Below the pieces are notes generated by a model. The model ran no database searches. It was not told the origin of the DNA and worked only from the letters and a program-made list of their open reading frames with translations. Positions 1-64,000 of a DNA stretch of 64,000 nt are shown piece by piece. Location of the stretch: contig JAUYOV010000004.1 in the NCBI GenBank assembly GCA_030697795.1, positions 144,403-208,402 of the forward strand, read 5' to 3'. Each line of letters starts with the position of its first letter. The stretch's first letter is position 1. A program made the translations under genes and the position numbers. This stretch comes from a bacterium. Its GTDB lineage: Bacteria > Patescibacteriota > Minisyncoccia > JACQLN01.

Positions 1-488
1 TTAATGTCGTTAACTCCACACAGAGTGGCTATCCTGCCTTTCTTTTTGTGATAACGTAAAGTATCAGCAATATTTATATCACCCACACCATCGCCGTAAG
101 TTAGAAAAAAATCTTCATTGTCTCCAATATAGTCTTTAATCAAAGCTACTCTCCCGCCTGTCTCGGTGTTTAAGCCAGTATCAACAAAAGTTATATTCCA
201 TTCGTCAATCAACCGTTTCTTATTGTGATGTATGACTTCTTTTACACCAGCTCCCAGTTTAAGTGTAAAGTTGTTAACCTTTTCATCAAAATTTAAAAAA
301 TAGTCCTTAATCATCTCGCCCTTATAGCCCAAGCACAATATAAAATCGCGGTAGCCATGACTAGCGTAAATTTTCATAATATGCCATAAAATAGGCATTT
401 CCCCTATGGTAATTAGGGGCTTAGGTTTATGTTCAGTTTCTTCACGCAGGCGCATACCTTTACCGCCGCATAAAATAACAACTTTCAT
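1..488 (-). CDS. rfbF: glucose-1-phosphate cytidylyltransferase (partial, C-terminus beyond window start)
   Basis: Minus-strand ATG at 488; N-terminus MKVVILCGGKGMRLREETEHKPKPLITIGEMPILWHIMKIYASHGYRDFILCLGYKGEMIKDYF matches the RfbF/DdhA nucleotidyltransferase pattern; no stop reached by position 1. Confidence 0.8.
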   Translation of the reverse strand, partial: MKVVILCGGKGMRLREETEHKPKPLITIGEMPILWHIMKIYASHGYRDFILCLGYKGEMIKDYFLNFDEKVNNFTLKLGAGVKEVIHHNKKRLIDEWNITFVDTGLNTETGGRVALIKDYIGDNEDFFLTYGDGVGDINIADTLRYHKKKGRIATLCGVNDI

Positions 489-533
489 ATTTTATTGATT
501 ATGACACATACCACTAAAGTATATTAATACAAC

Positions 534-2408
534 TCACTTAATCTTATAAAGTTCTACTAAGCTGTTTTTATAAACCAACTGCAGTTTTTGATCTTGATTT
601 AAATCCCTATCAATAAATTGCCTTTCCCAAGGACCATAGTAAACATAATTAGCATCCAGGTTTTCCCAGCTAACCTGCAATCCTCCGTATCGTTTAACCA
701 GTTCCTGTATCTTATATTCCGGTATTTGGTGTGGCCGCGACTTGACGCCATCAACAAAATAAAGACCGTAGAGAAAGGCAGGCGCACTTTTTATATTATT
801 GCCAATATAAGAGCGATCGCAGAACCCGCGGCACTCCAAACCTTGGCCATCTCGCAATCTTTTTTCCAAGGTAGCCGAATCAACGCCTAAAACCTTGTTT
901 GATTTCAAAAATAATTCTTCTAAGTCAAAGTTGGACAAAGAAATCATTCCTCCCCACGGCAAGTACGGTCGCGCCGAAGTAAAAGCCGGCAAGTAAATTG
1001 AACTTATAAACGACGGCGAAATTATTTTAGATTCATCATAATTAATATCCAGCCAACGCCACGAACTCACAATGCTTCCAGGCAAGGTGTAATCTTTAAA
1101 AATATTTTGCGGAGGCACAACAAACCCAAGGGCGTTCACAACCTTCTTTACTACCAAAAGAGCTGACATCAAAACAAGAACCATAGTAATCAGGATAGGC
1201 ATTGATTTACTTAAACCCGGTTGGAACCTTTTAATTCCAGTGTAAACAAGATCAAAAAACATTAAGAATGTTAAAGGACTTATGGCTCTGGGCCAATGAT
1301 CCGGATGAGGCACAAAACCAGTGACAATTTGAACATTCCAAACTAAAAAAGCGGACACCAAAAATACCCAATATAATATCGCCCGATCTCTAAGTTCACG
1401 TTTTCTCCAAAAAACCAGATAAACCAAAACTCCCAACAATAAATAGGCCACATAATTCGGCCAAACCGACCAATTGAAACTATGCCCCATCTCTAATTGC
1501 AGTCGCAGTATATGATCTGGCGCGCCCGGCCAACTACTATATTCAAAATAATTTACAAAATAGGGAATGCTTATTAAAATCATTGTGCCGATTAAAATAA
1601 CTAACCCCGTCAGGCGACGTTTATTTTGGCGTTCCCAAATAAGCGTATATAAAAAAACAAGGCCGATGACCACCACCCAATAAACCCACTTGTGAAAATA
1701 AGTGTAAAACAATAATCCGGAAAAAAGACCCGCTAATATAGCCGTGATAAACTTGGGTTTTTGCCAAAAAACAAAAAAGGTAATTATGGCCGGCAAATAA
1801 ATAAGATAGGTCATCAGCGGATATTCAATTCGGGCTAAAAATAAAGTCGGTAAAAAAGTTTTTATTCCCGGGTAAAAATTTTTAAGAACAATATTGGTAA
1901 AGTTATCAATACTAAAAAAAGCATAGGGCAAGTGGATGGCCATCGGCGTCAGCGTTCCCACTAACCCCATAAAAATAGACCACGCTTTATTTTTGTTAAA
2001 CACAACCCAACCTAAAAACAGGAACAACAAAAATAAAATAGAGCTGAATAAAAAATTGGCGACTATGTAGGCAATGTTAATATCCCTAAATAAGAAAATG
2101 ATGCTCGCCAAAAACAGCGATGACAAATAAGGAAAAATATTGGGCGTCCGATAGTCAAAAAATATATTTGATGGAGGAAAATGTCCGTCTACCACCTCTC
2201 GGGCAAACTGAAAATAGGCATCACCTCCATCGTGAAGATTAATAAACTGCGACAAAATAAAAGGCAGTTCCTGTTCTACTACTGCCTGCCTAATAAACAA
2301 TTGTGGCGTAGCATAAAGCCCGCCGACCGTAATTGCCAGAATAACGACCAAAATACTATATCTCATAAGCTTGATGGAACACCTATATATAACAACAAGG
2401 AAAAGCAC
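534..2408 (-). CDS. polytopic membrane protein, putative GT-C-fold glycosyltransferase/polymerase (YfhO/ArnT-like)
   Basis: 624 aa, more than 10 predicted hydrophobic helices then a soluble C-terminal domain; sits in the glycan locus. Confidence 0.4.
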   Translation of the reverse strand: MLFLVVIYRCSIKLMRYSILVVILAITVGGLYATPQLFIRQAVVEQELPFILSQFINLHDGGDAYFQFAREVVDGHFPPSNIFFDYRTPNIFPYLSSLFLASIIFLFRDINIAYIVANFLFSSILFLLFLFLGWVVFNKNKAWSIFMGLVGTLTPMAIHLPYAFFSIDNFTNIVLKNFYPGIKTFLPTLFLARIEYPLMTYLIYLPAIITFFVFWQKPKFITAILAGLFSGLLFYTYFHKWVYWVVVIGLVFLYTLIWERQNKRRLTGLVILIGTMILISIPYFVNYFEYSSWPGAPDHILRLQLEMGHSFNWSVWPNYVAYLLLGVLVYLVFWRKRELRDRAILYWVFLVSAFLVWNVQIVTGFVPHPDHWPRAISPLTFLMFFDLVYTGIKRFQPGLSKSMPILITMVLVLMSALLVVKKVVNALGFVVPPQNIFKDYTLPGSIVSSWRWLDINYDESKIISPSFISSIYLPAFTSARPYLPWGGMISLSNFDLEELFLKSNKVLGVDSATLEKRLRDGQGLECRGFCDRSYIGNNIKSAPAFLYGLYFVDGVKSRPHQIPEYKIQELVKRYGGLQVSWENLDANYVYYGPWERQFIDRDLNQDQKLQLVYKNSLVELYKIK

Positions 2409-2449
2409 CAGCGAGTTACTGGCGGAGCGTCATTGTATGTTTTTACAAG

Positions 2450-3817
2450 TTAAACCGCAACTATCTTTTCCAAAAAATCCACATTGCGCTTATAAGCCGA
2501 GCCATCTTGAGAAGCAAAAAAACTATTGGCGATTTTTTGACGACTAGCACTACCAATTTTTGGGTTAGCTAGGTAAGTATTTATAATTTTAATAAGTTCA
2601 TTATTATCTACCGCCACTGTTACCGCACCCTCTTTAACCAGCGGATAATAATAAGACCCTTCTTGGTAGTAATAATTATTTTGAAAAGGCGCTGTCGGAT
2701 CAATAAAATTAACCACAGGTTTATCAAAAATAAACGACTCCAAAGAAATAGTGGATTTATAATTAATGTTAATATCAGTGTGGGCCAATGTTGACTTTAA
2801 ATTAATGAAATCGGCTTGATCCATTTCAATTCTACTCTCTCCAGACTGAATTTTAACCTCTCGACCAGCTTTTTCAAGATAAAAATCAGGTTCATCTTGT
2901 ATGTCCCGATAACTTTCTCCACCGTTAAAGGGATGTAAACGGACTAGTACATTCACTGGTGGCAACTCACCAATCTGGCGTGCTTTCAAAATTGCCTGGA
3001 GTACTGTTAACTGATATGGGCAATTCCCCGAAGCAACTGTGGCAAATAAAATAGTTTTCTTATTGGGATCTAAATTTTTAGACAGTAAAAACTTATTGCG
3101 GTCAATAATGGGATGAGAATCGTCAAAATATTTATCAAACCGAGTGCTTCCGGTTATATAAACCCGTTGTGGAGAAAAGTAATGAACAGCCAGTGCTGCC
3201 TCTTGGATAATTTTATTCCAGACAAAAAGATAATCCGGTTTACGCACTCGTACCGCTTTAAAAGCTGTTAGATTATCCCAACTAAAATTAGTTGCTAAGG
3301 TAAGTATCTTGAATTTTTTTGCCAGAATGATTGCTTCGGCGTCAAAAACTTGAATCCCTGGGGTAGCGGTTATAACTAAAACTGGTTGATATTTTTTAAC
3401 ATAATCTTGAAAAAGACTAACATGGCAAGTAAAAATGGTTTCCAGTTTGGTAAAAAAATCTATGGTCAGTAATGGTGCCAACGGCCAGGACAGAAAACGA
3501 AGCAACCGAGCCCGCTTGTCTCTTCTAAATGGCCGGCTATTATAATATATCTTCATGCTCGGCAAACGATCCAGTTCATGCATGCAAGCCATCCTTAAAA
3601 ACTTAAAAATGGCAAACAACTTTGGGTTTTGAACCCGCCAGTTAACATATTCCACATTGGGCGAAGAAAAATATTCTCCCGCTTGCACACTTTCCAAACT
3701 GATAGTATTGCTAAAAATAACCACTCGGTATTTCTCCGAGAGGTATTTGATATAATTAGTTTTTAATAAATCCGAAATAAACAGACTATTTTTTAAAAAT
3801 AAAAAAACAGTTTTCAT
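2450..3817 (-). CDS. TagB/TagF-like CDP-alcohol phosphotransferase family protein (Glyphos_transf-like)
   Basis: 455 aa; VLVRLHP ... LAHTDININYKSTISLESFIFDKPVVNF resembles the K-HP / TDYSS / kP motif layout of teichoic-acid glycerophosphotransferases; paralogous to 13632-14963. Confidence 0.35.
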   Translation of the reverse strand: MKTVFLFLKNSLFISDLLKTNYIKYLSEKYRVVIFSNTISLESVQAGEYFSSPNVEYVNWRVQNPKLFAIFKFLRMACMHELDRLPSMKIYYNSRPFRRDKRARLLRFLSWPLAPLLTIDFFTKLETIFTCHVSLFQDYVKKYQPVLVITATPGIQVFDAEAIILAKKFKILTLATNFSWDNLTAFKAVRVRKPDYLFVWNKIIQEAALAVHYFSPQRVYITGSTRFDKYFDDSHPIIDRNKFLLSKNLDPNKKTILFATVASGNCPYQLTVLQAILKARQIGELPPVNVLVRLHPFNGGESYRDIQDEPDFYLEKAGREVKIQSGESRIEMDQADFINLKSTLAHTDININYKSTISLESFIFDKPVVNFIDPTAPFQNNYYYQEGSYYYPLVKEGAVTVAVDNNELIKIINTYLANPKIGSASRQKIANSFFASQDGSAYKRNVDFLEKIVAV

Positions 3818-3826
3818 TTTAATAAT

Positions 3827-4717
3827 TTATTTAACCACGCGGGCAACCAAAATACCAGTACCAAAAGTTACTTTTTGAGGGTAGTCCTTATAGAAAAAAA
3901 TAGGCTCAAGCCCAAATTTTTGGAATTCTTTATAGCTGGATCGGAAATAATCCACCCTGTTTAAATGTAGTCTACCCTTAAAACCATTGGCCTCCCGAAA
4001 AGGTTCAAGAAAAATACAATATTTTTTTGTTACTCTACATATTTCTTCTAAAGCCTTTGGGTAACTATGCGGCATTTGTTCCAACACCATAATCGTAAAA
4101 GTGGCATCAAAAGAGTTATCGGGAAAATCCATTTGTGTCGCATCACCATTAAAAAACTTTATCTGCTTCAAATTTTCCAGACTTTCCTTGCTAATTAAAT
4201 ACTTCTCTCCAAAAAAATCAGAAATCAGCTGTTTGGGAAAATTGGTAATAAGTTCCTGGCTTCTTTGGGTGCCCATACGCGACAGCTCCAACCCTGTTAA
4301 TTTCAGTTTTGGATTCTGAAAAGATAATAGAGTAATATTATCACCTCGCCCAGATCCGACCTCTAAAACTGATCTGCAATCCAATTGATCAAAAAGTTGT
4401 GAAACGATTTGCAAATAAATATTCTTACCAAACCACTTATTTGTTATCAATTCTTGATTCGCAAAGACACTTTTATAAGTGGCTGTGGTCATTTGCCTAA
4501 CCCACGCTTCGTTACCCAGACCCCAAATCTTTTCATACGTTTTTTTAACTAAATGCTGATTTCTGACTCCTCGACCGACGTTACCATAACGAACCAAGTT
4601 GGTGATTTCGCGAGCGCAATCTAAAAAGTATTGAGCCCAATAAGAAATTCCCCCCACAGGAATTGGGCTTTTTACTTGGCAGTGGCGCGGCAAAGAAAAA
4701 GAAATTTTTAAATTCAT
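3827..4717 (-). CDS. class I SAM-dependent methyltransferase
   Basis: LEVGSGRGDNITLL motif I; FDATFTIMVLEQMP post-I motif. Confidence 0.7.
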   Translation of the reverse strand: MNLKISFSLPRHCQVKSPIPVGGISYWAQYFLDCAREITNLVRYGNVGRGVRNQHLVKKTYEKIWGLGNEAWVRQMTTATYKSVFANQELITNKWFGKNIYLQIVSQLFDQLDCRSVLEVGSGRGDNITLLSFQNPKLKLTGLELSRMGTQRSQELITNFPKQLISDFFGEKYLISKESLENLKQIKFFNGDATQMDFPDNSFDATFTIMVLEQMPHSYPKALEEICRVTKKYCIFLEPFREANGFKGRLHLNRVDYFRSSYKEFQKFGLEPIFFYKDYPQKVTFGTGILVARVVK

Positions 4718-4724
4718 TTTAAAA

Positions 4725-5705
4725 TTAGTAATCAGAAACTGCTTTTTTAGATGGTTGATTTTTCAGTGCGTAGCGCGCCAACTCATGCTGAGTAACCAGC
4801 TGTCTGTCAAAATTCTCCGGATAACGATACATAACTGGCCAAAGAGATGCTTGAGAACTATAACAAGCCGTGAACATTACCCTTTCCTTTGTTGTCGCTA
4901 AGCCACCCTTATGTAAGCCGCTGGTGTCGCAAAAAACTAAAGTCCCAGCTTTGCCGGTAATTGTTTTGACGTTCTCTTTCGGTATTTTTCTCTCAACTGA
5001 TCCGGCCGGCGGATAAAAACCTTTGGGTGGACGCTGTGGAAAAATATTCCGCCAAGGACCTCCGTGTTGAGAACCAATTACATATGTAAATGGACCGGCT
5101 TGTTCGTCTACATCATTTAAATAAAGAAAAACCTTGCACATCTTTTTGTCTTCGGGATCCCGATGCCAACGTTGTGATTTAATAGCTTCAATACCTACTC
5201 CAACTGGAACAGTAACATTTAAAGTAAAAATACGGAATTTGGAAAAAAGCCCCAAATAACTGTTAACGATTTCTAAAATTCGCGAATCCAACGCCAGCGC
5301 CACAAATGGATTATCAAGATTAATTAATGGGAACATCTCCCATAGCTCCTTTAAAAAGGGCTTGCCCCTTCTTGATTGGGCTGTGGGCAATAGTTGCTTA
5401 AAATATTTTTCCAGTTGAAATAGAATTTCTTCTGGGAAAAGTTCGTTAATATGGACTATGGCCAGACCCTTATCTTTCAGGTCTTGAATAATTTTTTTTT
5501 GAACATTGGACAAAACTACAGTGGCATTATATTTTCTATACAAACGAACACTTTCGCGATTTAAAATAAAGTACCAAACCGGCCAAGATGTCCGGATAGC
5601 GTAATAGGGCCTAGTCACCAAAAAAACCAACAACTTTTTAAAACGTCCTAGAACTAATAAAGCACGATTAACTATTTTTAAAATATATCTTTTGTAAATA
5701 AACAT
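4725..5705 (-). CDS. Fe(II)/2-oxoglutarate dioxygenase, PhyH-like
   Basis: WHRDPED ... DEQAGPFTYVIGSQHGG (H-x-D ... H facial-triad layout typical of the phytanoyl-CoA dioxygenase family). Confidence 0.5.
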   Translation of the reverse strand: MFIYKRYILKIVNRALLVLGRFKKLLVFLVTRPYYAIRTSWPVWYFILNRESVRLYRKYNATVVLSNVQKKIIQDLKDKGLAIVHINELFPEEILFQLEKYFKQLLPTAQSRRGKPFLKELWEMFPLINLDNPFVALALDSRILEIVNSYLGLFSKFRIFTLNVTVPVGVGIEAIKSQRWHRDPEDKKMCKVFLYLNDVDEQAGPFTYVIGSQHGGPWRNIFPQRPPKGFYPPAGSVERKIPKENVKTITGKAGTLVFCDTSGLHKGGLATTKERVMFTACYSSQASLWPVMYRYPENFDRQLVTQHELARYALKNQPSKKAVSDY

Positions 5706-5711
5706 TGGCGT

Positions 5712-6890
5712 TTAGGCAACCCAAAGTTTTATATTATCCTCAAATTGCACTTCTATCGGTATTTTTGGTGAAGAAACAAACGGAATAGCTAACGGTTCAA
5801 CAAGAACACATCTTAATTTGGTAGATCTCCATTGGGACGAGAATGTGGACCATAACCATTTTTTAAATGACCCTCCTCGTACCATTTTTTCACACCTGTT
5901 TTGATAATCAGGCCAACTCCAATAATAACTAAGATTTTTGAGTCGTTTCTTTAACAATAAACCGCTTTTTAATTTCATAATAGCCTTATCGAAATAATTT
6001 CCGGTTTTTGTCTCGCTCTGAGGAAATTGACCTGTCTTTTTGGCAACTACATTAATATACTGATCCGTGGTTAAAGAATCATCAATAATTTGATACCCCG
6101 CATTATTAAGCAACATATTTAATGATTTTATCGTGAAAGAGTGAAGATGGGGCAAGTATAGTAAGGTGCCCATGGCTGCTTCCTGTGCAAAATTCGGCAC
6201 ACTTAAAATAATCAAATCTCCATTTTCCTGTAAACAGGAAATTTTTTCGAAAAAACTATCTGGTTGAGTGACATGCTCAAGTACATGCTGAGCAAGAAAC
6301 ATCCGCACTGGGGCAATATTCTTTAACTGATCTTGAACCAAACTACTTTCAAAATCCCCGAAGAGCACATTCATACCATAACCCTGTGAAGCAACCACAA
6401 CTTGAGCTCTTGAACTCTCTACACCTACTAAATTCCTAAAGCCCAATTCAGAAAGTTGTCTTAATGATTGGCCAACACCGCTACCAATTTCACACACCAC
6501 AACTTCTTTATATTCAGAAAATTTGTTAGCTAGCCTGATGGTTACATTCATCTTTAACATTAGTTGGCTCATTTCGACTTTTCTTTTAGCTTTATCTATT
6601 CTTTTCTCTAAATTTTTAAATGACTGATCGCCCCATTCTTCCGAATAAAAATTACTAATCCATGATTGAGTCGGCCTATCCATGTAAGCTACATGCCCAC
6701 AAAAATCACAACATCCGATTCTTAAAAAATTTTTATACTTGATACTGGTCAAAGCACAAACCGCTTTAAAGGCCAAACCACACGCGGGACAGTTTTGATA
6801 AAACTCCAACGGAATACTGGGGTTTATTTCCATAGGCCTAAATTTATTTAATTTTACAAACTCCTTTATTTTGAATCCCAATTTTTCCAT
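5712..6890 (-). CDS. SAM-dependent methyltransferase with N-terminal Cys4 zinc ribbon (sugar C-methyltransferase-like)
   Basis: CPACG...CCDFCGH zinc ribbon followed by VVCEIGSGVGQSL motif I; this architecture resembles TylC3/TcaB9-type sugar C-methyltransferases. Confidence 0.5.
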   Translation of the reverse strand: MEKLGFKIKEFVKLNKFRPMEINPSIPLEFYQNCPACGLAFKAVCALTSIKYKNFLRIGCCDFCGHVAYMDRPTQSWISNFYSEEWGDQSFKNLEKRIDKAKRKVEMSQLMLKMNVTIRLANKFSEYKEVVVCEIGSGVGQSLRQLSELGFRNLVGVESSRAQVVVASQGYGMNVLFGDFESSLVQDQLKNIAPVRMFLAQHVLEHVTQPDSFFEKISCLQENGDLIILSVPNFAQEAAMGTLLYLPHLHSFTIKSLNMLLNNAGYQIIDDSLTTDQYINVVAKKTGQFPQSETKTGNYFDKAIMKLKSGLLLKKRLKNLSYYWSWPDYQNRCEKMVRGGSFKKWLWSTFSSQWRSTKLRCVLVEPLAIPFVSSPKIPIEVQFEDNIKLWVA

Positions 6891-6908
6891 GGCAAAATTA
6901 TTAAAATT

Positions 6909-8129
6909 TTAAAAGAGTGAGGATACGCCCAAAAGTTCCGAAACCTTTTTATTAAACCTCCTAAATTCATCTCTCTGTTCTTCGAAAACATTTCTAAACC
7001 TATCTTTTAATTCTTTTTTGTTGGCCAAAGCATGCCGGGCTTTAATATAAACTTTATCTGCTAAATCAAGATCAAAAATATCGACTCCAATATCCTGCAA
7101 ACCGACATTATCTAGAAAATCCGACATACGTGTTTGAGAAATTAAAGGAATCATCGGCGTACCTAAACCAATAGACGGTGACATTGAATGAATTCTCATA
7201 CTAAGCGCCAGATCAGCTTTGGCATAGCGGCCATAGAAATACTCTGTCTGGGAAACACGCTGTAAACCAGTGGAGATGGTAACCTGATGGAGAATCCTGG
7301 GTTTCAAAAAGCCAATCAATTCGGTCATGGTTTTGTAGTCGTCAAAATAATGTGGTACAAGAATAAGATTTAGTTCTTGTTCAGCAACTAGTCTTTCAAT
7401 GGCTCGGGCTAATCGTTTCAAAAAAATCGTCTTTCGTCCTTGCCAATCTGGGACATTACGCCAGAACTTTAAAAGTCTATTTTCGGAAACATGGGAACCT
7501 AAAACCGACCAGAACAACTCTCGAGTTCTACCACCATAGCGATAAACTTCATCTTCATTATTGAGAGATAATAACACATTGGGCTTGTCCCGGACCAATT
7601 CAGGATATTCGTGATCGGTGGCTGTAACAAAAAGAGCTGGATCTGGAACCTCAATAATTCTATCTGATTGGTAACCAATCAGGGATTCCAGCCAGGGTTT
7701 ACAACCGTCATTGCGAACCGCGAATAAAACTTTAGGATTAGAGAGTAACCAAGCCATAGCCTTAATCAATTTGTCACGATGATGATAATATTGCTTGGGC
7801 CAAAATTTATAGGAAATACCGTAAAAAATTATGGGTTTTTTAATCTGTGTCAAAAGATTATAGGGCAGATCTAAACGAAAACCGGTATTAGGCAAATAAT
7901 GTCTGCCGTTAAAAGCCACGGCTCCACCCACCAATAATCCGTCAGCATTATTAACTTTATCAACAAAACTTTGGTCAAATTTTTTTATTTCAAAAGTATA
8001 ATCATCCCACGGTTCAGCTAAAAACTCTACGGGACCGAGGTCTTCAGTCAAAACTCGTTCGGTACCATAAATTAAAGCTCCATTACCAATATTGGTACTT
8101 TTGAAATTAGCGAGGTGAATTAGTTTCAT
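6909..8129 (-). CDS. polysaccharide pyruvyl transferase family protein
   Basis: N-terminal NIGNGALIYG and C-terminal SMRIHSMSPSIGLGTPMIPL match the CsaB/WcaK-type conserved blocks. Confidence 0.55.
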   Translation of the reverse strand: MKLIHLANFKSTNIGNGALIYGTERVLTEDLGPVEFLAEPWDDYTFEIKKFDQSFVDKVNNADGLLVGGAVAFNGRHYLPNTGFRLDLPYNLLTQIKKPIIFYGISYKFWPKQYYHHRDKLIKAMAWLLSNPKVLFAVRNDGCKPWLESLIGYQSDRIIEVPDPALFVTATDHEYPELVRDKPNVLLSLNNEDEVYRYGGRTRELFWSVLGSHVSENRLLKFWRNVPDWQGRKTIFLKRLARAIERLVAEQELNLILVPHYFDDYKTMTELIGFLKPRILHQVTISTGLQRVSQTEYFYGRYAKADLALSMRIHSMSPSIGLGTPMIPLISQTRMSDFLDNVGLQDIGVDIFDLDLADKVYIKARHALANKKELKDRFRNVFEEQRDEFRRFNKKVSELLGVSSLF

Positions 8130-8134
8130 CCTAT

Positions 8135-8884
8135 TTAATTAAGCTGGGGCAGATAACCCCTTTTTATCAAAAACTCAGCTAATTCCAAATCCATAGGCGT
8201 ATCAATGTCAATTGTTTTATTAGAGTCAACAACAATTCCTCGCAAATCTTTCCCCCAAACTCTTCCTTTTTTTATAAATTTGGTCCGGGTAATATCCACA
8301 TTACTATCCTGCAAGTAGGCCGGATCAAGCCATTGCCTCGGAACATCGGTAGTGTGTTTAGCAAAATATTTTGTTAATAAAATTGGCATTAGCTTGTTAG
8401 TGTTCTTTTTGAATTTCCACATTTTGTAGGGACTGTGCGATGGAATATGCACTGTCCGTACTGAATCACATTTTGTTTTTTCTATATATTCTATAGCTTG
8501 ATCAATATCTTTACTGGTTCTAAAAGGACTAGTGGGTTTTAACAAAACAATAAACTCCGGCTGCCAACCGCGATGTTTTTCTGCCCACTCCACAGCATGC
8601 TTTAAAAATTCAATATCGGTTGAATCAGCGCGAGCATACTTTTTGGGTCGTAAAAATGGGACATCGGCCCCAAATGATTTAGCTACTTCGGCAATTTTTA
8701 AATCATCTGTAGAAACTAAAAAAGCGTCTAACTTAGTAGCGTTTTGAGCTGCTTTAATGGTGTAATAAATCAAAGGCCGGCCGGCCAAAGGCGCGATGTT
8801 TTTATAAGGAATACCTTTAGAACCTCCGCGAGCCGGAATAATTCCTAATGTCCTTACATCTTTAATATTTTTACTCATTATCAT
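8135..8884 (-). CDS. neuA: acylneuraminate/ulosonate cytidylyltransferase (CMP-sugar synthetase, NeuA/KdsB family)
   Basis: GIIPARGGSKGIPYKN signature of the CTP_transf_3 family. Confidence 0.8.
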   Translation of the reverse strand: MIMSKNIKDVRTLGIIPARGGSKGIPYKNIAPLAGRPLIYYTIKAAQNATKLDAFLVSTDDLKIAEVAKSFGADVPFLRPKKYARADSTDIEFLKHAVEWAEKHRGWQPEFIVLLKPTSPFRTSKDIDQAIEYIEKTKCDSVRTVHIPSHSPYKMWKFKKNTNKLMPILLTKYFAKHTTDVPRQWLDPAYLQDSNVDITRTKFIKKGRVWGKDLRGIVVDSNKTIDIDTPMDLELAEFLIKRGYLPQLN

Positions 8885-8904
8885 TATATACTAATATTTA
8901 AATT

Positions 8905-8978
8905 TTGGGGTTTATTTGTCAATCAAGCTGAGCTTGGTCAACCGAGCTTAGCTCGGTCAATAAAAACTATCTTTATTT
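8905..8978. repeat. two tandem short palindromic hairpins (caagctGagcttg; ccgagcTTAgctcgg), each preceded by (t/g)gtcaa
   Basis: Perfect palindromes read directly, between the SDR stop and the neuA start. Confidence 0.4.
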
Positions 8979-8979
8979 T

Positions 8980-9735
8980 TTACCAAGCTGTTCGTCCACC
9001 ATCCACAATCAAACAAGCACCTGTCATATATGAAGATGCATCCGATGCCAAAAAAACAATCGGACCGTTATATTCTCCTACCTTAGACATTCTGTTTAAC
9101 ATATTAAGTTCAGAATTTCGACGAACAAAATCCTCTGGCTGGTTTCTATACATGCCACCTGGCACAAAAGCGTTAACTCTTATATTATACGAACCTAAAT
9201 AAGCCGCCCAAGACCGCATCAGGCCTAATACGCCCGCCTTGGAAGTAATGTAGGCAATATCTTTAAACTTCCCAGCATCATAGATACGATTTTGGGGGCC
9301 AATAATGGCCAAGTCCGAAGCTATAAAAATAATTGAGCCAAACTTCTGTTGGATCATATGGCACACCACCGCTTGAGTAGGTAACATTTGACCCTTCAGA
9401 TTTATATCAATTTCCCGGCTCCACAATTTAGATGAGAACACTTCATAAGGAGCCCAACTATTTTCATTTTTACCACTGCCAACCTGCGTGTTAAAAGCAG
9501 CATTATTTATTAACACATCAATACGCCCAAATTTTTTTACAACCGCCTTGGTTGCTTTATTAACACTGGTAAAATCCATAACATCAACCTTTGTTCCCAG
9601 ATCCCAATTAACAACTGTGGCACCACGTCCCCTTAGAAACTCGCAATACTGCTTCCCCAAAAAACCACTGCCTCCAGTTATTATAATGACCTTACCTTCT
9701 ACCGAAAAAATATCTTTCATAAAAATATAACCCAA
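8980..9735 (-). CDS. SDR-family NAD(P)-dependent oxidoreductase
   Basis: ITGGSGFLGKQ Rossmann motif; NNAA; 251 aa. Confidence 0.7.
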   Translation of the reverse strand: MGYIFMKDIFSVEGKVIIITGGSGFLGKQYCEFLRGRGATVVNWDLGTKVDVMDFTSVNKATKAVVKKFGRIDVLINNAAFNTQVGSGKNENSWAPYEVFSSKLWSREIDINLKGQMLPTQAVVCHMIQQKFGSIIFIASDLAIIGPQNRIYDAGKFKDIAYITSKAGVLGLMRSWAAYLGSYNIRVNAFVPGGMYRNQPEDFVRRNSELNMLNRMSKVGEYNGPIVFLASDASSYMTGACLIVDGGRTAW

Positions 9736-9788
9736 TAAAAAGCCAAGAGGTTTTTGCTCTTGGCTATTAATCTACGTCTAATAGCTTT

Positions 9789-10283
9789 TTACTTTTCCAT
9801 CGCTTCTAAAATCAAGTCACAAACTTCTCTGACGGCATGATCCCCACCCTTGCGGCTGGTTACATAATCGGCAATCGCCATACATTCGACATGACCATCA
9901 GCCACAGTAAAAGCTAAACCCGCAAATTTGAGACATTCCATGTCATTGATATCATCACCCATAAAAGCTATTTCTACTATAGACAGATTTCGAGCCTGTA
10001 GTAATTGCTTAAATGCGATCAACTTTTCATCCACACCCTGCAAGCAATCAACCTTCATTTTTTCACAACGTTTAGTCACCACAGGATTTTTTTCTTTGGA
10101 TATGACCACGAGATCAACCCCGTGCTTTCTCAACTCTGGAAACCGCAACGTATCTTTGCGGCTACAAATCACGCTTTCATTACCGTGTTGATCTACAATA
10201 ACCTTGCCATCGGTAAAAATACCATCAAAATCAAAAGCAATCAATTTCAACTGCCTCAATCGTTTTGACAGATCTGAACCCAT
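9789..10283 (-). CDS. kdsC: HAD-IIIA phosphatase, KdsC family (ulosonate-phosphate phosphatase)
   Basis: LIAFDFDGIFTDGKVIV ... GDDINDMECL; 164 aa, typical KdsC size. Confidence 0.75.
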   Translation of the reverse strand: MGSDLSKRLRQLKLIAFDFDGIFTDGKVIVDQHGNESVICSRKDTLRFPELRKHGVDLVVISKEKNPVVTKRCEKMKVDCLQGVDEKLIAFKQLLQARNLSIVEIAFMGDDINDMECLKFAGLAFTVADGHVECMAIADYVTSRKGGDHAVREVCDLILEAMEK

Positions 10284-10289
10284 AATATT

Positions 10290-10882
10290 TTACCTCCGAT
10301 AGTTAGGGTTAAAAACTAACTCAACCATTTCACAAAAATAATGAATCAGAAAAGTATGAACCTCCTGTATCCGAGCAGTGCTGTCGGATTTTACTACCAC
10401 ACTATAATTCACCATTCCTCTAACCTGACCACCCCCACGACCCAAAAGACCTATAGTGGCTAAACCCTTATTTCTCCCAACCTCAACAACTCTGACGATA
10501 TTAGATGAATCGCCGCTAGTGGAAAAAACCAACAAAATATCGCCACTCTGTGCCAAAGCCTGAACCTGCCTTGAAAAAATCGCATCAAAAGAATAATCAT
10601 TGGCAATGCAAGTGATCAAGCAGAACTTGAGGTTAAAGAGATAGCTGGCAAGGGCGCCCTATCTGTTTTAAAGCGGCCCATCAATTCCTCGGTAAAATGT
10701 TCGGCAATACAAGCACTGCCGCCGTTGCCACAAGATAATATTTTGTAACCAGACCTTAACGCGCTAACAATCAAAGTGCCAATAGCATCAATAGTTTTTT
10801 CTTCACTTACTAAGGTAGCGAAAGTATCAGCAAGTGTTTTTAGCTCTGGCCCCAACTTTATACCTGATGATTGCCCGATCAT
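10290..10882 (-). pseudogene. gmhA: SIS-domain sugar-phosphate isomerase (GmhA-like) split by a -1 frameshift near 10617-10621
   Basis: ORF 10616-10882 (…LSCGNGGSACIAEHFTEEL…PAISLTSSSA*) and ORF 10290-10619 (ITCIANDYSFDAIFSRQV…LVFSTSGDSSNIV…RIQEVH) together align colinearly with GmhA; the first ORF's TGA overlaps a TTG that opens the second frame. Confidence 0.6.
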
Positions 10883-10994
10883 GACTATCTCCTCTTCAAA
10901 AAGTTAAAGAACTAACTGACTTGTAATATAACCCATTAAAAAGCCGGCGAGTTTTGACACTCGCCGGTTGCGTTTTTTCGCCTATTAGAATGAA

Positions 10995-11864
10995 CTATCC
11001 CTTGCGTCGGAGCTTCTTCATAACCGGTATTTCCGATTCCAAGAGTTTTTTGACACCATCGCCCTGTGACTGTTCAAAAATCCTGATTTCCTCTGCTAAT
11101 TTCTTGCAACCCTCATGCTCAATACTGGCCGATTGATCCGTACCCCACATAGCCCTGTTAAGCGTGATGTGGCGTTCCACCATACAGGCACCCAGAGCTA
11201 CCGCCGTCAAAGAGGGGTATAAACCGACCTCGTGACCACTGTAACCCACCGGCACTCTATAGCGTTCTCGCAGAGTTTGTATGACTCGGAGATTCAGCTC
11301 ATGCCAATCAGCAGGATAGGTAGCTACACAATGCATCAGAACCAGGTTTTCTACCCCCAGAACAGAAACAGCGTGATCCACCTGCTCTAATGTACTCATA
11401 CCAGTAGAGATGATAACGGGCTTACCCTTGCCTTTGGTATAACGGAGAAGATTATCATCAGTCAGAGAAGCCGAAGCGATCTTGTAGCACGGCGGGCTGA
11501 ATTGATCTATAAAATCAACACTCTGTTCATCCCAACAAGAAGCAAACCAGATGATACCCTTTTCCTTACAATGACGATCAATCTCCCTATACTCATCTTG
11601 ACCAAACTCCAAACCTCGCTTGAGATCACCGTTAGTAGAACCGAAAGGATTTTCCCGGGGACGCGCTAATTCTTCGGGTGTATACACTACATCAACAGTT
11701 CTTTTCTGAAACTTAACCGCATTCCACCCCGCCTCTACAGCAACATCTACCAGCTTCTTGGCAATTCCAACATCACCATTATGGTTTATGCCTATTTCTG
11801 CCACTAGAAAAATCCTGTGGTCGCCTACCAGTATTCCGCCACTATTTACAACATTGGAATTCAT
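10995..11864 (-). CDS. neuB: NeuB-family PEP-dependent ulosonate (sialic-acid-type) synthase, short form without C-terminal SAF domain
   Basis: FLVAEIGINHNGDVGIAKKLVDVA signature; 289 aa. Confidence 0.8.
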   Translation of the reverse strand: MNSNVVNSGGILVGDHRIFLVAEIGINHNGDVGIAKKLVDVAVEAGWNAVKFQKRTVDVVYTPEELARPRENPFGSTNGDLKRGLEFGQDEYREIDRHCKEKGIIWFASCWDEQSVDFIDQFSPPCYKIASASLTDDNLLRYTKGKGKPVIISTGMSTLEQVDHAVSVLGVENLVLMHCVATYPADWHELNLRVIQTLRERYRVPVGYSGHEVGLYPSLTAVALGACMVERHITLNRAMWGTDQSASIEHEGCKKLAEEIRIFEQSQGDGVKKLLESEIPVMKKLRRKG

Positions 11865-11958
11865 ACTTTCCCCTTTCTCTGGTTTTTTGGTTGAATTTTA
11901 TAAGAACCATCCTTGGCTTATCTTAAATCTAATAACTTCTAAACTACCCCCATGGTTT

Positions 11959-12900
11959 CTAATCTGTTTTATTTAGATTTAAGAAGTCTTGAACATCGTT
12001 GGTATCGTAGCGCGGTATTAACATAGCTTGATCATTTTTTGAAACGGCCATTGGCTCAATAGTAACAGCGTATTTAAAACCCTCTTCAGCTAAAACTTTA
12101 ATGGTACTAACTCCAGCCCGCCCGTGTGGATAAGAAAATATAACTGGAGTTTTAGCTAGTAAATCTTTTAAAACTGTATTAGCCAATCTAATATCTCGCT
12201 TTAAAACATCGCCACCCAGAGTATCTAGCGCGTAATGACCATGAGAGTGGTTGCCAATTTCCATATCCTGATCACGTAATTCTAAAATTTGCGTTTGACT
12301 CATAAAAATTTGTCGGCTCAATTTTTTTTCATCAAGCCGCGTTGTTTTAAAACAGTATCTTAAAAATCTGCCCTTAACATCCTCGGGTAGGCCAATCATA
12401 GTTTCCTTGAAATTGGCGGTGGGTATATCCTCATGTTGCCTGCGCTCAAACAATCGCTTGTCTGTGGGAATAAAATAAACAACTTTAAGATCAGAATAAA
12501 ACTCACCCAGAAACCTGTGGAAGACATCAATAAGTTCGGAGGAAGATAGCTTAGAAAGTAAAACATGTATCTTATGGGTAGCCGGCAAACTGCCTTCAAA
12601 AGTAGAGGTTATGGGGAAAAAAGTCCCTCTGACTTTATACTTGTTCAATATTGGCACCGCATTATCATATTGTCCCTTCAAACCATCATCAAAAGTGATA
12701 GCGCAAAACTTTCCCTTTGACTCTTTTCGGGCAAAATCAAAAACTTGGCCTACGGAAACAATCTCATAATTTTTAGACAAAAAACTTATCTGCTTTTCAA
12801 ACTCCTTGACTGGACAGGGATGTATGCCGCCCCAAGCCGCACGAGGATCTTCAACATAATGATAATTGATTATAATATAGTTGTCTTGGGAAGAAATCAT
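11959..12900 (-). CDS. polysaccharide deacetylase (NodB-homology) family protein
   Basis: FCAITFDDGLKGQYDNAVPILNKYKVRGTFF; HGRAG His motif. Confidence 0.7.
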   Translation of the reverse strand: MISSQDNYIIINYHYVEDPRAAWGGIHPCPVKEFEKQISFLSKNYEIVSVGQVFDFARKESKGKFCAITFDDGLKGQYDNAVPILNKYKVRGTFFPITSTFEGSLPATHKIHVLLSKLSSSELIDVFHRFLGEFYSDLKVVYFIPTDKRLFERRQHEDIPTANFKETMIGLPEDVKGRFLRYCFKTTRLDEKKLSRQIFMSQTQILELRDQDMEIGNHSHGHYALDTLGGDVLKRDIRLANTVLKDLLAKTPVIFSYPHGRAGVSTIKVLAEEGFKYAVTIEPMAVSKNDQAMLIPRYDTNDVQDFLNLNKTD

Positions 12901-12924
12901 ATAAAATATCGGCGCCGACCGATT

Positions 12925-13614
12925 TCATTTTTTCCTTAAGATGTAATAAACCCAATTGCCAAACCATTTATTCTCTGGTAGAAACTTCAATCTTTTCAGC
13001 ACCGGCAAACTAATTTTGGAATGGATATAACCTTCTTCAATCAACTCAAAATATTTTAGAAAAGTTTTTTCGAATATGCCGTGCGGAAAAACACTTATAT
13101 GATTGTTTGTTTCATTCCATCTAGGAAACAAACCCTTTTTTAAAAAAATAAGACGGGATACAATGTGAAATATATTTGGCACAGAAAAAATAAACAAACC
13201 TTCTGGCTTTAAAATCCTGTGGATTTCTCTAATGGCATGATGCGGATTTTCTAAATGCTCAAAAACTTCCCAAGCACTTACAACATCAAAAAAACAATTA
13301 TCCCACTTAAGATTCTCAAGACTTATATCCAAGTCATTAAACTCCTTTATTAATGGTTTAAAATCCGTGGCTATATAATTATCGATATCACAGGCATAAA
13401 TATTTTTATAGCCACGGTCATGCACTGCCTTGAGAAAAGCTCCGGAACCTGTTCCTATATCCAACACTTTAGCCTCTTTGTTCAAAACAGTTCTTTCAAA
13501 AATACCGATATTTCTGCCTTTCAGAGCTAACAACCTTCTGTCGGGATGAATTTCAAATCTTTTTTGGATCGTTTCTTTGTCATTTTTTATTTCACTGGGA
13601 TTAAAATATTTCAT
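12925..13614 (-). CDS. class I SAM-dependent methyltransferase
   Basis: VLDIGTGSGAFL motif I; ACDID motif II. Confidence 0.7.
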   Translation of the reverse strand: MKYFNPSEIKNDKETIQKRFEIHPDRRLLALKGRNIGIFERTVLNKEAKVLDIGTGSGAFLKAVHDRGYKNIYACDIDNYIATDFKPLIKEFNDLDISLENLKWDNCFFDVVSAWEVFEHLENPHHAIREIHRILKPEGLFIFSVPNIFHIVSRLIFLKKGLFPRWNETNNHISVFPHGIFEKTFLKYFELIEEGYIHSKISLPVLKRLKFLPENKWFGNWVYYILRKK

Positions 13615-13631
13615 ATATATTACAATTTATT

Positions 13632-14963
13632 TTAGACTAACTTTTTAAGTATAACATCGGCTAACCTTTTACCAGATTGGCCGTCCAATTTCCAGCATCT
13701 CTCTTCAATAATCTTTTTTCTCCCCGCTAAGTCTAAATTAGGGTTGGCCAAATAACGCTCCAAATATACGATCAGGCCTGCCGGTGTCTTGGCCAACTTA
13801 ACCCCTTGAGTGCTTAAAATGGAACGTTGGTGATCGTAGTCGTAAAATCGACGCAAGCTTTTCCAATATGGTCTCTTCGCCTCGCCATCAAAACCTACAA
13901 AAATCACCGGTTTATTAAATACCGTAGCATCTATAGCTAAGGTTGAAGCAAAAGCCACCACTACATCGCTATGATACAGCAAATCAGCCAAATAGGCATC
14001 CTTGCCGGTAAGATCAGCTGACATAAAATCATCCCCTTTGCCAGGATTATTTATAACCAATCTTCCCGGAATTTCTTTGATGCCATCTAAATTCACACTG
14101 CCAACTATATATAATCTAAGAATGATTTGAATATCTATTGTTTCCAATGCATCAACCACTTTCTTGGTTATAGAATCTCCTTGCGTATAAATATCGCTAG
14201 GGGCGGCAAAAAAAATAGTCTTTTTGTTAGGATCCAGCGCCAGCTTTTCAAATAATAATTTTTTAGAAATTCTTTTTTCAGCAACATAGGCATCATAATG
14301 GGGTATACCCACTATAGAGACGTTATCTGGCTTGAAATCACAATATCTTACAGCTTCTTCTTTTATTTTAGGTGTATTAACCACAAGTTCATTTGTCATA
14401 ACCTTATTCAAACCCTTGGTGGTTATGTTATCCCAAGAACGAACCATACCTATAACATGAACCCCTCTTCTTTGGGCTGATTGGATCATACAAACATCGC
14501 TCGGTTCAAAGATGTCGGTGGCAAAAACAAGATCCGGTTGGTATTTTTCGAAATAACGGGCAAAGGTCTCATCCCTTAAAAAAAGACGGCCCAACCAGCG
14601 TAAAAACGACCTAAAGATTTTAAATTTAGAACTTTTCGCCGCAATAAAATGCCAGCCCGAACTCAAATACTTCCCATATTTTTTGCGCTCAATAAGTCGG
14701 TGTATTCTGCGGGCGGCGGTATCCGAAGCATTCAAGAATAGTGCCGAAATAATTCGCTCCCAAAAAAAACTTGGCATCTTATCCACCCCCTCTATCTCAA
14801 TGTTCCCCGCAGAAAACATTTTTTGGTAAGACGCTTTTTTTTCTTGGGGCGCAAAAATAATTATTCTTATATCCGGCTGACTGCCTAAAATTCTTAAAAA
14901 ATCAGTAGCCAGAATATTTCTAGCAATCAATCCAAAAAAACTGGATACGAAAATAGTTTTCAT
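13632..14963 (-). CDS. TagB/TagF-like glycosyl/glycerophosphotransferase family protein (paralog of 2450-3817)
   Basis: Similar length and N-terminus (MKTIFVSSFF vs MKTVFLFLKN) and a similar C-terminal FNKPVIFVGFDG block. Confidence 0.3.
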   Translation of the reverse strand: MKTIFVSSFFGLIARNILATDFLRILGSQPDIRIIIFAPQEKKASYQKMFSAGNIEIEGVDKMPSFFWERIISALFLNASDTAARRIHRLIERKKYGKYLSSGWHFIAAKSSKFKIFRSFLRWLGRLFLRDETFARYFEKYQPDLVFATDIFEPSDVCMIQSAQRRGVHVIGMVRSWDNITTKGLNKVMTNELVVNTPKIKEEAVRYCDFKPDNVSIVGIPHYDAYVAEKRISKKLLFEKLALDPNKKTIFFAAPSDIYTQGDSITKKVVDALETIDIQIILRLYIVGSVNLDGIKEIPGRLVINNPGKGDDFMSADLTGKDAYLADLLYHSDVVVAFASTLAIDATVFNKPVIFVGFDGEAKRPYWKSLRRFYDYDHQRSILSTQGVKLAKTPAGLIVYLERYLANPNLDLAGRKKIIEERCWKLDGQSGKRLADVILKKLV

Positions 14964-14972
14964 AGGTATTAT

Positions 14973-16391
14973 TTATGTTTTAACAAAAAAAGATCTCGCC
15001 GCCATTATAAACTGACGTCCTACTTTAGATATTATTTCCTTATCTAAACTGTCAAATTTCATTAACCCGCCCCATTTTAATTTAAATTCTGGATACTTTT
15101 TTACTAACTGGCTATAGAAAAGAACCACACGTTCAATATAAACAATCCCATAAACAACGCCCGCGCCTAAAATCCCTAAAGTGGGCAGAAAAATAAGCGA
15201 ACCTAATGGTAAAATAATGACCTCGTTAAACAAACGGAGAGTTAAAATTTTGTATTCCCGTAAAATAGTTAGAGTGGTCTTAAGCAATTTATATGTACCA
15301 TAGATGGGCAATACCATCAACATAATTATAACTAGGGGTAAAGCCGGGACGTAATTGGGGAAAAGCAGTGGTATCACATTGGGAATAACCACCAGGCCTA
15401 ACACAAAAAGAATCGAGCCCAACCATACAGTATACTTAACCGCTTTTGTAAAAATAAAACTGGCCTGGTTTTTGTTATCTATCCTTAGCAATAAAACCTC
15501 GCCTATGCCTTGTGTGGGCATTAACTTTTCGACAAAAGCCACCAAGTTTAGAGATAATGAATAGAAAGCTACCGCCTCTACATTTATAAAAAACTTAATC
15601 AACCAGGGCATACTGTTTTTGGTCAATTGGGCCAAACCATACCTTAAGAAAATAAATCCGCCATATTTTTTTAAAATTTCAGCAAACATAGTCAATCTAC
15701 GTTCAGATTTCAAACCACCGAAAAAATGTCCGTATGCCTTAATGAAAGACCATAAAGTAATCACTACCAACGCCACGGCTTCTCCTATAATATGAACAGT
15801 GACTACATTTAAGATACTTAGTGTAGAATAAAAAAACAACACAGCCAGCAACAAAAACTTAGTCACTTCTCTAATGGCTGGCGAAGCCCAATAAGAAAAT
15901 ATCAGCGCTGGTTTAAGCAGGGCGGTTTGGACCGACTGAAGAGTATGAATAATAATCAAAATCGCGCCTATCTTAATGATTGAGGAAATATCTTGATCAT
16001 AGAATCTGGCAATAACCTCAGCACCTAAAAAGGCTACCAAAAACAAAACCAGTGCCAGAGAAATTCTAACAAAAGCGCTTTCCAGAAAAAGTTGCTTGGC
16101 TTCTTTAAGCTTGTGCGTGTTGAAATATCTGCGGATTTCAACAACAACCACATTGGCCACAATACCGGCATTGAATCCTTGTAAAATGGCTATAAACGAT
16201 AGCAATAGTTGGTAAAGACCAAACTGAAAAACACTCAAACTGGATATGATAAAAAAGGAACTAGCTAAACTAAAAAAGGTGGCTAGGGCTCCATAAAAAC
16301 GCCTAGTGGTTTCTACGCTCACAAAATAGCTGGACAATCTTTTGGGCTTATTATTAGGTTCCATATTTTTAGACATAGAATTAATTTTCAA
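14973..16391 (-). CDS. wzx: oligosaccharide flippase, MOP/Wzx-like
   Basis: 472 aa, about 12-14 hydrophobic helices; sits in the glycan locus. Confidence 0.55.
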   Translation of the reverse strand: MKINSMSKNMEPNNKPKRLSSYFVSVETTRRFYGALATFFSLASSFFIISSLSVFQFGLYQLLLSFIAILQGFNAGIVANVVVVEIRRYFNTHKLKEAKQLFLESAFVRISLALVLFLVAFLGAEVIARFYDQDISSIIKIGAILIIIHTLQSVQTALLKPALIFSYWASPAIREVTKFLLLAVLFFYSTLSILNVVTVHIIGEAVALVVITLWSFIKAYGHFFGGLKSERRLTMFAEILKKYGGFIFLRYGLAQLTKNSMPWLIKFFINVEAVAFYSLSLNLVAFVEKLMPTQGIGEVLLLRIDNKNQASFIFTKAVKYTVWLGSILFVLGLVVIPNVIPLLFPNYVPALPLVIIMLMVLPIYGTYKLLKTTLTILREYKILTLRLFNEVIILPLGSLIFLPTLGILGAGVVYGIVYIERVVLFYSQLVKKYPEFKLKWGGLMKFDSLDKEIISKVGRQFIMAARSFFVKT

Positions 16392-17472
16392 TAAAAACGG
16401 CTAGCTTGTTTATCAACTGTACCAAACTATGCTTTTCCACAACTAATCGGCGCATAAAAACAGTTATATTTTCTTGCTCGTTGTTTGTAATCTTAGTATA
16501 GGCAATTATTTTTTCGGCAAGGTCACCAACATTTTCTTCCTTAAAAATAACTCGATTTTTATACGCTATTGGAATTATAGCCTCCACTGTTTTATTAGAA
16601 ACCAAAACCAACAAGCCACAAGCCATAGCTTCTAGTATAGTTTTATCAAAACTGCCGGTAGGGGTAAGATTAACAAAAACTCCGCTACTATTATAAACTT
16701 CTGGAGTTTTTTGATTAGATATCGCTGGCCTAAACTCAATCTTGCCCCTAGACAACAAATCCGCCGACATTTTTTTTAACTTTAATTCATATTCTTTATC
16801 AACTATAGAAGAACTGGGAGAACCGACTATCAAAACCTTAAAATCAAAACTGCGATTATCCAATATTTTGGCGGCTTCGATAAGATATTCTATTTTTTTA
16901 ATGGGCGAAATCCGCCCTAAATATAATACCTGCCTGTTATTTTTTGAGATTTCCGGCATTGGCCTAAAAAAATTTGTATCTACACCCACTGGCATTAGTG
17001 AAGTTTTTTTATACTTAGCCGAAAAAGAGTAAGGCGATGTGCAAAAAACTTTATTAGAAAAAAATATGCCGACCATGGCTAACATATTACCCATGGGGTG
17101 GTTATACCATAGAAAAATTTTCTTATTCATCAGTTTCCAAAAAACACCACCTAGAACTAGATAGATTGGGTTCATATGAACTAGAACAGTATCGTATTCC
17201 TTTCTTATTGAAAAAATATATTTATAAAACCTATAAACATACTTTAACTTCCAAATAATTTCTAATTTCCAATTTCTAATTTCTAAATTTCTTTCGTCTT
17301 TACCTAAGGAAAAAACATTAATACTTTTATCCAAAGTGCTTTCGCCTTTATATAAGCAAATGATGTTGAGTTTATTTGTTTTTTTGGCCAATTCTTCCGC
17401 CCAGCGGTGATAAACACCCAAAACATCGTCGTTTTTATCTATTTTTTGAGTTATAAAAAGCAATTTTGCCAT
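16381..17472 (-). CDS. glycosyltransferase family 4 (GT-B)
   Basis: LGRISPIKKIEYLIEAAKIL; EAMACGLLVLVSN (E-x7-E-like motif). Confidence 0.75.
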   Translation of the reverse strand: MAKLLFITQKIDKNDDVLGVYHRWAEELAKKTNKLNIICLYKGESTLDKSINVFSLGKDERNLEIRNWKLEIIWKLKYVYRFYKYIFSIRKEYDTVLVHMNPIYLVLGGVFWKLMNKKIFLWYNHPMGNMLAMVGIFFSNKVFCTSPYSFSAKYKKTSLMPVGVDTNFFRPMPEISKNNRQVLYLGRISPIKKIEYLIEAAKILDNRSFDFKVLIVGSPSSSIVDKEYELKLKKMSADLLSRGKIEFRPAISNQKTPEVYNSSGVFVNLTPTGSFDKTILEAMACGLLVLVSNKTVEAIIPIAYKNRVIFKEENVGDLAEKIIAYTKITNNEQENITVFMRRLVVEKHSLVQLINKLAVFIEN

Positions 17473-18542
17473 GATTGTTTAATCTTATTAAGATAATCTT
17501 CCTTCGAATTATAAAAACTTAAAAACTTTTCTTGACTCTTAAAAATTTCTAATCTTTTTTCCTTGCTTTCAACTAAAATACCTAACTGTTTTATTAACTC
17601 TCTCTTACTACCAACAGGGTATACAGACCCTATGGCAATACCCACATCTGTCATTACAACTGGCAAACCAGCACCTGTAGCTTCTATAACTGTCCTGCCA
17701 TAACCTTCGTAGTTAGACGTTAATAGAAATAAGTCCGCAGTTTTATAGTATGAAGACAAATTGTTAGACCAATTTTCAAAAATCACATTAGCCCTTAGCT
17801 TATAGCTTATAGCTTTTAGCTTTTCTAATTCGGGACCATTGCCGACTACCAAAAGAAGTGCTTGTGGATATTTTTTAGCGATTTCAACCATAGCTTCTAT
17901 TGCTAAACCAATATTTTTTTCTTTGGTTAACCTTGAAGCCATAAGAACTATAAACTTATTTGGATATTTTTTATGCAAATCTATATTAACTGGAGCATCT
18001 TTTATTTTTTGTGTATCTATAAAAATTGGCAAAACATCTATCCTAGCTTTTAGCTTATAGCTTTTAGCTTTTAGGGAATTTTTAATCCGTTCAGAAACAA
18101 CGCGTATATTGTCAGCTCTTTTGATAATCCGCCTAGCTAAAATAACCCTGATTTTATTTTTAAAAGACCCTTTTTTAAAATATGGGCTTAAAAAATCAGT
18201 ATGAACCTGCATCTGCAGGGGAACTGATTTAAAAAATTTTAAAAAACAACCAACTAAACCCAACTCAAAAGGATCCTGACAAGTGATTACACAATTTTTA
18301 ATTTCTAATTTCCAATTTCTAATTATCGAGGAAGAAATTCTATAAGCATTCCAGAAATAAAAGACACCAAAACTATTTGTGGAATACAAAAAAATATTCC
18401 CAATAACTTTATTTATTTTTTGGGAGCTTTTTATTACTACGTGTAATTCTTCTACTAACTTTCCATAATCTACAATCCGAGCCAAAACTTCCGAACCTTC
18501 TTTAAAAATATTCTCGTCCGTAGACAGCATTAAAACTTTCAT
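17451..18542 (-). CDS. glycosyltransferase family 4 (GT-B)
   Basis: TSNYEGYGRTVIEATGAGLPVVMTDVG. Confidence 0.75.
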   Translation of the reverse strand: MKVLMLSTDENIFKEGSEVLARIVDYGKLVEELHVVIKSSQKINKVIGNIFLYSTNSFGVFYFWNAYRISSSIIRNWKLEIKNCVITCQDPFELGLVGCFLKFFKSVPLQMQVHTDFLSPYFKKGSFKNKIRVILARRIIKRADNIRVVSERIKNSLKAKSYKLKARIDVLPIFIDTQKIKDAPVNIDLHKKYPNKFIVLMASRLTKEKNIGLAIEAMVEIAKKYPQALLLVVGNGPELEKLKAISYKLRANVIFENWSNNLSSYYKTADLFLLTSNYEGYGRTVIEATGAGLPVVMTDVGIAIGSVYPVGSKRELIKQLGILVESKEKRLEIFKSQEKFLSFYNSKEDYLNKIKQSWQNCFL

Positions 18543-18693
18543 ATTTTGTTCGTGAGCGTTAGCGAGCGACTACAAAATATAGAACCCCGCACCAAACCTG
18601 CAGAGAGAGTTTTTTGGTGCAAAGTGAAAGCCGCAGGCGTTTCGCTGTAGTATTTTTTTGATGTAAATATTCGATTGGGTTTTGGTGCTGGGG

Positions 18694-19344
18694 TCATTTT
18701 TCTAAAATAAAAAACAATCTAAAGTTATCCAAAACCGGCCGTACTTTTTTAACCGATTTAAAATTATTTTTTAAGATTTTCATTACTTTGCCCAACCGAT
18801 AGTTATAACCGTCTATCTCCCAGTAATGTTGGCCGGAGGTTTTGAATCCGCCGAATTTTAATGGAATTCTAAAAAGAAAACCTAGAAAATTTCTTTTAAA
18901 TAAGGTCCTAATGCCTGGAAATTTAAAAACAAATTCAAACCCAGTTGAACGATATGGCAAAGAAATAACAACATACTTAGAACTTACCCTGTTAATTTCC
19001 GTTAAGACCCTGTCCAATTCTTCAAAGGGGATATGCTCCAGAACCTCAAAAGCTGTAACCACGCTAAAAGACCCATCCCCAAATGGCAATTGCCGTATAT
19101 CGGCCACATAGTCGGGATTAAGGCTTTTATCCAAATCGCAGGTAACCACGCTAAAACCAGCCGTTTTGAGGTAATTAGAGGCCATACCAGAGCCTACACC
19201 CACCTCTAAAATCTTGCTTTTAGCCTTATCTTCCACTAGCGAAGACACCAGATCTATTTGATAAAAATACGATATAAAACGCTCCAAACTATTATACTTG
19301 GATTTAAAATAGTGAGCTTTATTTTTTTGAGTTTTAAATTCCAT
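18694..19344 (-). CDS. class I SAM-dependent methyltransferase
   Basis: ILEVGVGSGMASNYL; FSVVTAFEVLEHIP. Confidence 0.7.
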   Translation of the reverse strand: MEFKTQKNKAHYFKSKYNSLERFISYFYQIDLVSSLVEDKAKSKILEVGVGSGMASNYLKTAGFSVVTCDLDKSLNPDYVADIRQLPFGDGSFSVVTAFEVLEHIPFEELDRVLTEINRVSSKYVVISLPYRSTGFEFVFKFPGIRTLFKRNFLGFLFRIPLKFGGFKTSGQHYWEIDGYNYRLGKVMKILKNNFKSVKKVRPVLDNFRLFFILEK

Positions 19345-19346
19345 TT

Positions 19347-21611
19347 TTAAAATAATTTTATAAGTTCATTTATTGTATTTTCTATAGAAAATTTTTGGGC
19401 TTTTATTTTGGCTTTTTCAGCAATATTTTTTCTAAAATCTTTATTATTATCCAACTTATTTATGGCGTTTAAAAATTGTGCCTTATTGTTCGGTTCCACC
19501 AATAGCCCCTCAACACCATTTTCCACAATCTCCGCCAGATTGCCGATGTTAGTGGCAATAACAGGCACGCCCAAACTCATAGCTTCCACAATTTGAAAAG
19601 AAAAACTTTCAAAAGAGGTGTTAAGCATAAATATATCGGCTTCACTAATTTTTTGCATCAATTCATCTCTTGGAATTTGGCCCAAAAGTCCCACTCGATC
19701 TTGTAATCCAAGATTTGAGACTTGAGATTTGAGATTTGCATGTTCCGGACCGTCCCCGGCAATTATAAGTTTCCATTCCGGCAAATCTTTCATCAATTCA
19801 ATCAAAAAACTAAACCCCTTCCACGGCACCAACCTTCCTGCAGAGATAATAGTTTTTGGAGTTTGAAATTTAGAGTTTGAGGTTTGTTTCGGATTTCGGA
19901 TTTCGGATTTCGGATTTTCTAATTTAATGCCATTATATATCGTAACCACCCTATCTTTATTCTGGACCCATCCTCTCACCAAATCGCGAAAATAATTGCT
20001 AGGGGTAATAACAATATCAGCACTGCCAACCACAAACTTTTGAATACTTCTTAAAAATTCTATTTTCCACCCATATTTTTTATTTTGAAAAATGTCTATT
20101 CCCTCTTTTACTCCAAAACGCTGTACAGATTGTTCCCAAACATAATCCCCTGGCACTCTGATTATAAATTTCCTGCCAGACAATTTGGTAGCGAGCATTG
20201 ACGGCAAGCCAACACTGATAGTATCTTGAGCCAAAACAAAATCATGTTGCCAACACAAACGTAAAACTTTAAAAAAATAAAATAAATGACGAACCCCTTT
20301 GGGCCAATTTCTTACGACCCTAAAGGGTAACACGGATACACTAATACCTCGCTTAGGTAACTCTTTTTCAAGTAAAACAGCATACGTGGCCGGCCCGCCG
20401 ATTTCGGGCGGATAAATACCTGTCGCTAATAGTAACTTTTTTTTAGGCATTTTCTCCATAATTTGCTTCATTCTTACCGATATATTTTCCCACGAATAAT
20501 TTTCTTCAACAGTTTTTCTACCATTCTCCGACAACTCGTGAGATAATTCCGCATCGTTTAGTATTGTGGTTATTTTTTTAGATAAATCATCTGGATCGTC
20601 AACTTGGCAAAATAATCCGTTAACATTATTGATCAAAAAATCAGGTATGCCTCCAACTTCAGTGCCAATAACCGGCAAACCGGCCGCCATAGCTTCTAAA
20701 AAAGAATTGCCTAGTCCCTCTGATCTGGAGGGGCGTACAAAAAGATCTGCTTGGTAAAGATACTTCGGAATCAGATCAGGATCAACATGCCCGACGAATT
20801 TTACTTGATCAACAATACCTAAATCCTTAGTTAACTTCTCTAAATTTGACCTATCTGGACCATCGCCGACAATTAGTAATTGATAATTAGTAATTGGTAA
20901 TTGGGCGCAAGCCCTAATAAGAATATCTACCCCATTTTTATAAACCAATCGCGAAGTGGTAATAATTATTTTGACATTTGGATTTTTAGTTTTATTTAGA
21001 AATTGGGAATTAGAAATTAGAAATTTGGAAAGATCTACTCCATTCGGCACTACTTCCACCGGACAAATCGCACCGTACCGATGCGCAAAATCAGCCAAAT
21101 ATTTGCTTATGGTTTGAATATAATCCGCTTTTTTAAATATTTGCTTCCATAATGGATAAAATATTCCCACCCTTTTTAATATATGTTTTTCTGAATCGCC
21201 TTCTTGCAAAGTTAGCAAGAACGGAACTCTGGGGTTAAATAATTTAAAAAACAAAGCGCCAAAACCAGCATAAGCCGCCATAATAGACCAGATCAGTTTA
21301 TATTTTTTCTCGCGATGCAATCTGCGGGCCAAAAAAAATGCTTTAGCCGGAAAAAGTGATTTACCGCCCTTAACTCTATAAACACTAACATTACCTATGA
21401 CTTCATGATCCGCATGACTTCTATCAAACCGCAAAGTTATTAAGTCAAAATCAAAAGAATCACCCAAACGATCGGTGATTTCTTTTATGGCAATTTCAGC
21501 TCCGCCTACTAAGGGAAAGTAAGCTAGAGAAAAGATTAAAATACGAGGTTTTTTGGCATTATCCATACTAATAATGTAACCCATTACAGCAAGATAATAT
21601 AACACTAACAA
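19347..21611 (-). CDS. tandem double-domain GT4 glycosyltransferase (two GT-B modules fused)
   Basis: 754 aa. First module GGAEIAIKEI…SRSEGLGNSFLEAMAAGLPVIGTEVGG; second module GGPATYAVLLEKEL…SFESFSFQIVEAMSLGVPVIATNIG. The true start is possibly MDNAKK, about 45 nt inside. Confidence 0.7.
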   Translation of the reverse strand: MLVLYYLAVMGYIISMDNAKKPRILIFSLAYFPLVGGAEIAIKEITDRLGDSFDFDLITLRFDRSHADHEVIGNVSVYRVKGGKSLFPAKAFFLARRLHREKKYKLIWSIMAAYAGFGALFFKLFNPRVPFLLTLQEGDSEKHILKRVGIFYPLWKQIFKKADYIQTISKYLADFAHRYGAICPVEVVPNGVDLSKFLISNSQFLNKTKNPNVKIIITTSRLVYKNGVDILIRACAQLPITNYQLLIVGDGPDRSNLEKLTKDLGIVDQVKFVGHVDPDLIPKYLYQADLFVRPSRSEGLGNSFLEAMAAGLPVIGTEVGGIPDFLINNVNGLFCQVDDPDDLSKKITTILNDAELSHELSENGRKTVEENYSWENISVRMKQIMEKMPKKKLLLATGIYPPEIGGPATYAVLLEKELPKRGISVSVLPFRVVRNWPKGVRHLFYFFKVLRLCWQHDFVLAQDTISVGLPSMLATKLSGRKFIIRVPGDYVWEQSVQRFGVKEGIDIFQNKKYGWKIEFLRSIQKFVVGSADIVITPSNYFRDLVRGWVQNKDRVVTIYNGIKLENPKSEIRNPKQTSNSKFQTPKTIISAGRLVPWKGFSFLIELMKDLPEWKLIIAGDGPEHANLKSQVSNLGLQDRVGLLGQIPRDELMQKISEADIFMLNTSFESFSFQIVEAMSLGVPVIATNIGNLAEIVENGVEGLLVEPNNKAQFLNAINKLDNNKDFRKNIAEKAKIKAQKFSIENTINELIKLF

Positions 21612-21745
21612 ATTCTAAGCACTAAACTATAAATCCTAAACAAATTACAATACCCAAAACCCCAAACTGTTTTAAATTTGGTAAATTGGAATTTAGAATT
21701 TGTTTAGAAATTAGTAATTAGAAATTAGAAATTTAAGTTAAAGTA

Positions 21746-22540
21746 TTACTTTAACTTATCTATTTCATCCTGTATACCTGTTTGATCGGGCGATATTTTA
21801 AGCACTTCTTGGTAATATTTTAAAGCATTGGTTTTATCACCAGTATCTCTATAATAAGTAGCCAAACTTAATACCAAATTAATATCTTTGATTATACTTA
21901 TACCTTCCAGTAAAACTTTGGGCGCTTCTGACTTTTTAGCTGTATAAACATTTTTATAAAAATCAGCTAAACCCAAATAATAACCTACTTGGTAAGGATC
22001 ATTGGTAATGGCTTTTTTAAAGTTTAGTTCGGCCTTGGCATTATCATGCAAATAAAATCCATAGAGGTTGCCCAAATTGGCAAAAGAAAGCGCATTGGCC
22101 GGATATAAAACCCCAGCATATTCCCAAGCATCGCGCGTGCCTTCAAAATCGTTAAAAAACTTTTTTATAACCCCGACCGCAATCCAATCATCCACACCGG
22201 CATTTCCCATGGGCTTCGCAGTTAAGACCGCGGCCAGAACTTTCAAATCGCCACGTTTCTTTTCTATGGCGCCACCGCCTGGATCGCTAAAACCTTGACC
22301 AAAAATAACTTCGTTTAGCGGACGGCCGGTATATTTTGGAATTTCATTTATAGGTTTACCCAAAAAAGGGCTGGGTTCGTTGATTGGAGTTTCTTTTATA
22401 ATAGCATCGAAATTGTTGGAGTCTTGAGATGGTTGAAACGGTATTTCATCGCTTTTAAAAATATAATTGGCCACAATAATACCGACTAGGGCCAAAACAA
22501 CAGCCAAAATTATTAACAATTTTTTATTCAGCATAAACAT
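21746..22540 (-). CDS. membrane-anchored TPR-repeat protein
   Basis: N-terminal hydrophobic anchor LLIILAVVLALVGIIV; C-terminal TPR-like repeats (…ALKYYQEVLKISPDQ…). Confidence 0.5.
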   Translation of the reverse strand: MFMLNKKLLIILAVVLALVGIIVANYIFKSDEIPFQPSQDSNNFDAIIKETPINEPSPFLGKPINEIPKYTGRPLNEVIFGQGFSDPGGGAIEKKRGDLKVLAAVLTAKPMGNAGVDDWIAVGVIKKFFNDFEGTRDAWEYAGVLYPANALSFANLGNLYGFYLHDNAKAELNFKKAITNDPYQVGYYLGLADFYKNVYTAKKSEAPKVLLEGISIIKDINLVLSLATYYRDTGDKTNALKYYQEVLKISPDQTGIQDEIDKLK

Positions 22541-22578
22541 AACAAGATAGAATAATAACCGAACTTTTAATAAAAAAC

Positions 22579-22650
22579 AACCCCCTCACTCAATTTGAGT
22601 GAGGGGGTTACTAGTTTCTCTTCCGATCCGCCAGCTGGCGGATCGGAAGG
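22579..22650 (-). terminator. tandem intrinsic terminators after the giant surface-protein gene
   Basis: CTTCCGATCCGCCagcTGGCGGATCGGAAG (13-bp stem) and CCCCCTCACTCaatttGAGTGAGGGGG (11-bp stem), followed on the minus strand by TTGTTTTTTATT. Confidence 0.75.
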
Positions 22651-22671
22651 CACAAGTAAACTAGATTTAAC

Positions 22672-25600
22672 TTACTGCGTCAAGGTTAGAGTCTCGGTCA
22701 CACCGCCGTCAGTGTTGGAGAGACCGGACACCAAGAAACCGTTGAACCAATCGTAGGAGCTAACTGATTGGGCAGTGTTAGTGGAATTACCAGACCAAAT
22801 GAAATCATTGTCCGGCCAAGCATCCACATTAGCCGCCGTGGTAGCAAAGACATAACGACCAGTCGTGTAATTATCACCACTGCAGGTTATATCACCACCG
22901 CATACTTCAATATCAACACTATCATCAGCATATTCGCCATTATTCAGTGAAGCAAACTGGGCATCGCTCTGCATCTTAGCCACAATTGAAGGTGTGGAAC
23001 TCGCACCAGTAACATCGGCTTTCAACACAAAGTATCTGGTTTCTCCCGCCGGAATCGCAACCGCTTCAGCGGTAGCACTGGTTGGGTTGGCGGGGTTAAA
23101 GGTTATGCTGACAATCTGCTCGTTAGATCCACCCGCCGTGGTGCTGGCTATAGTAGAGAAGTCGGAAATACCAGTACCGTTAAGTAAACCACTGTTGTTG
23201 GTGTTGCCACAGGCAGGCACACTGAAACTGGCATCGCTATAACAGAACACTTGGTAGTTGGTCACCCGATAGTCAGACACAGGCGGATCTTCTGTATTAG
23301 GACCTTCGGGGAACTCCTGCAGATAACCGCTGACCGAAGTGGACACCGAGAAGGTAAACTTGTACAAGCTAATGCCGTTAGTGCTAGCCGGAGACAAAAT
23401 CTTAAACCGGTACAAGCTTTGCTCCGATAGGTTGGAAAACTTAGTGTTGGTTAAAGCCACTCTTTCCACTGTGGGAACAGCTTTGGCAATTCTAGCGCCG
23501 TTAGAAGCCGTGTCAGATCCGCCAGAATAAAGAGCAGTACCGGAAGATGCGCCTGTACCCTTCAATCCAAGATTAGTTTCATCATCCGATGACGCAGCAT
23601 CATGTTGCACCATAATCAAGTGCCCCGGGAAAGCACTGGTAACTGTACCAACAGTGCCAATATCACCTTTAACGGTTATAAGCATCTGGGTGTCTTTAGT
23701 AATGGTTAAATCAGCATCAGTAGCACCAAAACTAGTGCTAAAGGTGGTAGTAGCATAATCACTGCTAGTAAATGTGGCCTCACCGATTTTCTTAGCGCCA
23801 CTCCACAAAGTAACCTTGCTGATATCCGAAGGCGTATTGGAAGCCATAGTATCATTTGCATCCGTTGAAGAAGCAATCTGAAGACCCATTCTTTCTAGTT
23901 TTATATCCTCGTAAGTAGCATTGACTCTTAATACAGCCAGAGTTTGATCAGTCGCGCCAGCTTGCACCCATTTTAGAGCTGGGCTGGAAGAATCCAAAAC
24001 TACCGATACCGAACCGCCACTACGCAAGGTCATAGCCTGTCCGTTAGCCGTGGAAAGGGTTTCTGTAACTGCTTGACCCGATGTTTGGCCGGTAGAAGTT
24101 ATACTGCCTGCCGCACTGGTTACACCCAAACTAAATGTGGTTGTGCCCGCTGTAGCTTCCGCATCCACATTGCCTTTAACATCGCACTTTAAGGCAATCG
24201 TCTTGACCGAACCTTTGGGCGTAATTAAACCGCTGTCCAAGTTGAAGGTAAGATCATCACCCGTGGTTACGCTGTTAGCCGGGCTATTGGTATTACCACC
24301 TGTGGTCAGTGAGGTGTCACCGTCAAACAAGGCGCAACTCTGTAACTGGTCAAATGTATTGGCCGTACCGGTAACTCTCGTCTTAAACAAGGTGGTGCGA
24401 ATATCTTCGCCCGAAGCCGAAGCGTCAAAAACATAGTTGGCAAAAACGAAAGATTTGGAACCGGTAACTATATTTTGAGCTGATGGGGTCGGGGATACAG
24501 TTACTGTAAGCGCCGCCGCTTTCACTGTCATGGTATTTAAGGTAACAGCGCTAGCCGGACCGGGCGTAATGGAATTACCTGTAGTCTTGCCTCTGACAGT
24601 GCTCCAGTCGGAACTGGGTGTGGTGGAAGCCGACACTGTGTCGTTGCTCAAGAAATCCGTACCCATCTTACCCTTAATGGTGTAAGTGTTGGTGCCGATA
24701 GGGAAAGTAACCGTGTCGGTAAACTGAATACCGTTATTACCGCCAGCTACACCGTCTACCGGACCCGCCACTGTATTGCCGTTGCCATCCACCAAAGTAA
24801 TACTGGTAATGTCAACAGAATCAATAGCGCCTCCCACGCCAGCCGATTCAACCGTGGAAACATCAAAGTTCATGGATGCTACAGAAATTTCTTCGCCTTT
24901 TATTTCTACATCAAACCCGCCCAAAATCTGGTTGGAAAGATTAACCGCAACATTTTGCGCGGCTACCTTGCTAGATTTGGTTACGTTAATAGTGCCGTTG
25001 GAAATCGTAACTTCATAGCCATCATAGTTAGGATTAGCATCTTGGAAAGTGCCGTCATCATCCGTAGCTGAATCAGCAGAGTTACTGGCTGTTGGCAAAA
25101 TGTCATAACCGTAAACATTGCCAGCAACTTTAATATCAGCATATCTGTAAAGATCAAAGTCTACACCGCGACCGGAACCGCTAATAATATCGCCCTTAAT
25201 GTAGATGTCTTTGAACTCACCCTTAGCTAATTTCAAACCGGCATCGCCGAATTTAGCTGTAAAATACTTACCATCGCTGGAAACAGTATGGTCGTAGCAA
25301 TCACCGCCATCAATACAGGTTTTAACATTGGTTAAGTCGCCTGTAGCGGCTGAACCGGATTGATTCCATCTTATGGATTTAACTGTCATATCTTCCGATG
25401 AACCTGCCGAGAGTTTAATGGAAGCAAAAGTATAATTGGTCAAACCAACTTCTTTAGTGGGACTGGAACCGGGTTCTCGTGCACCTGTGGTCAAAGTCAA
25501 AGTGCCCACTGCTAGGGTAGAGTTAATCGTCATACCGTTACCAACGATTGGTAAAGTGCCATTAACCGTGGCCGAACCGGCATCCACCGCGATCAAACTT

Positions 25601-26451
25601 AAAGTGGCAATTTGGCCAGCATAAGCGTCTTGGTTGTTGTCGGAATCGCCGGCAAGGCTCATACCTCGCGTGGTGCCAGCTTTAACCACAAAGGGTTCGT
25701 TCAAAACAGCTTGGTGGTTGGAATTTAGTGTTTTGGAAGTACCGATTCTGGTGCCTGTTTCATCCAAAAGGATCAAACCGCTAAAGACTGCGTCTTGGGC
25801 TTGTCCAGTTCTTTCAATCGTTACCGATTTAACCGTAACATCGCCATCCGAAGAAGCTGTAAAGTTAATCTTGGTGAAGGGTCGGGAAGCAAAGCTTTCA
25901 CCGAAAAGACCCGCCGCCGCCGTATCACTTGCCAAAGCTACTGTTAAACCGCTACCCGCCGCGACTGGTGCGGTTGGCGTGGTTGCAGAAGGCGTGGTTG
26001 GCGTAACAGCAACAGAACCAGCCATAGAAGAATATTTAGCCCTTGAAATCGTACCAAAATAACCTGCGGCTGGGCTAACACCATTGGCAGATTGCCAAGA
26101 TGCCACTGCGGCTTTGGTTACATTGCCAAAGTAACCCGTAGCAGTAGCACTAAAATTCCCCATGGATTTTAAATAGTTTTGTAAGCACGTAACATCATCT
26201 CCGCGCGCGCCTACAGTTAATGCTCTAGTAAACGTACAGGCAGTTGCGCCAGCCGAACTAGAACCGCCCTGCAAAGCGATCAACTGTGCCTGAAGAGCTT
26301 GGATTTGCGACAGTAAAAGCGCAATCGTCTCCGCAGTTGTAGCTGCGCCAGCAGTAGGAACGCCTACGAGCCAAGCAAAAGTTGTTACCATCAAACCGAA
26401 AGAAACAACTTTGCTAGCGAGCTCACGGCGCTTGCTAGTAAAATAACTCAT
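22672..26451 (-). CDS. giant secreted/cell-surface protein with N-terminal peptidoglycan-binding-like domain and Thr/Ser/Gly/Ala-rich beta-repeat body (S-layer/adhesin-like)
   Basis: 1259 aa. N-terminus has a hydrophobic signal, then CTFTRALTVGARGDDVTCLQNYLKSMG…GYFGNVTKAAVASWQ (PG_binding_1-like). Strong SD AAGGAG 9 nt upstream. The gene looks more GC-rich than its surroundings, driven by T/S/G/A codons. Confidence 0.7.
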   Translation of the reverse strand: MSYFTSKRRELASKVVSFGLMVTTFAWLVGVPTAGAATTAETIALLLSQIQALQAQLIALQGGSSSAGATACTFTRALTVGARGDDVTCLQNYLKSMGNFSATATGYFGNVTKAAVASWQSANGVSPAAGYFGTISRAKYSSMAGSVAVTPTTPSATTPTAPVAAGSGLTVALASDTAAAGLFGESFASRPFTKINFTASSDGDVTVKSVTIERTGQAQDAVFSGLILLDETGTRIGTSKTLNSNHQAVLNEPFVVKAGTTRGMSLAGDSDNNQDAYAGQIATLSLIAVDAGSATVNGTLPIVGNGMTINSTLAVGTLTLTTGAREPGSSPTKEVGLTNYTFASIKLSAGSSEDMTVKSIRWNQSGSAATGDLTNVKTCIDGGDCYDHTVSSDGKYFTAKFGDAGLKLAKGEFKDIYIKGDIISGSGRGVDFDLYRYADIKVAGNVYGYDILPTASNSADSATDDDGTFQDANPNYDGYEVTISNGTINVTKSSKVAAQNVAVNLSNQILGGFDVEIKGEEISVASMNFDVSTVESAGVGGAIDSVDITSITLVDGNGNTVAGPVDGVAGGNNGIQFTDTVTFPIGTNTYTIKGKMGTDFLSNDTVSASTTPSSDWSTVRGKTTGNSITPGPASAVTLNTMTVKAAALTVTVSPTPSAQNIVTGSKSFVFANYVFDASASGEDIRTTLFKTRVTGTANTFDQLQSCALFDGDTSLTTGGNTNSPANSVTTGDDLTFNLDSGLITPKGSVKTIALKCDVKGNVDAEATAGTTTFSLGVTSAAGSITSTGQTSGQAVTETLSTANGQAMTLRSGGSVSVVLDSSSPALKWVQAGATDQTLAVLRVNATYEDIKLERMGLQIASSTDANDTMASNTPSDISKVTLWSGAKKIGEATFTSSDYATTTFSTSFGATDADLTITKDTQMLITVKGDIGTVGTVTSAFPGHLIMVQHDAASSDDETNLGLKGTGASSGTALYSGGSDTASNGARIAKAVPTVERVALTNTKFSNLSEQSLYRFKILSPASTNGISLYKFTFSVSTSVSGYLQEFPEGPNTEDPPVSDYRVTNYQVFCYSDASFSVPACGNTNNSGLLNGTGISDFSTIASTTAGGSNEQIVSITFNPANPTSATAEAVAIPAGETRYFVLKADVTGASSTPSIVAKMQSDAQFASLNNGEYADDSVDIEVCGGDITCSGDNYTTGRYVFATTAANVDAWPDNDFIWSGNSTNTAQSVSSYDWFNGFLVSGLSNTDGGVTETLTLTQ

Positions 26452-26546
26452 TTGTTTTTCTCCTTTTTTGATCTAAATGCGCCCAGACACCCCTGTAAAG
26501 AAGTCTCTAAACATATTTAAATCTCTTAATTAATTTCTAAAACTAC

Positions 26547-26750
26547 TTATAAATCAAATTTAATAACTAATAATCGGAGCCAAGTCATTTTCCCAAAAGG
26601 GAACCGACCTAACTTTCGAAACTCCATAAAACCAAAACTTAATTGGGATATAGAGCGATCTTTCAAAACTGAATAATAAATCTTTAAGAATTTCTGTATA
26701 TCAGATAGATATTCAATTGTTAAAGGGCTTGGCCTTTCAACGTTGCTCAT
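26547..26750 (-). CDS. hypothetical small protein (67 aa)
   Basis: ORF preceded by AAGGA about 9 nt upstream; no recognisable domain. Confidence 0.25.
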   Translation of the reverse strand: MSNVERPSPLTIEYLSDIQKFLKIYYSVLKDRSISQLSFGFMEFRKLGRFPFGKMTWLRLLVIKFDL

Positions 26751-27397
26751 TCATCACAATCCTTAATCCGCAACCATTTATTACTTCCGTTACATCTTTT
26801 TTCTTGGTTGAGAATTAAGAACCACGATATTTTTTAAAACTGCTTTCTAAAAACAACAAAACAGCCTTTTTAATTGGCCCTGAAATATTTATTTGGAAAA
26901 TTCATAGGTTACGCTCATTTAGCTTACCTGAAAGTATTTTACGCATCTAGCCCCTCTGTGTCAATAATTTATTTTAATTGAAGACAGTTTGATTTTTGTG
27001 TCAAAATGCGTTGCTTTACTAACAGGGTAAACCCCGTAAGACAACTTTGACCATTAAACCTAGTCGCCGACTAATCTAGTTAAGTGCCTTAACAATCAAA
27101 TTGCTTTTGGAACAAATACCCTATTTAACCATCGGTTTAATGAAAGGCGACTGTCAAAGTTGCTCTACGGGGTAAACAAAACGACATCAAGTCTCCGAAC
27201 CGCTGGCTAAACAGGAAACCCTGAACTTGTGTTAAAGACATTATACCATAAAGAAAATCGTGTCCAGCTTATGCCAACTGTGGAAAAAATAAGCTCCAGT
27301 GGAAAAAACCAAATGGCGTAAAACCTATATAATTTCAGAGTACTATGTCTAAACAATACTAACATACAAAGCAAAACCTTAAAACAACCTTGTTGTG

Positions 27398-27428
27398 GAA
27401 ATCCCCCGACGCAAGGTCGGGGGATTAT
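27398..27428. terminator. intrinsic terminator hairpin at the clpB 3' end (T-run is on the plus strand, so possibly bidirectional or terminating a plus-strand sRNA)
   Basis: TCCCCCGACgcaaGGTCGGGGGA followed by TTATTTTAT. Confidence 0.6.
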
Positions 27429-27429
27429 T

Positions 27430-30048
27430 TTATCTGATTGATATTTCTTCTTTGTTGTTTATATCGGCTTTAAAACTTTTATCCACTTTAGCCATGTCCT
27501 TAAATTCTAAAAGTTTTTGGGCTAGGGGATTAAGAATTAAAGTTTGGATCAACCTTTTTAATGGCCTCGCGCCATATATAGGATCAAATCCTCTTTTAGC
27601 TATATGTTCCCTAAGTTCAGCCGAAACTTTTAGCTTGATACCTTTATGGACTAGTCTCTTTTTAACTTCCTCAAGTCTTAAATCTATAATCTTCTCTATT
27701 TCTTCCTGGCCTAGGGCTTTAAATATTATTATCTCGTCTAGCCTATTTAAAAACTCTGGCCTAAAATGTTTTTTTAGAGTTTCCATTATTTTAGCCTCTA
27801 CTTCTTTAACTTCGTTTTCTTCGGCCTTACCATCGTTATGAGAAAAACCAAGCCCGTGATATTCGTTAACAATTTCCGTACCCAAATTAGACGTCATTAT
27901 AATAACAGTGTTTTTAAAGTTAACTTTTCTGCCTTTAGCATCGGTTAAATGGCCATCATCCAAAACTTGAAGCAAAGTATTAAACACTTCCGGATGAGCT
28001 TTTTCTATTTCATCAAAAAGAATAACGCTATATGGCTTTTTGCGAACTTTTTCGGTTAATTGCCCGCCTTCTTCATAGCCCACGTAGCCTGGCGGTGAGC
28101 CGACAAGCCTGCTCACGGCGTGTCGTTCCATATATTCCGACATATCCACTCTAATTAAAGAATTGGCATCATTAAACATAAATTCAGCGAGGGCCTTCGC
28201 TAATTCTGTTTTACCCACACCCGTTGGACCTAAAAATATAAACGAACCGATCGGTTTTGTGCTTTCGTTTAAACCGGTTCTGGCTCTTCTAATGGCATTA
28301 GCTATGGCTTCTACGGCTTTTCTTTGGCCAACAACTCGTTTAGCCAATTCTTCTTCCATACGGGTGAGTTTTTTAGATTCTTCTTCTAAAAGACGGCTCG
28401 TGGGAATACCGGTCCAACGGCTCACCACTTCGGCAATATCGTCTTCGCCTACTTCTTCTTTTAACAACCTATTTGTTTTTTCTAGTTCGCCAAATTTTTG
28501 AGAAGAATCTTTAACAGTTTTTTCTAGAGCCGGAATTTCCGAATATCTAATTTCGGCCACGCGCTCTAATTTGCCTTCGCGCTCCGCGATTTCAGCCTCC
28601 CCTTTTAAGCGTTCAATTTCTTTTTGAGATTGGCGCATCTTGGTGATAAGTTCTTTTTCGCGCAACCACTGTGCTTCCAAAACTTGGAATTTTTCTTTTA
28701 GGTTAGCTAATTCGTGTTTTATTTTCTTTTGCTTGTCGTTTGTACCCTTTTCTTTTTTTAGCGCCTCTTTTTCTATCTCCAATCTACGCAATTCGCGCGT
28801 TAACATATCCAATTCATCTGGCATAGAATCTATTTCCATACGCAAAGCCGAGGTAGCTTCGTCTATTAAATCCACCGCTTTATCTGGTAAAAAACGGTCC
28901 GAGATGTAGCGTTGCGATAATTCTACCGCCGCCACAATAGCCACATCGGTTATACGCACACCGTGATGCACTTCGTATTTTTCTTTAATACCGCGCAAAA
29001 TTGCTATAGCGTCTTCTTCGGAAGGCTCGCTAACTATTATAGGTTGGAATCTTCTTTCAAAGGCGGGATCTTTTTCTATATACTTTTGATATTCCTTTAA
29101 AGTGGTAGCTCCAATGGCGTGAAGTTCTCCGCGGGCCAAGGGCGGTTTTAATAAATTAGAAGCATCTACGGCGCCTTCGGCGCCGCCCGCGCCCACAAGG
29201 GTATGCAATTCGTCTATAAATAAAACTATCTTGCCTTCAGCCCGATTTACTTCTTTTAATATGGCTTTTAATCTTTCTTCAAATTCACCGCGAAACTTTG
29301 TGCCAGCCACAAGAGAACCAATATCTAAAGCCACAACTTCTCTGTCTTTTAAACTTTCGGGCACATCGCCCGAAACAATTCTTTGAGCCAAACCCTCTAC
29401 TATGGCAGTTTTACCCACACCAGCTTCACCAATTAAAACTGGATTATTTTTAGTTCGGCGCGATAAAACTTGCATCACGCGCCTAATTTCGGCATCTCGG
29501 CCAATAACTGGATCCAATTTTTCGCGCCGAGCCAAATCGGTTAAATTGCGCGTATATTTTTCTAAAGCTTGGTAAGTTTGCTCGGGTTCGGGTGAGGTCA
29601 CTTTTTCTTCGCCCCTTATTTCTTTTAAGGCGCGCAATATATGATCGCTCTTGACGCCGCCGTCTTCTAAAATTTGCTTGCCGCGCGAAGGCACGCTTAG
29701 CAAAGCTAAAAGCAAATGTTCGGTGGAAACATATTCATCTTTAAACTTAGCCGCTTCTTTTTGCGCTTGTTCAATTATTAAAGCCAGATCCTGGCTTAAA
29801 AAAAGTTGTGAAATTCCCCCGCCAATAACTTTGGGCAGCTTATTTAATTCTTGTTCAAGAACTTTTTCTATAGCCGAAACATCTACCTCTATTTTTCTTA
29901 AAATGGTAGAAACCAAACCTTCTTCCTGCCTTAACAGCGCCAAAAGCAAATGCAGAGAATTAATTTGTTCTCCGCCTTTTTCTTGAGCTAAAAAATGGGC
30001 TTTTTGAAAGGCTTCTTGGGCTTTAGTGGTAAAATTACCAAAGTTCAT
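27430..30048 (-). CDS. clpB: ATP-dependent chaperone ClpB
   Basis: 872 aa; Clp N-domain, two AAA+ modules (GEAGVGKT; [15 protein letters not shown]), long coiled-coil M-domain. Confidence 0.95.
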
Positions 30049-30160
30049 ATGGGCTAGCTTGTTAGATTTTAGGATGTTAGGATATTAGTAATGCAAACTG
30101 GGGATTTAATACTCATTTTTTTCCTAATGCCTAGTATCTAACTCCTAACTCCCTAGTTAA

Positions 30161-30187
30161 TTATCACTCTAACTATCTAAGTGATAA
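30161..30187. promoter_or_regulatory. inverted repeat TTATCAC-N13-GTGATAA upstream of clpB (candidate operator; not CIRCE)
   Basis: ttatcactctaactatctaagtgataa read directly; about 113 nt upstream of the clpB start. Confidence 0.3.
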
Positions 30188-30220
30188 TAGCATAACAATC
30201 CTAGAAATTGTAGTCAACCA

Positions 30221-30292
30221 GCCCTTGTAGTTCAATGGATAGAACAGGACTCTTCTAAGGTCTTGATGGGGGTTCGATTCCCTCCAGGGGCA
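30221..30292 (+). tRNA. tRNA-Arg (anticodon TCT)
   Basis: Cloverleaf folded by hand: acceptor GCCCTTG/CAGGGGC, D-arm GTTC/GAAC, anticodon loop CTTCTAA, T-loop TTCGATT, discriminator A; CCA not encoded. Confidence 0.85.
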
Positions 30293-30391
30293 CATATCAA
30301 TTTTAACATTTTTTAAAGGTCGATTTATAATAATTAATTCGTGTTTCATTCGTATCATTCGAATGAATTCGTATATTAGTATTACATAAAC

Positions 30392-30640
30392 ATGAAACCT
30401 ATCGGAAAAATAACCCACTACTACAACAAAGCCGGTGTCGCCATAGTTGAGCTTTCGGACACCCTAAAAGTTGGCGATAAAATTAAATTGGCAGGCGGTA
30501 AAACCGAATTTGATCAAACCGTAGAAGAAATGCAAGTGGATCATCAGTCAGTTTCTGTGGCCAAAGCCGGAGACATTGTTGGCATTAAGGTAAGCCAAAA
30601 AGTTCGTGAAGGCGCTTTAGTTTCTAAACTGGAAGAATAG
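30392..30640 (+). CDS. small beta-barrel protein, EF-Tu domain-2-like (hypothetical)
   Basis: 82 aa, GKITHYYNKAGVAIVELSDTLKVGDKI…DIVGIKV, reminiscent of translation-factor domain II. Confidence 0.4.
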   Translation: MKPIGKITHYYNKAGVAIVELSDTLKVGDKIKLAGGKTEFDQTVEEMQVDHQSVSVAKAGDIVGIKVSQKVREGALVSKLEE

Positions 30641-30732
30641 TTTATTCGTCTTATGTGTCCTATTTGACCTATTAAAATCAGGTTGAGTTTTTGTCTATAA
30701 AGCTATAAGCTATAGGCTGTAAGCTATTTTAT

Positions 30733-30804
30733 GGAGGCATTGGTGTAGTGGTAACACGGCAGGTTGTGGACCTGTTGTCATGGGTTCGAATCCCATATGC
30801 CTCC
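30733..30804 (+). tRNA. tRNA-His (anticodon GTG) with G-1
   Basis: Extra 5' G pairs with discriminator C; acceptor GAGGCAT/ATGCCTC; anticodon loop TTGTGGA; T-loop TTCGAAT. Confidence 0.85.
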
Positions 30805-30884
30805 CATTCCCTTTTTCCCCTTTCTTTCCTCTTTTCACCCATTTCATCCCATTATTGGACTTATTAGTCCTATTCGACTTACTT

Positions 30885-31361
30885 ATGGAACTCACTATCC
30901 GCAAAGCCACACTCGACGACCTCGCCGAAATTTCCAAACTAAATTTGGAACTTTTTAATGTTCAACATAAATTTGACCCGACCGCCAACTTAAACTGGAC
31001 CATGAGCCCAGACGGCCAAGAATATTTTAAAACAAGAATATCCGCAGAAGATAGCTTTACAGAAGTAGCCGAAGACAAATCTGGCCAACTTGTAGGCTAT
31101 ATTTTTGGAGCAATTTTTAAACGCCAACCGTGGAGGGTGGAAGGAAAATATGCGGAACTGGAAAGTATTTATATAAAACCAGAACACCAAGTCGCTGGAC
31201 TAGGCGCAAAATTAACGTCTGATTTTATAAACTGGTGCCGCCAAAATAAAGTTAACTATATTTCTGTTATACCAACATCAAAAAATGAAAAAGCTATTAA
31301 ATTTTACAGAAAACTAGGCTTTTCCGATTACGATCTAGTAATGCAATTAAAATTGGATTAA
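30885..31361 (+). CDS. GNAT-family N-acetyltransferase
   Basis: …QLVGYIFGAI…YIKPEHQVAGLGAKL…KAIKFYRKLGF; the ORF-track N-terminal extension overlaps tRNA-His and is rejected, so the start is set at MELTIRK. Confidence 0.7.
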   Translation: MELTIRKATLDDLAEISKLNLELFNVQHKFDPTANLNWTMSPDGQEYFKTRISAEDSFTEVAEDKSGQLVGYIFGAIFKRQPWRVEGKYAELESIYIKPEHQVAGLGAKLTSDFINWCRQNKVNYISVIPTSKNEKAIKFYRKLGFSDYDLVMQLKLD

Positions 31362-31365
31362 AAAA

Positions 31366-31393
31366 CTCCCGACTTTTCGTCGGGAGTTTTACT
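31366..31393. terminator. bidirectional intrinsic terminator between convergent genes
   Basis: AAAAAACTCCCGACttttcGTCGGGAGTTTT. Confidence 0.7.
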
Positions 31394-31405
31394 ACTCACT
31401 CATTT

Positions 31406-31861
31406 TTATTGACTTAACCTATCCACACATTTGGCGAAACCTCGTCTGATTTTGATATCAACAAAACCAACCATAGAAACTACGCAAAGTAACGGGAAGG
31501 TATCCATCTTAAGTTCCAATACTCTAATCAAGTACTGAATATTTTTATATCTCAAATTCCTATTTTTAGAACCCTTTCTAATACCCTTCAAAATTGCAAA
31601 TTTAATGGCTTCGACTAAATTGATTAAAGAGTTTTCGTTTATTCTCCTAAAGAAGCTCACTATTTCAACCAAAGTACCAAATCCACTCTTTTGAGAAAAG
31701 CCTAACAAAGAATCAGCTCTTATAGACTCCATCGCCAAGTCATCTATCAAGACTATCCATTCCTTTTTGTCTAGGGATTCTAGAAAAGAAATGAAACTTT
31801 CAGAAGAATGAACATGGCTAGAATCTTTCGGCAACTTCCTTTGATAAAGAGGCTTATTCAT
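31406..31861 (-). CDS. hypothetical protein (151 aa)
   Basis: ORF only; no recognisable motif. Confidence 0.4.
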   Translation of the reverse strand: MNKPLYQRKLPKDSSHVHSSESFISFLESLDKKEWIVLIDDLAMESIRADSLLGFSQKSGFGTLVEIVSFFRRINENSLINLVEAIKFAILKGIRKGSKNRNLRYKNIQYLIRVLELKMDTFPLLCVVSMVGFVDIKIRRGFAKCVDRLSQ

Positions 31862-31985
31862 TTCAAAATTCTCCTTTTTTAGATTGGAACATTATTTAAA
31901 GGATCTTGTGAGACTATATAATATTATAAAAAATAAGTAAATAGTAAAATTTGCCCACAAAATCTATGTCATTTATAGTGTATCA

Positions 31986-33386
31986 ATGCCTCCTTCCGAA
32001 TATATCAAAAACAAAAAAGTGCTGATTATGGGTTTAGGTCTTTTGGGTGGTGGAATTGCCACAACTAAGTGGCTAGTTAAACATGGCGCCAAAGTTACGG
32101 TAACCGATTTAAAATCGCGCGCTGATTTAGCTGGTTCCATTAAAGCGCTTGGTCCAGCGATAAAAAAAGTAAAACTGGTTTTAGGCAAACACAACGAATC
32201 CGATTTTAAAAATAACCAAATTATAGTTGTTAATCCCGCAGTGCCTAAAGAAAGCCCCTTTTTAAAAATCGCGCGCGAAGCGGGTGTCACTTTAGAAAAC
32301 GAAGCCACGCTTTTTTTTAATCTTTGTTCTAGCCCAATTATTGCCGTAACAGGTACGCGGGGAAAAACCACCACAGTTAATTGGATTCTTCACTTTTTAA
32401 ATCAAAAATATCCAAATTCTGTTTTAACCGGAAACTCTTCCGATAGTCCAATGCTTGGTGTTTTAGATGGTTTAGATGGCCAAAGCCCAGTGGTGGTTGA
32501 GTTATCCTCGTGGCACTTGGAACTTTTGCCTGTCTCTAAAAAATCTCCTCACATTTCCGTTATTACCAACATCTACCCCGATCACCTGAATCGTTATAAG
32601 AATTTGACGGCATACGCCCAAGCCAAAGCCAATATTTTTAAACATCAAACTAAAAATGATTTTTTGATCTTGAATAAAAAAAATCCTTGGACCAAATTCT
32701 TCTTAAAACAATCCGCCAGTTGGCGGACCAAAAGCAAAATCATTTACTCCAGCATTGTTAAACCTCCAGGGTTTAACAAATCTTTTGTTCAACACTTAGT
32801 GTTGAACATGGGAGAACATAATTTGCAAAATCTTGTGATCGCAGCTCTGGCCGCTAACTTAGCTGGCGTGGATTGGAACTTGATAAAAAAAGCCGTAAAA
32901 ACCCTGCCTCAAATAAAATTTAGGCAAGAAATTATCTATCAAAAAGATGGCTTGACGATTGTAAACGACACCACCGCCACCTCGCCCGATGCCACCATCG
33001 CCGCTTTAAACAGATTCGCCTATCGAGGTTCAACCTCGATAGTATTGATAACCGGCGGCACTAGTAAAAATTTAGAATTTAATCCGCCAGTTGGCGGATG
33101 GGCTCGCGCTGTTAAAAAACACATAAAACCAGCCAATCTTTTCCTTTTAGATGGTTCGGCTACTAAAAAAATGTTGGACTCGCTTGGCGAAAAATATTTT
33201 AAAAAATCTAGACCCCAGCTCTATCTAGATTTTAATATTCTTTTGACTTCGGCCTTAAAACATGCGAAATTAATAAAAGGTAAAAAGGTATTACTGTTTT
33301 CACCCTCGGCCGCTTCGTTTGAAAAATTCAAAAACGAATTCGACCGTGGAGAGCGGTTCAACCAGTTCTTTAAAGAAAGGAGTTAA
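31986..33386 (+). CDS. murD: UDP-N-acetylmuramoylalanine--D-glutamate ligase
   Basis: N-terminal VLIMGLGLLGGGIATTKWL; Mur ligase P-loop AVTGTRGKTTT; 466 aa. Confidence 0.75.
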   Translation: MPPSEYIKNKKVLIMGLGLLGGGIATTKWLVKHGAKVTVTDLKSRADLAGSIKALGPAIKKVKLVLGKHNESDFKNNQIIVVNPAVPKESPFLKIAREAGVTLENEATLFFNLCSSPIIAVTGTRGKTTTVNWILHFLNQKYPNSVLTGNSSDSPMLGVLDGLDGQSPVVVELSSWHLELLPVSKKSPHISVITNIYPDHLNRYKNLTAYAQAKANIFKHQTKNDFLILNKKNPWTKFFLKQSASWRTKSKIIYSSIVKPPGFNKSFVQHLVLNMGEHNLQNLVIAALAANLAGVDWNLIKKAVKTLPQIKFRQEIIYQKDGLTIVNDTTATSPDATIAALNRFAYRGSTSIVLITGGTSKNLEFNPPVGGWARAVKKHIKPANLFLLDGSATKKMLDSLGEKYFKKSRPQLYLDFNILLTSALKHAKLIKGKKVLLFSPSAASFEKFKNEFDRGERFNQFFKERS

Positions 33387-33388
33387 AT

Positions 33389-33607
33389 GTGGATATTCTG
33401 GAACAAGCCTATTTTATTGCCGTACCAAATTCAAAACCTCTGCCTCCTGATACATCGCCAACAAAACTTGCCGAGCTGGCTATCGAAAGTCTAGCGGGTT
33501 CAAGAGTACATCCCATCGGTATGATCGCAGAGTGTCGACAAAGAATTCTGGATGACCCTAAAGTCAACCCAGAAATACGGGATCTTGCAGATGAAATGCT
33601 CCGATAA
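33389..33607 (+). CDS. hypothetical small protein (72 aa), GTG start coupled to the murD stop
   Basis: AGGAG 6 nt upstream of GTG; followed immediately by a strong terminator. Confidence 0.5.
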   Translation: MDILEQAYFIAVPNSKPLPPDTSPTKLAELAIESLAGSRVHPIGMIAECRQRILDDPKVNPEIRDLADEMLR

Positions 33608-33640
33608 ACCGGAACCACCGCCGAAGGCGGTGGTTTTTTA
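33608..33640 (+). terminator. intrinsic terminator
   Basis: AACCACCGCCgaagGCGGTGGTTTTTT. Confidence 0.8.
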
Positions 33641-34747
33641 ATACGAAAACGAATCTACCAATAACCCGTTAGAATCATACAAATATAAAGTATCGTCTAA
33701 ATCGTCTAAAATTTCGTGATTACGGCCCAAATAAACTTTCCATTTGCCCAAATAAAAACTAGCTCGATTTTTAGACCTATCTACGCAGGCTTGATAGTTA
33801 TAATTCTTAGTAATAAATTCCCGGCACGAAGGTTCGTTAATAAAACTAAAATATTCTAACTTTGGCTCCCTACAAGAATTTAGGCCTTCCAGATATCTTC
33901 GGCAAGAAATACTGTAACTATTGTAATCCGACGGGCTGGGCAAATTACACCTGCCCCCGCCAGATAAAGAATCATAACTTTCAAAGGCGCTCGCCATATA
34001 GCCATCGCAAGAATTCTCCTGAAAATTTACGCCCAACGGGCTTCTCTTGCCCACATAAATATCGGCAATGTTTCCCTTATTTAAAACAATGTTATCTGTG
34101 GCGTTTAGATCTCGGGCGTTAAACACCCTTGAAGCTTTCGGAATTTCAAACGAATTGTTAAAACGTTTTGTTTTTAAAAACCACCCCGTAATATTAACCC
34201 CTAAATCGCTAGCCCGATTAACTATAGATATTTTTTCGTAGTGAGGCTTGCCGGCAGAGCCTCTATAATTAACGTTGTTAATTTTAATTTTTCCAAAATA
34301 GTTAGAAACATTCACCAAAAAAGTCCTAGCGGCGGCGGTATTATCAAATTCACCTTTAGAGTTTTTAGCCCGCGCCAAAAGCGTATAGGTTTTTTTACCG
34401 GAGGGCAGATTATAAGAAACTTTGCCGTTAACCGCCCGCCAACCCGTATCGTAGCCAATAAGCCACACCTCAAAACGAGTGGTTTTTTCAAATGGCAAAA
34501 CCTGCCAGCCATCTAAAACAAAATCAACTTTAGTATTTTGGATAACGCCATTTTGTTCTGGTCCGCCTAAAATAACGGTTTCCATCGGGCTAAAAAATAT
34601 GCCCGTTTTTACAGATTGCAATTGATTTTGCCGAGTTTGCGGTAAAAATACCGAAACCTTGCTTCTTACTCTTTTTTTAATATCGCTGACCTTGCCGGCT
34701 TCGGCTGGTATGCCCACAGCCAAAACCAAAAGACAAACCACGAGCAA
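33638..34747 (-). CDS. secreted Cys-rich hypothetical protein (start uncertain; ORF-track start 34897 overlaps nth)
   Basis: Signal-like LLVVCLLVLAVGIPAEA. The ORF track extends it to 34897, overlapping the nth 3' end and the GC-rich element; possible TTG start near 34747. Confidence 0.45.
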   Translation of the reverse strand: MLVVCLLVLAVGIPAEAGKVSDIKKRVRSKVSVFLPQTRQNQLQSVKTGIFFSPMETVILGGPEQNGVIQNTKVDFVLDGWQVLPFEKTTRFEVWLIGYDTGWRAVNGKVSYNLPSGKKTYTLLARAKNSKGEFDNTAAARTFLVNVSNYFGKIKINNVNYRGSAGKPHYEKISIVNRASDLGVNITGWFLKTKRFNNSFEIPKASRVFNARDLNATDNIVLNKGNIADIYVGKRSPLGVNFQENSCDGYMASAFESYDSLSGGGRCNLPSPSDYNSYSISCRRYLEGLNSCREPKLEYFSFINEPSCREFITKNYNYQACVDRSKNRASFYLGKWKVYLGRNHEILDDLDDTLYLYDSNGLLVDSFSY

Positions 34748-34769
34748 AATAACTCGCTTGTTAAAAATT

Positions 34770-35495
34770 TTACTTGCCCTTCGTAGCCTTGCCGCGCCCT
34801 TGCGAAGCCTTGTGCGAAGGAGGGGCGTAGGAGGGTTTGATTTTATAAAGTTCGCATTCACACTTTTTATGCCGTGCTGGGCAAACAGCGCGACCATAGT
34901 TTATTATTCTATAAGTATAACTAAACCATTCGTTTTTAGGAATTATTTGCATTAAGTCTTTTTCTATTTTGACTGGATTGGATTCCTTTGTGAATCCAAG
35001 TTTTTGATTTATACGTATCATATGCGTATCCACAGCTATACCATCAACAACATTGTAGGCATTCCCCAAAACCACGTTAGCGGTTTTTCGGGCTACCCCG
35101 GGCAAGGTGAGAATTTCTAGCATTGTATTTGGAACTTTGCCACCAAATTTAGATTCAACAAGCTTAACCGCGCCAAGTATATTTTTAGTTTTGGCGCGAT
35201 AAAAACCGCACGAATGAATTAGTTTTTCTAGTTGCGTTTGAGTTAGTTTGGAAAAATCCTTAGTGGTTTTATATTTCTTAAATATATTTTCTGTAACTTG
35301 GTTTACTTTTTTATCTGTGCATTGCGCCGAAAGAATAACTGCCACCAAAAGTTGAACAGGATTTTCAAAATTTAAGGCAATTTTAGCTTCGGGAAATTTA
35401 TTCTTTAAAAATTTTATAACCTTAAGCGCCCGTTTTTTCTTTTCTAAAAGCGATTCGGTTTTTGTAAAATCTTGTGCAAATTGTCTAAAACTCAT
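34770..35495 (-). CDS. nth: endonuclease III (HhH-GPD DNA glycosylase) with atypical GC-rich C-terminal tail
   Basis: LLVAVILSAQCTDKKVN…LPGVARKTANVVL…VDTHMIRI HhH-GPD; Fe-S region CPARHKKCEC then a tail PSYAPPSHKASQGRGKATKGK encoded by the dispersed GC-rich element. Confidence 0.75.
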   Translation of the reverse strand: MSFRQFAQDFTKTESLLEKKKRALKVIKFLKNKFPEAKIALNFENPVQLLVAVILSAQCTDKKVNQVTENIFKKYKTTKDFSKLTQTQLEKLIHSCGFYRAKTKNILGAVKLVESKFGGKVPNTMLEILTLPGVARKTANVVLGNAYNVVDGIAVDTHMIRINQKLGFTKESNPVKIEKDLMQIIPKNEWFSYTYRIINYGRAVCPARHKKCECELYKIKPSYAPPSHKASQGRGKATKGK

Positions 35496-35754
35496 ATAGA
35501 TACTATAGCAAAATTTAAAGTGGATAACCCGTCTTGCTTTGGTATATTACAGGACTATAATAAAAGTGAACTTGGTGGTTGGTTCCGATGAAAAGTCGGA
35601 ATACAGGATTTTAAAAGTTTTAGCTCAAAATTATTTGTTCAAGGGATTCCTAAATTGCGACTGCGTGCTGATTCGTTCGGGCGTTGATCGTTGCGGAAAC
35701 CCACCTATTAATTAGGCTGAACACACTTTTAAAATCCCGACCAAGTTCATTAAA

Positions 35755-35790
35755 AAACCCGAGATTTTATTCTCGGATTTTTTAATTTAT
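35755..35790. terminator. bidirectional intrinsic terminator after the adk-like gene
   Basis: AAAAAACCCGAGAttttattCTCGGATTTTTT. Confidence 0.6.
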
Positions 35791-35797
35791 CCCAACT

Positions 35798-36871
35798 TTA
35801 TAAACCTAAAACTTTTGACACCTGTTTTATAAGCCCCACCGCCACAGTTGCTGGCAATAAACTGTAAGATTTTTCTCCAGCATCATCTTTAATTGTCCAC
35901 GTTTCTTGGATTGTCTTTACTTTATTTGAAGATTTATCCAGTTCGTAACGATAACATGGTGTAATTTCATAATCATCTACAAACTTTTTAGCTGAATCAA
36001 CTGGCACAGAATTTCGTAAATAAATTTTAGTAATGCCATTTAATCCCACCAGAGTTTTCATAACTTTATCGTCAACTTCTATTCGGTCTCTAATTGCTTC
36101 AATGCCTAAACTATCACCCTCCTTAGGCACCATTCTGCCTCCATTACAACCGACGTCATCACAAATTAAATAAAATTGTTTTGTTTTTTCGTCATAACCA
36201 ACTTCTTTTGTAGCAAGAACCCTAATATTGCGGGGCGTCTGGCACTTAGAGCAAATTACTCTAAATTTTATGCGCTCGTCCATCACAGACTCTGGAACGT
36301 TTATAAACACAAAAAAATCGGGGTCGTCGCGATAGCCCATCAAGGCTCTAAAATAAAGAGAATAGGAAATTTGATCTAAATCGCGAGGGAAACCATCTAT
36401 AAAGATGGCTTTGCCTTTTAGCATACTAATTTGACGCTCTACTAAAGCCAGAATAACTTCTGTAGGCAAAAGCGATTTAGTATCGCGGCCTAAAATAATT
36501 TCCAATGCCTTTTCCACTGTAATCGGCCCTCTATAACGTCTCTTTAAAAATTCAATAAGTTCTTTCTTTTTAGTTTTATCGCCCAATTCTTTGTGAACAC
36601 TGCGCACAATATCGCCTATAGAAATATGGGCAACTTTGTCGCTGCCAACCGCTTCCATAAAAAGTTTAGTATAAGTGCCTTTACCAGAATTCTTTTTGCC
36701 TAGTAAAAAACCTACGAAGGTATTCTTCTTTAAATATTTTTGTATTTTTTTAATATCTTCGCCAGCTTTTAACTTAAAATATTTTTGGCGATCGGCTGGG
36801 TCCTCTAGCTTAAAAACTTGCTTAACACCACTGACTTTTGTTTTAAAAATCGGGAAAGAAGAATTATTCAT
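35798..36871 (-). CDS. adk: adenylate kinase family protein with N- and C-terminal extensions
   Basis: GFLLGKKNSGKGTYTKLF P-loop; IFIDGFPRDLDQ; Cys4 lid CSKC…CDDVGC; 357 aa. Confidence 0.6.
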   Translation of the reverse strand: MNNSSFPIFKTKVSGVKQVFKLEDPADRQKYFKLKAGEDIKKIQKYLKKNTFVGFLLGKKNSGKGTYTKLFMEAVGSDKVAHISIGDIVRSVHKELGDKTKKKELIEFLKRRYRGPITVEKALEIILGRDTKSLLPTEVILALVERQISMLKGKAIFIDGFPRDLDQISYSLYFRALMGYRDDPDFFVFINVPESVMDERIKFRVICSKCQTPRNIRVLATKEVGYDEKTKQFYLICDDVGCNGGRMVPKEGDSLGIEAIRDRIEVDDKVMKTLVGLNGITKIYLRNSVPVDSAKKFVDDYEITPCYRYELDKSSNKVKTIQETWTIKDDAGEKSYSLLPATVAVGLIKQVSKVLGL

Positions 36872-37052
36872 TGTTTGTTTTTATATTAACGATTTCGTAG
36901 TATATCAGATTTTAAGAAAAAACAAAGTCCCGCTAGTGAATTTCCGATATGCATTTGTTAAAATAAACCACTTGTCCACTTTTCAGGCGATCACATTAAA
37001 AGTGGATTTATTAAACTTTATTAAACACCAAGTGTTCAATAAAAAATAAAAA

Positions 37053-37088
37053 CCCGTAGTGACCGCCTTGGGCGAGTCTACTACGGGG
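37053..37088 (-). terminator. hairpin plus U-run terminating the GC-rich island operon (left flank repeat)
   Basis: CCCGTAGTGACcgccttgggcgaGTCTACTACGGG preceded on the plus strand by AAAAAATAAAAA (a T-run on the minus strand). Confidence 0.55.
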
Positions 37089-37207
37089 TGAAACCCTGCT
37101 AGCGAATTCCCGATTTTTCCGGCTTTCGTTAAAAAGCCTTTCGGAAATTCTGCTACGGGGAGCCCCCGACTTTCGCCGGGAGCTACATCAAGGTCAAACC
37201 TTGATAA

Positions 37208-37645
37208 CTATATCTTTTTTTGACCAATCATTTCCGCAACTTCCTCAATCGGATTCTTGTGCTGGTGAACTTCCTGCGGAATCTGCTGAACCTTGTATTT
37301 CTCCTTGAGATTGCAGGCTCCTTGTTCAGTCATCCACTTCAGCCACATAGCAACGCCGTTCTCCGTCGGTTCGTTCCGATACTTCGCGTTGGAGATCAAC
37401 TCGTCCAGCCGAGCGAGATTATTCGGTGTACCGGCCTCTGCGAGTTCGGGGAACCACCTCAAAAGCCAAGGTTTGCATTCGTCGTTTGCTCTTGGAAACT
37501 GGTGAGCGAACAGGTTGTCGCCGGTCATGAAGTTCAGAATGTCGTACACGCCATCGGTGTGCCGAGTGGAAACGACACGTCCCGTGATAATGCTCAATAC
37601 ATCACTAACATGAAACTCTCTCTCTCTTTCCTTTTTTGCCATCAT
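37208..37645 (-). CDS. hypothetical protein (145 aa) in GC-rich island
   Basis: Strong SD AAAGGAGGAAA 6 nt upstream of the ATG; visibly higher GC than the flanks; no recognisable domain. Confidence 0.55.
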   Translation of the reverse strand: MMAKKEREREFHVSDVLSIITGRVVSTRHTDGVYDILNFMTGDNLFAHQFPRANDECKPWLLRWFPELAEAGTPNNLARLDELISNAKYRNEPTENGVAMWLKWMTEQGACNLKEKYKVQQIPQEVHQHKNPIEEVAEMIGQKKI

Positions 37646-37690
37646 GATATTTCCTCCTTTGATTGGGATTGCGGACGATTTGTCCGAGGG

Positions 37691-38059
37691 TTAGATCTTC
37701 CTGAAAAAAGCTCCGGAAAAAGTTGCGCCGGGAGTGCCTACTTCTGCACTATAGAGAGAACTTTCACCAACAGAACTCCCTTCAGAATCCACAACCTTGA
37801 CCCACTGGTGGTGGCCTACGGAATTCCCGATATTCTTCGGGCATGGATCGTCGTGCTCTATCATTTCATCGGGCCACGGATCTTGGCCAGACTTGTAAAA
37901 TTCATCTGCTCCGCATTCGCAGTGTAACGGAGGAACTGGTATGACCTCCGAAACCCGAAAAGGTCCTTCGCTATACTCTTCAATCCGCTTGCCTTCCCTC
38001 CACGCAACTGAATTCCCGACAGAAAAACTTTCCTTTTTTTCTTTTTTTGCGGTTTTCAT
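37691..38059 (-). CDS. hypothetical Cys/His-containing protein (122 aa) in GC-rich island
   Basis: AGGAGGGG SD; ATG 1 nt after the upstream peptide stop; HCECGADEF…DPCPKN…GHHQW possible metal site. Confidence 0.5.
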   Translation of the reverse strand: MKTAKKEKKESFSVGNSVAWREGKRIEEYSEGPFRVSEVIPVPPLHCECGADEFYKSGQDPWPDEMIEHDDPCPKNIGNSVGHHQWVKVVDSEGSSVGESSLYSAEVGTPGATFSGAFFRKI

Positions 38060-38060
38060 T

Positions 38061-38189
38061 TTACCCCTCCTGTTTAATGAATCTTACAAGGTTGAACCCA
38101 ACCAGCAGGGAAATCCAGACACTGATCACCACGCTCCAACCATACTGCCTGACCCACCACTCCCACACTGGCATAGTCATCCTTTTCAC
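38061..38189 (-). CDS. small hydrophobic peptide (about 42 aa) leading the island operon
   Basis: GGAGGGGG SD 5 nt upstream of the GTG; VKRMTMPVWEWWVRQYGWSVVISVWISLLVGFNLVRFIKQEG; TTGACT-type promoter candidate about 60 nt upstream. Confidence 0.35.
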   Translation of the reverse strand: MKRMTMPVWEWWVRQYGWSVVISVWISLLVGFNLVRFIKQEG

Positions 38190-38358
38190 TTTAACCCCCT
38201 CCATTAGTGAGTTTAAAAACAAGTTTTTGAAGAACAAATTATGCCGAAATGATACCATATCACAATGATAAAAGTCAATAGCGAGTAAATAACCCAAATA
38301 AACCCATATTTTAAGCCATATTTTCCTATGAGTTTTTAACGAGTAGCTGAAAATATGT

Positions 38359-38409
38359 GCCCCGTAGTGATGCAAAGCCGAGCTCGGCGAAGCATCTACT
38401 ACTGGGGCC
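38359..38409. repeat. right flank hairpin of GC-rich island (related to left flank)
   Basis: GCCCCGTAGTGATGCaaagCCGAGCTCGGcgaaGCATCTACTACTGGGGC shares the CCGTAGTGA…TC(T)ACTACGGG arms with 37053-37088. Confidence 0.5.
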
Positions 38410-38437
38410 ATTTTTTCACATTTTCATACGCCGTACT

Positions 38438-38461
38438 CCGAGCATACGATCGTATGCTCGG
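38438..38461. repeat. perfect 24-nt palindrome CCGAGCATACGATCGTATGCTCGG
   Basis: Read directly; centre ATACGATCGTAT shared with the palindrome at 50821-50850. Confidence 0.6.
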
Positions 38462-38506
38462 TGTACGTTATTTAAATTTAAAATGCTAACTAAAATGAGA
38501 TCAAAA

Positions 38507-39355
38507 TTAACGATACACCACATCACCCAATTGGTCGTTCCTAAAAACTTTAACTCCAAACTTATTTAACCTATCCAACACTAACGGCGTGGGGTGACCA
38601 TACGAATTTTTACCAACTTGTATAATAGCTTCTTCGGGTTTGGTAATTTTTAATAAAGCTTCCGATGTAGAAGTTTTAGAACCATGATGCCCTATCTTTA
38701 GGACGTCTACATCTGAAACTATATTTGACTTGATTAATTCTTTTTCTAAAACTTCATCCATATCGCCTGTTAACAAAAACTTTTTGTGGCCCAAGTTTAA
38801 TTCACTAACAATCATAGATTCATGTATGCCTTTAAAATTTACACCGAGAGTCTCTTTGACCGGCGCCAAAATGTGCAAAATCAGATTTTGCACATTTTTG
38901 TCCAACACCTGGTGTTGGACAAAGCTTACTGTATCGCCAGCTTGGGCTAAATATATTTTAGAACCTTCCAGTTTTAAGACTGCCAAAAAATCAGCGTAAA
39001 CCTTACTTTCATAATTAGCGCCCGCCAACATAAAATTTTTAACATTATAATCTTTTAAAATAGATACTAAACCACGCAAGTGATCGGCGTGGGGGTGGGA
39101 CAAAATAACAAGTTCTATGTCTTTGTCGTAAAAAGGCATATAGCGCGAAATCTTGGCCGAAACACCGGCCGACGGCCCGCCATCTATTAAAATTTGAATA
39201 TCACTTGGTAAAACTATTAACTGGCTATCGCCCTGGCCCACATCTAAAAAAATAACTTGAGCTTTTTGATTTTCTTTTTCCAAAACAAACCAAAAAATTA
39301 AAACTGTAAGAAAAATTAATATGCCTAAAACAAAACTTTTAGTTAAGTGGATCAT
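38507..39355 (-). CDS. comEC: ComEC/Rec2 C-terminal metallo-beta-lactamase domain protein
   Basis: ILSHPHADHLRGL MBL motif; N-terminal TM helix; 282 aa. Confidence 0.7.
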   Translation of the reverse strand: MIHLTKSFVLGILIFLTVLIFWFVLEKENQKAQVIFLDVGQGDSQLIVLPSDIQILIDGGPSAGVSAKISRYMPFYDKDIELVILSHPHADHLRGLVSILKDYNVKNFMLAGANYESKVYADFLAVLKLEGSKIYLAQAGDTVSFVQHQVLDKNVQNLILHILAPVKETLGVNFKGIHESMIVSELNLGHKKFLLTGDMDEVLEKELIKSNIVSDVDVLKIGHHGSKTSTSEALLKITKPEEAIIQVGKNSYGHPTPLVLDRLNKFGVKVFRNDQLGDVVYR

Positions 39356-40511
39356 TATAGCCGTGATTTTCTAAATACTTCCAAAACAAATAAAGAAAGG
39401 GATAAAAAATTAAAATGGCTAAGCCCGATTTTCCCATATTAACACTCGCCCAAGAAAACGAAGCAAAAAATTCTACAATCTTTATATTTACTTTTAAAAT
39501 AAGCCAAACCGGCCATAAAAATATTTGCGCTAAATAGCTAGACCAAAAAACTGTTACAAATCCTAAACCTAAAAACATTATAGGGTTAAGCAGGGGCACC
39601 ACAAAAATATTGGCTATGGGGCTTATAACCGAAAGTGTACCAAAGTTATATAAAATAATAGGCCAAGTGGTTGTTTGCGCTGCCATAGAAAGCACAACAA
39701 GTTCGCGCGCTGGTTTTGTGGGGACCCAAAATAAAACCCTTGCCCAAAAATTTTTAAAATAAATTATGCCAATAACCGCCAAAAAAGAAAGCTGAAACCC
39801 AATACTAAAAACTAAAAGCTTGGGGTTTAACGCCACCATAAAAAATGCGGCCAACATTATGGGCCGCCAAGCCTGCACCAACCTGCCCTTATTTTTGGCC
39901 CAAAGTAAAAGTATACCCATAATACCCGCCCGCACTGCCGAAGCTGGCGCACCCACTAAAAATATAAACATAATTACGGCAATAACTGCCACATAAAAAG
40001 CTTGCTTGCGCCACAAACCTAACCAAAGCCCAAAACTCATTAGCATTAAGGCAATTATAGAAATATTCATTCCGGAAATCGCTAAAACATGCCGCGTACC
40101 GGTTATGTTAAAGTCTTCTTTAATTTTTTGAGCCACATCTTTTTCGTAGCCAAAAACCATAGCGTTAAAAAGTGAGGCTTCGTTTTGGGGCAAAATAGAT
40201 TTGGTGCGTTTGACTAAATATTCACGCGAGGTGTGCCAAAAAGTTTTTTCTTCTTTGGAAAAATCCTCATGGTAAGTCCCTGCCCGAAAAAAACCCAGAG
40301 CGCAAGAAAGTAAAAGAATGAAAAATAAAAACGATCTACCGGACCCGCCCCAAATTTCAAAAATAGAAAAAATTACAGCTATTAAAATTAAAATAAAAAA
40401 GAGCCAAAAAGAAAAACCGACAATTGATTGAAATAGCACGCCCATTAAAAACCCAAAACACATTCCAATTAATGCCCTTGATGATTTCATTACTTTAAAG
40501 TATACTCGCAA
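39339..40511 (-). CDS. comEC: ComEC/Rec2 N-terminal membrane (competence channel) domain protein
   Basis: 390 aa polytopic; HVLAISGMNISIIALMLMS…SAVRAGIMGILLL competence-domain blocks; overlaps the downstream ORF by 17 nt. Confidence 0.7.
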   Translation of the reverse strand: MRVYFKVMKSSRALIGMCFGFLMGVLFQSIVGFSFWLFFILILIAVIFSIFEIWGGSGRSFLFFILLLSCALGFFRAGTYHEDFSKEEKTFWHTSREYLVKRTKSILPQNEASLFNAMVFGYEKDVAQKIKEDFNITGTRHVLAISGMNISIIALMLMSFGLWLGLWRKQAFYVAVIAVIMFIFLVGAPASAVRAGIMGILLLWAKNKGRLVQAWRPIMLAAFFMVALNPKLLVFSIGFQLSFLAVIGIIYFKNFWARVLFWVPTKPARELVVLSMAAQTTTWPIILYNFGTLSVISPIANIFVVPLLNPIMFLGLGFVTVFWSSYLAQIFLWPVWLILKVNIKIVEFFASFSWASVNMGKSGLAILIFYPFLYLFWKYLENHGYNDPLN

Positions 40512-40683
40512 AAGCTATATCAAGTTAAATTTCTAAATCCCAATTTCTAATTTCTAAACAAATCTCAATGTCTAAATTCCAAACTGTTTAATTGTTGCTT
40601 ATAATTTAGAATTTGTTTAGGATTTAGTGCTTAGGATTTGATTGGTTATTAGTAATTAGAAATTAGTCATTTTTTACCAAAAT

Positions 40684-41247
40684 ATGCTATCAATGAATGA
40701 TCTAAGGCCCGGTGTTTTGATAGATTTGGAGGGCGAACCCTACCAAGTTTTGGAGTCTAACTTTAATAAAGTAGCTCAACGTAGGCCAGTTATGCAAACC
40801 AAAATCCGTAATGTAATTACGGGCAAGGTTCGCGCCGAAACTTTCCAACAGTCCGACAGTATCAAAGAAGCCGAAATTGAGCGCTTAAAATCTAAATTTA
40901 CTTACCGCACCAAAAATGAATTCTTTTTTCAAACCGAGGACGCAGGAAAAATGGGATTCACCGAAGAAATTTTAGGCGACAAAATAAATTACTTAAAAAA
41001 AGATACGCCGGTGGATATTTTTGTATTTAAAGGTAAGCCAATTTCTTTGGAACTACCCATTAAAGTTATTTTAGAAGTTAAAGATGCTCCGCCAGCCACC
41101 CGAGGCGACACGGTGCAAGGCGCGCTAAAAGACGCCGTTTTAGAAACCGGCGCCGAAATAAAAGTTCCGTTGTTTATTGAAGCTGGAGAAAAAATAGAGG
41201 TAGATACTAGAACCGGCACTTACGTTCGTCGAGCCCAAGAAGCGTAG
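40684..41247 (+). CDS. efp: elongation factor P
   Basis: 187 aa; LRPGVLIDLEGEPYQVLE…KPISLELPIKVILEVKDAPPATRGDT. Confidence 0.85.
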   Translation: MLSMNDLRPGVLIDLEGEPYQVLESNFNKVAQRRPVMQTKIRNVITGKVRAETFQQSDSIKEAEIERLKSKFTYRTKNEFFFQTEDAGKMGFTEEILGDKINYLKKDTPVDIFVFKGKPISLELPIKVILEVKDAPPATRGDTVQGALKDAVLETGAEIKVPLFIEAGEKIEVDTRTGTYVRRAQEA

Positions 41248-41272
41248 CACAAAAATTTATATAAAATATGCG

Positions 41273-41310
41273 AAGTCCGCCGTAGCATTGCTAAGGGCGG
41301 ACTTTTGAAT
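41273..41310 (+). terminator. intrinsic terminator after efp
   Basis: AAGTCCGCCgtagcattgctaagGGCGGACTTTT. Confidence 0.7.
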
Positions 41311-41374
41311 ATCGATCAAGAGTTAAAACTTTATATTGTATATAAGTTTATAAAGAGATGCGGAGGCGGAAAAA

Positions 41375-41464
41375 CTAAAAACCATTTTTTGAAGCCATAG
41401 CCAAAGCAATTAAAAGAGAAAGCACTAACCCCACCATAAAGCCAATTAATAAGCCAGTAAGCAT
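41375..41464 (-). CDS. small hydrophobic peptide (29 aa), 1 nt after the previous stop
   Basis: MLTGLLIGFMVGLVLSLLIALAMASKNGF; paralogous to the preceding peptide. Confidence 0.25.
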   Translation of the reverse strand: MLTGLLIGFMVGLVLSLLIALAMASKNGF

Positions 41465-41465
41465 T

Positions 41466-41582
41466 TTATTGTTTTCCAGAAAAAAACTTTGTAATTTCCT
41501 CCCAATTTGCAGACGAAATTACGGCGATTGTTCCGCCTAGAAAAAGACCTGCCAAAAAACCAATTATTAGACCTATAACCAT
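41466..41582 (-). CDS. small hydrophobic peptide (38 aa)
   Basis: MVIGLIIGFLAGLFLGGTIAVISSANWEEITKFFSGKQ; no strong SD. Confidence 0.3.
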   Translation of the reverse strand: MVIGLIIGFLAGLFLGGTIAVISSANWEEITKFFSGKQ

Positions 41583-41713
41583 AACATCTTAAATAAATAC
41601 TAAACCCTAAGCACTAAATCCTAAACAAATTCTAAATCACAAGTGAAAATTATAAAATTTGGGATTTAGACGTTGGGATTTGTTTAGAAATTAGAATTTA
41701 GAGCTTATAATTT

Positions 41714-42241
41714 TTAGTATTCCATACCTTTTCGAGCTGAAACCCCCTTATTAAAAGGATGTTTTATTTCTTTAACTTCCGAAACCAAGTCTGCTAAATC
41801 TATAAGCTTAGCGTGAGCATCGCGCCCTGTAACCATAATATTAACAATTCCACGGTATTTTTTCAAAAAAGAAAACACCGGGCTTATTTTTAGCAAGCTT
41901 AATTTTATAGCTACGTTAATTTCGTCTAAAACCACCAACTGATATTTTTTAGATTCTATAGCTTTTTTGGCTATAGCCCAAGTTTCTTCGGCAGCCTTAA
42001 TGTGTACCGAGCGCGGATAAGGGTCGCCTAAAATTCCAACAAAACCTTTTCCGCCTTTTATAATCTGGAAAGTAGAAGGTGGAATATTGAAGGTGGTTGA
42101 TAATTTATCTTCTCCAGAAACCCAAGGTCCTTTTATAAACTGATACATTATGGCTCGGCCACCCTCGCCCACCACACGCAAAGCCTGTCCGAGAGCGCTA
42201 GTAGTCTTACCCTTACCGTTTCCTGTTACAACAATTAGCAT
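41714..42241 (-). CDS. cobO: cob(I)alamin adenosyltransferase (CobO/BtuR type)
   Basis: MLIVVTGNGKGKTTSALGQALR P-loop; 175 aa. Confidence 0.75.
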   Translation of the reverse strand: MLIVVTGNGKGKTTSALGQALRVVGEGGRAIMYQFIKGPWVSGEDKLSTTFNIPPSTFQIIKGGKGFVGILGDPYPRSVHIKAAEETWAIAKKAIESKKYQLVVLDEINVAIKLSLLKISPVFSFLKKYRGIVNIMVTGRDAHAKLIDLADLVSEVKEIKHPFNKGVSARKGMEY

Positions 42242-42465
42242 GCCAAATTTATCTAAGAGCGAAGCGATTAGTTATTAAATTTGAGCACCCAGCTACCTTT
42301 TTACCTTAAAAAGGTAGCTGGGTAAGGTTTTGTTACCACTCGGTAACCCGAGCGGTGTTTTTATTCGCTAGTTTTGATTTTTGCTTGCCCCTCGTAGCTT
42401 TACCTTGTCCTTCCGAAGCCTTGCGCGAAGGAGGAGCGAAGTGGGGAGATTTTATTTTTGATTTT

Positions 42466-45318
42466 CTAAGAGCACCCCCCATTGGCCTCCCCGCACTGCC
42501 GGCAGGTTAAACAAGTGCCCGTGCGAATCATCATGCCGCCACAAAGCTTGCAAACTGTACCGGCATAAATTACACCAACCGATTTTTTTACGGCTATAGG
42601 TTCGCTTGCTAGTTTTGCTTGCCCCGAGCCATGTCGAGGGACCTCCACCACCACCGTTTCTTTACTAGCTAAACTTTCCATAATTAAACTGTTCCCTTCT
42701 GTGGGTGTTCCGATTTTCGGTAAATGAGTTTCTATTCTATTGGTCGAATCCAAACCAAATTCAGCTAAATCATCGGCCGGTAAAAATCTCAAAGCCAAAT
42801 ATTTAAAAATATAATCGGTGATGGAACTAGCTACTGGAATATTTTGGTTTTCGGTAAAACCCATCGGTTCGTAACGCCCGTGTATAAACTGATGACACAA
42901 TTTTTTTAAGGGCACGCCGTGTTGCAAGGCCATAGAAACAGAAATGGCAAATGTATCTAATAAACCGGCCAAGGTTGAACCTTGCTTGGCAATACGAATA
43001 AATATTTCGGCTAAAGTACTGTCATCGTAAATACTGTGCGTTAAAAAACCTTGATGCCCCGCGATAGTAAATTTATGCGTTTCCGAACTGCGAATGGATG
43101 GCAGCTTCCGCTGTTGGGGCGCAATATTTAAAGTTAATTGGGCTTTGGTTTCTCCGCCAGCTGGCAGACTTTTTGTTTTTTTGGTAGATAAAGGTTGCGC
43201 GGCTTTGCAACCATCGCGATACACTGCAAAAGCTTTTAAGCCCAGTTTCCAACCCATCATATAGGCGTCTTGAATTTCTTCTACGGTAGTTTCTTCAGAC
43301 ATATTGAAAGTTTTAGAAATTGCGCCAGAAATAAATGGCTGAACCGCCGCTACCATTTTAACGTGACCCTGCCAATGGATGGATCTGGTACCGGCTTGTG
43401 GCCTAACCGCGCAATCAAAAATAGCTAAATGTTCTTCTTTAAAACTTGGCGCGCCTTCCACCACGCCCCTATCTTCTATATATTTCATTATTTCTTTACT
43501 TTGATTTAAAGAATAGCCAAGTTTTTTTAAGGCGAAAGGAATGGTATCGGCCACAAATTTCATATAACCGCCGCCCACCAGCTGTTTATAAACCAAAGGC
43601 GCAAACAGAGGCTCCACACCCGTGCAAGCGCAATCCATCATTAAAGCAATCGTGCCGGTGGGCGCAATAACTGTAACTTGAGAATTTCTAACGCCGTATT
43701 TTTTGGCTAAATTGTAGGCCTCAACCCAAGTCTCGCCCGCAGATTTTAAAAGTTTTTTATCATCAAGCGCTTTTACACTTATTTCTTTTACTTTATCGCG
43801 ATGCATACCGATAACTTTTAACTGCGGTTCTTTGTTTACCTCATAGCCATTATGCGCGCCTATTTTTGAAGCTATAACCGCAGATAGCTTGTAAGCTTCA
43901 CCGCTCATAAGCGCGGTGATGGCACCCGCCCAAGCGCGAGCCGCATCGGAATCGTAAGCCAAAGCTTTAGCCATTAAGAGTCCGCCCAAGTTTGTAAAAC
44001 CTAAACCCAACTCTCTAAAATCGTGGGCGACTTGTTCAATTTTAGGTGTGGGATACGAAGAATGCCCCACAATAATTTCTTGAGCCAAAATCATAATATC
44101 CACCGCCTGAACAAAATCCTTCACTTTAAACATTCCATCTTTATCCAAAAAATGAATTAAATTTATAGACGACAAATTACAGGCCGAATTATCTAGGTGC
44201 ATATACTCACTGCAAGGATTGCAGCCATTGATCGGCCCCGTGTTAGAAGATGTATGCCACCTGTCTATGGTGGTTTTGTAATGCACACCGGGATCGGCAC
44301 ATTCCCAAGCGGCTTGCGATATTTCATGCATAAGTTCGCGGGCTTGGTAGGTATCGGCCACTTTTCCTGTTTTAATAAATTTAGTCTGCCATTCTTTATC
44401 TTCCTCTACTGCTTTTAAAAATTCGTCAGAAAGCCGAACAGAGTTGTTAGCATTTTGATATTGAATAGACGCCCAAGCTGGCTCGTTTAAGTTCTGCATA
44501 TTATAACCGGTAGTAATAAACGCCCGAACTTTTTTTTCTTCCTCGGCTTTACAACGGATAAATTCCATTACATCGGGGTGATCTATATTTAACAAAACCA
44601 TTTTGGCGGCGCGCCTGGTAGCTCCGCCCGATTTAATCATACCAGCCACCGAATCTGCTCCGCGCATAAACGAAACCGGTCCCGAAGAAAAACCGCCATG
44701 AGACAATGGTTCTCGGGAAGATCTTAATGCTGATAAATTTATGCCCGCCCCCGATCCGCCTTTAAAAATTCTGGCTTCGGTGGAAATCCAATCCATAATG
44801 GATTCCATATTGTCATCTACGCTTAAAATAAAGCAGGCCGAACATTGCGGTTTTTCTTTTATGCCGACGTTAAACCAAACTGGGCTATTAAAAGCCGCTT
44901 TTTGGTAAACCAATAAATGAGTTAATTCATTTTCAAAAGTTTTAGCTTCGTTTTTGGTATTAAAATAGCCGGACTTTTCTCCCCATGCGGTAATATTTTT
45001 TACCACGCGGTTTATCATTTGCTTAACCGAAGTTTCACGTTTGTCGCCCGAACCGCGAAAATATTTAGAACCAGCAATGCTAGCCGCGTTATGCGACCAA
45101 AATTTGGGAAACTCTAAATTTTTGGCATCCACCAATGTGCCCTGCGGGCCAGATATTTTTATATCCCGCTTCTCCCACTTAAATTCATCGTAGGGATGAA
45201 CACTGGGTTTAGTAAAATATCGTTTAACCAAAGATATTTTGGAATCACCCTTAATACGATTAACTAGTGAATCACGTTTGACGTGATTGACGCGATTGGC
45301 CACAGCAGAATTTCTCAT
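42466..45318 (-). CDS. nrdJ: adenosylcobalamin-dependent (class II) ribonucleotide reductase
   Basis: 950 aa; RNR catalytic core blocks; C-terminal zinc ribbon CKLCGGMMIRTGTCLTCRQCG. Confidence 0.85.
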   Translation of the reverse strand: MRNSAVANRVNHVKRDSLVNRIKGDSKISLVKRYFTKPSVHPYDEFKWEKRDIKISGPQGTLVDAKNLEFPKFWSHNAASIAGSKYFRGSGDKRETSVKQMINRVVKNITAWGEKSGYFNTKNEAKTFENELTHLLVYQKAAFNSPVWFNVGIKEKPQCSACFILSVDDNMESIMDWISTEARIFKGGSGAGINLSALRSSREPLSHGGFSSGPVSFMRGADSVAGMIKSGGATRRAAKMVLLNIDHPDVMEFIRCKAEEEKKVRAFITTGYNMQNLNEPAWASIQYQNANNSVRLSDEFLKAVEEDKEWQTKFIKTGKVADTYQARELMHEISQAAWECADPGVHYKTTIDRWHTSSNTGPINGCNPCSEYMHLDNSACNLSSINLIHFLDKDGMFKVKDFVQAVDIMILAQEIIVGHSSYPTPKIEQVAHDFRELGLGFTNLGGLLMAKALAYDSDAARAWAGAITALMSGEAYKLSAVIASKIGAHNGYEVNKEPQLKVIGMHRDKVKEISVKALDDKKLLKSAGETWVEAYNLAKKYGVRNSQVTVIAPTGTIALMMDCACTGVEPLFAPLVYKQLVGGGYMKFVADTIPFALKKLGYSLNQSKEIMKYIEDRGVVEGAPSFKEEHLAIFDCAVRPQAGTRSIHWQGHVKMVAAVQPFISGAISKTFNMSEETTVEEIQDAYMMGWKLGLKAFAVYRDGCKAAQPLSTKKTKSLPAGGETKAQLTLNIAPQQRKLPSIRSSETHKFTIAGHQGFLTHSIYDDSTLAEIFIRIAKQGSTLAGLLDTFAISVSMALQHGVPLKKLCHQFIHGRYEPMGFTENQNIPVASSITDYIFKYLALRFLPADDLAEFGLDSTNRIETHLPKIGTPTEGNSLIMESLASKETVVVEVPRHGSGQAKLASEPIAVKKSVGVIYAGTVCKLCGGMMIRTGTCLTCRQCGEANGGCS

Positions 45319-45644
45319 ATTTTTTATGAGATTCGTTAGTCTGCAACCAGAAACACCTTATTAAGGATTGAACCTTGAATCAAAAAATCTCCAGACGACC
45401 AAAACAACCAGAGATTTTTAAACTCAAAGACCAATTGCAAAAAATCCGAACCGCATTTAATTACTTAATTACTAAATTACTAAATTACTTTCTTATTTTA
45501 CACCTATAACTTTTAAAAGAGAAAAAACGATCTTATCCACAACGTCTAACGTTGTTTCACAGATAAAAGACCTGTTTGACAATAGATAACCATAGTTGCT
45601 TTAATTTATAGAGTTCCTTTATAAATCCTAAAAGGAGAAGGCGT

Positions 45645-45875
45645 ATGCAAAAAAGAGATTATGTAACAAGGATTACTCTGATTCCCATTTTTGCCATAGG
45701 ATTTTTTGCAGGCCTTGAAGCCTATGCCCTATGCTTTGCGCTTTGGATTATCATCAACGGCACACTAAGAACTCCCAACACTTATTTAGAGGAGGATGAT
45801 TCATACCGAGAAATAAACTTTGTAGGGATGCAAACGAAAGAATCGAGTGAAGAGCTCATCACTTTATCGGTTTAA
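45645..45875 (+). CDS. small membrane protein (76 aa)
   Basis: AAAGGAGAAGG SD; TM segment ITLIPIFAIGFFAGLEAYALCFALWIII. Confidence 0.45.
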   Translation: MQKRDYVTRITLIPIFAIGFFAGLEAYALCFALWIIINGTLRTPNTYLEEDDSYREINFVGMQTKESSEELITLSV

Positions 45876-45945
45876 CCATTTCTATCGAAATGAGACTTCA
45901 ATAGATTAGTGATCTACAAAACAAACCTCTAAAAAGGAGTCTAAA

Positions 45946-46161
45946 ATGAACAATGGCAGGAAGGACGAATGGTACTTTCTTTTCCTACTAATAGCCGCCT
46001 TTTTTGTTGGTCCGATAATATGTCCCATCGGATCATACAAGTATTACCTAGCAGTACTTATGGGAATTGCCATAGGTAGAGTAATTGAAATACTAAGTGA
46101 AGTTATAAAAGAGTTTAGAAAAAGTAGTTCCATACTCGACTTCATAAAAACTGTCTTCTAA
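45946..46161 (+). CDS. small membrane protein (71 aa)
   Basis: AAAAGGAG SD; two TM segments; followed by a terminator. Confidence 0.45.
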   Translation: MNNGRKDEWYFLFLLIAAFFVGPIICPIGSYKYYLAVLMGIAIGRVIEILSEVIKEFRKSSSILDFIKTVF

Positions 46162-46169
46162 AAAACAAA

Positions 46170-46200
46170 CCCGCCCCGATAATATCGGGGCGGTATTTTA
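46170..46200 (+). terminator. intrinsic terminator
   Basis: AACCCGCCCCGATaatATCGGGGCGGTATTTTATTT. Confidence 0.7.
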
Positions 46201-46210
46201 TTTATACAAT

Positions 46211-46242
46211 AGCACGAGAACTGCGATCGCAGTTCTCGTGCT
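46211..46242. repeat. perfect 32-nt palindrome AGCACGAGAACTGCGATCGCAGTTCTCGTGCT (REP-like family)
   Basis: Read directly; arms shared with 50821-50850. Confidence 0.65.
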
Positions 46243-46345
46243 AAATTACTTAATTACTAATTACTTCACCCCCACAAACTCGCCCCGAGATAATTGAATA
46301 GCAAGACGATGTGGGGTTCATTCGCCCACGACGCAACGTCGGGAC

Positions 46346-47524
46346 TCACTTCATCTTCCTCCTAATAAACGCTGGCACCACAAACTCGTCGTCGTTTTCG
46401 TCTTCTTCATTCACCGAAGAAACTTGGGCCTCAAAAGCTTTGCCTGGTGGCTTGGCGGTTTTTAAAACAATATTTTCTTCGCTACTATCGTCTCTTCTGG
46501 GTACGTAAGATTCTCTAGCTTTAAGAAAAGATGAGGCATCGTTTAATAGGGATTTAGCTTCGGAAACTTCTGTATTAAAACCTGTAGCCACTACCGTAAC
46601 TTTAATTTCACCTTTCTTTAGTTTATCGTCTAGCACCGCGCCAAAAATTACTTTAGCGTCGCGGTCTATGGATTCAGTAATAATTTGAGCGGCTTCGTTG
46701 ACTTCGCTCATACTTAAATCAGCCCCACCAGAAATATTAAACAACACACCCTTAGCCCCATTTATAGAAACCTCTAACAAGGGCGAGTTAATAGCCGCCC
46801 TCGCCGCTTCTTGAGCCCTGTCATCACCCGTAGCGCGACCTATGCCCATTAAAGCCGAGCCCGCATCTTTCATAATAGCTTTAACATCCGCAAAGTCCAC
46901 GTTAACAATACCAGGCATGGTAATTAAATCGGAGATGCCCTGGACCGCTTGGCGCAAAACATCATCTACAATTTCGAACGAACTTACCAGCGAAGTTTTT
47001 CTATCGATAATCGTAAGCAACCTATCGTTAGGAATAACAATTATCGTATCCACTCTTTCTTTTAATTCTTCTATGCCAGTTTCGGCGATGCGATTTCTTT
47101 GCAAACCCTCAAAAGAAAATGGTCTGGTAATAACAGCCACAGTTAAAGCGCCCGATTCCTTGGCGGCTTCCGCCACTATGGGCGCCGCACCTGTGCCGGT
47201 ACCGCCACCCATACCGCAAGTTATAAAAACCATATCGGAACCGCGAATGGCCTCTTCTATATCTTCTCGGCTTTCTTCGGCAGCTTGCCGGCCAATATCA
47301 GGGTTCATACCCGCGCCCAAACCGCGCGTGGTATTTTTGCCAATATGAATTTTGCGAGGCGCCAAACAATGATGCAAAGCTTGAGCATCGGTATTAACCG
47401 CCACAAAATCCACGCCTTGAATACGGCTCGCCATCATGCGGTGTATAGCCGAACCGCCCGAACCGCCCACGCCCACCACTCTTATTCGGGCAAATGTTTC
47501 TACATCGGGTTTAACTTGAGGCAT
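46346..47524 (-). CDS. ftsZ: cell division protein FtsZ
   Basis: [13 protein letters not shown]; [14 protein letters not shown] tubulin signature. Confidence 0.95.
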
Positions 47525-47675
47525 ACCTTGAAAATTTCTAAATTCTAAGCTCTAATTTCTAAAAACCAACAACTAATAACTAAAAACTGTTTTATGGATT
47601 ATAGCGCCCTTTCATAAAAGAGCAATAGCCAAAATAAAAAGAGGGTTACCATTTGGCAACCCTCAAAAATTCTTT

Positions 47676-47906
47676 TCACGAAGTCGGACATCGTGGATGT
47701 TGTAGTCGAAAATGGCAGTATAACAGTACCCTAATGGTAAAACCTATAAACAACAACACTCCACAACCAATCAAGGAGATATTTATCCATCTCACATCAT
47801 CAAACCCTAGACCCAATATCACAAAAGAAAACCCGAAAGCGAGATTACAAAGTGGCGTAGCTACTCCTCCGCCGTCCGTGATAGACCACCACAGAAATTT
47901 TTTCAC
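47676..47906 (-). CDS. small membrane protein between ftsA and ftsZ (GTG start)
   Basis: AAGGAAGG SD 6 nt upstream of the GTG; two hydrophobic helices; locally higher GC. Confidence 0.45.
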   Translation of the reverse strand: MKKFLWWSITDGGGVATPLCNLAFGFSFVILGLGFDDVRWINISLIGCGVLLFIGFTIRVLLYCHFRLQHPRCPTS

Positions 47907-48013
47907 GATACACCTTCCTTTTTTAAGTTAAAGAACTGAAACTTTTAATGGCGCTGGCAAATTTGGGATACACACGACATCAACAAGCTTGCTGTGACGA
48001 TAACACGAACATC

Positions 48014-49243
48014 TTACGGAATCAACTCCGAAAACCAGTCTTTTATTTTTGGCCATAAACCGCTACCCGGCAAAGATTCCATTGTTCTTGGTTTATCTTT
48101 TTTAACCAGCTCATTATCATTCTCGTAAAGAAGAATTCCCACCAGCGTAGCAGTCTCCGGGCTAAAAAGTTCGCTGAAATCAGTTTTAATTTCGCGAGCG
48201 CGTCCAATTTCAATATTTAATTTTAATTTTTTGCGGGCAAGCTCCATCAAGCCATCCATTTTTACGCCACCGCCCGTCAGCACCACGCCCGCCGGCAAAT
48301 TGGGTTTACCCGATTTTTTAATTTCATCGTTAACCATTTCAAAAATTTCGCTGGTACGTGCTTCAACTATTCTAGCCAACTCCCATTTTGGTATAACCGC
48401 ATCGTTGTTCGTCCAATCAGCTAATATAATTTGTTCCCTTCTAGAAACATTGCTAGAAATACAGCAAGCATGTTCCAATTTTATTCTTTCGGAAACTTCG
48501 TACGCCACCTTAAGCCCTACCGCTACATCGTTAGTTATATTACCCGAGCCCACCGGCACCACACCGGCATGTTTTAATTCCGATTCCTCCCAAATAGAAA
48601 CCCCGGTTGTGCCAACGCCAACATCAACTACCGCCACGCCTAGTTCGCGTTGTTTTTTAGTAAGTACCGCCCGGCTAACAGCCAAAGGAGCATAAATAAG
48701 ATTTTCTAATTCTAACCCTGCATCGTGTATAGCTTTTCTGACCAATCTTAAAACAGGCGTAGAACCTAAAACCAAAATAGAATCAACTTCCAGCCTAATG
48801 CCTTTCATGCCCGTAGGATCCTTGGCCTTATCTAGGCCATCTACAGTGTACGAAATAGGAATAGTGTGAACTATTTCCCTATTAGGTGGCAAGGGTACGG
48901 CTCTGGCTGAATCTAAAACCCTGTTAATATCGTCTAGAGAAATTTCACCATCGGCCCTAGAAACAGCAACCGAACCATGAGAACTAATTAACTTAAAATG
49001 AGGACCGCTTAGACCCACCGACAAGCGAGTTATTTTTACATTACCGCTTTTAGAGGCCACTGCTACAGCTTCTTTAATTGATTCTACCGCTTCTTTTATA
49101 TCTATTATCTGCCCCCGCCTTATGCCCCTCGCTAAACTTTCTCCACAACCAATAACTTTTAAATCTTCACCAACTAAAAGAATGCCCACCCTAATTTTGT
49201 GTGAACCCAAATCCAAAGCGGTGATGATGTGTTCTCGTGCCAA
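48014..49243 (-). CDS. ftsA: cell division protein FtsA (TTG start)
   Basis: Actin-fold blocks ALDLGSHKIRVGIL…VVDVGVGTTGVSIWEE; 409 aa. Confidence 0.85.
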   Translation of the reverse strand: MAREHIITALDLGSHKIRVGILLVGEDLKVIGCGESLARGIRRGQIIDIKEAVESIKEAVAVASKSGNVKITRLSVGLSGPHFKLISSHGSVAVSRADGEISLDDINRVLDSARAVPLPPNREIVHTIPISYTVDGLDKAKDPTGMKGIRLEVDSILVLGSTPVLRLVRKAIHDAGLELENLIYAPLAVSRAVLTKKQRELGVAVVDVGVGTTGVSIWEESELKHAGVVPVGSGNITNDVAVGLKVAYEVSERIKLEHACCISSNVSRREQIILADWTNNDAVIPKWELARIVEARTSEIFEMVNDEIKKSGKPNLPAGVVLTGGGVKMDGLMELARKKLKLNIEIGRAREIKTDFSELFSPETATLVGILLYENDNELVKKDKPRTMESLPGSGLWPKIKDWFSELIP

Positions 49244-49306
49244 AGTAGTTTAAAAAATTATCGATTATCAATTTACAACTATCAAATACTAAGCCTAAGA
49301 AAACAT

Positions 49307-49383
49307 CGTCCCGAACAGCATTATGGAGAAGACTATTTATATAATAAAGAGGCTCCATATCGTCTGTGAGGGATGATGTTTTC
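49307..49383 (-). promoter_or_regulatory. 78-nt promoter-like element upstream of ftsA (copy 1 of 2)
   Basis: About 90% identical to 54117-54193; minus-strand reading contains TATATAAAT (-10-like). Confidence 0.4.
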
Positions 49384-49402
49384 TTGAGAAATAGTTTGAA
49401 AA

Positions 49403-49798
49403 CTAGATAAGCTTAACTCCTAACTTTTTCAAAACTGCTTTTTCTAATTCTTCCATTTCCAACTCATCTTTTCGAGCTTCATGATTGTATCCAGCTAAAT
49501 GCAATATACCATGAACGATAAGTCGCGTCATCCATTTTTTTTGTGTAAAACCATACCTTTTTGCCTCCTCCGACACCACAGCTGGGCAAATAACAACATC
49601 ACCAGTTTCGAAACTTAAAACATTGGTCGGTTTATTTTTACCGCGATATTTTTTATTAAGTTCTGCCATTTTCTTTTTAGAAACAAAAACAAGGCCGTAA
49701 TCTGCTACGGTCTTATTTTTTGGTAAACAGGAATTTACCGATTTCAATATTTTATTTTTCTCTATACCAGCATAAGAAAATTTAACATTGCGCTCCAT
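49403..49798 (-). CDS. ybeY: rRNA maturation RNase YbeY
   Basis: HGILHLAGYNHE zinc motif; 131 aa. Confidence 0.8.
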   Translation of the reverse strand: MERNVKFSYAGIEKNKILKSVNSCLPKNKTVADYGLVFVSKKKMAELNKKYRGKNKPTNVLSFETGDVVICPAVVSEEAKRYGFTQKKWMTRLIVHGILHLAGYNHEARKDELEMEELEKAVLKKLGVKLI

Positions 49799-49806
49799 TT
49801 TTGTTT

Positions 49807-50259
49807 CTATTCCAACATTGGTTCAAGTATATTTTTGACTCTATTACCATCAGCCCGGCCAGCGAGTTCTTTAACGGCTAAACCCATTATTCTGCCAAAA
49901 TCTTTTTTAGATTTTGAACCGGCTTCGACCATAGCTTTTTCAATGGCTTTTTTAACATCTTCGTCGCTAGCTTCTGGCGGTAAGAATTTTTTTAAAATTT
50001 CGGCTTCAGCTTCTTCGCTAGCCGCCCTCTCTTTTTCGCCAGCCGATTTAAAAACTGCAGTAGCCTCTAGCCTCTTTTTAAGTTCTGATCTAATAACTTC
50101 TTGAGTTTCCGTTTCGGTTAAACCCTCTTCTTTCTTTTTCTTTTCTATTTCTTTGTTTTGAATAGCCGATTTAAGCATACCCAAAACCGAGCGCTTAAAA
50201 CTATCGCCCGCCTTTAAAGCTTCTTTGAGATCAAAATTTATTTGTTCTTTTAAATTCAT
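49807..50259 (-). CDS. yqeY: GatB/YqeY domain protein
   Basis: KEALKAGDSFKRSVLGMLKSAIQNKEIE typical YqeY N-terminus. Confidence 0.7.
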   Translation of the reverse strand: MNLKEQINFDLKEALKAGDSFKRSVLGMLKSAIQNKEIEKKKKEEGLTETETQEVIRSELKKRLEATAVFKSAGEKERAASEEAEAEILKKFLPPEASDEDVKKAIEKAMVEAGSKSKKDFGRIMGLAVKELAGRADGNRVKNILEPMLE

Positions 50260-50528
50260 TGATAAATATCGTGCGTGCCAACTTCTAAAAACAAAACAGT
50301 GCTGTCGTTAAGAAAAATAAATTTGATTCTGTATTTATGCGTAATGGAAAAAGACCAGCTGTTTTTATCTTTACCGTGAAGCTTATGAGTATTCAACCGC
50401 GAATCAAAAGGGTTTGCCTTAAATATATTTTCCTTTTCTTGAGCTTGATCAACTAAATGTTTGGGCAAACGGCCTAGCTGTCTTAAAAAACGCTTGGAAT
50501 AATTAACGCTTACCTCTTTTCCGAGCAT
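50256..50528 (-). CDS. relE: RelE/ParE-family toxin
   Basis: …HKLHGKDKNSWSFSITHKYRIKFIFLNDSTVLFLEVGTHDIY characteristic C-terminus. Confidence 0.65.
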   Translation of the reverse strand: MLGKEVSVNYSKRFLRQLGRLPKHLVDQAQEKENIFKANPFDSRLNTHKLHGKDKNSWSFSITHKYRIKFIFLNDSTVLFLEVGTHDIYQ

Positions 50529-50760
50529 GAATTTTAAGAGCTTCCTTTAAAGAAGGCGCTGTTATTGTTTTACCCTCGTGATACTCTTTCAATCCATCTT
50601 CCACTAATTTATCCAGCCTTAGCGCTTGTTTGCCTTTCAAATAATAAACCGTCGCTGATTTTTCTAGCAGTTTATGATATTCCTTAAGAGTCATCACTAC
50701 CTTATCACCTTCTATTTTTATTTTATTTTTACTAATGGTAACGCTAGACATATCTGACAT
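50503..50760 (-). CDS. yefM: Phd/YefM-family antitoxin (start set at MSDMSSV; ORF-track extension runs into the palindrome)
   Basis: SVTISKNKIKIEGDKVVMTLKEYHKLLEK…YYLKGKQALRLDKLVEDGLKEY; overlaps the toxin start. Confidence 0.6.
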   Translation of the reverse strand: MSDMSSVTISKNKIKIEGDKVVMTLKEYHKLLEKSATVYYLKGKQALRLDKLVEDGLKEYHEGKTITAPSLKEALKIHARKRGKR

Positions 50761-50820
50761 TATAAACATAAACACCAAAAACTCAAGCGTGACAATAAGA
50801 TGGCCATCCTGAATAAAAAT

Positions 50821-50850
50821 AGCACGAGAATACGATCGTATTCTCGTGCT
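50821..50850. repeat. perfect 30-nt palindrome AGCACGAGAATACGATCGTATTCTCGTGCT upstream of the TA operon
   Basis: Read directly. Confidence 0.65.
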
Positions 50851-50888
50851 AAACAAAATCCTCCAAGCGACAAACTCGCGGAGGATTT

Positions 50889-51146
50889 TTATCTTTTCTG
50901 CTTTATTTTTGACAAATCCATCTTCTCTCCTGGTTCAATTTCGCCCAGCTTACTAAGTTCAGCTCGCAGGCCACGCAGTCTTTCACGGCGCAAAGCGCTA
51001 TTTTTCTTTTTTAGTTTGCTTTTTTGGCGAATGCGAAACCTATTCTGGCGCGCCTTAAGCAAAACGCCACTTTGCCTCACTTTTTTGGTGAAGCGTCGCA
51101 ATAAATTTGGAGTTGATTCTTTATCTTTTTTTCTTAGTTCAATCAT
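50889..51146 (-). CDS. rpsU: 30S ribosomal protein S21
   Basis: LLRRFTKKVRQSGVLLKARQNRF resembles [23 protein letters not shown]. Confidence 0.65.
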   Translation of the reverse strand: MIELRKKDKESTPNLLRRFTKKVRQSGVLLKARQNRFRIRQKSKLKKKNSALRRERLRGLRAELSKLGEIEPGEKMDLSKIKQKR

Positions 51147-51245
51147 AAATATACTAATTTACAAATGTATACGAATTATACTAATGACTTCACGAATATT
51201 TGTAACCTATTCGTATCATTCGCATAGATTCGTATATTGGTATAA

Positions 51246-51578
51246 TTAAGGTAGTTCTACCTTTCCACCTGCCAACAAATGCAAGTGCAAGTGATCTATA
51301 ACCTGCCCGCCATCTCGACCTACATTAAAAACCAATTTATAGCCTAAAATATTCTTATCTTTAGCCACTTCGGCCGCCTTTTTAACTAAACCCATCACCA
51401 CAGGCCACTCTTCCCGACCAACCGCCGAAACCGAATGGATATGCTTTTTAGGCACAATCAGCCAATGTGTCTCGGCTTTGGGCTGAATATCTTCAAAAAC
51501 GACAATCTCATCATCTTCAGCTACGATGTCCGATGATACCTCATGTCGGCAAATTTTGCAAAAGATGCAGTCATTCAT
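51246..51578 (-). CDS. HIT-family (histidine triad) hydrolase
   Basis: HLHLHLL triad; DCIFCKI N-terminus. Confidence 0.85.
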   Translation of the reverse strand: MNDCIFCKICRHEVSSDIVAEDDEIVVFEDIQPKAETHWLIVPKKHIHSVSAVGREEWPVVMGLVKKAAEVAKDKNILGYKLVFNVGRDGGQVIDHLHLHLLAGGKVELP

Positions 51579-52134
51579 GGTTTATGGTCGATAGTTATCA
51601 GTTTTAGTTATTTAGTTTCTGGTTTTAGTTCTGTAAAACTTTAACTAAGAACTAATAAACTGCAACCAGTAACTAATAACTATAAACTAGCTTGTTTGCT
51701 ACCATTAGATAGTAGAATAAAAAATGGTAACGGTCAAAAAAGAATGATGCCTAAACGGAGCTATTGGTAACCCTTCAACTCGCAGACTTGTTCAGGGTAT
51801 TTGTTCAACACTAAGTGTTGAACAAATAAAAAGATCGGAGTTTTATGGCGCCGACCGGCTAAGATACTTCACGGCAATATATGGATCCGAAGCATGGAAG
51901 GAAGCTACGAGCATTTGATGAGGAGAGTGATAAGCCCCGCAAAAACTACCACCACTATCAGAAGGTAATATGCACCATATAATCAGCTTTTAAGCCGTTT
52001 TTTGGCCCCGGCGAGGAGTTTAGTAAACAAGGTCTTGTATAAAATAAGGATATTGCTAACATAAAGCTACTAGGCCTTAGGGCTCCGAGATCCCGCTCTA
52101 TTTATGGAGTGGGATTGAGTTTTATGCGAGAAGA

Positions 52135-53412
52135 TTAACCCTTCAATCTCCTTTTAACTTCCCCCATCAACTTAGCCAAGGGCACGGTTTCTTGAACGCC
52201 CGAAGTCATATCGCGGATAATAATTTCGTTGTCTAACGCTTCTTTCTGGCCCAAAATTAAAGTTAGTTTAACGCCCAGCTTATCGGCATTTTTCATTTGC
52301 GATTTTATAGAATGCTTGCTTATAGACTCCGCCATTAAAACACCCTCTTTTCTAAATTCTTCTAAAATCTTAAGGCTTTTCTTTTTAGCTAGATCCCCCA
52401 GTTGAACCAAAAACAATCTATACTGTGGCCAAGAAGGAATTCTGGCTTTAGCTTCTTTCATTTCCAAAATTATTCTTTCCATACCCGCCGCAAAGCCGAT
52501 AGCTGGAACATTTTTTCCACCCAGCATTTCGGCCAGTCCATCGTATCGGCCACCCGAAGCTAAAGCCGATTGCGAACCTCTTTTTTCTTCTATATAAATT
52601 TCGAAAACAGTTTTATTGTAATAATCCAAACCCCTAACTAAATGTGGATTTAAGTTATAAGGAATATCAAGTTCGTCTAAAAATTCTAACAGCTTTTTAA
52701 AGTGATTGCGGCAATCATCGCAAATAAAATCTAAAATCTGCGGGGCTTTGGCGATGATTTCTTGACAGCCCTCTTCTTTGCAATCTAAAACTCTTAAAGG
52801 ATTAACCTTAGATCTTCTCTGGCAATTAGCACACATTTTTTTAAGATTATTGCGTAAAAAATCTTTAAGCGCTTGGCGATATTTAATTCGGCAGATTTTG
52901 TCGCCTAGACTATTTACTTCGCACACCATATTCTTAAGTCCAAAATCGGCGAGCAAACTCATAGCTATTTGAATCATTTGCGCGTCTATCACAGCATCTT
53001 CCGAACCAATAACTTCAAAACCTAATTGATGAAATTGTCTAAACCGGCCGGCTTGCGGGCTTTCGTGCCTAAACATCGGGCCCATATAAAAAACCTTCAC
53101 CGGTTGGGGCGAAGATTCCCAGCCGTGTTCTAAATAGGCTCGCATTATTGGTGCGGTGTTTTCGGGGCGCAAAGCTAATTCGTCGCCACCCTTGGTTTTA
53201 AGCGTAAACATTTCTTTTTCCACTACATCGCTCGATACCCCTAAACTTTTTTCAAAAACGGCTTGATTTTCTAAAATTGGAGTTTCCACAAAACCAAAAT
53301 CATAAAATTCGGCCATATCAAAAGTCTCACGTCTTATCTTTTCCCAATAAAGCAAATCATCGGGCAGAATATCGTGCATACCGGTTGGGGTTGAGAGTAA
53401 TTGTTTCGCCAT
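52135..53412 (-). CDS. hisS: histidine--tRNA ligase
   Basis: Class II aaRS motifs; N-terminal GMHDILPDD…FVETPILE; 425 aa. Confidence 0.85.
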   Translation of the reverse strand: MAKQLLSTPTGMHDILPDDLLYWEKIRRETFDMAEFYDFGFVETPILENQAVFEKSLGVSSDVVEKEMFTLKTKGGDELALRPENTAPIMRAYLEHGWESSPQPVKVFYMGPMFRHESPQAGRFRQFHQLGFEVIGSEDAVIDAQMIQIAMSLLADFGLKNMVCEVNSLGDKICRIKYRQALKDFLRNNLKKMCANCQRRSKVNPLRVLDCKEEGCQEIIAKAPQILDFICDDCRNHFKKLLEFLDELDIPYNLNPHLVRGLDYYNKTVFEIYIEEKRGSQSALASGGRYDGLAEMLGGKNVPAIGFAAGMERIILEMKEAKARIPSWPQYRLFLVQLGDLAKKKSLKILEEFRKEGVLMAESISKHSIKSQMKNADKLGVKLTLILGQKEALDNEIIIRDMTSGVQETVPLAKLMGEVKRRLKG

Positions 53413-53507
53413 TTTTAGCTTTCTAGCTTGTTAGCTTTCTAGGATATTAGCCTTGAATTTCTTGCTCTTAACTTTCCTAATTCCTAACATCCTAAGAAGC
53501 TAATCTC

Positions 53508-54146
53508 CTAATATATCGGACTCTGTATCGTTCCCGCATTACTAACCGGCCAAACTCTAAACCAAGCCTTGCCTACTATCAAGTGTTTGTAAAGGGGCCC
53601 CCACCGGCGCGAATCCGAAGAAGCATCGCGGTTATCGCCCAAAACAAAATACTCGTTATCGTCCATTTTAATTTTCATATCACCCGGGGTATTTTCTTCT
53701 AAATATTTTTCGCGTAATTCCAGACCCAAAGGATTATCTCGGTTATAAATAACCACTTTGCCATCTTTAACCTCTACCGTTTCTTCCGGCATACCGACTA
53801 TGCGTTTTATATAATACTGACTGGGATCTTGTGGAAATCTAAACACTATAACCTCTCCACGCTTAGGCTTATCAAAACGATAAGATAGTTCGTCTATTAT
53901 TAAATAATCCTTATCGCCAAAAGAAGGATACATAGATTCGCCGCGCACAAAAAACGGCTGAATTATGAAAAAACGAATCGGCAAAATAATAAGCAAAGAA
54001 ACAACCACTATTTTGATTGTCTCCCACAAAAAATCCCCTGTTTCTTTAAAAAAATTGCCCATTTGTACCAAGATAATAGCATTTTTTGTGCTAATAAGCA
54101 AAACTATCAAAAATATCGTTCCGAGCAGCATTATGGAGAAGACCAT
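53508..54146 (-). CDS. lepB: signal peptidase I
   Basis: GESMYPSF (catalytic Ser) … YFVLGDNRDASSDSRRWGP; the predicted N-terminus lies inside the 78-nt repeat, so the real start may be the internal ATG (MLLGT…). Confidence 0.85.
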   Translation of the reverse strand: MVFSIMLLGTIFLIVLLISTKNAIILVQMGNFFKETGDFLWETIKIVVVSLLIILPIRFFIIQPFFVRGESMYPSFGDKDYLIIDELSYRFDKPKRGEVIVFRFPQDPSQYYIKRIVGMPEETVEVKDGKVVIYNRDNPLGLELREKYLEENTPGDMKIKMDDNEYFVLGDNRDASSDSRRWGPLYKHLIVGKAWFRVWPVSNAGTIQSPIY

Positions 54147-54193
54147 TTATACAAATAAAGAGGCTCCATATCGTCTGCGAGGAATGATGTTTT
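54117..54193 (-). promoter_or_regulatory. 78-nt promoter-like element (copy 2 of 2) at the lepB 5' end
   Basis: About 90% identical to 49307-49383; contains TTGTATAAAT (extended -10-like). Confidence 0.4.
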
Positions 54194-54225
54194 GACCACC
54201 AAGCCAATGGTATTTATGTTAAAAT

Positions 54226-55245
54226 TTGAACATGGAAAAAGGTTTTAAAAACTACTGGTATCTAGCAGTGCTTGTTGTTTTTTTGGCTACTGCCAATATT
54301 TGGGTTTTTAATAAAATTTTTTTAGTGGCCGATGCCAGCAAATTACCCCAATTAAAATTTAATGCTTTTTCGGCAGGTTCTTTTGTTTTACAAAAAGATT
54401 CTAAAAGCCCTAGCAATTTTAGTGAAATAAGAAATATTTTGGTTCTGGGCAGATCCGGCGGTAACCATATTGCCCCCGAACTTACCGATACTATATTAAT
54501 TGCGCATATAAACGGCCCGCTTAAAAAAGTAAAAATAATATCAATCCCTAGAGATCTAGCTGTAAAAAATGGTAAAGATGTTTTAAAAATTAATGGGCTC
54601 TATAAAATTGGAAGTGAAAAATCTCCTAGTTATGGACTAGATTTGATCAAAAATAAAGTTGAAGTAATAACGGGTTTAAAAATAAATTCATTTGTTTTGT
54701 TCGATCTAGATACAGTAGAAAAAGTAATAGACGAAGTTGGCGGTTTAAATGTATATGTTAAAGAAGATATTAAAGATACGCACTTTCCAAAAGATAATGG
54801 TGGCTATGAAACATTCAGTTTAAAAAAGGGCTCGCGTTATTTAGATGGCAAAACCGCACTTAAATTTGTAAGAACCCGAAACAGCGCTGGGGGCGATTTC
54901 GACCGTATGGAACATCAGCAAGCAGTTTTAAAAGCCATTAAGGGTAAAGTTCTTTCTTTAAACCCAATATGGGATTTTGCAAAATTGTGGAAAATTTTTA
55001 AAATGGTCCAAGAAAATGTAAAAACCGACCTGACTCTGGGAGATTTAAAAAATATTTGGGCCTTTAGCAAAAATTTAGATTTGGATAAAGTAGAAACTTT
55101 CAGCCTTAACCCAGAAAACGGCTTGGTGGATTCAAAAAAAATGAAATTCGGCAAACAAACAGCCTACGCGCTTACAGCTACACCTAAGCAATTCGATTAT
55201 GCTAATATACAGAAAGCAATAACTAGCTTTATAAATTCTCAATGA
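54226..55245 (+). CDS. LytR-CpsA-Psr (LCP) family cell-envelope phosphotransferase
   Basis: N-terminal TM; RSGGNHIAPELTDTILIAHINGPLKKVKIISIPRDL. Confidence 0.8.
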   Translation: MNMEKGFKNYWYLAVLVVFLATANIWVFNKIFLVADASKLPQLKFNAFSAGSFVLQKDSKSPSNFSEIRNILVLGRSGGNHIAPELTDTILIAHINGPLKKVKIISIPRDLAVKNGKDVLKINGLYKIGSEKSPSYGLDLIKNKVEVITGLKINSFVLFDLDTVEKVIDEVGGLNVYVKEDIKDTHFPKDNGGYETFSLKKGSRYLDGKTALKFVRTRNSAGGDFDRMEHQQAVLKAIKGKVLSLNPIWDFAKLWKIFKMVQENVKTDLTLGDLKNIWAFSKNLDLDKVETFSLNPENGLVDSKKMKFGKQTAYALTATPKQFDYANIQKAITSFINSQ

Positions 55246-55353
55246 CCAATTTACAATTTACAATGAATTTTCAATGATTCAATTATCAAACCCGTTTGAA
55301 AATTGGTTAATTGGAGTTTGATTGAAAATTGGAATTTGAAAATTGAAAATTAT

Positions 55354-55929
55354 ATGAAAATAATTGTAGGCCTAGGCAATCCCGAAGAAAAACAATTAAA
55401 AACCCGTCATAATGCGGGTGAGTTTTACTTGTCTAAATTACGTAACGCTTGGAGCGAAAAAGATTTTAGCGAAGGCAAAAATGCTTTGTGGTTGGAAACA
55501 AAGGCCAATGGTAAAAAAGTATATTTGATTTTCCCCAACGAGATGATGAATAATTCGGGTATTAGTTTAAAAAAAACGCTGGCTCAATTAAAACTAAAAC
55601 CCAAACCTACCGATATTTTAGTTATACACGACGATTTAGATATAGAACTCGGCCGAATAAAAATGAGTTTTGCTCGTTCCAGCGCCGGCCACAATGGAGT
55701 AAACTCTATAATTAAAAACTTAAAAACAGACAAATTCTGGCGTTTAAGAATCGGCATTGGTTTAAAAAAGAAGCCAGATGGAAAAAAGTTAATAGATTTT
55801 ATTCTAAAAAAATTCTCCCCGAACGAGGAGAGAGTGCTTAATAAAAACTTTAAAGATATTTTGCCCGCTCTAGAAATATGGCTCACCAATCCTGCGCGAG
55901 CTATGAGCGAGATAAACAGCCAAAAATAA
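55354..55929 (+). CDS. pth: peptidyl-tRNA hydrolase
   Basis: MKIIVGLGNPEEKQLKTRHNAGE…; HNGVNS. Confidence 0.85.
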   Translation: MKIIVGLGNPEEKQLKTRHNAGEFYLSKLRNAWSEKDFSEGKNALWLETKANGKKVYLIFPNEMMNNSGISLKKTLAQLKLKPKPTDILVIHDDLDIELGRIKMSFARSSAGHNGVNSIIKNLKTDKFWRLRIGIGLKKKPDGKKLIDFILKKFSPNEERVLNKNFKDILPALEIWLTNPARAMSEINSQK

Positions 55930-56156
55930 AAGCCATCGCACCGCGATGGCTTTTTGATATTCGGCAGGCGCCTAAAGGATAACTGTGAGTTTCTCATACT
56001 CCTCAAAACCCATCACACGCTCACAATCCTTGGCGATTTTTTTTAATTCATAGGCTTTTCAAACGGGTGTTTTTTGGTACTCAATTTTTTAACCCGCCTG
56101 TTTTGCCGCCTGCCTTGATTTTCTAGCATAAAAACGAACTATGTGTAGTATATCAC

Positions 56157-56185
56157 CTTGACATTCTGTTGTCAAGAGGCTATAT
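56157..56185 (+). promoter_or_regulatory. sigma70-like promoter for the efflux operon
   Basis: TTGACA-17 nt-TATATT read directly. Confidence 0.5.
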
Positions 56186-56210
56186 TGGCTTGGCAATAAA
56201 TCCAGCAAGT

Positions 56211-57794
56211 ATGAACATATATAACCGTGTAATCTCCAAAATAGGGGCACATCCTCGTCTATTCATAATATTGGGTATGGTAGCTGTATTAGTAATATTA
56301 ATAGTGATATTTACTAGTGGCGGAGATAAAAATATAAGCTTTGTAGAAGTAAAAAGAGGTACAATCTCGCAAGAAGTTAATGTCACCGGAAAAACTGTGC
56401 CAAATTCCGATGTTAAGTTGGGCTTTGAAAGAAGCGGAAAAATAGCAAAGGTTAATGTTTCTGTAGGCGACAAGGTCGCGGCTAATCAAACTTTAGCCAC
56501 AATAGATTCCAGCGAACTCTATGCCCAACTATTACAAGCCCAAGCCGAACTTGAATCTGAAGAAGCTAGGTACAATGAACTTAAAAAAGGCACGCGCTCC
56601 GAAGAGTTGGCTATTTATGAAACCGAACTTAATAACGCCCAAACATCTTTAAACGATGCCAAAACAAACTTGGTAGAAAAAATTAACGATACCTACACCA
56701 AAGCCGACAATGCCATCCATAACGATATAGATATTATTTTTTCTAACCCCAGAACAGCTAATCCAAAAATAAACTTTATCGTGGCCGATCCCCAGCTAAG
56801 AACCGACGTAGAAAATATGCGCCTCGCCACAGAATCTAATTTAATCGACTGGAAAAATTATAATTCTAAATTAAAAATTTCGGCCAATCTTTCCCAAGCC
56901 GTAATCAATTCGTCTTCTTATTTAAACCAAGTAAAAAACTTTTTAGATAAATTAGCTAGCGCGGTAAACAGTTCGTCTAACGAAACTTATAAAACCAATG
57001 TTTCTTTGGCGAGGTCCGAAATAAGTTCGGCCTTATCTATTTTAAACTCGGCCAATCAAAGCCTTAATTCTACCGAGTCAGCCTTCGCTTTAGCCGCAAA
57101 AAATTTAAATCTTAAAAAATCAGGCTCCACCAGCGAAGGGTTGTCCTCGGCCGAGGCTCAAGTTAAACGCGCCAATGCCAGTGTTAAATTAATACAATCT
57201 CAACTTAATAAGGCTGTTTTACGTTCCCCAATTGCCGGAACAGTAACCAAAATTGATGCCAAAAAAGGAGAAATCGCTCAAGCCGGTACGCCTTTAATAA
57301 ATATAATTTCGGATTCATCGCTCGAAATAGAATCTTTTATACCAGAAGTTGATGTGGCTAAAATTTCTTTAGCTAATACAGTAAAAATAACTTTTGACGC
57401 TTTGGGCGAAGAAGGTTTCTTAGGCAAAGTAATTTATATTGACCCCGCTGAAACTGTGGTAGATGGCGTGGCTAACTTTAAAGTAAAAATTGCCTTAGAA
57501 AAAGCCGAACCTAGGTTAAAAAGTGGTCTTACGGTAAACCTAACTATACAAACGCTAACAAAAGAAAATGTTTTAATCTTGCCTCAATTTGCAGTCCTAG
57601 AAAACGATAAAGGCACTTTTGTAAAAAAATATAAAAAGGTCTTGCCCTTAAACGCTAAAGTCTCGGCCGACGATAAAAACTTAGAAGAAGTAGAAATTAA
57701 AACCGGTATTTATTCGGGCGATGGTAATGTAGAAATTATTTCCGGTTTAAACGCAGGCGATGCCGTAGCCACCATTGGACTTAAAACAAACTAG
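56211..57794 (+). CDS. macA: efflux transporter periplasmic adaptor (HlyD/MacA-like) with long coiled coil
   Basis: N-terminal TM; long coiled coil; biotinyl/lipoyl-like hairpin IAGTVTKIDAKKGE; beta-barrel C-terminus. Confidence 0.7.
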   Translation: MNIYNRVISKIGAHPRLFIILGMVAVLVILIVIFTSGGDKNISFVEVKRGTISQEVNVTGKTVPNSDVKLGFERSGKIAKVNVSVGDKVAANQTLATIDSSELYAQLLQAQAELESEEARYNELKKGTRSEELAIYETELNNAQTSLNDAKTNLVEKINDTYTKADNAIHNDIDIIFSNPRTANPKINFIVADPQLRTDVENMRLATESNLIDWKNYNSKLKISANLSQAVINSSSYLNQVKNFLDKLASAVNSSSNETYKTNVSLARSEISSALSILNSANQSLNSTESAFALAAKNLNLKKSGSTSEGLSSAEAQVKRANASVKLIQSQLNKAVLRSPIAGTVTKIDAKKGEIAQAGTPLINIISDSSLEIESFIPEVDVAKISLANTVKITFDALGEEGFLGKVIYIDPAETVVDGVANFKVKIALEKAEPRLKSGLTVNLTIQTLTKENVLILPQFAVLENDKGTFVKKYKKVLPLNAKVSADDKNLEEVEIKTGIYSGDGNVEIISGLNAGDAVATIGLKTN

Positions 57795-58502
57795 ATGATT
57801 CTGGTAGAAAAAATTTGTAGAAACTATAAAGACGACGGCAGTGAAACCCAAGCCTTAAAGAATGTTTCGTTTAAAATAGATTCGGGCGAGTTTGTGGCCG
57901 TAATGGGCCCATCGGGCTCGGGCAAATCTACCCTGCTCCATATTTTAAGCTTTCTGGACCGAGCCAGCGCTGGCTCGTATTCTTTTTTTGGAAAAAAAAT
58001 GGAAGATCTAAACGACACTGAACTGGCCCATATTCGCAATAAAGAAATGGGTTTTGTTTTTCAAGCTTTTAATTTACTAGGCCGAGCCTCGGTTTATCAA
58101 AATGTAGAATTGCCTTTGCTATATTCAAACGTTTTACCGAGCGAAAGAAAAAAACTTGTAGAAAAAGCAATTTACGATGTGGGCTTATCGGAAAAAATTT
58201 ATGTAGAAACTGGAAAATTATCTGGCGGCCAAAAACAACGCGTGGCCATTGCTCGAGCCTTAGTTAATAACCCTAATGTTATTTTTGCCGATGAACCTAC
58301 CGGCAATTTAGATTCTCATTCGGGCGAAAACATAATGCAGATTTTAAAAAAATTAAACGAAAACGGCAAAACCATAATCTTAGTTACGCATGAAACCTAC
58401 ACCGCCCAGTTTGCCGAAAGATTGATTCGCCTAAAAGATGGCGAAATTGAACTTGATGGTACAGTTAAAGACATTCTTTCTAAAACCTATGAAAATAAAT
58501 GA
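57795..58502 (+). CDS. macB: ABC transporter ATP-binding protein (MacB/LolD type)
   Basis: [11 protein letters not shown] Walker A; [15 protein letters not shown] signature; [11 protein letters not shown] Walker B. Confidence 0.9.
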
Positions 58503-59733
58503 TTCATTAAAAACTGCCCTCGCCGGTTTAAAACACGCCAAAACTCGCGCCGTGTTAACTATGCTGGGCATTGTTATCGGCATTGCTTCTGTTATTTTAT
58601 TAATGTCTATTGGCACTTCGGCCCAAAATTTAATTATTTCCCAAGTTCAAAACATAGGTTCGAATTTGCTTTTTGTTATTCCCGGCGCCACCCAAGGCTC
58701 TAAATTTTCCCCGCCGGCTTCGGCTTTTGGCATAATTATTAAAACCTTAAAAGAACGCGATTTAACATCTTTTAGGAAAGACCCTGCCATAGAAAAAGCG
58801 GCGGGCGAAGTCCACGGCCAAGCTCGGGCCATTTATAGCAACAACGATATCTCCGTAACTTATACCGGAGCCACCGGAGAATATTTTGAAATAATAAATC
58901 TTGAAGCCGAAACAGGTAGATTATTAAATTCCAGAGACGACGAAGCTATGGAAAAAAATGCGGTGGTGGGTTCTGAAGCTACCAAAAATTTATTCGGCCA
59001 AAAGGAAGCTGTAGGGAAAAGCATCAGATTAAAAAACCACTCTTTTAAAGTGGTGGGCGTTCTTAAAAAAGAAGGTGCGGGTATGTTTGGCGCCGATTTA
59101 GATAACACAATTTTTATTCCGATGTCGGTGGCTCAAAAACAGCTTCTGGGTATAGATTATTACGGTGCCGCATTTATTCAAGGCAGCGATAGCTACAGCA
59201 CAGAATTTATAAAATCTCGTATAACTTCTATTTTGCGTCAAAACCACAACATAACTAATCCCGACAAAGATGATTTTGAAATCCGCACTCAAGAAGATGC
59301 TCTCGCTATTTTAGGCAATATAACTTCTATCTTAAAAATATTTTTAGCTTCCATCGCCGCTATATCTTTAATAGTAGGCGGAATTGGCATTATGAATATA
59401 ATGCTGGTTTCGGTTATTGAACGCACACGTGAAATTGGTTTAAGAAAAGCGGTGGGCGCAACTAATGGCGACATAATGCAGCAATTTTTAACCGAGGCTA
59501 TAATTTTAACGTCTATTGGCGGGCTCGTGGGAATTATCGGCGGCGCTGGTTTTAGTTTTTTAATTTATTTAGGAATTTCTAAATTTGCAGTTGCCGATTG
59601 GACATTCGCCTTGCCGATGTCGTCTATACTTTTAGCTCTAGGAGTTTCCACCAGTATTGGTTTAATTTTTGGCATCTACCCCGCCCGCCAGGCGTCCAAA
59701 AAGAATCCTGTCGAGGCCCTTCGGTACGAGTAA
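58489..59733 (+). CDS. ABC transporter permease (FtsX/MacB-like)
   Basis: MacB_PCD-like periplasmic domain, then the C-terminal FtsX 4-TM bundle; overlaps the ATPase stop. Confidence 0.85.
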   Translation: MKINDSLKTALAGLKHAKTRAVLTMLGIVIGIASVILLMSIGTSAQNLIISQVQNIGSNLLFVIPGATQGSKFSPPASAFGIIIKTLKERDLTSFRKDPAIEKAAGEVHGQARAIYSNNDISVTYTGATGEYFEIINLEAETGRLLNSRDDEAMEKNAVVGSEATKNLFGQKEAVGKSIRLKNHSFKVVGVLKKEGAGMFGADLDNTIFIPMSVAQKQLLGIDYYGAAFIQGSDSYSTEFIKSRITSILRQNHNITNPDKDDFEIRTQEDALAILGNITSILKIFLASIAAISLIVGGIGIMNIMLVSVIERTREIGLRKAVGATNGDIMQQFLTEAIILTSIGGLVGIIGGAGFSFLIYLGISKFAVADWTFALPMSSILLALGVSTSIGLIFGIYPARQASKKNPVEALRYE

Positions 59734-59823
59734 AAACTATGCCAAAAGGAAGGGCGGTCCTTCCGATGGATTTCCTAAGGTTTTTCGCGTTTTTGACTCT
59801 TAAAAGCAAAGAACATACAATAC

Positions 59824-61755
59824 TTGCAGGCGATGCAAAAAAACGCATTAGATTCAATACTTATCGCCGCGAATATCCCTGAATTTAGAAATCAGGGCGT
59901 TTTGTGGTTCAAAGAAAATGAAAACAAAATTAAAATTTTAAGCCAAAAAAATATTTGGTGGCGCAACCACATTCGCCTTTTGGAAAAAGATTTAAAAATT
60001 AATCCCCTTGCCTTAATTCGTGAACTCGCCGACTTTGGCTATACCAAAGCGAATCCCGTTTTAAACCCAGGCGAAGTTTCTTTTTTGGGTTCTGTTTTAA
60101 CCATCTGGCCTGTAAATTTAGATACTCCACTAGCATTCGATTTTAATGGCAACAGTATCGAGGCTATTTCCGAACTCGAAAAACCAAAAACAAAATCTTC
60201 CGAAACCGAATTAAACGAACTAGAAAAAATTTATACCCGTTTTAAAGCTGGCGATTATGTTGTTCATATCGACCACGGCATTGGCCGTTTAAAAGGTGCT
60301 ACCGCCGATTTAGAAAACTATTTCGAAATTGAATATGCCAAAGGAGACAGGCTTTTTTTACCTTTTGAACAAGTTAAAAAAATATCTTTATATGTTGGTT
60401 TCACTCGCCCCAAGGTTCATGGTTTGGGCGGAAACTTGTGGCACAAAATAAAAACCAAAGCTAAAGAAGATGTTGTTAAATTAGCTAAAGATTTATTACA
60501 ACTCTACGCCAACCGCGAAGCTTCTCGTGGTTTTAGTTTTGTTAAAAATGCACCAGAGATGGAAAATATTATTGCCGATTTTGAATACCCCGAAACTCCG
60601 GATCAATCTAGAAGCTGGAAAGAAATAGAAGCCGATATGGAAAACGAAAAACCGATGGACCGCGTTTTAGTGGGTGATGTTGGTTTTGGTAAAACAGAAC
60701 TTGCTATTCGCTCTGCTTTTAAAGCTGTAATTTCTGGTGCGCAAGTAGCTTTAATTGCGCCAACTACAATTTTAGCTCGCCAACATTTTGGTGTTTTTAG
60801 TAACCGTTTAGAAAAACACGGTGTGAGTGTGGCCATGCTTAGTCGTTTGAATCCGGAAGATGTAAACAAAGATTCGGTGGGCAAAATAAAATCTGGATTG
60901 ATAGATGTGGTTATTGGCACACATCGCCTGCTTTCTAAAGATATAGAATTTAAAAATTTAGGACTGTTGATTATAGACGAAGAACAAAGATTCGGCGTCT
61001 TGCAAAAAGAGAAACTTAAAAAATTGAAAGCTAACATAGACGTTTTAATGCTCTCGGCCACCCCTATACCCCGCACGCTTTATTTAGCTATGTCTAATTT
61101 AAAACCAATTTCTAAAATACAAACCCCACCACTTGGACGCGAAGCAGTGGAGACAAAAATAGAAAACTTTTCTTGGGATACAATCAAAAAAGCTATTGAA
61201 TACGAATTGGCACGTCAAGGCCAAGTTTTCTTTTTAGAAAATAGAATTCATAAAATAAATTCCGTTATGGAGAAATTAAAAGAACTCGTGCCTATTGCCC
61301 GTTTGACGAGCTTGCATGGGCGTATGGGCGAAAAACAAATAATAGAAGCTATTGAAAGTTTTAAAAGTGGCCAAAGCAATGTTTTAGTTTCTACAACTAT
61401 TATAGAAAATGGTATTGACCTCCCCAATGCTAATACTTTGATTGTATCTGATGCTACAAAACTGGGACTATCCCAAGCCCACCAATTACGTGGCCGTGTA
61501 GGCCGGCGCGACATTAAAGCAGTTGTATATTTCCTTCATGATAAGAAAACAATTTCTAGTTTAGCCGAGAGCCGTTTGACGGCTCTGCAAGAATTTTCCA
61601 ACTTAGGCGATGGTTTTAAAATTGCCTTACGCGATTTGGAACTTCGCGGTGCCGGCAATATTTTAGGCCGTAATCAATCAGGCCACATCAACCAAATCGG
61701 CCTTAATCTTTATTGTGAAATGCTCTCCCAAGCCGTGGAAAAATTAAAAAATTGA
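59824..61755 (+). CDS. mfd: Mfd-like transcription-repair coupling factor lacking the N-terminal UvrB-homology domains
   Basis: CarD/TRCF RNAP-interaction block GDYVVHIDHGIGRLKG; SF2 helicase GDVGFGKTE…DEEQRFGV; 643 aa versus about 1150 typical. Confidence 0.7.
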   Translation: MQAMQKNALDSILIAANIPEFRNQGVLWFKENENKIKILSQKNIWWRNHIRLLEKDLKINPLALIRELADFGYTKANPVLNPGEVSFLGSVLTIWPVNLDTPLAFDFNGNSIEAISELEKPKTKSSETELNELEKIYTRFKAGDYVVHIDHGIGRLKGATADLENYFEIEYAKGDRLFLPFEQVKKISLYVGFTRPKVHGLGGNLWHKIKTKAKEDVVKLAKDLLQLYANREASRGFSFVKNAPEMENIIADFEYPETPDQSRSWKEIEADMENEKPMDRVLVGDVGFGKTELAIRSAFKAVISGAQVALIAPTTILARQHFGVFSNRLEKHGVSVAMLSRLNPEDVNKDSVGKIKSGLIDVVIGTHRLLSKDIEFKNLGLLIIDEEQRFGVLQKEKLKKLKANIDVLMLSATPIPRTLYLAMSNLKPISKIQTPPLGREAVETKIENFSWDTIKKAIEYELARQGQVFFLENRIHKINSVMEKLKELVPIARLTSLHGRMGEKQIIEAIESFKSGQSNVLVSTTIIENGIDLPNANTLIVSDATKLGLSQAHQLRGRVGRRDIKAVVYFLHDKKTISSLAESRLTALQEFSNLGDGFKIALRDLELRGAGNILGRNQSGHINQIGLNLYCEMLSQAVEKLKN

Positions 61756-61759
61756 CCAA

Positions 61760-62119
61760 CTACTTACCGTTTTGAGATTTACCAAAACCATATCCACCAA
61801 ATGCACCTATAATTAAAGATAGCACTTGTGTTAAGAATTCTTTAGCAAAGAATAAAACCAAAACAATTATAGCTATACAGGCAAGCAGAGCACAGAAAAA
61901 ATAAAACTTATTATCAGACGAATCTCTTTTCCTATCCTTATGTATATATCCTGATATTTCTCTACGTTGAGACAATATTTCATCTACCTGCTTTTCATTA
62001 GGAGAAAAAGAACCATCACCTAAAACTTTTTGTAAAAGTATCTGCATTGAACTTTCCTTTTCTGATACTAAAGTACCCTGAGGTCTTTCGTTTACTATTT
62101 TTTTATTTTCTTCAGACAT
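61760..62119 (-). CDS. hypothetical protein with C-terminal TM helix
   Basis: 119 aa; very AT-rich; no motif. Confidence 0.35.
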   Translation of the reverse strand: MSEENKKIVNERPQGTLVSEKESSMQILLQKVLGDGSFSPNEKQVDEILSQRREISGYIHKDRKRDSSDNKFYFFCALLACIAIIVLVLFFAKEFLTQVLSLIIGAFGGYGFGKSQNGK

Positions 62120-62387
62120 ATTTTTTTTCTCGAGAAGATAAGTTCAAAAAAACAGAATGTTTACCTTCTTTACTATTAGAACTAAAAACTCTAATATGTC
62201 TTTCTAGTTCTAAGATTTCATTATTAACTTCTTTAGATAGAATTAGTTGTACAAGTAAACTAACCTCTGAATCGCTAAGTCTACCTCTTTCTTTTTCTGA
62301 CATAACAAGATCAATGGCTGTTGACAAATTATCACTATAAACTGTCTCATTCTTGTCTATAAAATTATAAAATTTATCCAGTAGCAT
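62112..62387 (-). CDS. hypothetical protein (91 aa)
   Basis: ORF only; very AT-rich. Confidence 0.3.
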   Translation of the reverse strand: MLLDKFYNFIDKNETVYSDNLSTAIDLVMSEKERGRLSDSEVSLLVQLILSKEVNNEILELERHIRVFSSNSKEGKHSVFLNLSSREKKYV

Positions 62388-62467
62388 ATATCTATATAAT
62401 CACATAAAACCTCTGATTTCAACTATTTGTTTTTATTTAAACAAATAATGCATGATATTATCAAGCA

Positions 62468-63544
62468 ATGGACAATTTATGGCTTAACGCACTCAACATT
62501 GTTTACGGCTTATCGCGTATAAAAAAATTACTCTCGGTTTTTAGAACTGCCGAAAAAGCGTGGCAGGCCTCGGCGGGCAGAATTTTGCGCTTAGATTTTA
62601 ACGGCGAAAGTATAAAAGAGGCTTTAGCCAAAAGAGAAACGGTAAATCCGAAATTGGAATGGGAAAAATTAGAAAAATTAAATATAAAAACAATTTCTTT
62701 TTTCGAAAAAAGTTATCCCAAACTGCTAAAAGAAATAGCTTCTTCACCAATTCTGTTATACTTGAAAGGCAACGCTGATCTTTTAAAAGAAAAAAGTATT
62801 GGCGTAGTTGGTACCAGAACGCCCTCGGGTTATGGTCGCGCGGCTATAGATATTCTTATTCCTCAACTCGTGGAATCAGGTTTAACTATTGTAAGTGGCC
62901 TGGCTCAAGGCATAGATGCCTTAGCGCATATGGCCACGCTAAAGCACGGTGGAAAAACAATTGGGGTTTTGGGTTGCGGGGTGGATCAAATTTACCCCAG
63001 AATGAACGAGCCCTTGGCCGCAGAAATGTTAAAGAAAAATAACTTAATACTTTCCGAATATCCCGCCGGCACCGAAGCTTTTAAACAAAATTTTCCGGCC
63101 AGAAACCGAATTATAGCCGGCCTTTCTTTAGGCACACTGGTTATAGAGTCTAAAATAGATGGTGGCGCTTTAATAACGGCCAAACAAGCGCTAGAAGCCA
63201 ACCGCGAAGTCTTTGCTGTACCTGGCCCTATTACCAACACCACCTCGGCCGGAACCAATAAGCTTTTGCAAGATGGTGCTAAAGTAGTGTTATGCGCCGA
63301 AGATGTTTTACAAGAATTAAATTTAAAAAAATTAAGCACCAAAGAAAAGATAGAAGTTAATTTAGATAAACTTACCGCCGAAGAAAAAACCATAGTAAAT
63401 TTAATTCAAATTGAACCCGCCCACATTGACAAAATTATTCAAATAACTAAACTTAAGCCTCATGTGGTCAGTTCCGTGTTAACTGGACTCGAACTTGGTG
63501 GATATATAAAAAATATGGGGGGGCAAATATACACTTTAAACTAA
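62468..63544 (+). CDS. dprA: DNA processing protein DprA (Smf)
   Basis: IGVVGTRTPSGYGRAAIDILIPQLVESGLTIVSGLAQGIDALAH Rossmann-like DprA core; C-terminal wHTH-like region. Confidence 0.85.
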   Translation: MDNLWLNALNIVYGLSRIKKLLSVFRTAEKAWQASAGRILRLDFNGESIKEALAKRETVNPKLEWEKLEKLNIKTISFFEKSYPKLLKEIASSPILLYLKGNADLLKEKSIGVVGTRTPSGYGRAAIDILIPQLVESGLTIVSGLAQGIDALAHMATLKHGGKTIGVLGCGVDQIYPRMNEPLAAEMLKKNNLILSEYPAGTEAFKQNFPARNRIIAGLSLGTLVIESKIDGGALITAKQALEANREVFAVPGPITNTTSAGTNKLLQDGAKVVLCAEDVLQELNLKKLSTKEKIEVNLDKLTAEEKTIVNLIQIEPAHIDKIIQITKLKPHVVSSVLTGLELGGYIKNMGGQIYTLN

Positions 63545-63662
63545 ATGACAAATTTCTAATTACCAATGCCTAATCAATACCTAATTATTAAATGTCTAAA
63601 TTTTAATCATTAGGATTTAGAAGTTGATTAGAAATTAGTTATTAGACATTAGAAATTTTTAC

Positions 63663-64000
63663 ATGAACCTAGTAATTGTTGAATCTCCTGCGAAAGCCAG
63701 AACAATAGAAAAGTTTTTAGGCAAGGACTTTAAAGTAGAGTCCTCTTTTGGTCATGTGCGCGATTTACCCAAAAGCAAACTGGGTATAGATACCGAACAC
63801 AACTTTGAACCTAAATATATAGTTCCTACCAAAGCCAAAAAACAGGTGGCTCTATTAAAAAAATTAGCCGAAAAAGCAGACAAGATTATTCTAGCTACCG
63901 ACGAAGACCGCGAAGGCGAAGCTATTTCTTGGCACCTCGTTCAAGCCTTGGGCTTGAACGAGATCAAAAATAAAAAAATAAAAATTATAGAGCGAATAGT
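63663..64000 (+). CDS. topA: DNA topoisomerase I (partial, continues beyond window end)
   Basis: MNLVIVESPAKARTIEKFLGKDFKVESSFGHVRDLP Toprim N-terminus. Confidence 0.9.
   Translation, partial: MNLVIVESPAKARTIEKFLGKDFKVESSFGHVRDLPKSKLGIDTEHNFEPKYIVPTKAKKQVALLKKLAEKADKIILATDEDREGEAISWHLVQALGLNEIKNKKIKIIERI

Follow-up and report, generated by a model that had tools for sequence, protein, structure and literature searches.

A G+C-rich island downstream of comEC in a patescibacterial genome: a probable composite, strain-variable accessory locus

The G+C-rich island that lies between comEC and an adenylate-kinase-like gene in the 64,000-nucleotide stretch of patescibacterial DNA analysed here (the window, to which all plain coordinates refer) is probably a composite, strain-variable accessory locus and not a single inserted cassette. 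A clade of Patescibacteria keeps an expression frame between comEC and a nucleotide-kinase gene. This frame comprises a strong promoter of the extended -10 type, a gene encoding a Trp-rich, single-span membrane peptide (35–42 aa), a junction formed by a small hairpin and an SD sequence, and a terminator hairpin. It carries one or two small ORFs, whose identity varies between related genomes. In the window, slot 1 holds an older gene, whose 122-aa product is SH3-like and has a Cys/His loop, and slot 2 a DUF7736 gene, a recent gain from the pool of genes that phages and integrative elements carry, which is predicted to be expressed from the resident promoter. At the 3' end, transcription is predicted to read through a long ancestral hairpin and to terminate at a new one that has a U-run behind it; the new terminator hairpin and a hairpin upstream of the promoter are local copies of one stem. 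Exchange of the cargo may have proceeded by homologous recombination between the conserved frame elements, probably after DNA uptake, and the cargo might have a role in conflict with phages and mobile elements or some other strain-specific function.

Results

Composition and surroundings of the island

The island comprises three minus-strand genes with an extended -10 promoter and a terminator, as well as three hairpins with a common stem. In 300-nt windows its G+C content is 0.47–0.51 over positions 37050–38100, against 0.30–0.38 in both flanks, which bears out the initial annotation of this DNA as a G+C-rich island; at the 1-kb scale it provides the maximum of the 64 kb (0.485), yet it is not unique in the window, being matched by the region at 23–26 kb (0.47–0.49). 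Third codon position G+C (GC3) in the host has a mean of 0.354, a standard deviation of 0.05 and a maximum of 0.44 (37 long ORFs of the window), and the values for the island genes are 0.60 (145-aa gene), 0.45 (122-aa gene) and 0.67 (peptide gene). The rise in GC1 (0.54) and GC2 (0.44) of the 122-aa gene reflects amino-acid composition. The peptide gene and the Cys/His gene are also somewhat G+C-rich; amino-acid composition (GC2 0.44) explains a part of this only, and it may reflect repeated exchange.

The island is set among core genes. It is flanked by comEC (with Competence and MBL domains), the adenylate-kinase-like gene, nth and efp, and the order of the backbone (ribonucleotide reductase, cobA, efp, comEC ... 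nth, a gene for an LTD-domain protein, murD) agrees with that in relatives. No integrase gene, att repeats or phage structural genes were found near the island, and the closest tRNA genes are at 30.2 and 30.7 kb of the window. A 1462-nt Logan contig (L001) that has these genes too and might have represented an independent small element was rejected as such: it is 99.9% identical to positions 37000–38461 and breaks at palindromes, and hence is attributed to the same genome.

Three small genes on the minus strand

The three co-directional minus-strand ORFs with SD sequences reported earlier are all present. To judge from the homologues, all three are real genes, since the 145-aa product has a Pfam match and 132 homologues, the 122-aa product has 17 homologues with conserved motifs, and the peptide aligns with counterparts in relatives. 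A plus-strand ORF of 235 aa was ruled out as the true gene; it has no family match, it is antisense to two genes with homologues, and its reading frame is not kept in the related genome L020.

The product of the first gene (38061..38189, minus strand) is the 42-aa Trp-rich peptide, which spans the membrane once; the start codon is the GTG at 38189, behind the SD sequence GGAGGGGG. Homologues of 35–42 aa are present in L031, L019 and L020, the GTG start aligning in all three relatives, and the sequence comparison indicates that this is the constant gene of the locus. The peptide has no family in PHROGs, NCBIfam or Pfam.

The second gene, the occupant of slot 1 (37691..38059, minus strand), starts with ATG at 38059, 1 base past the peptide stop codon. 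Its 122-aa product is modelled as an SH3/KOW-like barrel with a conserved Cys/His loop (C-x-C...C...VGHHQW; cluster C47/C49/C73/H83/H84) and belongs to a rare family. No match was found in PADLOC, PHROGs, NCBIfam or Pfam, a sequence search of the PDB gave none for the family, and viral scans and a phage collection yielded no relative of the Cys/His protein.

The third gene, the occupant of slot 2 (37208..37645, minus strand), has an ATG at 37645 preceded by the SD sequence AAAGGAGGAAA. Residues 11–70 of the 145-aa product match Pfam DUF7736 (PF24875) with 71.6 bits (cut-off 25; E 5.9e-20), the protein also matches phrog_15963 (E 9e-14), and all of its 132 homologues contain PF24875. It retains every invariant residue of a 55-sequence alignment, and its predicted fold matches DUF7736 proteins of Brevibacterium and Mycobacterium phages. 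The family has a near-invariant motif, GVYDILNFMTGD-LFTHQLPR, and its members include Magritte gp222 and homologues of prophiGD43A-5 gp56 and of JoieB. It falls in a subgroup with a longer C-terminal half, common to L002 and L003, where the upstream partner is a 336-aa gene unrelated to the Cys/His family. The view that no product of the island belongs to a recognised family thus still holds for the peptide and the 122-aa protein and has to be given up for the 145-aa protein, although DUF7736 is itself an uncharacterised family, of which we found no mention in the literature searched.

Promoter, junction and 3' hairpins

A sigma-70-type promoter on the minus strand (TTGACT-18-TATCAT with a TG extension; 38249..38278) agrees with the consensus at 10 of 12 positions and is conserved in L031, L019 and L020; it confirms the TTGACT-type candidate proposed earlier. 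Judged by their sequences, this promoter and the hairpin with a U-run at the other end of the island have the features of a sigma-70 promoter and an intrinsic terminator, and they delimit a predicted operon. The junction between the slots (37646..37693, minus strand) consists of the slot 1 stop codon, the small hairpin CGGACAAATCGTCCG (37686–37672) and the SD sequence AAAGGAGGAAA (37660–37650). It is 89% identical to L031 7296–7336 despite different genes on both sides.

Downstream of the DUF7736 gene the minus strand carries a succession of hairpins. The first (37186..37206), directly 3' of the DUF7736 stop codon and within the inserted segment, has no counterpart in the relatives compared. 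Next is the ancestral terminator hairpin AGCTCCCGGCGAAAGTCGGGGGCT (37161..37184), conserved in L019, L020 and L031; it is followed by a U-run in these three and has lost it in the window, so that transcription should read through to the new hairpin. The long ancestral hairpin CCCCGTAGCAGAATTTCCGA...TCGGGAATTCGCTAGCAGGG (37094..37160) is homologous to L031 7714–7789, just upstream of ndk. Finally, the lineage-specific working terminator (37041..37087) is made up of the hairpin CCCGTAGTAGAC...GTCACTACGGG at 37087–37053, which was expected to end the operon and is confirmed here, and the U-run UUUUUAUUUUUU; it sits in a segment of some 166 nt that was inserted or duplicated. The long hairpin's 3' arm recurs once more (ATCGGAAATTCACTAGCGGGA; 36928..36948, minus strand) upstream of the adenylate-kinase-like gene, and this copy marks the duplication's far edge.

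On the comEC side, a palindromic hairpin at the 3' end of comEC (38432..38467, minus strand), conserved in L019 and L033, forms the left edge of the variable region. A further hairpin (38360..38407, minus strand; stem CCCC(A)GTAGTAGA...TCACTACGGGG, with a bulged A) lies upstream of the promoter, and the base of its stem is a copy of that in both 3' hairpins; in L019 the hairpin found there is a different one. Three hairpins on one strand have the stem base and the bulged A in common, and, as had been described for two of them, their shared arms are in direct orientation: the 12-mer TCTACTACGGGG occurs three times (at most one mismatch), on a single strand and always at the island edges, compared with 0.07 in shuffled sequence. 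The motif gctag[t/c]gaatt[t/c]ccgat was likewise found at both of its claimed positions. All copies being local, an origin of the hairpins or of the GAATTCCCGA motif as genome-wide uptake sequences or REP elements was rejected for the window. No Rfam family matches the 3' UTR hairpins or a nearby conserved non-coding element. The shared stems with their bulged A, which we leave out of the main account, may serve, for example, in protein recognition.

The same site in related genomes

Four independent versions of the locus could be compared, L020/L021 and L031/L032 being grouped as pairs; a metagenome scan with a 7-sequence alignment returned no further version. In L020/L021, whose ComEC is 60% identical, comEC is followed directly by a promoter (TTGACA-18-TACAAT) and by genes for homologues of the peptide (42 aa) and of the Cys/His protein (113 aa); a terminator and ndk come next, and DUF7736 is absent. 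L019 shares the promoter, peptide gene and Cys/His gene (57% identical), has the terminator GTCCCCGGCGAAAAGTCGGGGGC followed by a U-run, and is likewise without DUF7736. L031/L032, the closest relative (MBL domain 79% identical), retains the promoter, peptide, junction, terminator hairpin and long hairpin, and as cargo has ORFs of 57 and 75 aa, one in each slot, unrelated to the 122-aa and 145-aa genes. Neither of these two proteins has a match in PADLOC, PHROGs, NCBIfam, Pfam or the phage collection, and viral scans gave no relative of the 75-aa protein.

The alignment with L031 traces the frame closely. Its comEC is 80% identical as far as the stop codon, and from there only short pieces are conserved: the promoter (38278–38253), the start of the peptide gene (38176–38140), the junction (37694–37651), the terminator hairpin (37185–37161) and the long hairpin (37160–37090), after which homology picks up again at 35784. 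At the junction, the homologous stretch sets in 1 nt ahead of the stop codon of slot 1 and breaks off 6 nt short of the ATG of slot 2.

These comparisons suggest different ages for the two cargo genes. With the Cys/His gene at the equivalent site in L019 and L020/L021, the 122-aa gene is the older occupant. The 145-aa gene, by contrast with the host mean for GC3 (0.60 vs 0.35, about 4.8 standard deviations above it), and by its position between the junction and the ancestral terminator, is a recent insertion that stems from a mobile element. The homologues nearest to it share no more than 63–69% identity and lie on contigs of higher G+C. DUF7736 is present in actinophages and viral contigs, and its neighbours include serine or tyrosine recombinases, RecT and a VirD4-like protein; in other Patescibacteria it is a lone G+C-rich gene amid core genes, forming self-contained units, whereas the 145-aa gene is without a promoter of its own. 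The proposal of horizontal acquisition, made initially for the island as a whole, therefore stands for the 145-aa gene only, with its GC3, its absence in three relatives and its phage- and integrase-associated family.

Discussion

Alternative explanations

The island could also be thought of as a toxin–antitoxin or abortive-infection module, in which a membrane-damaging peptide toxin is accompanied by downstream soluble proteins acting as antidotes or sensors. A single-span peptide of 35–42 aa that is translationally coupled to a small soluble protein would suit such a module, as would partners that vary by strain and of which one is phage-associated. We nevertheless regard it as unlikely. The peptide is conserved while its partners have unrelated folds, and cognate pairs would be expected to co-vary; the promoter is apparently strong and constitutive and the SD sequence is strong, which is unusual in a toxin gene; and the Cys/His family and DUF7736 are both also found alone, without the peptide, in other genomes. 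The sole match of the peptide in PADLOC-DB 2.0, to a 4TM effector model, is insignificant (E 0.13), the 145-aa and 122-aa proteins have no match there, and no toxin–antitoxin family was found for the three proteins in Pfam, NCBIfam or PHROGs, type I systems with antisense-RNA antitoxins being conceivable on sequence alone. The suggestion of a defence, anti-defence or toxin-immunity module, put forward in the initial annotation, gains no backing from these searches, in which none of the three proteins matched such a family.

Less likely still is the explanation first offered for this region, that one horizontally acquired three-gene cassette (for defence, toxin immunity or of phage derivation) was inserted with the two direct hairpins as its boundaries. 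The G+C content is high throughout the 1.1 kb, hairpins with shared arms stand at its two edges in direct orientation (the 12-mer at three copies against 0.07 expected), the genes form a compact, translationally coupled operon, and DUF7736 is tied to mobile elements. Against this, the promoter, the peptide gene and, in two relatives, the Cys/His gene occupy the same site next to ComEC proteins 60–79% identical, and in L019 and L020/L021 they do so without DUF7736 or these hairpins; L031 retains the frame with other ORFs; GC3 is unequal between the genes (0.60 vs 0.45); and neither PADLOC nor the toxin–antitoxin families give a match. The hairpins also do not behave as cassette ends. Homology with relatives crosses the hairpin positions and breaks at ORF boundaries, and the long hairpin at 37160–37094 is ancestral, being present in L031. 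Among the 34 loci compared, moreover, there was no hairpin-bounded three-gene unit elsewhere and no comEC–kinase adjacency with a single hairpin.

No more probable than the cassette is the opposite extreme, an ordinary, vertically inherited lineage-specific operon without any transfer, whose G+C content would follow from amino-acid composition or structured RNA only. This would account for the synteny of the peptide and Cys/His genes in genomes with ComEC 60–72% identical and for the GC1 and GC2 values of the Cys/His gene, in a family whose GC3 is host-like in some genomes (0.29 in L028). It does not fit the GC3 of the DUF7736 gene, which goes beyond amino-acid composition, the absence of that gene at the site in three relatives, the unrelated ORFs in both slots of L031 (the 57-aa gene in place of the Cys/His gene and the 75-aa gene in place of DUF7736), or the sporadic distribution of DUF7736 over Patescibacteria classes, phages and integrase-flanked elements.

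The least likely explanation is a hairpin-mobilized element of the IS200/IS605 or REP type, with ends recognized by a Y1 (HUH) transposase encoded elsewhere in the genome: the three one-strand hairpins with the same stem base and bulged A do resemble the subterminal hairpins of IS200/IS605-type transposons, but no transposase family is matched by any ORF of the island, the stem occurs in the 64-kb window only in the island and among the 34 loci only in L031/L032, at the equivalent locus, one hairpin is ancestral (immediately upstream of ndk in L031), and the homology of relatives persists inside the hairpin-bounded segment.

The composite, strain-variable locus is thus the reading that we favour. 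As four locus versions are available, the notion of a swappable slot rests on the one genome with differing cargo (L031/L032) and on the one extra gene found here, and two independent insertion or replacement events would produce the same pattern. It is tempting to go further and to regard the comEC-proximal frame as a recombinase-free platform for gene capture and expression in naturally competent Patescibacteria, in which small mobile-element genes are swapped at ORF boundaries by recombination between the parts (the promoter, the peptide gene, the junction hairpin and SD sequence, the terminator hairpin and the bulged-A hairpins with the CCCCGTAGTAGA stem), and in which the hairpins are recombination or RNA-processing signals; this extension is rather doubtful.

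The genomes of Patescibacteria are tiny, these bacteria are believed to rely on DNA uptake through ComEC, and little is known of how they gain and try out new genes. If the composite locus is real, fixed regulatory elements combined with changing, ORF-sized cargo would be a concrete and testable instance of gene turnover in these bacteria. The locus would also place one gene of a widespread, uncharacterized phage family, DUF7736, under a defined host promoter, a natural case in which to study the family. If there were only two independent events, it would simply be a small accessory operon that has recently gained one gene.

Comparison with known systems

With IS200/IS605 and REP elements the island has in common similar imperfect direct hairpins with one extrahelical base at both edges of a segment; it differs in having no transposase among its ORFs, in the exclusively local copies and in the placement of the hairpins away from the homology breaks. 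Phage morons and gene-boundary mosaicism offer a closer parallel, namely a single ORF with its own SD sequence and a small 3' hairpin inserted between genes, with a G+C content above that of its surroundings and belonging to a phage-borne family (DUF7736). Here, however, the recipient is a chromosomal operon among core genes, with no prophage, phage genes or integrase nearby.

Integron platforms likewise combine a resident promoter with promoterless, strain-variable, ORF-sized genes and a short junction hairpin. The island does not belong to this class, as there is no adjacent integrase gene (IntI), core genes flank the island, the slots number two at most, and the window and L031 have no conserved R'/R'' core sites in common. 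The hairpin between slots 1 and 2 is 15 nt long and the 3' hairpins are terminator-like; attC sites, at least 55 nt in length, are far longer than this junction hairpin.

Flexible genomic islets, in turn, have in common with the island syntenic conserved flanks (comEC on one side, nth and the non-coding element on the other) around variable content, and cargo of deviant composition that derives in part from mobile elements. In comparison with these islets the present locus is tiny, about 1.1 kb with one or two ORFs, and its internal promoter, first gene, junction and terminator are conserved while the ORFs are swapped, with breakpoints a few bases from stop and start codons.

Results

The island, the G+C-rich minus-strand stretch between comEC and an adenylate-kinase-like gene (about 37041–38461), was read in the initial annotation as a hairpin-bounded, horizontally acquired cassette of three genes, and the sequence features on which that reading was built were confirmed. 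In 300-nt windows its G+C content is 0.47–0.51 over 37050–38100 against 0.30–0.38 on both sides, although at 1-kb resolution the region 23–26 kb is equally high (0.47–0.49) and the island (0.485) is level with the highest values of the window. That other region is accounted for by a gene (22672–26451, minus strand) whose 1259-aa product contains a peptidoglycan-binding domain; here the signal lies at the second codon position (GC2 0.52) and thus reflects amino-acid composition, not foreign origin. Codon-position analysis is indeed more informative than windowed G+C. The G+C fraction at third codon positions (GC3) averages 0.354 (SD 0.05, maximum 0.44) over 37 long ORFs of the window; the value is 0.60 for the 145-aa gene (37208–37645), 0.67 for the peptide gene (38061–38189; 43 codons only) and 0.45 for the 122-aa gene (37691–38059), in which GC1 (0.54) and GC2 (0.44) are raised too. 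The proposed compositional check set both the island and the 145-aa gene apart from flanks and window mean.

The three minus-strand ORFs, their starts and their Shine–Dalgarno (SD) sequences are as originally described, and the promoter candidate upstream is TTGACT-18-TATCAT with a TG extension (38278–38249, minus strand; score 10/12). On the same strand, the 170 nt 3' of the 145-aa stop codon fold into four hairpins in succession (−80 kcal/mol, z = −6.6), the last followed directly by UUUUUAUUUUUU, in agreement with a hairpin plus U-run at the operon end. The arms said to be shared by the edge hairpins in direct orientation were found as a 12-mer, TCTACTACGGGG, with three copies at no more than one mismatch, on a single strand and all at the island edges (0.07 in shuffled sequences). 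A further motif, GAATTCCCGA(T/C), includes an EcoRI site and has four copies in 1.1 kb on one strand (chance expectation 1.35 per 64 kb): at 37104–37114 and 36938–36948 in hairpin arms, and at 37821–37831 and 38010–38020 within the 122-aa gene, where both copies encode GNS and the codons of the related locus L019 differ.

A plus-strand ORF of 235 aa, named in the initial annotation as a possible real gene, had no family match and is antisense to genes that have homologues, and was rejected. Of the three proteins, for none of which a family had been recognized at first, one does belong to a known family: the 145-aa protein matches Pfam DUF7736 (71.6 bits, cut-off 25) as well as phrog_15963, and has 132 homologues. 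The 122-aa protein matched only itself in a word-indexed search, and 17 relatives (92–158 aa) were recovered with an exhaustive phmmer search; these share the motifs F-VGD-V-W, GPF-V--V--VP---C-CG, another Cys, VGHHQW and FSGA-F. Beyond this clade, genes of this Cys/His family stand alone, each with its own promoter and terminator and without the peptide, adjoining def, priA or a tRNA gene; the family was not detected in phage collections. One such lone gene, on the 1.9-kb contig L022, was seen by eye to lie directly 3' of a tRNA-like sequence (7–80); no integrase gene was called on that contig. The peptide, including its GTG start, aligns with peptides of 35–42 aa that three related genomes encode at this position, each with a K/R-rich start, a PVWEWW-like motif, a single membrane-spanning helix and a basic tail.

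The DUF7736 family has a sporadic distribution and is associated with mobile elements. Members occur in three actinophages amid uncharacterized genes, in viral contigs and on one Brevibacillus megaplasmid, and adjoin large serine recombinases (L011, L013), a tyrosine integrase (L012), RecT (L016), a GIY-YIG protein (L008) and a VirD4-like ATPase (L014). Beside the DUF7736 gene of L008 is a bacterial-type DnaG primase gene (6714–8459); the contig is labelled 'Candidatus Nanoarchaeia archaeon', possibly through a binning or labelling error. In many Patescibacteria metagenome-assembled genomes DUF7736 is a lone gene amid core genes (e.g. dnaK/dnaJ, rpoC, htpX), with a G+C content of 0.49–0.62 whether the host region is at 0.28 or 0.57; in L009 the unit stands at 0.59 within a region of 0.28. 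In four loci from different class-level lineages (L005, 100–690; L006, 830–1410; L007, 150–700; L010, 5895–6455) the units are 70–87 % identical in DNA, have a G+C content of about 0.5–0.6 whatever the host, and conserve the non-coding parts as well: promoter, structured leader, GCGAG...CTCGC hairpin and GCCCC...GGGGC terminator. Such identity across lineages, non-coding parts included, indicates that DUF7736 was transferred as part of a self-contained unit some 650 bp long. The copy in the window belongs to another subgroup, has no promoter of its own, and is closest (63–69 % identity) to copies on higher-G+C contigs such as L002 and L003.

On both sides of the L010 unit is a non-coding repeat of about 130–155 nt (CCGCCAAAGAAAAACTTGAAATTGTCA, a G+C-rich hairpin, CGGACTAATTCAAG; 5621–5753, 6490–6661 and 7850–8059), which is also found just downstream of the L005 unit (741–900; 89 % identity between the two loci), is absent from the window and had no Rfam match. 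By eye, lone DUF7736 genes lie directly 3' of tRNA-like sequences in L004 (about 5105–5190) and L006 (about 740–775), and no integrase was found among the ORFs nearby. A confident AlphaFold2 model of the 145-aa protein (pLDDT 93) is mainly helical and matched phage DUF7736 proteins only, with no relative in the PDB. Seven residues are invariant in 55 sequences (L17, Y34, T41, D43, C57, W101, E135) and H48, Q49 and R52 are conserved in at least 90 %, which suggests, by inference only, a defined binding or catalytic site.

The syntenic backbone of core genes in the region comprises class II ribonucleotide reductase, cobA, efp, comEC, the island, the kinase, a conserved non-coding element, nth, an LTD-domain protein and murD, and the interval that follows comEC was obtained in four independent versions. 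That of the window carries peptide, Cys/His gene and DUF7736. In L019, probably the continuation of L033 (MBL domain 72 % identical), a comEC palindrome is followed by the same promoter, the peptide, a Cys/His gene (57 % identical) and the terminator GTCCCCGGCGAAAAGTCGGGGGC with a U-run, and there is no third gene. In L020/L021 (ComEC 60 % identical) the order is TTGACA-18-TACAAT, a 42-aa peptide, a 113-aa Cys/His homologue (42–49 % identical), a terminator and ndk, with no DUF7736 at this site. In the closest relative on a long contig, L031/L032 (MBL domain 79 % identical), the same promoter precedes a 35-aa peptide; next come an unrelated 57-aa ORF, the junction TAACCCTCGGACAAATAGTCCGAATCACAAAAAGGAGGAACAAAATG and a 75-aa ORF, likewise unrelated, and then the terminator AGCTCTCGACGAAAGTCGGGGGC with a U-run, the long hairpin CCCCGTAGTAGAATTTCCGA...TCGGAAATTCACTAGCAGGG and ndk.

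By blastn the window and L031 are 80 % identical across comEC to its stop codon; beyond this only short pieces are kept, namely the promoter (38278–38253), the start of the peptide gene (38176–38140), the junction (37694–37651), the terminator hairpin (37185–37161), the long hairpin (37160–37090) and a second copy of its 3' arm (36948–36925), until identity resumes from 35784 at 80–83 %. The junction homology starts 1 base before the stop codon of the first slot, the site of the 122-aa gene, and ends 6 bases before the ATG of the second, the site of the 145-aa gene, so that the breaks in homology track ORF boundaries. The ndk position of L020 and L031 is filled in the window by a gene for a 357-aa adenylate-kinase/AAA_17-like protein (35798–36871, minus strand) of host-like composition (GC3 0.30), and the variable region thus reaches past the island.

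Two other features of the region were observed. ComEC is encoded by two ORFs, a Competence domain (390 aa) and an MBL domain (282 aa), in a split conserved across this clade (window 38507–40511, minus strand; L020 3583–5603; L031 4866–6828); the ORFs overlap by 17 nt in the window and in L031, and lie side by side in L020. A structured, conserved non-coding element of about 190 nt (35556–35790, plus strand), situated between nth and the kinase gene, has its own −10 box and terminator and is a candidate small RNA gene. It is 84 % identical to L031 8539–8743 and 78 % to L020 7281–7480, in which its orientation relative to the neighbouring genes is reversed. RNAalifold gave 67 pairs, 8 with compensatory changes, from three sequences only, and no Rfam family matched.

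Discussion

A public Logan unitig (SRR13727529; L001) corresponds almost exactly to 37000–38461 and might be mistaken for a free element, but this is an assembly artefact; both its ends fall in palindromes (36975–37006 and 38432–38467).

The proposal of an acquired three-gene cassette survives in part: one gene, DUF7736, is a recent acquisition, and the rest is resident scaffold. Judged from the four versions, the peptide and its promoter are the constant part of the locus, and the Cys/His gene, which the window, L019 and L020 share, is the older occupant and has been replaced in L031. DUF7736, together with its SD region and a small 3' hairpin (about 37650–37186), is enclosed by the junction on one side and the ancestral terminator hairpin (37184–37161) on the other. 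In the window this terminator hairpin has lost its U-run and directly adjoins the ancestral long hairpin; the next 166 nt or so carry the terminator now in use (37087–37041) and end at the duplicated 3' arm of the long hairpin.

The stem base CCCC(A)GTAGTAGA/TCACTACGGG(G) is common to the upstream hairpin (38407–38360), the working terminator and the ancestral long hairpin, with the stem conserved and the loops differing; in the first two, a bulged A also occupies the same place. These two look like local copies of the long-hairpin stem. The stem-sharing hairpins do not mark the limits of an inserted segment: in L019 the upstream position is taken by a different hairpin, L031 has the long hairpin only, and the shared stem was not found elsewhere in the window, in the other loci or in viral contigs. 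The locus is a small variable islet that encloses conserved regulatory elements.

The suggestion of a defence, anti-defence or toxin-immunity module was not upheld: none of the three proteins matched a known defence, toxin–antitoxin or anti-defence family, and an origin in the phage pool applies to DUF7736 only. That the locus serves in phage or mobile-element conflict is a reasonable but rather doubtful guess, and any connection of the peptide with ComEC is speculation. The most that can be said is that this is a strongly signalled operon in which a conserved small membrane peptide is combined with strain-variable cargo, one item of it derived from the phage and integrative-element gene pool. 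One candidate mechanism is that cargo would be exchanged via homologous recombination following DNA uptake, which would fit the frequent single-gene transfers and comEC competence reported for Patescibacteria (PMC12455944).
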